A DNA stretch of 24,111 bases from Fibrobacterota bacterium (GTDB taxonomy: Bacteria; Fibrobacterota; Fibrobacteria; UBA11236). The notes below the pieces were generated by a model, which saw nothing but the letters and a program-made list of their open reading frames with translations, had not been told where the DNA came from and did no database searches. The stretch lies in assembly GCA_043753995.1 (NCBI GenBank), contig JAYUVP010000078.1:1-24111 (forward strand), written 5' to 3'. Position 1 is the first letter of the stretch. Every line of letters begins with the position of its first letter. Shown here in pieces: positions 1 through 24,111 of the stretch. The position numbers were made by a program, and so were the translations under genes.

Positions 1-1
1 A

Positions 2-580
2 ATCCTATCGCGCGGTCCCAATGTCATGCGGGGTTATTGGGGAAAACCTGAAGAAACAGCCAAGGTGGTAGACAATCAGGGCTGGTTGCATACGGGTGAC
101 TTGGGGCATATTGATAATGAAAAATTTCTCAAGATCACGGGACGCAAAAAGGAGCTTTTCAAAACGGCCAATGGTAAATACGTGGCTCCGGTACCCATTG
201 AGCAAGCCTTAACCAGCAATAAGTTGGTGGATATGGCCATGGTCATCGCGGAAGGCCGACCCTATACGACGGCCTTGCTTTTCCCTGATTTTGAAAACAT
301 CAAAGTACTCAAGGCGGACATGGGCATGGCCGAACTTGACAATATGTCCTTCCTCAAAAGTGAAGCCGTCCGGGCCGAGATCCAGGAAACGGTCAACTCC
401 GTGAATGGAAAGCTGAACCATTGGGAGCAGGTGCAGCGCTGGGTTTTAGCGACCCAGCCCATCACGGTGGATTCGGGTCAACTCACACCCACCATGAAAA
501 TTCGCCGACATGTCGTGATGGAAACATTTAAAGCTTCCGTCACCGAGCTTTATCAAGGCGGGAATTCCGCGGTAGGCTGA
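2..580 (+). CDS. fadD: Long-chain fatty acid--CoA ligase (AMP-dependent synthetase), 5'-partial
   Basis: Frame open from base 2 (ILSRGPNVMRGYW). Motifs GWLHTGDLG, ITGRKKELFKTANGKYVAP and LTPTMKIRR are typical of FadD15/COG1022 ligases. Lies upstream of fadN-fadA. Confidence 0.88.
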   Translation: MLSRGPNVMRGYWGKPEETAKVVDNQGWLHTGDLGHIDNEKFLKITGRKKELFKTANGKYVAPVPIEQALTSNKLVDMAMVIAEGRPYTTALLFPDFENIKVLKADMGMAELDNMSFLKSEAVRAEIQETVNSVNGKLNHWEQVQRWVLATQPITVDSGQLTPTMKIRRHVVMETFKASVTELYQGGNSAVG

Positions 581-593
581 GGCCTTAAATCTT

Positions 594-633
594 TAAACCG
601 GTTTCCTCATGTCCATGGGATGGGTAAACCGGT
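594..633. promoter_or_regulatory. Intergenic inverted/direct repeat between fadD and fadN (hairpin or operator pair)
   Basis: ACCGGTTT (597-604) pairs with AAACCGGT (626-633) around an imperfect inner stem. TAAACCGGT is directly repeated at 594 and 625. AAACCGGTTT (595-604) is itself palindromic. Confidence 0.45.
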
Positions 634-687
634 ATTGCATTGGTTCCCCTCGCCGAAGTACAATCAAAAGGCAGGGAGGCTTTATTC

Positions 688-3021
688 ATGAGACCCATTA
701 AGAGTGCCACCGTCATCGGCAGCGGAATCATGGGATCCCAAATCGCGGCGCATTTGGCTGGCTGCGGCATCCCCGTCCTTCTTCTTGATGTGCCCGCTGA
801 GGGCAAGAATCGAAATGCCATTGCCGACAAAGGCAAGGATGGGCTCAAAAAAATTAAGCCTTCCCCTCTTTATTCCAATGAGGCATTGTCCCTCATTCGC
901 ACCGGCAATACCTCGGATCATATTGCCGATGCCGGTCAAACCGACCTCATTCTCGAAGCCATTATCGAGCAAGCCGGACCCAAAATCGAATTATTCAAGC
1001 GATTGCAACCCTTATTGGGCGAGCATACGATTTTGGCAACCAATACCTCGGGTATTCCCCTTAAAATTCTCAGTCGCGACCTCGATCACTCTTTGCAAGA
1101 GCGATTCATTGGTATGCACTTCTTCAATCCTCCGCGCTATTTGCGTTTAGTGGAAGTCATCAAAGGGCCGCAAACCTCGAAAGACACCGTCGATCGGGTC
1201 AATCATCTTCTTTCCGATGTGCTGGGTAAGGTGGCCGTACCGGCCTTGGATTCACCGGCTTTCATCGCCAATCGCATCGGTGTGCATGCCATGGTGGCGA
1301 CCTTGCAAATTGCCCAAGAAATGGGGCTTACCATTGAAGAAGTCGACGGCCTGACGGGTCCATTGCTAGGCCGCCCCAAAACGGCAACCTTTAAATTGGC
1401 CGACCTGGTCGGGCTCGACACCCTTTCGCATATCGTGAAGAATTTACAGGAAAGTTTTCCGAGTGAAATTTTCAAGGTCGATCCGATTTTGGAAAAACTG
1501 ATTGCCGCCAAGGCTTTGGGGCGAAAGAGTGGCGCGGGTTTTTATCGCAAATCCAAAGAAGGCATGGACGTTCTCGATCTCAAAACCGGGCAATACCGGC
1601 CCGAAACCAAGGCACGCTTCGAAGAATTGAAGGACGTGGTCAAGGAAGAAATATTCGAACGTAAGATGAAAAAGCTCGTGGCCGCCGAGGGGCGTGGCGC
1701 CGAAGCCGCCAGGCGGTTGCTGGCAACAACCTTGGCTTATGCCGCCCAAGTCGGACCTTCTATTGCCGATTCACTCGACTATGTCGATGAAGCCATGGAA
1801 TTGGGTTTCGGTTGGGATGTCGGGCCTTTTAAAATATTGGATGCCCTTGGCGTCGAGGCTTTCCAAGCCATCTGTGAGAAGCATCGCATCGCCTATCCCA
1901 CCTGGATTCTGGGCGAGGCTGAGGGGGAAAGCCGGGTCTATGGAGCTTCGGAAAAAGGCTTCAGCATTAAGACCGCCCCGGTCGGCGGCGAAGGCAAGCC
2001 CGGGCGAAAGGAATTAAAGCCTCGCGGCTTCACTCTGAGTTTGCATCGAAGCTTGCACAAGCCGGTTTATACCACATCCGATGCCACCCTTTGGGACATG
2101 GGTGATAAAGTGCTATTGCTCGAATTCCATTCTAAAATGAATTCCATGGGGCCTATTAGCCTCGACATGATTACGCGTTCGATTGAGACCGCATCGAATG
2201 GCTGGGCTGGCTTGGTTATTGGCAATCAAGGGCAAAATTTTTGTGCCGGCGCTAATATCGCCTTTGTCCTGCTTGATGCGGCCAATGGCGAGTTCGAAAA
2301 TATCGATGCTGCGGTGAAAAAATTTCAAGCTGCGAGCATGGCCATCAAGTATGCCTCGGTACCTGTAGTGGTTTCGCCTCACAATATGGCGCTGGGAGGA
2401 GGCTGCGAATTCGTAATACACAGCAATCGCGCCGTGCTTTCTCCGGACACCTATTTGGGCTTGGTGGAAGTTGGGGTAGGCCTTTTGCCAGCTGGCGCGG
2501 GCACCAAGGAATTGACCTTGCGTGCCATGGATAAAAATCAACCCGGCATTCCCCTGGTGCGTTTGGCGAAGGCCTTTGAGGCCATAGCCACAGCCAAGGT
2601 TTCCACCTCGGCGCGAGAGGCCTTTGAAATCGGTTACCTCGACAAGCGCGCCGTCATTGCCACCAGCGAAACTACGAGGCTCGATCAAGCCAAGGCCGAA
2701 GTGTTGGCCATGAGCCGGGCAGGTTACCGGCCTCCGGCTCCCGCCAAGGCCATTGAAGTGCTGGGCACCGAGGCCATGGCCGCTTTCGAGACTGCCTTAT
2801 TCTTGATGAAAGAAGGTGGTTATGCTAGCGAGCATGATGTTTTCATCAGCAAATCCATAGCGCGCATTATGTCCGGCGGACGCGTGACGCCCGGTACTAT
2901 AGTGGATGAAGAATATTTGCTCGAATTGGAACGGGAAGAGTTTTTGAAACTCGTTGCCACCAAGAAAACGCAAGAGCGCATCGAATTCATGCTTAAAAAG
3001 GGCAAACCCCTGCGCAACTAG
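688..3021 (+). CDS. fadN: 3-hydroxyacyl-CoA dehydrogenase / enoyl-CoA hydratase (FadN type, dehydrogenase N-terminal)
   Basis: VIGSGIMG Rossmann motif, ATNTSG, GMHFFNPP; C-terminal crotonase motifs GGGCE and LVEVGVGLLPAGAG. Start set at ATG 688 after GGGAGG SD instead of TTG 640. Confidence 0.93.
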   Translation: MRPIKSATVIGSGIMGSQIAAHLAGCGIPVLLLDVPAEGKNRNAIADKGKDGLKKIKPSPLYSNEALSLIRTGNTSDHIADAGQTDLILEAIIEQAGPKIELFKRLQPLLGEHTILATNTSGIPLKILSRDLDHSLQERFIGMHFFNPPRYLRLVEVIKGPQTSKDTVDRVNHLLSDVLGKVAVPALDSPAFIANRIGVHAMVATLQIAQEMGLTIEEVDGLTGPLLGRPKTATFKLADLVGLDTLSHIVKNLQESFPSEIFKVDPILEKLIAAKALGRKSGAGFYRKSKEGMDVLDLKTGQYRPETKARFEELKDVVKEEIFERKMKKLVAAEGRGAEAARRLLATTLAYAAQVGPSIADSLDYVDEAMELGFGWDVGPFKILDALGVEAFQAICEKHRIAYPTWILGEAEGESRVYGASEKGFSIKTAPVGGEGKPGRKELKPRGFTLSLHRSLHKPVYTTSDATLWDMGDKVLLLEFHSKMNSMGPISLDMITRSIETASNGWAGLVIGNQGQNFCAGANIAFVLLDAANGEFENIDAAVKKFQAASMAIKYASVPVVVSPHNMALGGGCEFVIHSNRAVLSPDTYLGLVEVGVGLLPAGAGTKELTLRAMDKNQPGIPLVRLAKAFEAIATAKVSTSAREAFEIGYLDKRAVIATSETTRLDQAKAEVLAMSRAGYRPPAPAKAIEVLGTEAMAAFETALFLMKEGGYASEHDVFISKSIARIMSGGRVTPGTIVDEEYLLELEREEFLKLVATKKTQERIEFMLKKGKPLRN

Positions 3022-3030
3022 GAGGATACC

Positions 3031-4209
3031 ATGAGCGAAGCCGTTATCGTCGCTGGGGCAAGAACCCCGGTGGGGAAGGGAGGCAAGGGTTCCTTTGCGC
3101 ATGTGCGGTCCGATACCCTCGCCGCGCTGACCGTAACTGAAACCCTGAAGCGCGCGCCTGGCATCCAGGCGGGCGACATCGACGATTTGATTCTGGGCTG
3201 CGCTATGCCTGAGGCTGAGCAAGGCATGAATGTAGCGCGCCTAGTGGTCTTTGAAGCGGGCTTGCCGGAAACCGTACCCGCCTTGACCGTGAATCGCTAT
3301 TGCAGTTCCGGCCTGCAGTCACTCGCTTATGCCAATGATCGCATTCTCCTGGGCGATGCTAAGGCCATATTGGCGGGCGGTCTCGAAAGCATGTCCATGA
3401 TACCTATGGGTGGGCACAAAATCGCGCCGAACCCCGACTTGGTGGCCGTGCGACCCGAAGCCTATTTCAATATGGGCCTCACCGCGGAGCGCGTTGCCGA
3501 AAAATATGGCGTGTCACGTCAAGATCAAGATGCTTTCAGTTTGTCTTCTCATCAAAAGGCCATAGCCGCTATTCAAGCGGGCCGTTTTGCCGATGAATCG
3601 ATAACGGTTTCCTGGACCGATGTTTCGGTGGATTCGCATCGCAAGGAAAAATCGACGCCGCGGTCCTTGGCTGTCGACGAAGGCCCACGCGCGGACACGA
3701 CACTCGAAGCCTTGAGTGGCTTGAAGCCCGCGTTCAAAGTCAACGGCACGGTGACGGCGGGAAATAGTTCCCAGGTTTCCGACGGGGCAGCAACCTTGCT
3801 GGTCACATCGCGTGAATTCGCCAAGGAAAGAGGCCTCAAGCCCATGGGCCGCCTTATTAAATACGCAGTGGTTGGCTTAGCTCCCGAAATCATGGGCATG
3901 GGTCCTGCCCTGGCCATACCCGCTGTATTGAAAATGGCGGGTTTGACCCTCGACCAAATCGATTTATTTGAAATCAATGAGGCTTTCGCTTCCCAATCTC
4001 TCGCTTGTGTACGTGAGTTGAAAATCGATGCCAACAAGGTCAATGTCAATGGAGGCGCCATCGCCCTGGGGCATCCGCTCGGATGCACGGGTGCGAAATT
4101 AAGTTTGACTCTTTTGCATGAACTTAAACGGCGTGGCGGTAAATATGGCGTGGTCTCCATGTGCATTGGCGGCGGCATGGGTGCCGCAGGGGTATTCGAA
4201 GCTTTTTAA
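3031..4209 (+). CDS. fadA: Acetyl-CoA C-acyltransferase (3-ketoacyl-CoA thiolase)
   Basis: NRYCSSGLQ active Cys, INEAFA, GGAIALGHPLG, MCIGGGMG; AGGAGG SD. Confidence 0.96.
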   Translation: MSEAVIVAGARTPVGKGGKGSFAHVRSDTLAALTVTETLKRAPGIQAGDIDDLILGCAMPEAEQGMNVARLVVFEAGLPETVPALTVNRYCSSGLQSLAYANDRILLGDAKAILAGGLESMSMIPMGGHKIAPNPDLVAVRPEAYFNMGLTAERVAEKYGVSRQDQDAFSLSSHQKAIAAIQAGRFADESITVSWTDVSVDSHRKEKSTPRSLAVDEGPRADTTLEALSGLKPAFKVNGTVTAGNSSQVSDGAATLLVTSREFAKERGLKPMGRLIKYAVVGLAPEIMGMGPALAIPAVLKMAGLTLDQIDLFEINEAFASQSLACVRELKIDANKVNVNGGAIALGHPLGCTGAKLSLTLLHELKRRGGKYGVVSMCIGGGMGAAGVFEAF

Positions 4210-5401
4210 GGCATTGCTTTTTTCAGCCATCGGGTGGATGGTGGCTGAAAAAGTTTGCGCCGCAACTACCTGGGCACCTAATAGCGAACACTTTCGATAT
4301 ACTGGACGCTTTGATTTCAGCGATCCCTTAAAACCTCGATTTGATTGGCCAGCCACGAGCATCGAAGTGGCTTTTACCGGTGCTTCGGCGACGATTTTAA
4401 TCAGCGGCGGAGACAACAATTTCGATATCTTCATCGACGGCGTAAAAAAAGACACCTTGGTTTTGCGCAGTAATGTCACCTCCTATGCAATCACCGGCCT
4501 AGGTGCCGGGGCGCATCAATTGCGGCTTTCCAAGCGCACCGAGGCCATTTATGGTCCTGCCGTCTTTGCTGGCTTAACGGTCGAGGACAATCAGGGTGAA
4601 GCCTCCTTGCCTGCCAAGCCTACGGCGAAAATTCTCTTCATTGGCGATTCCTTTACCGCAGGCTATGGCGATGAAGCCAAAATCTTGAGCTGCGGAGAAA
4701 GACGTCCCTATGACAATGCCAATCTCGCTTATGGGCCATTGACGGCCAGGGCCTTGAATGCGGATTTTCAAGTCATCGCCATATCGGGCAAAGGCATGGT
4801 TCACAATTATGGCGATACCAAACCTATTTCCGACGAGCCTATGCCATTGTATTTCGATCGAATCCTATATGCTAAGCCTGCCGGTAAGTGGGATTTCCCC
4901 TCTTGGATTCCGGATATTGTGGTCGTCGCTTTGGGGACTAATGATTTCAGTACCCAAGTCAAACCCAGCCTTGAGCAATACACGAGCGCGTATCAGGCCT
5001 TTTACGCCATCTTGCGTCTGCATTATCCCAATGCCCAATTGATTGGCTTGACCTATGCCGTAGATACCTTTCAGCCGGCTTATGTCGATACCCTGGTGAA
5101 AAGATGGACAGCCAAGGGCGATACCAAGGTGAAACAAGTGCGCCTGCCTTCCTTAGCCACCGCCGATCTCGGCTGTGATTATCATCCCAATGTTTCCGGG
5201 CAGCAAAAATACGCGGAAGTTCTAATTCCGGTCATTCGCCCAATGCTGCCTTCAAACGAAATACGCCAATCGCTTTTCCCCAAACAAAAAGAGCGGCGGT
5301 TAAACCGTCGCTCTTGGGTCGAAGCAAATCGCGACGGGCTAGGCCGTTCTCGCCTTGGGCTCAACCGGATAGTGCATTATACAGAGTTTCTTCGAGAGTG
5401 A
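4181..5401 (+). CDS. Secreted SGNH/GDSL hydrolase, carbohydrate esterase family CE2-like (acetylxylan/acetylmannan esterase)
   Basis: Signal peptide ending VCA|ATTW; N-terminal jelly-roll (YTGRF, DWPAT, LSKRTEA); FIGDSFTAGYG, LGTNDF, GCDYHP. Start uncertain (GTG 4181 or TTG 4214). Confidence 0.85.
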   Translation: MPQGYSKLFKALLFSAIGWMVAEKVCAATTWAPNSEHFRYTGRFDFSDPLKPRFDWPATSIEVAFTGASATILISGGDNNFDIFIDGVKKDTLVLRSNVTSYAITGLGAGAHQLRLSKRTEAIYGPAVFAGLTVEDNQGEASLPAKPTAKILFIGDSFTAGYGDEAKILSCGERRPYDNANLAYGPLTARALNADFQVIAISGKGMVHNYGDTKPISDEPMPLYFDRILYAKPAGKWDFPSWIPDIVVVALGTNDFSTQVKPSLEQYTSAYQAFYAILRLHYPNAQLIGLTYAVDTFQPAYVDTLVKRWTAKGDTKVKQVRLPSLATADLGCDYHPNVSGQQKYAEVLIPVIRPMLPSNEIRQSLFPKQKERRLNRRSWVEANRDGLGRSRLGLNRIVHYTEFLRE

Positions 5402-6221
5402 AATAAATCTGGAATTTCAAGGAAGGCACGTCGAAGGTGGTGAAAGGCGCGGGCCCACTTTCGCCTTTGATGGGATAGTTTATGGTCAATTCGCTGCTGA
5501 TGATTTTGTTCAACGTATAGTTGATACCGGGCATAAGCGAAAACAGATATCGCGAACCGCTGATGGATTCATCCGCGACGACATTGTTGAAGTAGACGTC
5601 ATAATTGAGGCCTAAATAAAGCCCCAAATATTGCTTGCGTTTCACCAAGGCTTGAACAGGAATCGGATATTCTGGTTTGACGAAGACATGAATTTGGTCT
5701 TCCTTGGTATTGTCCTCGTTGACGGTATTATAGGTGTAGGAGGCATTGCTTAAGAGTCTGAATTGGGGCATATCCAGGCCATAGAGCGCGCCGAAAAGTA
5801 TGGAGGCATAATTGCCCGATTCCATGATTTCAGTAAAACCAATAGGTAGGCTGATGCCGAGAAAGCCGCCTACATGGTGGGTGGGATGGGCGTATTTCAG
5901 CGCCAGCAAGGGCCGATCGAAACCCGCATGGCCGGCGGTATTTTGACCTATATAGTTGATGCCTAGCGAAGCTTCGAGCCCATCGACCATGCCGAATTTG
6001 CCCTGCAGGGGAATGGCGAGAGGATTTTTTTCCGCTTCATCGGTCACAGCCTCCCCCTCTCGATCGAAATATCCGTTCTGGCTACCGCGTTCCATGCCGA
6101 TGTCGATTTCCATGACGCGTGGCGCCAAGGGTAAATATTCATCTAGGGCGAAGACTGAGGTTGCGGCTGCCAGAGCGCTGATGCCCAAGCGGGCGGCAAG
6201 GTAAGGCTTTTTCAAAGCCAT
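5361..6221 (-). CDS. Exported protein, probable outer-membrane beta-barrel/channel of unknown function
   Basis: Signal peptide (..AAATSVFA|LDEYLP); many alternating aromatic/hydrophobic strands (LGINYI, LSNASYTY, LYLGLNYDVY, PGINYTL, LKFQIYF); AAGGAG SD upstream on - strand. Confidence 0.65.
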   Translation of the reverse strand: MALKKPYLAARLGISALAAATSVFALDEYLPLAPRVMEIDIGMERGSQNGYFDREGEAVTDEAEKNPLAIPLQGKFGMVDGLEASLGINYIGQNTAGHAGFDRPLLALKYAHPTHHVGGFLGISLPIGFTEIMESGNYASILFGALYGLDMPQFRLLSNASYTYNTVNEDNTKEDQIHVFVKPEYPIPVQALVKRKQYLGLYLGLNYDVYFNNVVADESISGSRYLFSLMPGINYTLNKIISSELTINYPIKGESGPAPFTTFDVPSLKFQIYFTLEETLYNALSG

Positions 6222-6269
6222 TGCATTCTCCTTATCAAAAACCTGAAGCTATTAAACTCTTTTTCCATG

Positions 6270-6285
6270 GTCGATTGCAATCGAC
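6270..6285. promoter_or_regulatory. Perfect 16-bp palindrome in divergent promoter region (candidate operator)
   Basis: GTCGATTG|CAATCGAC between the barrel gene (-) and the Rrf2 gene (+). Confidence 0.55.
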
Positions 6286-6309
6286 GCCGGGGTTATATTG
6301 CTAACCGGC

Positions 6310-6807
6310 ATGAAGTTTACACGAAAAACCGACTATGCCTTGCGCACCATGCAGTTTTTGGCTCGCAGGCAAGGAGCGGCATTGTCCGGCAAGGGAGAGC
6401 TTGCGCCCGTGGCTGTTCAGGCCATTGCCGAAAGCTCGCACCTTTCTATTCGATTTTTGCATGGCATCGTCTCCAAGCTAAGCAAGGCGGGTTTGTTGAA
6501 GACCTTGCCAGGCCCAAAGGGCGGAATTGCCTTGGCCAAGGCTCCAGAACAAATTTCAGTTTTAGCCATCATAGAAGCCGTCGAAGGTCGCATCAGCTTA
6601 ATGGAATGCCTGGAGCATCCCCATCATTGTGGTGATGCCAAATCTTGCTCTATCATGAGTGTTTTGCATGGAGCCCAGGCGGCCCTGATTCATAGCCTGC
6701 AGTCGAGCAATTTGAAATTGATGGTAGGAGCCAAAAGCGACCCTTTTCATCCGCTTCCTGAAACCCATTTTTTAAAGCCCAAGTTCGGCTGTCCTGTGCT
6801 AAAGTGA
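6310..6807 (+). CDS. Rrf2 family transcriptional regulator with three Fe-S-type cysteines
   Basis: MKFTRKTDYALR, wHTH with GPKGG, IIEAVEG, C-x6-C-x5-C (CLEHPHHCGDAKSC). ATG 6310. Confidence 0.92.
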   Translation: MKFTRKTDYALRTMQFLARRQGAALSGKGELAPVAVQAIAESSHLSIRFLHGIVSKLSKAGLLKTLPGPKGGIALAKAPEQISVLAIIEAVEGRISLMECLEHPHHCGDAKSCSIMSVLHGAQAALIHSLQSSNLKLMVGAKSDPFHPLPETHFLKPKFGCPVLK

Positions 6808-6873
6808 CCCTCAAGGCTGTTTGACACAAAATTCCATGGCTTTTTGAGGGAAATCGATTGCGATACCCCCGCA

Positions 6874-6901
6874 TTGTGAGCATTTTTAGCCCCTTTAGCT
6901 T
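6874..6901 (+). promoter_or_regulatory. Possible sigma70 promoter for sucCD-mdh
   Basis: TTGTGA-N16-TAGCTT about 30 nt upstream of the sucC ATG; moderate match only. Confidence 0.35.
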
Positions 6902-6930
6902 TATAGAACCCTGGTGGATGAGGACTTTCC

Positions 6931-8097
6931 ATGAAATTGCATGAGTATCAGGGCAAAGCCCTGTTGCGAGCCGCCGGGCTACCGGTACCTCGTGGCGAAG
7001 TGGTCTTGCGCGCCGAAGACGTGAAACCGGCCTTGGCCAAATTGAATTTTACCAGCGGAGTCGCCAAGGCCCAGGCCTTTACTGGCGGGCGCGGCAAAGC
7101 TGGCGGCATCAAGCTGTTCAAAAACGTGGACGAAGCCGAGGCAGCCACCAAACTTTTGGTTGGGATGACTCTTGTCACCAAGCAAACGGGTCCTGAAGGC
7201 GTCAAAATCGAATCGGTTTTGCTCGAAGAAGCCTCGACCATTGCCAAGGAATTGTATGTGGCCGTGACCTTGGATAGAGGCAAGGCCAATATCGTTTTCA
7301 TCCTGTCGCCCGAAGGCGGCATGGACATCGAAGAAATTGCCGAAAAATCCCCGGAGAAAATTCTCAAGCTCTATCCGGAATGGGGCAAACCCCTGAGCGC
7401 AGAATTTTGCAAACAGGGCGCGGCCTTTTTGGGCCTCACCGGCGGCCTTGAAGCGGAATTCGCCAAGGTGGCGCAAGGCCTCTATGAGATTTATCTGCAG
7501 CGCGACTGCAGCATTCTCGAAATCAATCCCCTGGTGATCAATGGCGCAGGACATTTGTCCTTACTCGATGCCAAGGTCATTCTCGATGAGAATGCCCATT
7601 ACCGCCAGACTTCCGCGGGAGGGGATCCCGATGCCGACAAGGACCCGTCTGAAATCGAAGCGGCCAAATTTGGTCTTTCCTATATCAAACTCGATGGCAA
7701 TATCGGTTGTTTGGTGAATGGCGCCGGACTTGCCATGGCGACCATGGACATCATCGCTCATCACGGTGCCCAGCCGGCCAACTTCCTCGACGTGGGCGGA
7801 TCGGCGTCCGAAGAAGCGGTGACCAAGGCATTTGAAATCATCACCAGCGATAAAAATGTAAAGGCCATTCTGGTCAATATTTTCGGCGGCATCATGCCAT
7901 GCGATCGCATCGCGCGCGGCATCATCAATGCGGTGAATGCCACGGGACTCAAGGTTCCCCTGGTCGTGCGCCTTGAAGGCACCAATGTGAATGAGGGCAA
8001 AGCCCTGGTGCAAGGCAGCGGACTCAATATCATTAGCGCCACCGATCTCGAAGACGGCGCGCGTAAGGCCGCCCAAGTGGTAAAGGCTCAAGCCTGA
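6931..8097 (+). CDS. sucC: Succinyl-CoA synthetase beta subunit
   Basis: MKLHEYQGK, GGRGKAGG, EGGMDIEE, EINPL, NGAGLAMATMD, ANFLDVGG, VRLEGTN. Confidence 0.98.
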   Translation: MKLHEYQGKALLRAAGLPVPRGEVVLRAEDVKPALAKLNFTSGVAKAQAFTGGRGKAGGIKLFKNVDEAEAATKLLVGMTLVTKQTGPEGVKIESVLLEEASTIAKELYVAVTLDRGKANIVFILSPEGGMDIEEIAEKSPEKILKLYPEWGKPLSAEFCKQGAAFLGLTGGLEAEFAKVAQGLYEIYLQRDCSILEINPLVINGAGHLSLLDAKVILDENAHYRQTSAGGDPDADKDPSEIEAAKFGLSYIKLDGNIGCLVNGAGLAMATMDIIAHHGAQPANFLDVGGSASEEAVTKAFEIITSDKNVKAILVNIFGGIMPCDRIARGIINAVNATGLKVPLVVRLEGTNVNEGKALVQGSGLNIISATDLEDGARKAAQVVKAQA

Positions 8098-8115
8098 GGG
8101 CTGAAGGAAAAGCAA

Positions 8116-9000
8116 ATGGCCATACTCATTGACGCGAATACCCGCCTGATCACTCAAGGCATCACCGGCAAGGCCGGTCTTTTTCACTCGCAAAAATGCC
8201 GTGATTACGGCACCCAGGTCGTCGGCGGCGTGACTCCCAAAAAAGGCGGTACCGAAGTCGACGGTTTCCCGGTCTTCAATACCGTAGCCGATGCAGTCAA
8301 AGCCACCGGCGCGAATTGCACCATGATTTTCGTACCCGCTCCTTATGCGGCCGATGCCATCATTGAGGCCGCCGATGGCGGCATTCCCTTGATAGTCGCC
8401 ATCACCGAAGGCATACCCGTCATCGACATGTTACGGGTGCATAATTACCTCAAGGGCAAACCAGTGACCTTGATCGGTCCCAATTGCCCGGGACTTGTCA
8501 CAGCGGGCGTTTGCAAGGTCGGCATCGCACCCGGCTTCATACACAAAGCCGGCAAAATCGGCATTGTCAGCCGCTCGGGTACCCTGACCTATGAAGCCGT
8601 GCATCAAACCACTCTGGCTGGCCTCGGCCAAACCACCGCGGTGGGCATTGGCGGCGATCCCATCCATGGCCTCAATCACCTCGACGTGGTGAAAATGCTG
8701 AATGAGGATCCCGCGACCGAGGGCATTATTCTCATCGGTGAAATCGGTGGCAGCGACGAAGAAATGGCCGCCGAATTCATTAAGAACAATGTCAAGAAAC
8801 CCGTGGTCGGTTTCATTGCCGGCGCCTCGGCCCCCAAGGGCAAGCGCATGGGACATGCTGGTGCCATCATCGATGGTAATACCGGTGGAGCCGCAGCTAA
8901 AAAAGACGCGCTACGCGCCGCTGGAGTCATCGTCGCGGAAACCGCTGCCGAAATCGGAGCTAAAATGCTGGCTGCCATGAAGGCCGCTGGTAAGGCTTAA
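8116..9000 (+). CDS. sucD: Succinyl-CoA synthetase alpha subunit
   Basis: [35 protein letters not shown] (phospho-His). Confidence 0.98.
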
Positions 9001-9032
9001 TTACACTAACAGATTAGCCGAAAAGGAAAGCT

Positions 9033-9974
9033 ATGCCTCGTTCAAAAATCGCGCTCGTGGGTGCCGGTCAAATCGGCGGCACCATGGCCTTGCTCGTTGC
9101 TCAGAAGCAATTGGGCGATGTGGTCCTCATTGATGTTGCCGAAGGTGTGCCCCAGGGCAAAAGCCTCGATATCAGCCATGGTCGCAGCCTCATTCCCACC
9201 TCCTCCAATTTGTCGGGCAGCAATAGCTACGATGCTTTGGCAGGAAGTGATGTCGTCATCGTCACCGCCGGTTTGCCACGCAAGCCCGGCATGAGCCGCG
9301 ATGATTTGCTCGATGTCAATTTCGGCATCATCAAGCAAGTCGGCTTGGCCATTCGGGAAAAGGCGCCGACCGCCTTCGTGATCGTTGTCACCAATCCCTT
9401 GGATGCTATGGTCTATGCCATGCAGCGCGTCACTGGCTTTCCAGCCAGTCAGGTGGCCGGCATGGCGGGCGTGCTCGACAGCACCCGTTTCGCCAGCTTG
9501 GTCGCCAGCGAAATCGGCGTATCCGCCGAAGACGTGCGCGCCTTGGTCATGGGCGGACACGGCGACACCATGGTTCCTCTCACACGCTATTGCACGGTGG
9601 GCGGAATTCCCGTCACGCAATTGCTTTCCAAGGCCCAAATCGACGCCATCGTTAAGCGCACAGCCAATGCGGGCGGCGAAGTGGTGGCCCTACTCAAAAC
9701 CGGATCGGCCTTTTATAGCCCGGCCCTTTCTGCCATAGTCATGGCTGAAGCCTATCTCAAGGACAAGAAGAGCGTGCTCACTTGCGCCGCGCAATTGCAG
9801 GGTGAATATGGTGTCAAAGGCGTTTATGCCGGTGTGCCTGCCATCCTTGGCGCGGGTGGTGTCGAGAAAGTGCTTGAAATCGAACTCGATGCAGAAGAGC
9901 GCAAGCTTTTCGACATTTCCATGGTGGCCGTCAAGAGCCTAGTGGAATGGGTCGACAAGAAAATCGCTGGCTAA
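9033..9974 (+). CDS. mdh: Malate dehydrogenase (LDH-like type)
   Basis: [21 protein letters not shown] (Arg specificity loop), [24 protein letters not shown]. Confidence 0.97.
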
Positions 9975-10002
9975 GTACCGAATTTCTTTGATTGGTTAGC
10001 AA

Positions 10003-10704
10003 TTGAATCGCTCGGCTGTTGATTTCGTCCTGCTCGGGGCGATGGAGGCCGAGGTTTTGGAATTGTTGCGCCATGCCTTGGTCTTGAGCGAGGATAAATG
10101 GGCGGGCATTACCCTGTCCCATATTTCTTGGCTGGGTCGCCATTGCGTGGTGGCGCATTGCGGTGTAGGCAAAGTTTTTGGTGCCATGGTTTCTCAGCAT
10201 TGCCTAGATGCCTATCATCCCCAAGCCTTGATTTTCACCGGAGTCGCCGGAGCCTTGCATCCCGATCTGAATATCGGCGATGTGGTGGTGAGCCGGGATT
10301 TGATACAGCACGATGTCGATGGGCGTGCCCTTGGTTTTGAGCGCGGACGTCTGTTGTTAACGGATTGGAAAATTTTCCCGGCGGACGAAAATTTGCGGAA
10401 AAAGGCCATGTCTGCTCACCTGGAGGGCTTTACCCTAAGAGAAGGTCGCATTCTCACGGGCGACCAATTCATGACAAGGGAAAACATCCGCAGCCATTCC
10501 TACCTCACCGAGGAGCTGGCGGGAGACGCCGTGGAAATGGAAGGCGCCGCTGTGGCGCAAGTCTGCACCCTAAATCAAACCCCATTCTTGGTTGTGCGCA
10601 CTATATCCGATAAGGCGGATGGAGAAGCCGTTAACGACTTCAACGCCTTTTTGCCTGTCGTGGCGCATAATAGCTATGCCGTATTGCGGGCGGTATTGGA
10701 ATGA
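10003..10704 (+). CDS. mtnN: 5'-methylthioadenosine/S-adenosylhomocysteine nucleosidase
   Basis: GAMEAE, GVGKV, FTGVAG, TGDQF, VEMEGAA, RTISD; TTG start, exact start uncertain. Confidence 0.92.
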   Translation: MNRSAVDFVLLGAMEAEVLELLRHALVLSEDKWAGITLSHISWLGRHCVVAHCGVGKVFGAMVSQHCLDAYHPQALIFTGVAGALHPDLNIGDVVVSRDLIQHDVDGRALGFERGRLLLTDWKIFPADENLRKKAMSAHLEGFTLREGRILTGDQFMTRENIRSHSYLTEELAGDAVEMEGAAVAQVCTLNQTPFLVVRTISDKADGEAVNDFNAFLPVVAHNSYAVLRAVLE

Positions 10705-10714
10705 GGAGAAGAGA

Positions 10715-12586
10715 ATGCAGAGTCAGTTCCTGGGTATGCGGATTTTGGTTATTTGCGGTGCCATTGTCAGTGGTCAAGCCTTAGCGCAAACCTTAAAAGT
10801 CGAAGTGGCCGTGAATGGCCCCGTTACCGCCATCAGCCCCTTTATTTATGGCGCCAATGACTGGTGCAATAAATCTGACATTCCTTTTACTTCATCGCGC
10901 TCCGGCGGCAATCGTTTGACGGCCTATAATTGGGAATCCAATGCCTCCAATGCCGGCTCGGATTACCTGCACAATAGCGACAATTATATGGTTAAGGATT
11001 TTTCGGCAGCCGACCAAAAAATTCCCGGCCAGGTAGTTTTGGACCTTCAGAAAGTTTTTGGTGGTCGGAAGCAATACACCTTGGCCACGGTACCTGCCGC
11101 CGGATTTGTCGCTGCGGACATGAGTGGACAGGTGGCGACCGGCGAAGTCGCACCGAGCGCGCGCTGGAAGAAAATCACGGCGGAAAAGCCGGGAGGCAAC
11201 TATTCCTTAACACCTGATGCTAGTGATGGCGAGGTGTATACCGATGAATTCGTCAACGCCATGGTGAATAAGCTCGGCAAATCCACTTCAGGCGGAGTCA
11301 ATGCCTGGTCCATCGACAATGAACCCGGACTTTGGCGCTATACCCATCCCCGCATTTATCCTAATGCCCTCACCGTGAGCGATTTGATGGCCAAGTCGGT
11401 TGCTGCCGCTAAGGCCGTGAAGAAAATCGACACCGCCGCCGAAACCTATGGCCCGGCAACCTATGGCTGGGGCGAGATGATGGCTCAAGAAGGAGCCGAT
11501 TGGACCGCCACGCTTTCCAAGCAATATGACTGGTTCATTTCAGCCTATTTGGCCTTGATGAAATCGGAAAGCGACAAGGCAGGCCAACGTTTGCTCGATG
11601 TTTTGGACTTCCATTGGTATCCCGAATCCCAAGGCAGTTGCCGAATCATAATTACCGATTGTGATCAAGTCTCCACCGCACAAGCCGAAGCCCGCATGCA
11701 ATCCCCGCGATCCCTTTGGGACAGCACCTATGTCGAAAAAAGCTGGATTATCGATTCGAACGGCAAGAAAGCGATTCAGCTGATCAATCGCGTCAAGAAA
11801 TCCATCAAGGAACGATATCCAGGCACCAAGATGGCTGTGACTGAATATGAATACGGCGGACATGATCATTATTCCGGGGGTCTGGCCCAAGCGGATGTGC
11901 TTGGCATATTCGGAAGTCAAGGTTTATATATGGCCACGATTTGGTCGACACCGGGAAAATTCAGTGGCGCGGCATTCCAACTGTTTTTGAATTATGACGG
12001 CCAAGGTGGAAAATACGGCGATCGCTCCGTTCCGGCCATGGCCTCGGACAATGCTGCCCTTTCGACTTTCGCTGCTTTGAATAGCAAGGATTCCACCCGA
12101 TTGCATTTGATTGCCATCAATAAAAAAGCCTCGGCCCAACAAGTTCAATTCGCCTTGAATGGCAATATCTATACGGAAGGCAAGGTCTATGGTTTTGACG
12201 AGGCGTCGAATGGGTCGATTACTTCTCGTCAAGCCGTTACCGGAATTACAAGTAATTCCTTCACCTATTCCCTGCCCGCGCATTCGGCCATGCATTTCAT
12301 ATTAAAGGGCACCGTGGTAGGGCTTGGCGTGAACGAAATCAACCAGCCCAGGGTCCAGCCCTATTTTCAGATGGCCGGCCGCGATTTGATTCTCCGCCGT
12401 CCCATCAGCGAGGAGAGTGACCTGGAATACCGCGTCCTGGGATGGAATGGTCGCCACCTGGCGAGCCAGGTTTTAAAGTTCGGTCAAGCCCAAGCCGCGA
12501 TTCGAACCCTCCCTGTGGGGCGGCACATTCTTTCTATTTCTCGCGGGGGACAGCGGGTTCAGGTTTCTTCGCTGCTTGTGAAATAG
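10715..12586 (+). CDS. Secreted glycoside hydrolase family 44 endoglucanase/xyloglucanase with T9SS-like C-terminal domain
   Basis: Signal peptide (..QALA|QT); ISPFIYG, GGNRLTAYNWESNASNAGSDY, DNEP (acid/base), LDFHWYPE, VTEY (nucleophile); tail YRVLGWNGR...LPVGRHILSI. ATG 10715 after AGGAGA. Confidence 0.92.
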   Translation: MQSQFLGMRILVICGAIVSGQALAQTLKVEVAVNGPVTAISPFIYGANDWCNKSDIPFTSSRSGGNRLTAYNWESNASNAGSDYLHNSDNYMVKDFSAADQKIPGQVVLDLQKVFGGRKQYTLATVPAAGFVAADMSGQVATGEVAPSARWKKITAEKPGGNYSLTPDASDGEVYTDEFVNAMVNKLGKSTSGGVNAWSIDNEPGLWRYTHPRIYPNALTVSDLMAKSVAAAKAVKKIDTAAETYGPATYGWGEMMAQEGADWTATLSKQYDWFISAYLALMKSESDKAGQRLLDVLDFHWYPESQGSCRIIITDCDQVSTAQAEARMQSPRSLWDSTYVEKSWIIDSNGKKAIQLINRVKKSIKERYPGTKMAVTEYEYGGHDHYSGGLAQADVLGIFGSQGLYMATIWSTPGKFSGAAFQLFLNYDGQGGKYGDRSVPAMASDNAALSTFAALNSKDSTRLHLIAINKKASAQQVQFALNGNIYTEGKVYGFDEASNGSITSRQAVTGITSNSFTYSLPAHSAMHFILKGTVVGLGVNEINQPRVQPYFQMAGRDLILRRPISEESDLEYRVLGWNGRHLASQVLKFGQAQAAIRTLPVGRHILSISRGGQRVQVSSLLVK

Positions 12587-12592
12587 TGTTTT

Positions 12593-12612
12593 GGCTGCCT
12601 GTGAAGGCAGTC
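12593..12612. terminator. Hairpin between convergent genes (possible terminator)
   Basis: GGCTGCCT-GTGA-AGGCAGTC, 8-bp stem with GNRA loop; no clear U-tract. Confidence 0.45.
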
Positions 12613-12617
12613 GTCGT

Positions 12618-12908
12618 TCAGTTTAGGCTGCGCCAAAGCTGAACGACAAAAAGCAAGGCAAGCGCCAGGGCTACAAGGCTAATCCAAAGGGGAAAGCCTT
12701 TTCGCCTGGCGCCCTTGGCCCGATGGGATGTTTTGATGCCCAATTCGGATTCCAAATTCTCGGCATAATCCTCTTCGTCATTCCAGTCGACCGCACCTTC
12801 GGTAGAATCCGACCAACCGGTTTTTTCATCGGAGCCGCAATGGCGGCAAGCCTTGGCCTTGGCATCTATGGTTTCCCCGCAATGCGGGCAAGCGATCCAG
12901 TTTTTCAT
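12618..12908 (-). CDS. Small zinc-ribbon protein with C-terminal transmembrane helix
   Basis: CPHCG...CRHCG, acidic middle, hydrophobic C-terminus LWISLVALALALLFVVQLW. Confidence 0.8.
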   Translation of the reverse strand: MKNWIACPHCGETIDAKAKACRHCGSDEKTGWSDSTEGAVDWNDEEDYAENLESELGIKTSHRAKGARRKGFPLWISLVALALALLFVVQLWRSLN

Positions 12909-12962
12909 GATGTTAAAATGCTCAATAATTCCGGATTCGCCGATACCTTGGGAAGCAGGGCC

Positions 12963-14963
12963 TTAAAGCGATTCGAGGGCACCCACTAGGATTTCAGTAA
13001 AGGTGTTTTCATAGCCGATGCGCACTGTTGGCATTCCGGATTGCGCTGTTTCCTGAAAAGTATTTTGGCCGATGAGCCGCAAACCATAATTATTGGGAAA
13101 GGTGGCCAGCGGGATTTGAAATAGGCGACGACTTTGGCCATTCGAGAAGTAACCGCTGAGTACGCCATTTTGATCTATCGAGATTTGCTTCAGCCTGCCA
13201 ACCGCAAAGCCATTTTGAATGGTTATGGCAGCGGACGACGGCGAACGGAAAAGCGTTAAGCCGGTAAAGTCTTTCGGCCCTCCCGCTTTGATCTGAATTG
13301 AAATGGGATTGTGGCCTTGGCTTGTTCGAATCACTAGTCGATTCGACTTGTCATTAAAAGCAAAGGTGGCGACCGAGCCATCATCCTGAAACCACATAGT
13401 GCCATCACGGCCTTGTTCAATAGAGGCCTTTCCCTCGGTTTGAAAAGACCACAACCATGAATTGGGACGATTTGTTGGCGTGAACCGTAGCTTTAATAGG
13501 TGGGCCTGGCCTAATTCGTCGTAGATGGTAATAGAGCTTTCCACGATTCGTGCATCCATGGCATTTTGCATCGTACTCATGCTCAAATTGTTGTCGAAAT
13601 TATTAGGACTCGGGGAAGCATTATGCGCATTAGAGGCATGAGTAGAAATTTTGGACAAGCCAAAATTTACACCGGGCTGACCACGAAGGATGATGGCACC
13701 ATCGGGAATATTGTCTTGGCTACCGGCAGGGTTCACCGAAACGGAAAGGTTTGCTTCCAATGTGCCATCGTAAGTAGGCAATTTGAAAGAATCTCGAATA
13801 AGGTTAAAAAGCATTTGAAGGGTGATTTCACTGCTCCCTAACCCTTCACCATAGGTTATCGGGGTAATTGGGGTAATGCTATTTGCGCCAATATTTCCGG
13901 TAACGCTAATCAGGTCGCCGTCTTCAAGCCCCAAGGATCTGCCACTGGCATCAAACAATTGAGACAGAGAGTCCTGAGGCACGGCGGGTGCACGCAAGGT
14001 TTCGGTGGTAATTTGCATGAACGCGACTGAGTCAGGGATGGTTTCGGGTAAGGCGAAGGCCTTGGTCACCTTAGGGCTGCTAATGGGTCGGTCGGAGGTG
14101 ATTTGAAAATTCTTGATTGCTTTGGAATTGGAGTGGATGGAGATAGCACCGCGTAAGGTGGCAGACTCGTGAGATTCCACTATCGCGACTTGGGTAGATA
14201 TGCCCGAACCTACGGCAAGGCTTCTTAAAAAGGTGGTCACGGAATAAACCAACTCCCCCAAGGTGCCTTGATCCTGGATCTGAAAAGTTTGATTGACATC
14301 GGTACCATTGACATTCACGGAAAAGGTGAGAACGTCTCCATCCCGCATTCCCAAATCTTCTCCATCGGCGCCCTTGAGGCTGACAAGCAACGTGCTTTTT
14401 TTTGCATTGTGAAGAAAAGCTTGGGATACAGAGATGCTGCCTTTGGCATAGGCATCAGAGTCCAGGTTGCGCGCCAATTGGATTTCGCTTGTCGCCTTGG
14501 GAGGCGCTAAATCTTCATAAGGCCATTGTATATCGACAAGCTGCGACAGATTCAAAACTCCCACTTGCCCGCTGATGGGCCTTTCTTCGCCATAAGGGTT
14601 GGAATCGTTGTAGAGCCTGATGCCCTGCAGGCGCGCCTTGTCATTTCCCAAGGTCAGAAATCCATTCGCATTTTGAACAAAATGACCGGGTCGGCGAAAG
14701 TAAATGTATTGGCTCTGATTTTTTAGAATGAAAAAGCCCTTGCCTTCCAAAGCCAAATCCATGTTTTCGCCGGTCGAAAGGATTTGCCCTTGTTTGAAAT
14801 CGTAGGCATTCACCCTTACTTGGCCTTTTTCAACGTCCAGGGAATCGAAGGACGATTCGCTTGCGGGGGAAACGGAGGAGTTGCAGTGGTTTAATGCGGC
14901 CATGCAAAACAGGGAGACGGCGATTACGCCAAGCGAAGGAATTCGGTTTATGCATTTATTCAT
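12963..14963 (-). CDS. Flagellar hook FlgE-like protein lacking both D0 termini, with putative lipoprotein signal peptide
   Basis: FlgE core motifs DFKQG..STGENMDLALEGKGFF, KAT..NLDS, SITIYDELGQAH, NGFAVGRL..ISIDQNG, YFSNG, LATFPN..GL, ETAQSG, GALES. No N-terminal ANNIAN/GFK block and no C-terminal SNV..Q helix. Confidence 0.85.
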   Translation of the reverse strand: MNKCINRIPSLGVIAVSLFCMAALNHCNSSVSPASESSFDSLDVEKGQVRVNAYDFKQGQILSTGENMDLALEGKGFFILKNQSQYIYFRRPGHFVQNANGFLTLGNDKARLQGIRLYNDSNPYGEERPISGQVGVLNLSQLVDIQWPYEDLAPPKATSEIQLARNLDSDAYAKGSISVSQAFLHNAKKSTLLVSLKGADGEDLGMRDGDVLTFSVNVNGTDVNQTFQIQDQGTLGELVYSVTTFLRSLAVGSGISTQVAIVESHESATLRGAISIHSNSKAIKNFQITSDRPISSPKVTKAFALPETIPDSVAFMQITTETLRAPAVPQDSLSQLFDASGRSLGLEDGDLISVTGNIGANSITPITPITYGEGLGSSEITLQMLFNLIRDSFKLPTYDGTLEANLSVSVNPAGSQDNIPDGAIILRGQPGVNFGLSKISTHASNAHNASPSPNNFDNNLSMSTMQNAMDARIVESSITIYDELGQAHLLKLRFTPTNRPNSWLWSFQTEGKASIEQGRDGTMWFQDDGSVATFAFNDKSNRLVIRTSQGHNPISIQIKAGGPKDFTGLTLFRSPSSAAITIQNGFAVGRLKQISIDQNGVLSGYFSNGQSRRLFQIPLATFPNNYGLRLIGQNTFQETAQSGMPTVRIGYENTFTEILVGALESL

Positions 14964-15008
14964 GGTTTGTGAATTATTCCAAACTTGGGTGATTGTGTTC
15001 AGGATTTC

Positions 15009-15024
15009 AGCAATTACCCTGCCA
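15009..15024 (-). promoter_or_regulatory. Sigma54 (-24/-12) promoter for the FlgE-like gene
   Basis: Minus strand reads TGGCAGGGTAATTGCT versus consensus TGGCACGNNNNTTGCW (one mismatch, exact GG-N10-GC), 45 nt upstream of ATG 14963. Confidence 0.75.
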
Positions 15025-15219
15025 GTATCGCATCCTGAGAATAGGGCGATTGCCGCGATTTTTCGAAATCAAGATGTCGAATGGCTAGTTAATCAGGAAA
15101 TACGGAAAATTCGGCAGGCAATATTTACCTACCGAATGGTGACGAAGAGAAAATTCTACCGAGAGATCAAATCTGTAAGGAAGGGCGAATTCTATCGCCT
15201 GTGCGTAATTCCGCGCTCA

Positions 15220-16245
15220 TCACAACAAGGCTTCTTGCAGCGATTGCGGGGGTGGGGGAGTGAGGCCTAAATGCTTATAGGCTCCCAAGGTCGCGACGCG
15301 ACCGCGATGCGTGCGTTTCAGTAAGCCCGACTGAATTAAATAGGGCTCATAAACTTCTTCAATGGTTTCGGTTTCTTCGCCCAGGGCGGCACCCAGGGTC
15401 GAAAGGCCCACGGGGCCGCCGTCGAATTTGCTGATAATGGTGCGCAAGATGCCGCGATCCATTTCGTCGAGTCCGGCGACGTCTATGCCCAGCATGTCCA
15501 AGGTTTTGATGGCTATAGCGGTATCGATCAACTTTTGGCCCTTTACTTGGGCCACATCGCGACAACGGCGCAAAACGCGATTGGCTATGCGCGGGGTGCC
15601 ACGGCAACGCGAGGCCAGGGCATCCAGGCCGTCTCCGTCGATTTTCATTCCGAGTATTTGCGCGCTGCGCTTCAGGATGAGGCGCATTTCGTTTTCGCTA
15701 TAGGTTTCAAGACGGAAGGTGAGTCCGAAGCGATCGCGCAATGGCGAGGTTAGCATGCCGCTGCGCGTGGTGGCGCCAATCAGGGTGAAACGCTTGAGCG
15801 GCAAATTGATGCACTTCGCCGATGGCCCCGATTCAAGCATGATGTCGATTTTGAAATCTTCCATGGCCGGATAGAGAAATTCTTCGACGACGCGTGAAAG
15901 CCGGTGAATTTCATCGATGAAAAGCACGTCATGGGTTTCGAGATTGGTGAGCAAGCCCGCCAATTCCGAAGGCTTGTCGAGGGCGGGGCCCGAGGTGATT
16001 TTCAGATTTGCGCCCATTTCCCTGGCGATAATATGCGCGAGGGTGGTTTTGCCTAAACCAGGTGGCCCGGCAAAAAGCAAATGATCGATGGGCTCATTTC
16101 TTTCCTTGGCGGCCTGGAGAAAGACGCTGAGATTTTCTTTGAGCTTTTCCTGGCCGACAAATTCTTGAAGGGTTTGCGGCCTTAAAGTCAATTCTTGTTC
16201 GGAGTCGTCGCCGAATTGTTCAGGGGCAATAATGCGTTCTGACAT
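15220..16245 (-). CDS. ruvB: Holliday junction branch migration helicase RuvB
   Basis: [50 protein letters not shown]. Start ATG 16245 or GTG 16254. Confidence 0.98.
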
Positions 16246-16250
16246 GGCCG

Positions 16251-16850
16251 TCACACTTCCTGAAGCGCCTGGGCGATGAGTCGGCTGGAGTCAGCCTTGT
16301 TTCCGAGCTTGGTCACGGCTTGCTGCACCGCGGTTTGCGCGGCGGCATCACGCACGCCCAAAGTGATAAGGGCAAGAACAGCATCGCGCATGGCTTCGTT
16401 TTCGGGGGTGGAAGGGGACATGCCTGCGCCACTCGGCGCCAAATCCATTTTGGCGAAGGCATTGCGTAGCGAAGCAATGAGAACCTCGGCGGTTTTCTTG
16501 CCTATGCCCTTAATGGCCGAAAGTCCACGTACATCACCCGACAAAACCAATTCGGCCAGCCGCTGCGGCGAGGTCGAGGACAACATGCGTAAGCCCATAC
16601 GCGGGCCAATTCCCGAAACGGAGATCAGCTTCAGAAAAACTTGCTTTTCGCTTTCATCGAAAAAGCCATAAAGTTCAAGCAGCTCTTCTTTGACATGCAG
16701 CCAAGTGGGTAATAGCACGGTGTCACCTACCTGACCCGCCGCTTCGGCAGCGCGCAAGGTCACGTCAATACCAAAGCCTACGCCACCCACGTCGATAATC
16801 AGTCGGGCGGGCTGCTTGTGAACTAAACGGCCGCGAAGAAATTCAACCAT
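16251..16850 (-). CDS. ruvA: Holliday junction branch migration protein RuvA
   Basis: [38 protein letters not shown]. Start ATG 16850. Confidence 0.96.
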
Positions 16851-16896
16851 GCCTAAAAAGTAGCCGCCAAATCGTCCTTGCGAGACAGGACCGCAC

Positions 16897-17490
16897 CTAG
16901 CGCCCGCGTATTTGTATCCAGTGGCAAAAGGCCACGGCCAGAGCATCGGCCGCATCGGCAGGAGCGGGCAATTGGCGAAGGCTCAAATGGGTTTGCATGA
17001 CGGCCGCCACCTGGCTTTTGGAGGCATGTCCGCGCCCCACGACGGCTTGCTTCACCAGGTTGGGGGCATATTCCGCTATGGGCAAATCCTGGGCGGCAGC
17101 CGTGGCCATGATGGCTCCACGCGCATGGCCCAAGATGAGGGCCGAGCGGGCGAATTTCCCGTGGAAAATGCTTTCCAAAGCCATGGAGGAGGGCTGATAG
17201 GTCTTGAGCAAGGCGGATAATTCTCGCTGTATGCGGGCCAACCTTTGGGGCAGGCTTTCGCCGTCCTTGGCGCGAATCACACCGTATTCTAGGACGCGAA
17301 TTTGCTTTTTGCGCGCTTCCAGGAAGGCGTAACCCGTGCGTAACGACCCTGGATCTATGCCCACGACCAAGGGATGGTCGGCGAAGGCCTGCGCAATCTT
17401 TTCTTGATCGGAGAGGTCGGTTATCGCCGAGGGCTTCGTCTTGGGGCGAAGTGGTGCGGACTTGGCCACCGGCTCAACCGAGGCCATCAA
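16897..17490 (-). CDS. ruvC: Crossover junction endodeoxyribonuclease RuvC
   Basis: VGIDPGSLRTGY, MALE, LGHARG, VKQAVVG, DAADALAVA; roughly 40-aa low-complexity N-terminal extension, start uncertain. Confidence 0.94.
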   Translation of the reverse strand: MMASVEPVAKSAPLRPKTKPSAITDLSDQEKIAQAFADHPLVVGIDPGSLRTGYAFLEARKKQIRVLEYGVIRAKDGESLPQRLARIQRELSALLKTYQPSSMALESIFHGKFARSALILGHARGAIMATAAAQDLPIAEYAPNLVKQAVVGRGHASKSQVAAVMQTHLSLRQLPAPADAADALAVAFCHWIQIRGR

Positions 17491-17546
17491 ACCGGCAAGC
17501 CCCCTTTGGGCGAGGGCGGCTTTAAACCGCGCCGAGACGGTGCGGC

Positions 17547-18290
17547 TCAGAGGTTTTCCAGCTCCTGGCTGTCAAAGTCAGCATTGGTCCAGATATTCTG
17601 CAAATCGTCATGCTCGTCAAGCATGTCCAGTAGTTTTACCACCTTGGCGGCGGCATCCCCAGTGACGAGGACTCGGTTTTCGGCCACCTTGGCGACTTCA
17701 TGGCTGGTGGGATGCAATTTTTTGTTTTGCAGGGTTTCCAATAAGCCATGATAAGCCGAGGGTGGAACGCGAATTTCATATTCCTCGCCATCGGTAATCA
17801 GGTCTTCGGCACCGTTTTCGGTGACGAGTTCGAAGAGGGCATCTTCGGCAATGGCCGACTTGGGCAAGGTGATCGTACCGATCTCCTTGAACATCCAGGC
17901 GACGGCACCTTCTTCTCCAAGATTGCCGCCGTTTTTGCTGAAAATATTGCGCAATTCGGCGACGGTTCGCACGCGATTGTCGGTCATCGCAGCCATGATA
18001 ATGGCCGTGCCAGCCGGGCCATAGCCTTCATAGGTGATTTCCAAATAGGTCACCCCATCGAGCTCGCCCGCACCCTTGGCGATGGAGGTTTCGATATTTT
18101 TCTGAGGCATATTAGCGGCTTTGGCCTTAAGCACGGCCGTGCGCAAGCGCGGGTTGCCATCGAGATCGGATCCACCCAGGCGGGCCGACACCGTCAACTC
18201 GCGGATTATACGCGTAAATACCTTGGCGCGCGCCTGATCGATTTTGGCCTTTTTACGCTTGGTGGTAGCCCATTTGGAATGACCGGACAT
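17547..18290 (-). CDS. yebC: YebC/PmpR (TACO1) family protein
   Basis: MSGHSKWATTKRKK, NPRLR, YEGYGPAG, TDNRVRT; canonical yebC-ruvCAB synteny. Confidence 0.97.
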   Translation of the reverse strand: MSGHSKWATTKRKKAKIDQARAKVFTRIIRELTVSARLGGSDLDGNPRLRTAVLKAKAANMPQKNIETSIAKGAGELDGVTYLEITYEGYGPAGTAIIMAAMTDNRVRTVAELRNIFSKNGGNLGEEGAVAWMFKEIGTITLPKSAIAEDALFELVTENGAEDLITDGEEYEIRVPPSAYHGLLETLQNKKLHPTSHEVAKVAENRVLVTGDAAAKVVKLLDMLDEHDDLQNIWTNADFDSQELENL

Positions 18291-18391
18291 GAGACCTTGG
18301 CTCCTGGTGGTGAGGCTAGTGTAATGTAATACGGAGACTTAGGGAAGTCTGCATCTCGCTTGGTGAATTGCCCATTTGACCTGAGGGCTCC

Positions 18392-18407
18392 GGCGCCCTA
18401 GGGCGCC
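18392..18407. repeat. Perfect 16-bp GC-rich palindrome after the amidase stop
   Basis: GGCGCCCT|AGGGCGCC; hairpin without U-tract. Confidence 0.5.
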
Positions 18408-18420
18408 AGCGCAAAAACGT

Positions 18421-19992
18421 TCAATCTTCCTGGCGATAATTCATGAAGCGATCGATGGCTTCAGACATTTGTTTGGCAATGCGCTTCTGACCCTTTTTAC
18501 TGGCCATGAAGGCGCGGTCGCGATCATTGGTTAAAAAGCCCATTTCAAAAAGTACTGCCGGCATATAGGCGCCGACTAAAACGAAAAATCCTGCTTGTCC
18601 CGCGCCTGTAGAATATTTGGGTATGTCGAAACCGTCGAAAGCGGTGATGATTTTTTCCGCCACGACTTCGCTTTCTTTGCTGTATAGGTTGAGCTGATGC
18701 TCCAGCAAAATCCAATCGACAGGGGAAATCTCCGCCTTACCGGCCTTGCCCTTCTCTTCTTGGATGGCCTGATTTTCCCTGCGGGCCAAGGCATTGTCTT
18801 CTTCGCTGGCACCCGCTCGAAGGATATACGCCGTAAAGCCTGACACCTGTTGCTTGCGCTTTTTCGTGCCGTCGATCGAATTGCAATGCAAGCTGAGGAA
18901 TAAATCGCCGCCATGCTCCGAAGCGAATTTGGGCCGGTCTTGCAAGGTCAAGTAGCGATCGTCCTCGCGTGTCAGTACAGCCTTATAGCCCAGCTTTTGC
19001 AATTCCGATTTCAATTGTATGCCAACGGCCAAGGTGATTTGCGCTTCCTGAACACCGGCGACGGAAGCGCCTTGGTCGTGACCGCCATGGCCGGGATCGA
19101 TGATAATGGTGCCCTTGCCAGTTCGTGCACTCTTCAACGCGACTGGCTTGTCCGCCTTGTTCTTAGGGTCGACCTTGCGAATAAGAAAACGCAACCCAGG
19201 TAATTCGGTGTCGAATTCGCTTTCTACCGTGTCGACATTGCCCCGCAATTGCAAAGTCAGTTGCACTTGATTGCTATCCGAGGTGAGCAAAATCGATTGC
19301 ACCAAGCCCTTGCCTTCAACTCGAGAAGGGGTGCCTTGGGCAACCTTGGCACCGGGAAAGCGGGCGATAAAATTGGGGGGTACCCAAAAAGTTTCGGGAT
19401 TGGAATTACCGAGAACCTTTAAATTTACCAGAGTCCCATTGCTCCGACTCTCACAGAGGATAGGCCCTAAAAGCGCGTTAATTCCGGCCGCAGTGGATTT
19501 CGGTAAGCTGTTAGAACTAGGGGCTTTAGGTGCTTCTGGTTCGGACTTGGCCGAGGTCTTGGTCGCGGTGTTTAAAGCAAGAACTGTGGCTTCTAATCCG
19601 GCTTCGGATTTCAATAGTCTAAGAAACGGATACAAGGGCAGATAAAGTCTTTGCTGGCTGCGCCGCATGGGATAGGTCAAATTGAAAATGCGATCGGATA
19701 GGCTGCAAAAAGCATTGTCCAGAGTAAAGACCCAAGACTTGCCCTGCTTGTCCTTGGCCACCCATTTCTGACGATCCGGAACCCATTGCCCGGGAGCCTC
19801 TAAGAGGGAGTCGAGGGCCTCCATGCCAAGATAGGGAGTGCCCTCGAAAACTGTGTCGGTCAAGGTGATGCGCCGGGCTGGAGAGCTTGGCTCGCCAAGG
19901 ACTTGCACTTGAAGCTCGACGCCTGAAGCGATCGCGCTTAGTGCGAGCAAGCTGAAAAGGCTTAACCGAAAGGAAGAAAACCAGGAGCGCAT
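18421..19992 (-). CDS. N-acetylmuramoyl-L-alanine amidase (Amidase_3, AmiA/AmiC-like), exported
   Basis: Signal peptide MRSWFSSFRLSLFSLLALSAIASG; catalytic IDPGHGG, E, SLHCN, LFEMGF; autoinhibitory-type ARREN helix. Start ATG 19992, 4 nt after the smpB stop. Confidence 0.92.
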   Translation of the reverse strand: MRSWFSSFRLSLFSLLALSAIASGVELQVQVLGEPSSPARRITLTDTVFEGTPYLGMEALDSLLEAPGQWVPDRQKWVAKDKQGKSWVFTLDNAFCSLSDRIFNLTYPMRRSQQRLYLPLYPFLRLLKSEAGLEATVLALNTATKTSAKSEPEAPKAPSSNSLPKSTAAGINALLGPILCESRSNGTLVNLKVLGNSNPETFWVPPNFIARFPGAKVAQGTPSRVEGKGLVQSILLTSDSNQVQLTLQLRGNVDTVESEFDTELPGLRFLIRKVDPKNKADKPVALKSARTGKGTIIIDPGHGGHDQGASVAGVQEAQITLAVGIQLKSELQKLGYKAVLTREDDRYLTLQDRPKFASEHGGDLFLSLHCNSIDGTKKRKQQVSGFTAYILRAGASEEDNALARRENQAIQEEKGKAGKAEISPVDWILLEHQLNLYSKESEVVAEKIITAFDGFDIPKYSTGAGQAGFFVLVGAYMPAVLFEMGFLTNDRDRAFMASKKGQKRIAKQMSEAIDRFMNYRQED

Positions 19993-19996
19993 GGAT

Positions 19997-20464
19997 TTAT
20001 CGATTGCGGGCGCGCAAGGCACGGGCAATTTCGCGTTGGGCTTCCAGCTTACTCTTGTCGGCGCGCTTGTCATGATCTTCTTTGCCGCGGCAAATGGCGA
20101 TTTCAAGCTTAAGAAACCCTTCCTTGAAATAGGCTTTCAAGGGAACAAGGGTTAGACCTTTGCGAGCGGTGGCGGAATCCATGTTTTCGATTTCACGACT
20201 ATGCGCCAGTAATTTGCGCTCACGTTTGGGTAAGTGATTGAAAATATTACCCTTATCGTATTCGTCTATATAGGCATTCACCAAAAAAAGCTGGCCGTCT
20301 TTGACCTGACAAAAGGCTTCGGTAATGTTGAAATTGCCCTGGCGAATCGATTTGACTTCGGTGCCCTTCAATACCACGCCGACCTCGAAAGTTTCGAGGA
20401 TGTGGAAGAGGTGGCGGGCCTTGCGGTTTTCCACCGTGGGCTGATGATTGTCTTTAATGGCCAT
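19997..20464 (-). CDS. smpB: SsrA-binding protein
   Basis: NRKARH, LKGTEVKSIR, RERKLL, GK..HDKR. Confidence 0.97.
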   Translation of the reverse strand: MAIKDNHQPTVENRKARHLFHILETFEVGVVLKGTEVKSIRQGNFNITEAFCQVKDGQLFLVNAYIDEYDKGNIFNHLPKRERKLLAHSREIENMDSATARKGLTLVPLKAYFKEGFLKLEIAICRGKEDHDKRADKSKLEAQREIARALRARNR

Positions 20465-20475
20465 GGAGATGGGGA

Positions 20476-20504
20476 AGAGTAACGCGAAGCCCGGCCAATC
20501 ACAA
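20476..20504 (-). promoter_or_regulatory. Possible sigma70 promoter for smpB (very short leader)
   Basis: TTGTGA-N17-TACTCT on - strand, 11 nt before the ATG; no SD. Confidence 0.5.
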
Positions 20505-20558
20505 GGGCTAGGGATTACGGTTAGGTAAAGAAAAAACGGTTATGGCAAGTAGTGGGCG

Positions 20559-20879
20559 TTAATCTTCGTCGCCGGCATCCTCAGCGCCGCCTTCTTGGCC
20601 ATTCAAAATGACTTTTAGCTCTTTACTGGCTTCGAAAATGGGCTTGCGACCAGCCTCAATTTGAACCATTTCACCGGTGCGGGGATTACGCGCCGTACGC
20701 GCTTTTTTGTCTTTAACCTTAAAGCGACCAAAACCACGAATCTCAATGTTTTTGCCGTCCATGAGCGATTTGGCAATCGCGTCGAGAAAGCATTCCACGA
20801 TGATTTTAGTGTCGACTTGGGTCAAGCCGGTCCTTGCGGCGATTTCATCGACGATGTCTTTCTTGGTGACATTGCCCAT
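20559..20879 (-). CDS. HU/IHF family DNA-binding protein
   Basis: TKKDIVDEIA, IEIRGFGRF, ARNPRTGE, PIFEASKELK; acidic tail. Confidence 0.96.
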   Translation of the reverse strand: MGNVTKKDIVDEIAARTGLTQVDTKIIVECFLDAIAKSLMDGKNIEIRGFGRFKVKDKKARTARNPRTGEMVQIEAGRKPIFEASKELKVILNGQEGGAEDAGDED

Positions 20880-20958
20880 GCGCAGTGGCTCCCCGGGGTC
20901 AAGTTTGGCGCTTCGAGCAAGTTCACTCCAAGCGAGAAAAACAGCCGTAACCTCCCGT

Positions 20959-20987
20959 AGTATAACCTTTTAGGTAAGGGGTCGCAA
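20959..20987 (-). promoter_or_regulatory. Sigma70 promoter for the HU gene
   Basis: TTGCGA-N17-TATACT on - strand. Confidence 0.7.
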
Positions 20988-21016
20988 GAGTAGGCGAAGG
21001 GAATGAAGTGTGAGTT

Positions 21017-22636
21017 TCAACCCCAGTTCCGCATCTTCAGGGCTACGACCTTGTTCAAAGGGTCTAGGGCATAGGCCTTGGTGATGGCTTCGCGGGCTTT
21101 ATCGAATTGCTCCAGGGCCTCATAAGCCAAGGACAATTGCAGCCAGGCGGCCACCCAATCTTTTTGCTTTTGCACTGCGAATTCCAAATGCCGGGCGGCT
21201 TCCTTGGGCTGATTATTGCCGAGCAAAAGCATTCCCAAACGAAAATGAGCCTGCGGGTGCTGAGGCTGCAAGTCTATGGTTTGGTTGTAGCAGGTAAAGG
21301 CCCGCTGACGAATGGCTTCGACGATATCGATTTGCTTTACGCCAACTTGTCCGGCTTGTTGCAAATAAACTTCACCCAGGTTGTACCAAGTATTGTAATC
21401 CTTGGGTGAGCGCTTCAGTGCCGTGATCAAGGCTTGGCGCGCCTCTTCGAATTGCTCTTGATAATAAAGCGCCATGCCTAATTGAGCTTGGGCCTTCGCA
21501 TAGCCCGGTTGCCATTCCAAAATCCGCTCAAAAGTTTTCTGTGCCTCGACAAATTGCTTGGCGCGCATTTCCCTGCGGCCCACCTGATACAGGGCCGGAA
21601 TATGCTTGGGCTTGATCTTCAACGCTTGAGCCAGATACCCGTCGGCGGTGGCATCTTCGGGGCGTTGCTCCGAATGCATGGTTCCCAAGGCCGTGAGCAA
21701 GTCGACATCGCGGGGTTGCTTTTGCAGTAATTCCATGGCCTTAACCATGGCCTCATCGACCTTGCCTTCGCGGTATTGCGCCATCATCGCAAGTACCGAC
21801 AAATCCTTGCGTTGGGGCAATCGTATTAAGGCGGTTTCAGCCAGGTCGCGGGCTTGGGCATAGCGCCCATGGGCCATGAGTATGCGCGCCGCCAAGGCCA
21901 AAAACTCCGGGGGATTACCGCCCGCGGCCAAGGCGCGATCGACAAAGGGGAGGGCCTTATCGATCTGTCCGTTCTGGGCATATTCTTGAACCAATTGGCG
22001 AATCAATTCGCCATCACCGCCTTCGCCCAGGTCCTCGTCATGCGAGGAGTTCTGGTCACCATGGGAATCTTGATTATCAGCATGACCTTCCGCTGCCTTG
22101 CCTCGCGAATCCTGGGAGGAGGCGGGCTGGCCATGTTTTTGTTTTACTGATGCGTCTGAGTGCGCAACCGTGTGGGAATCTGAATGCTTTTCTGCCTGAG
22201 CCGCTGAGTGCGAATCCGAGCTTGCGCCATGGCCCAGTTTTTCGGCATGGCCGCTGGCTGCATGGTCTTCACCGTGCCCACCATGCGCCGAACCCCTCGC
22301 CTCGTCATCCCCTTCGCCATGCGATCCATGTTCCGAGGCATCACTATGGGCCTCCTTGGCCTTGGTACCATGCGGATGGACCACGGCAATGGGAGGAGGT
22401 ATGGCGGACGAGCCGAGTTCACCTTCTTCCTCATGGCCGGACGGTTCTTGCAATTCCTCGCCATGGCTAGCGACCGTTTCGGTTTTCTTTTCGTCCTTCG
22501 CATTTAATCCAAAACTGGCCCAAACAATGAGACCCAAGCAAAGCGCCAAGGTGGCTCCGGAGCCGACCACAAGCTTGGCGATAGGACCAGGAAGGTCCTT
22601 TAGCTTGGGCAGATTTTTCAACTTGGGTAAGACCAT
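21017..22636 (-). CDS. Membrane-anchored tetratricopeptide-repeat protein with His-rich linker
   Basis: N-terminal TM (LVVGSGATLALCLGLIVWASFGL), His/Ser/Gly/acidic disordered region, then multiple TPRs (e.g. WYNLGEVY, HFRLGMLL, WLQLSLAYEA..A..LDP). Confidence 0.88.
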   Translation of the reverse strand: MVLPKLKNLPKLKDLPGPIAKLVVGSGATLALCLGLIVWASFGLNAKDEKKTETVASHGEELQEPSGHEEEGELGSSAIPPPIAVVHPHGTKAKEAHSDASEHGSHGEGDDEARGSAHGGHGEDHAASGHAEKLGHGASSDSHSAAQAEKHSDSHTVAHSDASVKQKHGQPASSQDSRGKAAEGHADNQDSHGDQNSSHDEDLGEGGDGELIRQLVQEYAQNGQIDKALPFVDRALAAGGNPPEFLALAARILMAHGRYAQARDLAETALIRLPQRKDLSVLAMMAQYREGKVDEAMVKAMELLQKQPRDVDLLTALGTMHSEQRPEDATADGYLAQALKIKPKHIPALYQVGRREMRAKQFVEAQKTFERILEWQPGYAKAQAQLGMALYYQEQFEEARQALITALKRSPKDYNTWYNLGEVYLQQAGQVGVKQIDIVEAIRQRAFTCYNQTIDLQPQHPQAHFRLGMLLLGNNQPKEAARHLEFAVQKQKDWVAAWLQLSLAYEALEQFDKAREAITKAYALDPLNKVVALKMRNWG

Positions 22637-22687
22637 GGCTCTATGGGATCATAAAGCCTGGAAGACCGAAAACCCTAGAGCGAGTCC

Positions 22688-22851
22688 AGAGCCGGTCTCA
22701 AAACTCCTTTTGCAGTCGCCCGGCTGCGAACTTCGCCCAGCTTTGTCGCCCTGCATCGCGATATTTCGGGCCAATATCGCTGCTTCGGGCTTCGCGCTGG
22801 ACTCGTTCTCGCTCGGGCTTGGTGCGACAAATGAGTTTTGAGACCGGCTCT
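22688..22851. mobile_element. MITE-like non-autonomous element (164 bp, 19-bp perfect terminal inverted repeats, internal fold-back)
   Basis: AGAGCCGGTCTCAAAACTC (22688-22706) / GAGTTTTGAGACCGGCTCT (22833-22851); central hairpin GCGATATT-N7-AATATCGC plus further nested stems; no transposase. Confidence 0.72.
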
Positions 22852-22920
22852 AAGTCGGAAAGACGAAAGAGCAACCCAAAAAAACCAAACCGAGTAGCCC
22901 AGAGGTCTGGGCCACCGATT

Positions 22921-23700
22921 TTATTCGCTTTTTAAACGCGTAAAACCCTGCTGGCGATTGGCTTCATAAAGCGCTAAGGACAAGGCCACCGAGGCATTGT
23001 AGCTCTGCACCCGGCTATCCATGCGCAGCGAAGCTCTCATCGTCAGCGCACGGGCAATATGCGGAGGTAAGCCGCGATCTTCACCGCCGACTACCAAAAC
23101 CAAGGCTTGGCGCAATTCGATTTCGTCGAGGTTTTGGTCTGCACCGCCCCAAAGACCTAATAGCAAAAAGCCTGCGTCGCGCAATTCCTTCAGGGACTTT
23201 TCGATGTCAGTGACGCGGCAAAGCGGCACGGCATGCTCGGCTCCTGCGGCGGCCTTAGCAGCCGTCGGCGTGAGGCCAGCGGCTCCACGCGCATGCCACA
23301 AGACAGCATCAGCGCCTAAGCCCGCAGCCGAGCGAATGCAGGCGCCGAGATTGCGTGGATCTTCCATGGCGGCCGGGACCACGATTAGTGGAGGAGGATT
23401 ATCGCGCACGCGATCGATGAGTTCATCGCGCAGGGGTTCCCAATCGTCCAGGGCGCGCGCGTCGAGAAAGGCGACGATGCCTTGATGCGGGCCTTGGAAC
23501 AAAGCGTCGAGACGCGGCTTGGGCAATTGATGCACGCGTATGCCCGCTTGATCGGCCAAACGCTGCAGGGCATGGAGCTTAGGTGCCGTGAGGCCGAGTT
23601 GCACCACAACGTGATTGATTTGATTGGGCGCATTGCGAAGCTGGGCTTCGACGGCATGCAAGCCGGCAATACAAACCGAGGTGTCTATGCGACGTGGCAT
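22921..23700 (-). CDS. rlmB: TrmH/SpoU family RNA 2'-O-methyltransferase (RlmB-like)
   Basis: GLHAVE, HQGIVA, EDPRNLGACIRSA, GGEDRGL, SYNASVA. Confidence 0.85.
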   Translation of the reverse strand: MPRRIDTSVCIAGLHAVEAQLRNAPNQINHVVVQLGLTAPKLHALQRLADQAGIRVHQLPKPRLDALFQGPHQGIVAFLDARALDDWEPLRDELIDRVRDNPPPLIVVPAAMEDPRNLGACIRSAAGLGADAVLWHARGAAGLTPTAAKAAAGAEHAVPLCRVTDIEKSLKELRDAGFLLLGLWGGADQNLDEIELRQALVLVVGGEDRGLPPHIARALTMRASLRMDSRVQSYNASVALSLALYEANRQQGFTRLKSE

Positions 23701-23805
23701 GGTGAACTCTTAAAGGCTAAACGTTTTTTTTCAGTCGGCTATTTCCGGGACCGGCTCATGGACGGCGCGGCCCGAATCAGCGTCGGTAGGATTTTCAGAG
23801 CCCGG

Positions 23806-24111
23806 TTAGGCGGCTCGGCCCTTGTTGGCCACTATGGCTTCGCGAAACTCTTCGAAGAGATAATGCGAATCTTGCGGGCCTGGCGAGGCCTCAGGATGAT
23901 ATTGCACCGAGAAGGCCGACACCTTTTTGCAACGCAAACCCGAGACGGTTTGATCGTTCAAATTGATGTGGGTCACTTCGACATTCTCTTTGTCGAGGCT
24001 TTGCGGATCGACAGCATAGCCGTGATTCTGCGAGGTGATTTCCACCTTGCCATTGCGCAAATCCTGCACAGGATGATTGGCGCCGCGATGGCCGAATTTC
24101 AGCTTGAAGGT
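23806..24111 (-). CDS. carA: Carbamoyl-phosphate synthase small subunit, 5'-partial (C-terminal part)
   Basis: Frame open from the window edge: [17 protein letters not shown]...[10 protein letters not shown]...[15 protein letters not shown]. Confidence 0.96.

Follow-up and report, generated by a model that had tools for sequence, protein, structure and literature searches.

Background

What does a flagellar hook protein do when it lies away from the flagellar genes, has lost both of its ends and begins with a signal peptide? The question is raised by a gene on a contig of a Fibrobacterota bacterium, which we analyze here over its full 24,111 nucleotides (hereafter, the window). In canonical FlgE, the D0/Dc segments serve flagellar type III export as well as polymerization, and the terminal helices are what marks flagellar axial proteins as type III substrates. 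A first-pass annotation had interpreted the gene as an orphan hook-protein homolog, selected for a task outside the flagellum after losing both D0 segments and gaining a Sec-type signal, and had advised caution about its lipobox. The double loss, the signal, the selection and the caution stand in our analysis; the ideas of an orphan gene and of a special truncation do not.

Results

An intact gene in a non-flagellar neighborhood

The features of the gene are collected in Table 1. The frame opens with an ATG, all of its 666 codons are open, and the translation (MNKCINRIPSLGVIAVSLFCMAALNHCNSS... through ...GALESL*) is identical to the residues quoted in the first-pass annotation, which had likewise observed an intact 666-aa ORF. 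The database gene model (P0001) has 616 aa and starts at GTG codon 51; we favor the ATG because Cys27 and the DSLD motif lie upstream of this GTG and align with those of 11 homologs. Upstream of the ATG, a further 35 codons are open and contain no start codon, ruvB ends at 15220 on that side, and downstream the next gene follows the stop after 54 nt, so that the locus has no room for the missing D0 ends. Inspection by eye of the three frames 3' of the stop reveals no remnant of a C-terminal tail, and read-through of the TAA would lead in frame into a zinc-ribbon gene unrelated to the FlgE tail.

The genes around it encode RuvB, the zinc-ribbon membrane protein and a GH44 enzyme, and a scan of 22 window ORFs finds no flagellar gene, as had been claimed. 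The same genome does carry a separate, full-length canonical flgE (720 aa), located on contig C203 and adjoining a FlgD-like gene, and it has flgF and flgG on contig C63.

Table 1 Features of the D0-less FlgE-like gene and its upstream region (window coordinates)
Feature	Position	Strand	Remarks
CDS of the D0-less FlgE-like protein	12963..14963	-	666 aa; stop at 12963-12965
Signal peptide (predicted)	14886..14963	-	residues 1-26; aligns with those of 11 homologs
Cys27 codon	14883..14885	-	aligned with the family's lipid-modification +1 Cys; lipobox LNH|C
Disordered tether (predicted)	14763..14882	-	residues 28-67; DSLD at 40-43; AF2 and alignment
N-terminal part of D1, lipoprotein-family type	14439..14762	-	~residues 68-175; identities, trees
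Central hook-surface region, putative old conversion/recombination tract	13464..14363	-	~residues 201-500; closest to own flgE
FlgE_D2 Pfam match	13206..13541	-	residues 475-586
C-terminal part of D1, lipoprotein-family type	12984..13205	-	residues 587-660
Sigma-54-type promoter candidate, TGGCAG-N5-TTGC	15010..15024	-	46 nt upstream of the ATG

The hook core is kept and both D0 ends are absent

The protein matches the Pfam domain FlgE_D2 (E 3e-10; score 41.2 versus a cut-off of 22.7) and, more broadly, the NCBIfam hook-basal-body subfamily FlgE/F/G (TIGR03506; 135.3 bits versus a cut-off of 70.25), while a D1 Pfam match at residues 71-107 is sub-threshold. Matches to the FlgE equivalog profile end about 40 positions short of the profile end (e.g., 374/414), and the protein itself terminates 2 residues beyond its GALE motif. 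Neither the N-terminal D0 domain (PF00460, Flg_bb_rod) nor the C-terminal one (PF06429, Flg_bbr_C) matches the protein even at E<=1. When the whole genome was searched in six frames at E<=0.1, these two domains were found on contigs C63, C107, C115, C122 and C203 only, and not on C78, the contig of the window. The HMMER outcome is thus the one expected in the first-pass annotation, and both D0 ends are missing from protein and contig alike. With the terminal segments absent, type III export of the protein and its incorporation into a hook are unlikely, by analogy with canonical FlgE.

A signal peptide with an invariant cysteine and an atypical lipobox

Read from the sequence, the signal peptide has an n-region with K3 and R7, the h-region IPSLGVIAVSLFCMAAL and a c-region N-H. 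The alignment of signal peptide and Cys27 across homologs agrees with the proposed gain of a Sec-type signal with a Cys; the Cys27 column is invariant in 12/12 aligned sequences, and the protein is likely to be exported. The lipobox pattern [LVI][ASTVI][GAS]C does not accommodate the L-N-H-C of the window protein, with N at -2 and H at -1. Among 35 family proteins (described below), the residue at -1 is G, A or S in 30 and His in 2; the copy in genome G294 also has His at this position. The earlier caution about the lipobox was therefore well placed, and lipidation is uncertain because LNH|C is atypical. Residues 1-67 have an AF2 pLDDT <50, and the first acidic residue after the Cys occurs at +9.

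A small family of D0-less FlgE-like lipoproteins

We found 35 proteins that combine a D0-less FlgE-like body with a signal peptide and Cys; they come from Fibrobacterota and, by their source names, also from Candidatus Raymondbacteria and Bacteriovoracaceae. Both D0 Pfam domains are absent from 12 of 42 homology matches (the window's own entry included), and the D0-less form with signal peptide and Cys accounts for 20 of 149 listed representatives, setting aside the window's own entry among the 150 listed. Genomes G292, G294 and G295 supply three more members. Across the 296 genomes searched, the D0-less form occurs in at least 8 of the 129 with a FlgE-type match, a lower bound since three candidates per genome were scored, and we saw it solely in genomes that also give a FlgE-type match (for G279, G280 and G292, on the basis of profile coordinates or fragments).

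Members have in common the signal peptide and the position of the Cys, DSLD, a FFILKN..YFRRP block and the C-terminal stopping point, and D1 is strongly conserved within the family. The window protein has this family-type D1 (e.g., FFILKN..YFRRP), which groups apart from canonical FlgE. Where the C-terminus is readable, proteins end directly past a GA[ILV]E motif or in a short two-Cys tail: 10 of the 35 stop within 11 residues of the motif and 11 carry the tail, the others being fragments or missed by the search pattern. The tail is present in 10/11 close homologs and absent from the window copy. What had been taken for a one-genome invention is thus a member of an older family, represented by 11 close homologs with the double truncation and signal peptide and by more distant ones, and the stop after GALESL, once read as a special truncation, is the family's ordinary end.

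No neighbor is common to the window, G006, G279, G017, G292, G294 and G295 loci, and flagellar genes adjoin the D0-less gene in none of these seven contexts. A literature search, covering mostly listings and abstracts, found no account of a FlgE homolog that lacks D0 or is a lipoprotein, and this small family is apparently undescribed. Its members go by 'flagellar hook protein FlgE', 'hook-basal body protein' or 'hypothetical' in their source names; such labels can inflate counts of hook genes and mask the D0-less family. A separate ESM Atlas search of the window protein returned weak leads only (scores 0.81-0.86).

Selection acts on the family, perhaps less tightly on the window copy

All six comparisons that involve the window gene have a saturated or undefined dS (dN 0.38-0.71), whereas the G006-G017 lipoprotein pair gives an omega of 0.13 in D1 and 0.21 in the central region. 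The architecture shared among close and more distant homologs, a frame that has stayed open despite saturated synonymous sites, and dN/dS values of 0.13-0.21 argue for selection rather than decay, in line with the earlier claim. The dN/dS comparison proposed with that claim holds for these two family members; for the window copy, saturation leaves no branch value. Of 153 alignment columns invariant across the ten other close homologs, the window copy keeps 130 (85%), versus 91-99% for those homologs themselves, and its terminal branches are long (0.5-0.66 in the D1 and central trees); on these grounds, constraint on this copy may be relaxed.

The hook-surface domains follow the resident flgE

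As a whole, the window protein is 46-50% identical to the FlgE of the same genome, and its regions differ in their closest relatives. In the N-terminal part of D1, identity to the lipoprotein homologs is 59-70%, whereas that to the FlgE of the same genome is 19-45% (19-36% for the most part). In the central region, which comprises two repeated alpha/beta domains, sliding identities are 48-75% to own FlgE versus means of 32-56% to the lipoprotein homologs. The D1 trees, which are flagged for long-branch joins, place all lipoprotein forms on one side of a branch (99*). The trees of the central region pair the window copy with own FlgE as sisters (100*); on them, the lipoprotein label must change 8 times, and starred branches force at least 6 of these changes. 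AU tests reject lipoprotein monophyly for the center (p 1.3e-64; 0.003 without P0037) and, for D1, a clade of the window protein and own FlgE (p 8.7e-6).

The affinity is general among two-copy genomes: in 5/5 of them, own FlgE matches the center better than the best other FlgE does (own v best other: 61 v 51, 65 v 62, 65 v 62, 84 v 55, 75 v 56). In G294, the lipoprotein and FlgE genes have an 83-nt exact match, with third-position identity of up to 85% between flanks at 28-38%. Such a pattern marks a conversion tract and speaks against a whole-gene duplication; with this exact tract in one genome's pair, gene conversion recurs. In the window genome, exact matches of 14 nt or longer between the gene and own flgE are absent, and third-position identity in the central region is 27-47%; any exchange there is thus old. 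Together, these comparisons show that the central hook-surface domains derive by recombination from the flgE of the same genome, recurrently in several lineages.

A sigma-54-type promoter candidate

We scored sigma-54 motifs as GG-N10-GC of the TGGCAC-N5-TTGC type. Such sites occur in 4/6 upstream regions of family genes examined; they precede the copies in G292, G294 and G295, and are absent upstream of those in G006 and G017. They also precede the flgF and flgB of the window genome, in which rpoN is present. The motif alone is not above chance in the window (4 observed versus 2.2 expected), and genome-wide there are 33 strict sites versus about 30 expected from a simple arithmetic estimate. 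In this genome, nitrogen, stress and PEP-CTERM genes are likewise preceded by sigma-54 candidates, so the promoter by itself provides no tie to flagella. Scans for sigma-70 promoters and terminators gave counts at chance level. The mosaic, the conversion with flgE and the sigma-54-type promoter did not figure in the first-pass annotation.

Discussion

We consider it probable that the window gene belongs to a conserved family of FlgE-derived envelope proteins and encodes a non-polymerizing, tethered mimic of the hook subunit, a function that we infer. The protein would be exported by Sec and then retained at a membrane, anchored by a lipid or, given the atypical LNH|C box, possibly by a signal peptide that stays uncleaved or is cleaved differently. 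It would neither enter a hook nor build one, and would instead stand as a tethered monomer with an outer surface like that of the cell's own hook, expressed alongside sigma-54-dependent genes that in this genome may include flgB and flgF. Neighboring FlgE subunits in the hook make homotypic outer-domain contacts. We speculate that the protein engages whatever binds the outer domains of the hook, the partner being most likely the hook itself, through homotypic contacts that could permit docking or modulation at the hook base; an external ligand would be a speculative alternative. A more specific version, which we regard as tentative, is a tethered replica of the hook subunit whose outer face is conversion-matched for hook mimicry, serving either as a brake, tether or collar that docks onto the rotating hook by outer-domain contacts between subunits and is turned on by a sigma-54 activator, or as a decoy for agents recognizing the hook surface. 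If true, this mimicry would put a flagellar axial protein to use beyond the type III pathway in a new way.

Several other accounts of the gene have to be weighed against this one. An ordinary flgE distorted by assembly or annotation might be suspected in a genome of 356 contigs, and we regard such an artefact as extremely improbable: a complete canonical flgE is present elsewhere in the genome, homologs in other assemblies have the same architecture, D0-coding sequence is absent from C78, and a public contig, possibly from the same sample and so not independent, matches the window over 13849-15300 with 0 differences (12600-13848 lies outside its coverage). It is also very unlikely that each lipoprotein arose independently from its own flgE without any gene conversion, the likeness in D1 being convergence or long-branch attraction. 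Lipoproteins do pair with local FlgEs in the central-region trees and the D1 trees do carry long-branch flags, but the derived traits common to the family (signal peptide with Cys, DSLD, FFILKN..YFRRP, the C-terminal stop), a between-genome lipoprotein D1 identity of 54-89% versus 32-38% to own FlgE (G000, G006, G017), the rejection of window plus own FlgE by the AU test in D1, and the G294 tract, where third-position identity is 85% and 83 nt match exactly between flanks at ~30%, all oppose it. Decay is a somewhat more serious concern, though still an unlikely one: the window copy could be a family member whose frame is open and whose product is no longer properly processed or functional. The degenerate lipobox, the lowest retention of invariant columns (85% versus 91-99%), the long terminal branches and the missing two-Cys tail all fit this. 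Against it, 666/666 codons are open while synonymous sites are saturated versus every relative, proteins of the wider family commonly stop right past GA[ILV]E, the G294 copy, also with His at -1, is intact and recently converted, and the sigma-54-type promoter candidate is kept.

The remaining two accounts accept a functional protein and differ in its role, and to each we give a low probability. A fixed structural accessory of the motor or hook base, such as a periplasmic or outer-membrane collar of lipoprotein copies, would fit the confinement of the D0-less form to genomes with a FlgE-type match (subject to the profile coordinates or fragments in G279, G280 and G292), the sigma-54-type promoters that likewise precede flgB and flgF, and the strong conservation of D1. 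Such a part would hardly be expected in just 8/129 FlgE-bearing genomes (a lower bound, with three candidates per genome scored), with flagellar neighbors in 0/7 contexts read and a lipoprotein form that evolves faster than FlgE. Patchiness, fast evolution and outer domains repeatedly resynchronized with the resident hook would suit a surface-displayed decoy or adhesin, showing hook-like domains to phages, predators or substrates, with conversion updating the mimicry. We know of no hook-binding phages of these bacteria, and neither PADLOC nor PHROGs returned a match to the window protein. Some members have a K-(D/E)-rich stretch following the Cys (CSKDD in G292), which resembles the surface-export signal of Bacteroidetes lipoproteins, given as K-(D/E)2 in PMC5080379; that signal was defined in another phylum, however, and the window protein has no acidic residue before +9 from its Cys.

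Under our preferred reading, a tethered hook-subunit mimic of the envelope, the significance is twofold. A natural family has dropped the terminal helices, taken the Sec/lipoprotein route and stayed under purifying selection, which implies that the globular core of the hook subunit has a second job in the envelope. And the region-specific, recurrent conversion with flgE is a clear evolutionary signature, in which D1 is protected and the hook-surface domains are interchangeable.

Comparison with known systems

With bacterial lipoproteins of the Lgt/LspA pathway, the window protein shares the n- and h-regions and a Cys at the family-invariant +1, and the lipoboxes of its relatives are canonical; its own -2/-1 residues, N and H, fall outside the usual [ASTVI][GAS].

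The AF2 model is confident (pLDDT 83.4) apart from the disordered residues 1-67, and its best Foldseek matches are to Campylobacter FlgE (5jxl, 3.5e-22; 5az4, 3.8e-20). Campylobacter jejuni FlgE, also among the best matches by sequence, shares the D1/D2 fold and the extra outer domains. Compared with canonical FlgE, the window protein lacks the D0/Dc ends at either terminus, carries a Sec/lipoprotein-type signal in place of one for type III export, is encoded outside a flagellar cluster and has a D1 that sits apart in the trees on a long branch.

Third among the structural matches (E 3.9e-15) is 5npy, Helicobacter pylori FlgE2, a second FlgE paralog of uncertain role. It, too, is a FlgE paralog away from the main hook gene. 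Its 618-residue chain extends 93 residues beyond the stretch aligned to the window D2-D1 (chain 359-525), so FlgE2 is not cut where the window protein ends. A paper on H. pylori FlgE2 (FEBS J 2017) is among the references of PMC7693769.

A further structural match is to the FlgE31-type fragments (1wlg; Foldseek E 1.1e-11), which share a D1-D2 core without terminal helices. Such truncated hook fragments are non-polymerizing. They are laboratory truncations, whereas the window protein is encoded in nature and has extra domains as well as an export signal.

An intact FlgE-like gene without its terminal helices

The FlgE-like gene of the window is a single open reading frame of 666 aa with an ATG start, and its translation is identical to the sequence quoted in the first-pass annotation, which had called it intact. 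That annotation also predicted that profile searches would recover the D1 and D2 domains of the hook protein and neither of the terminal D0 domains, and this is what we observe: FlgE_D2 matches residues 475-586 (Pfam E 3e-10), D1 is matched below threshold at residues 71-107, and Flg_bb_rod and Flg_bbr_C are absent at Pfam E <= 1. Among the NCBIfam models, TIGR03506 (FlgE/F/G subfamily) scores 135 bits (cut-off 70), every FlgE equivalog model scores far under its cut-off, and only interior portions of the profiles are matched. These searches confirm that the protein is a FlgE homologue lacking both ends.

When the entire 5.2-Mb assembly was searched in six frames with PF00460 and PF06429 (E <= 0.1), no D0-coding sequence was found on the window's contig, C78; the genes matched are canonical axial ones and lie on contigs C63, C107, C115, C122 and C203. 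Upstream of the gene, where ruvB ends at 15220, the frame stays open for 35 codons that include no start codon, and only 54 nt separate the stop codon from the next gene downstream. A public contig shows 0 differences over 13849-15300, although it leaves the 3' half outside its coverage and possibly comes from the source sample, so that it is not independent. A separate full-length flgE, which the first-pass annotation had proposed to look for, is present as a normal 720-aa gene adjoining a FlgD-like gene on C203, with flgF and flgG on C63. None of the 22 ORFs scanned in the window is flagellar, as the same annotation had stated.

Coordinates of the features discussed (window positions unless a contig or locus of another source is named)
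Feature	Location	Strand	Remark
FlgE-like gene	12963-14963	-	D0-less
Central insert	13554-14351		ORF residues ~205-470
Zinc-ribbon gene	12618-12908	-	96-aa product
GH44 glycoside hydrolase gene	10592-12586	+	long C-terminal extension
CE2 esterase gene	4118-5401	+	
Candidate site TGGCAG-N5-TTGC	15010-15024	-	46 nt upstream of ATG
Sigma-54-type site (G000, the window's genome)	C107:25751-25766		directly upstream of flgB
Sigma-54-type site (G000)	C63, L002 1851-1865	-	directly upstream of flgF
Near-perfect site TGGCAT-N5-TTGCT plus 32-nt palindrome (genome G292)	L074 4385-4420		precedes family member
Sigma-54 activator gene (G292)	L092 152-2404		750 aa; directly upstream of family member

A family of D0-less FlgE-like proteins

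A word-indexed protein search returned 42 matches, 30 of them canonical FlgEs of 700-957 aa with both D0 Pfam domains, some source-named Fibrobacteres. The other 12 lack both D0 domains; they comprise the window's own 616-aa gene call and P0002-P0007, P0009-P0012 and P0037 (653-698 aa, 33-48% identity). When aligned, all 12 share an invariant Cys that closes the signal peptide (Cys27 in the window protein), a DSLD-type motif 13-16 residues past it and a distinctive D1 sequence, FFILKN..YFRRP; a short C-terminal two-Cys tail (C-x3-P-x-C) occurs in 10 of the 12, P0037 and the window protein being the exceptions. Profile searching of 1.84 billion representatives, combined with a crude motif screen, added 20 further D0-less entries that have a hydrophobic stretch and a Cys; they range from 200 to 766 aa and include some fragments. 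Three further members came from translating genome loci (G292, G294, G295). Two representatives carry the source names Candidatus Raymondbacteria and Bacteriovoracaceae, and are annotated 'hypothetical' or 'FlgE'.

Across 35 family members, the C-terminus lies <=11 residues from a G-x-[ILV]-[EDK] motif in 10, and the two-Cys tail is present in 11. In canonical FlgE, this motif runs into the terminal helix (...PGALELSNVELAQEF...). The first-pass annotation noted that the window ORF stops where canonical FlgE enters that helix; however, because such ends recur among family members, the stop after GALESL is the family's usual end.

Other Cys residues occur in the family: the members from G294, G295 and G292 (L071, L072, L074) have a C-x3-C or C-x-x-x-C pair, e.g., ALCDFPCK, in the C-terminal D1 segment, which is Cys-free in canonical FlgE and in the window protein. 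The pair would fit a disulfide formed in an oxidising compartment. P0064, a very long protein (1611 aa) of the representative library, has an N-terminal signal-like sequence and six stretches that match the family profile, which hints that FlgE-like domains may be reused within a large secreted protein.

A FlgE-type match was found in 26 of 41 genomes (40 relatives and the window's own). Of 11 relatives' loci that were translated, two are D0-less (G006, G017) and nine canonical, the remaining ones being classed solely by the query position at which the match begins. Phylum-wide, 129 of 296 genomes have a match at E <= 1e-20. The scan recognised the D0-less form in G000, G006, G017 and G279 and a fragment in G280, and translation added G292, G294 and G295, giving at least 8 genomes, a lower bound with three candidates scored per genome. 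All 8 carriers have a second, FlgE-type match, assigned in G279 and G280 by profile coordinates only and represented in G292 by an unclassifiable contig-end fragment. The genome tallies take in one unpublished genome, G021, with a canonical-type match only.

Neighbouring genes differ at each locus read. In the window, the gene immediately 3' on the same strand encodes a protein that combines a zinc ribbon at its N-terminus with a transmembrane helix at its C-terminus and weakly matches phage families that have no known function; the gene is in frame with the FlgE-like gene, so that reading through the TAA would produce a fusion of both. We did not find it adjoining homologues in other genomes. 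Nor are the nearby GH44 and CE2 genes, which are typical of a polysaccharide-degrading organism, conserved beside homologues.

Predicted structure

For the AF2 model, computed from an alignment of 39 rows, confidence is high (mean pLDDT 83.4, pTM 0.66) except at residues 1-67 and 661-666, where pLDDT is <50; the signal peptide and a ~40-residue tether are therefore predicted to be disordered. Foldseek returned 30 matches at E <= 0.001, led by Campylobacter FlgE (5jxl, 3.5e-22; 5az4, 3.8e-20) and followed by H. pylori FlgE2 (5npy, 3.9e-15) and other hook structures, and all 13 sequence matches among solved chains are FlgE or FlgG. The central insert, common to the phylum's canonical FlgEs, repeats a strand-strand-helix pattern with the LG..GD motif occurring twice, and appears to be a ~130-residue alpha/beta domain duplicated in tandem within the protein.

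Gene conversion with the resident flgE

The window protein is a mosaic. By sliding identity, D1 (residues ~40-200 and 580-660) is 59-70% identical to lipoprotein homologues and just 19-46%, mostly 19-36%, to the canonical FlgE of the same genome (own FlgE), whereas the centre (residues ~200-500) is 48-75% identical to own FlgE, which is more than to any lipoprotein homologue (centre mean 32-56%) or to the other canonical FlgEs (centre mean 38-59%).

Quick trees agree with this division. D1 trees, in which long-branch joins were flagged, place every lipoprotein on one side of a branch (12 of 12 and 15 of 15, each with starred support of 99), and a clade of the window copy with own FlgE is rejected there (AU test p 8.7e-6); the groups were named beforehand, yet by D0 loss, a trait that might itself speed D1 evolution. 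In central-column trees, the window copy is sister to own FlgE with starred support of 100, and lipoproteins are interleaved with canonical FlgEs; the label has to change 8 times, and starred branches force at least 6 of these changes. For the centre, monophyly of the lipoproteins is rejected (AU test p 1.3e-64; p 0.003 without P0037). In all five genomes with both full copies, the lipoprotein centre is nearer to own FlgE than to whichever other FlgE matches it best.

Identity of the lipoprotein centre to FlgE in the same and in other genomes
Genome	Own FlgE	Best other FlgE
G000 (window)	61%	51%
G006	65%	62%
G017	65%	62%
G294	84%	55%
G295	75%	56%

DNA comparisons show exchanges of unequal age. 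The G294 pair retains an 83-nt exact match, with third-position identity of up to 85% there and 28-38% in the flanks; in the G295 pair, such identity is for the most part 35-55% within the centre and 20-32% in the N-terminal flank; and in the G000 pair, it is mostly 30-43% (range 27-47%) in the centre, where the window gene and own flgE share no identical stretch of >=14 nt anywhere. Our reading is of one old family whose hook-surface domains were overwritten several times from the resident flgE while its own D1 was kept.

The family is under purifying selection: between the G006 and G017 lipoproteins, dN/dS is 0.13 in D1 and 0.21 in the centre. For the window gene, synonymous sites are saturated in all comparisons (NG86 dS 6 or undefined; dN 0.38-0.71). 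It keeps 130 of 153 columns (85%) invariant among ten close homologues, against 91-99% in the others, and is therefore the most divergent member; a 2-kb frame kept open across such divergence argues against long-standing decay.

Candidate sigma-54-type sites

The bare sigma-54 pattern is not above chance, either in the window (4 sites versus 2.2 expected) or, for strict sites, genome-wide (33 versus ~30 expected by our own arithmetic). Same-type sites shortly precede the family members in G292, G294 and G295 and none was seen ahead of the copies in G006 and G017, so that four of the six examined have one; rpoN is present in the window's genome. The sites before flgB and flgF suggest sigma-54 control of rod genes in this Fibrobacterota lineage. 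Further intergenic candidates elsewhere in the genome lie ahead of genes for periplasmic binding proteins, nitrite/sulfite reductase, Hsp20, a copper oxidase-cytochrome c protein and PEP-CTERM proteins. Sigma-54 dependence of the window gene is thus plausible, but on its own would not assign the gene to a flagellar regulon. The activator encoded next to the G292 member has an unassigned N-terminal region of 430 aa.

Proposed export and function

The comparisons above show the architecture, the membership of the family, purifying selection among its members and conversion by flgE; what is established about signal peptides and axial proteins suggests how the protein would be exported. Axial proteins need D0 and Dc for the flagellar export gate and for polymerisation. 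Lacking both, the window protein would be expected neither to use the gate nor to polymerise, and its n-h-c signal would direct it out of the cytoplasm by Sec. Most relatives would carry a lipid anchor at the Cys. The residue preceding it is G in 16 of the 35 members, A in 12, S, N and H in 2 each and T in 1, the His being confined to the window protein and the G294 member. The H at -1 and the N at -2 make cleavage of the window copy by signal peptidase II doubtful; the protein may be held by an uncleaved signal or cleaved elsewhere. The +2 residue is Asp, Glu or Asn in 18 of 35, and some members have K-(D/E) residues past the Cys, which recall the surface-export signal of Bacteroidetes lipoproteins (PMC5080379). 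Neither the +2 rule nor the K-(D/E) signal is established for this phylum.

We favour a tethered mimic of the hook subunit, in which the family-specific D1 would perform a task particular to the family and the outer domains would be interchangeable with those of the cell's hook. This would fit the tolerance of conversion in the centre only, the occurrence of the gene only alongside a genuine flgE, and its patchy distribution. Such a mimic might dock on the hook, titrate a hook-binding factor, or serve as a decoy or adhesin.

In the full-text literature, with most subscription journals outside its scope, we found no description of a D0-less or lipoprotein-type FlgE homologue, which is not proof of novelty. 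The window protein is a new architecture within a well-known family, and not a new fold or system.
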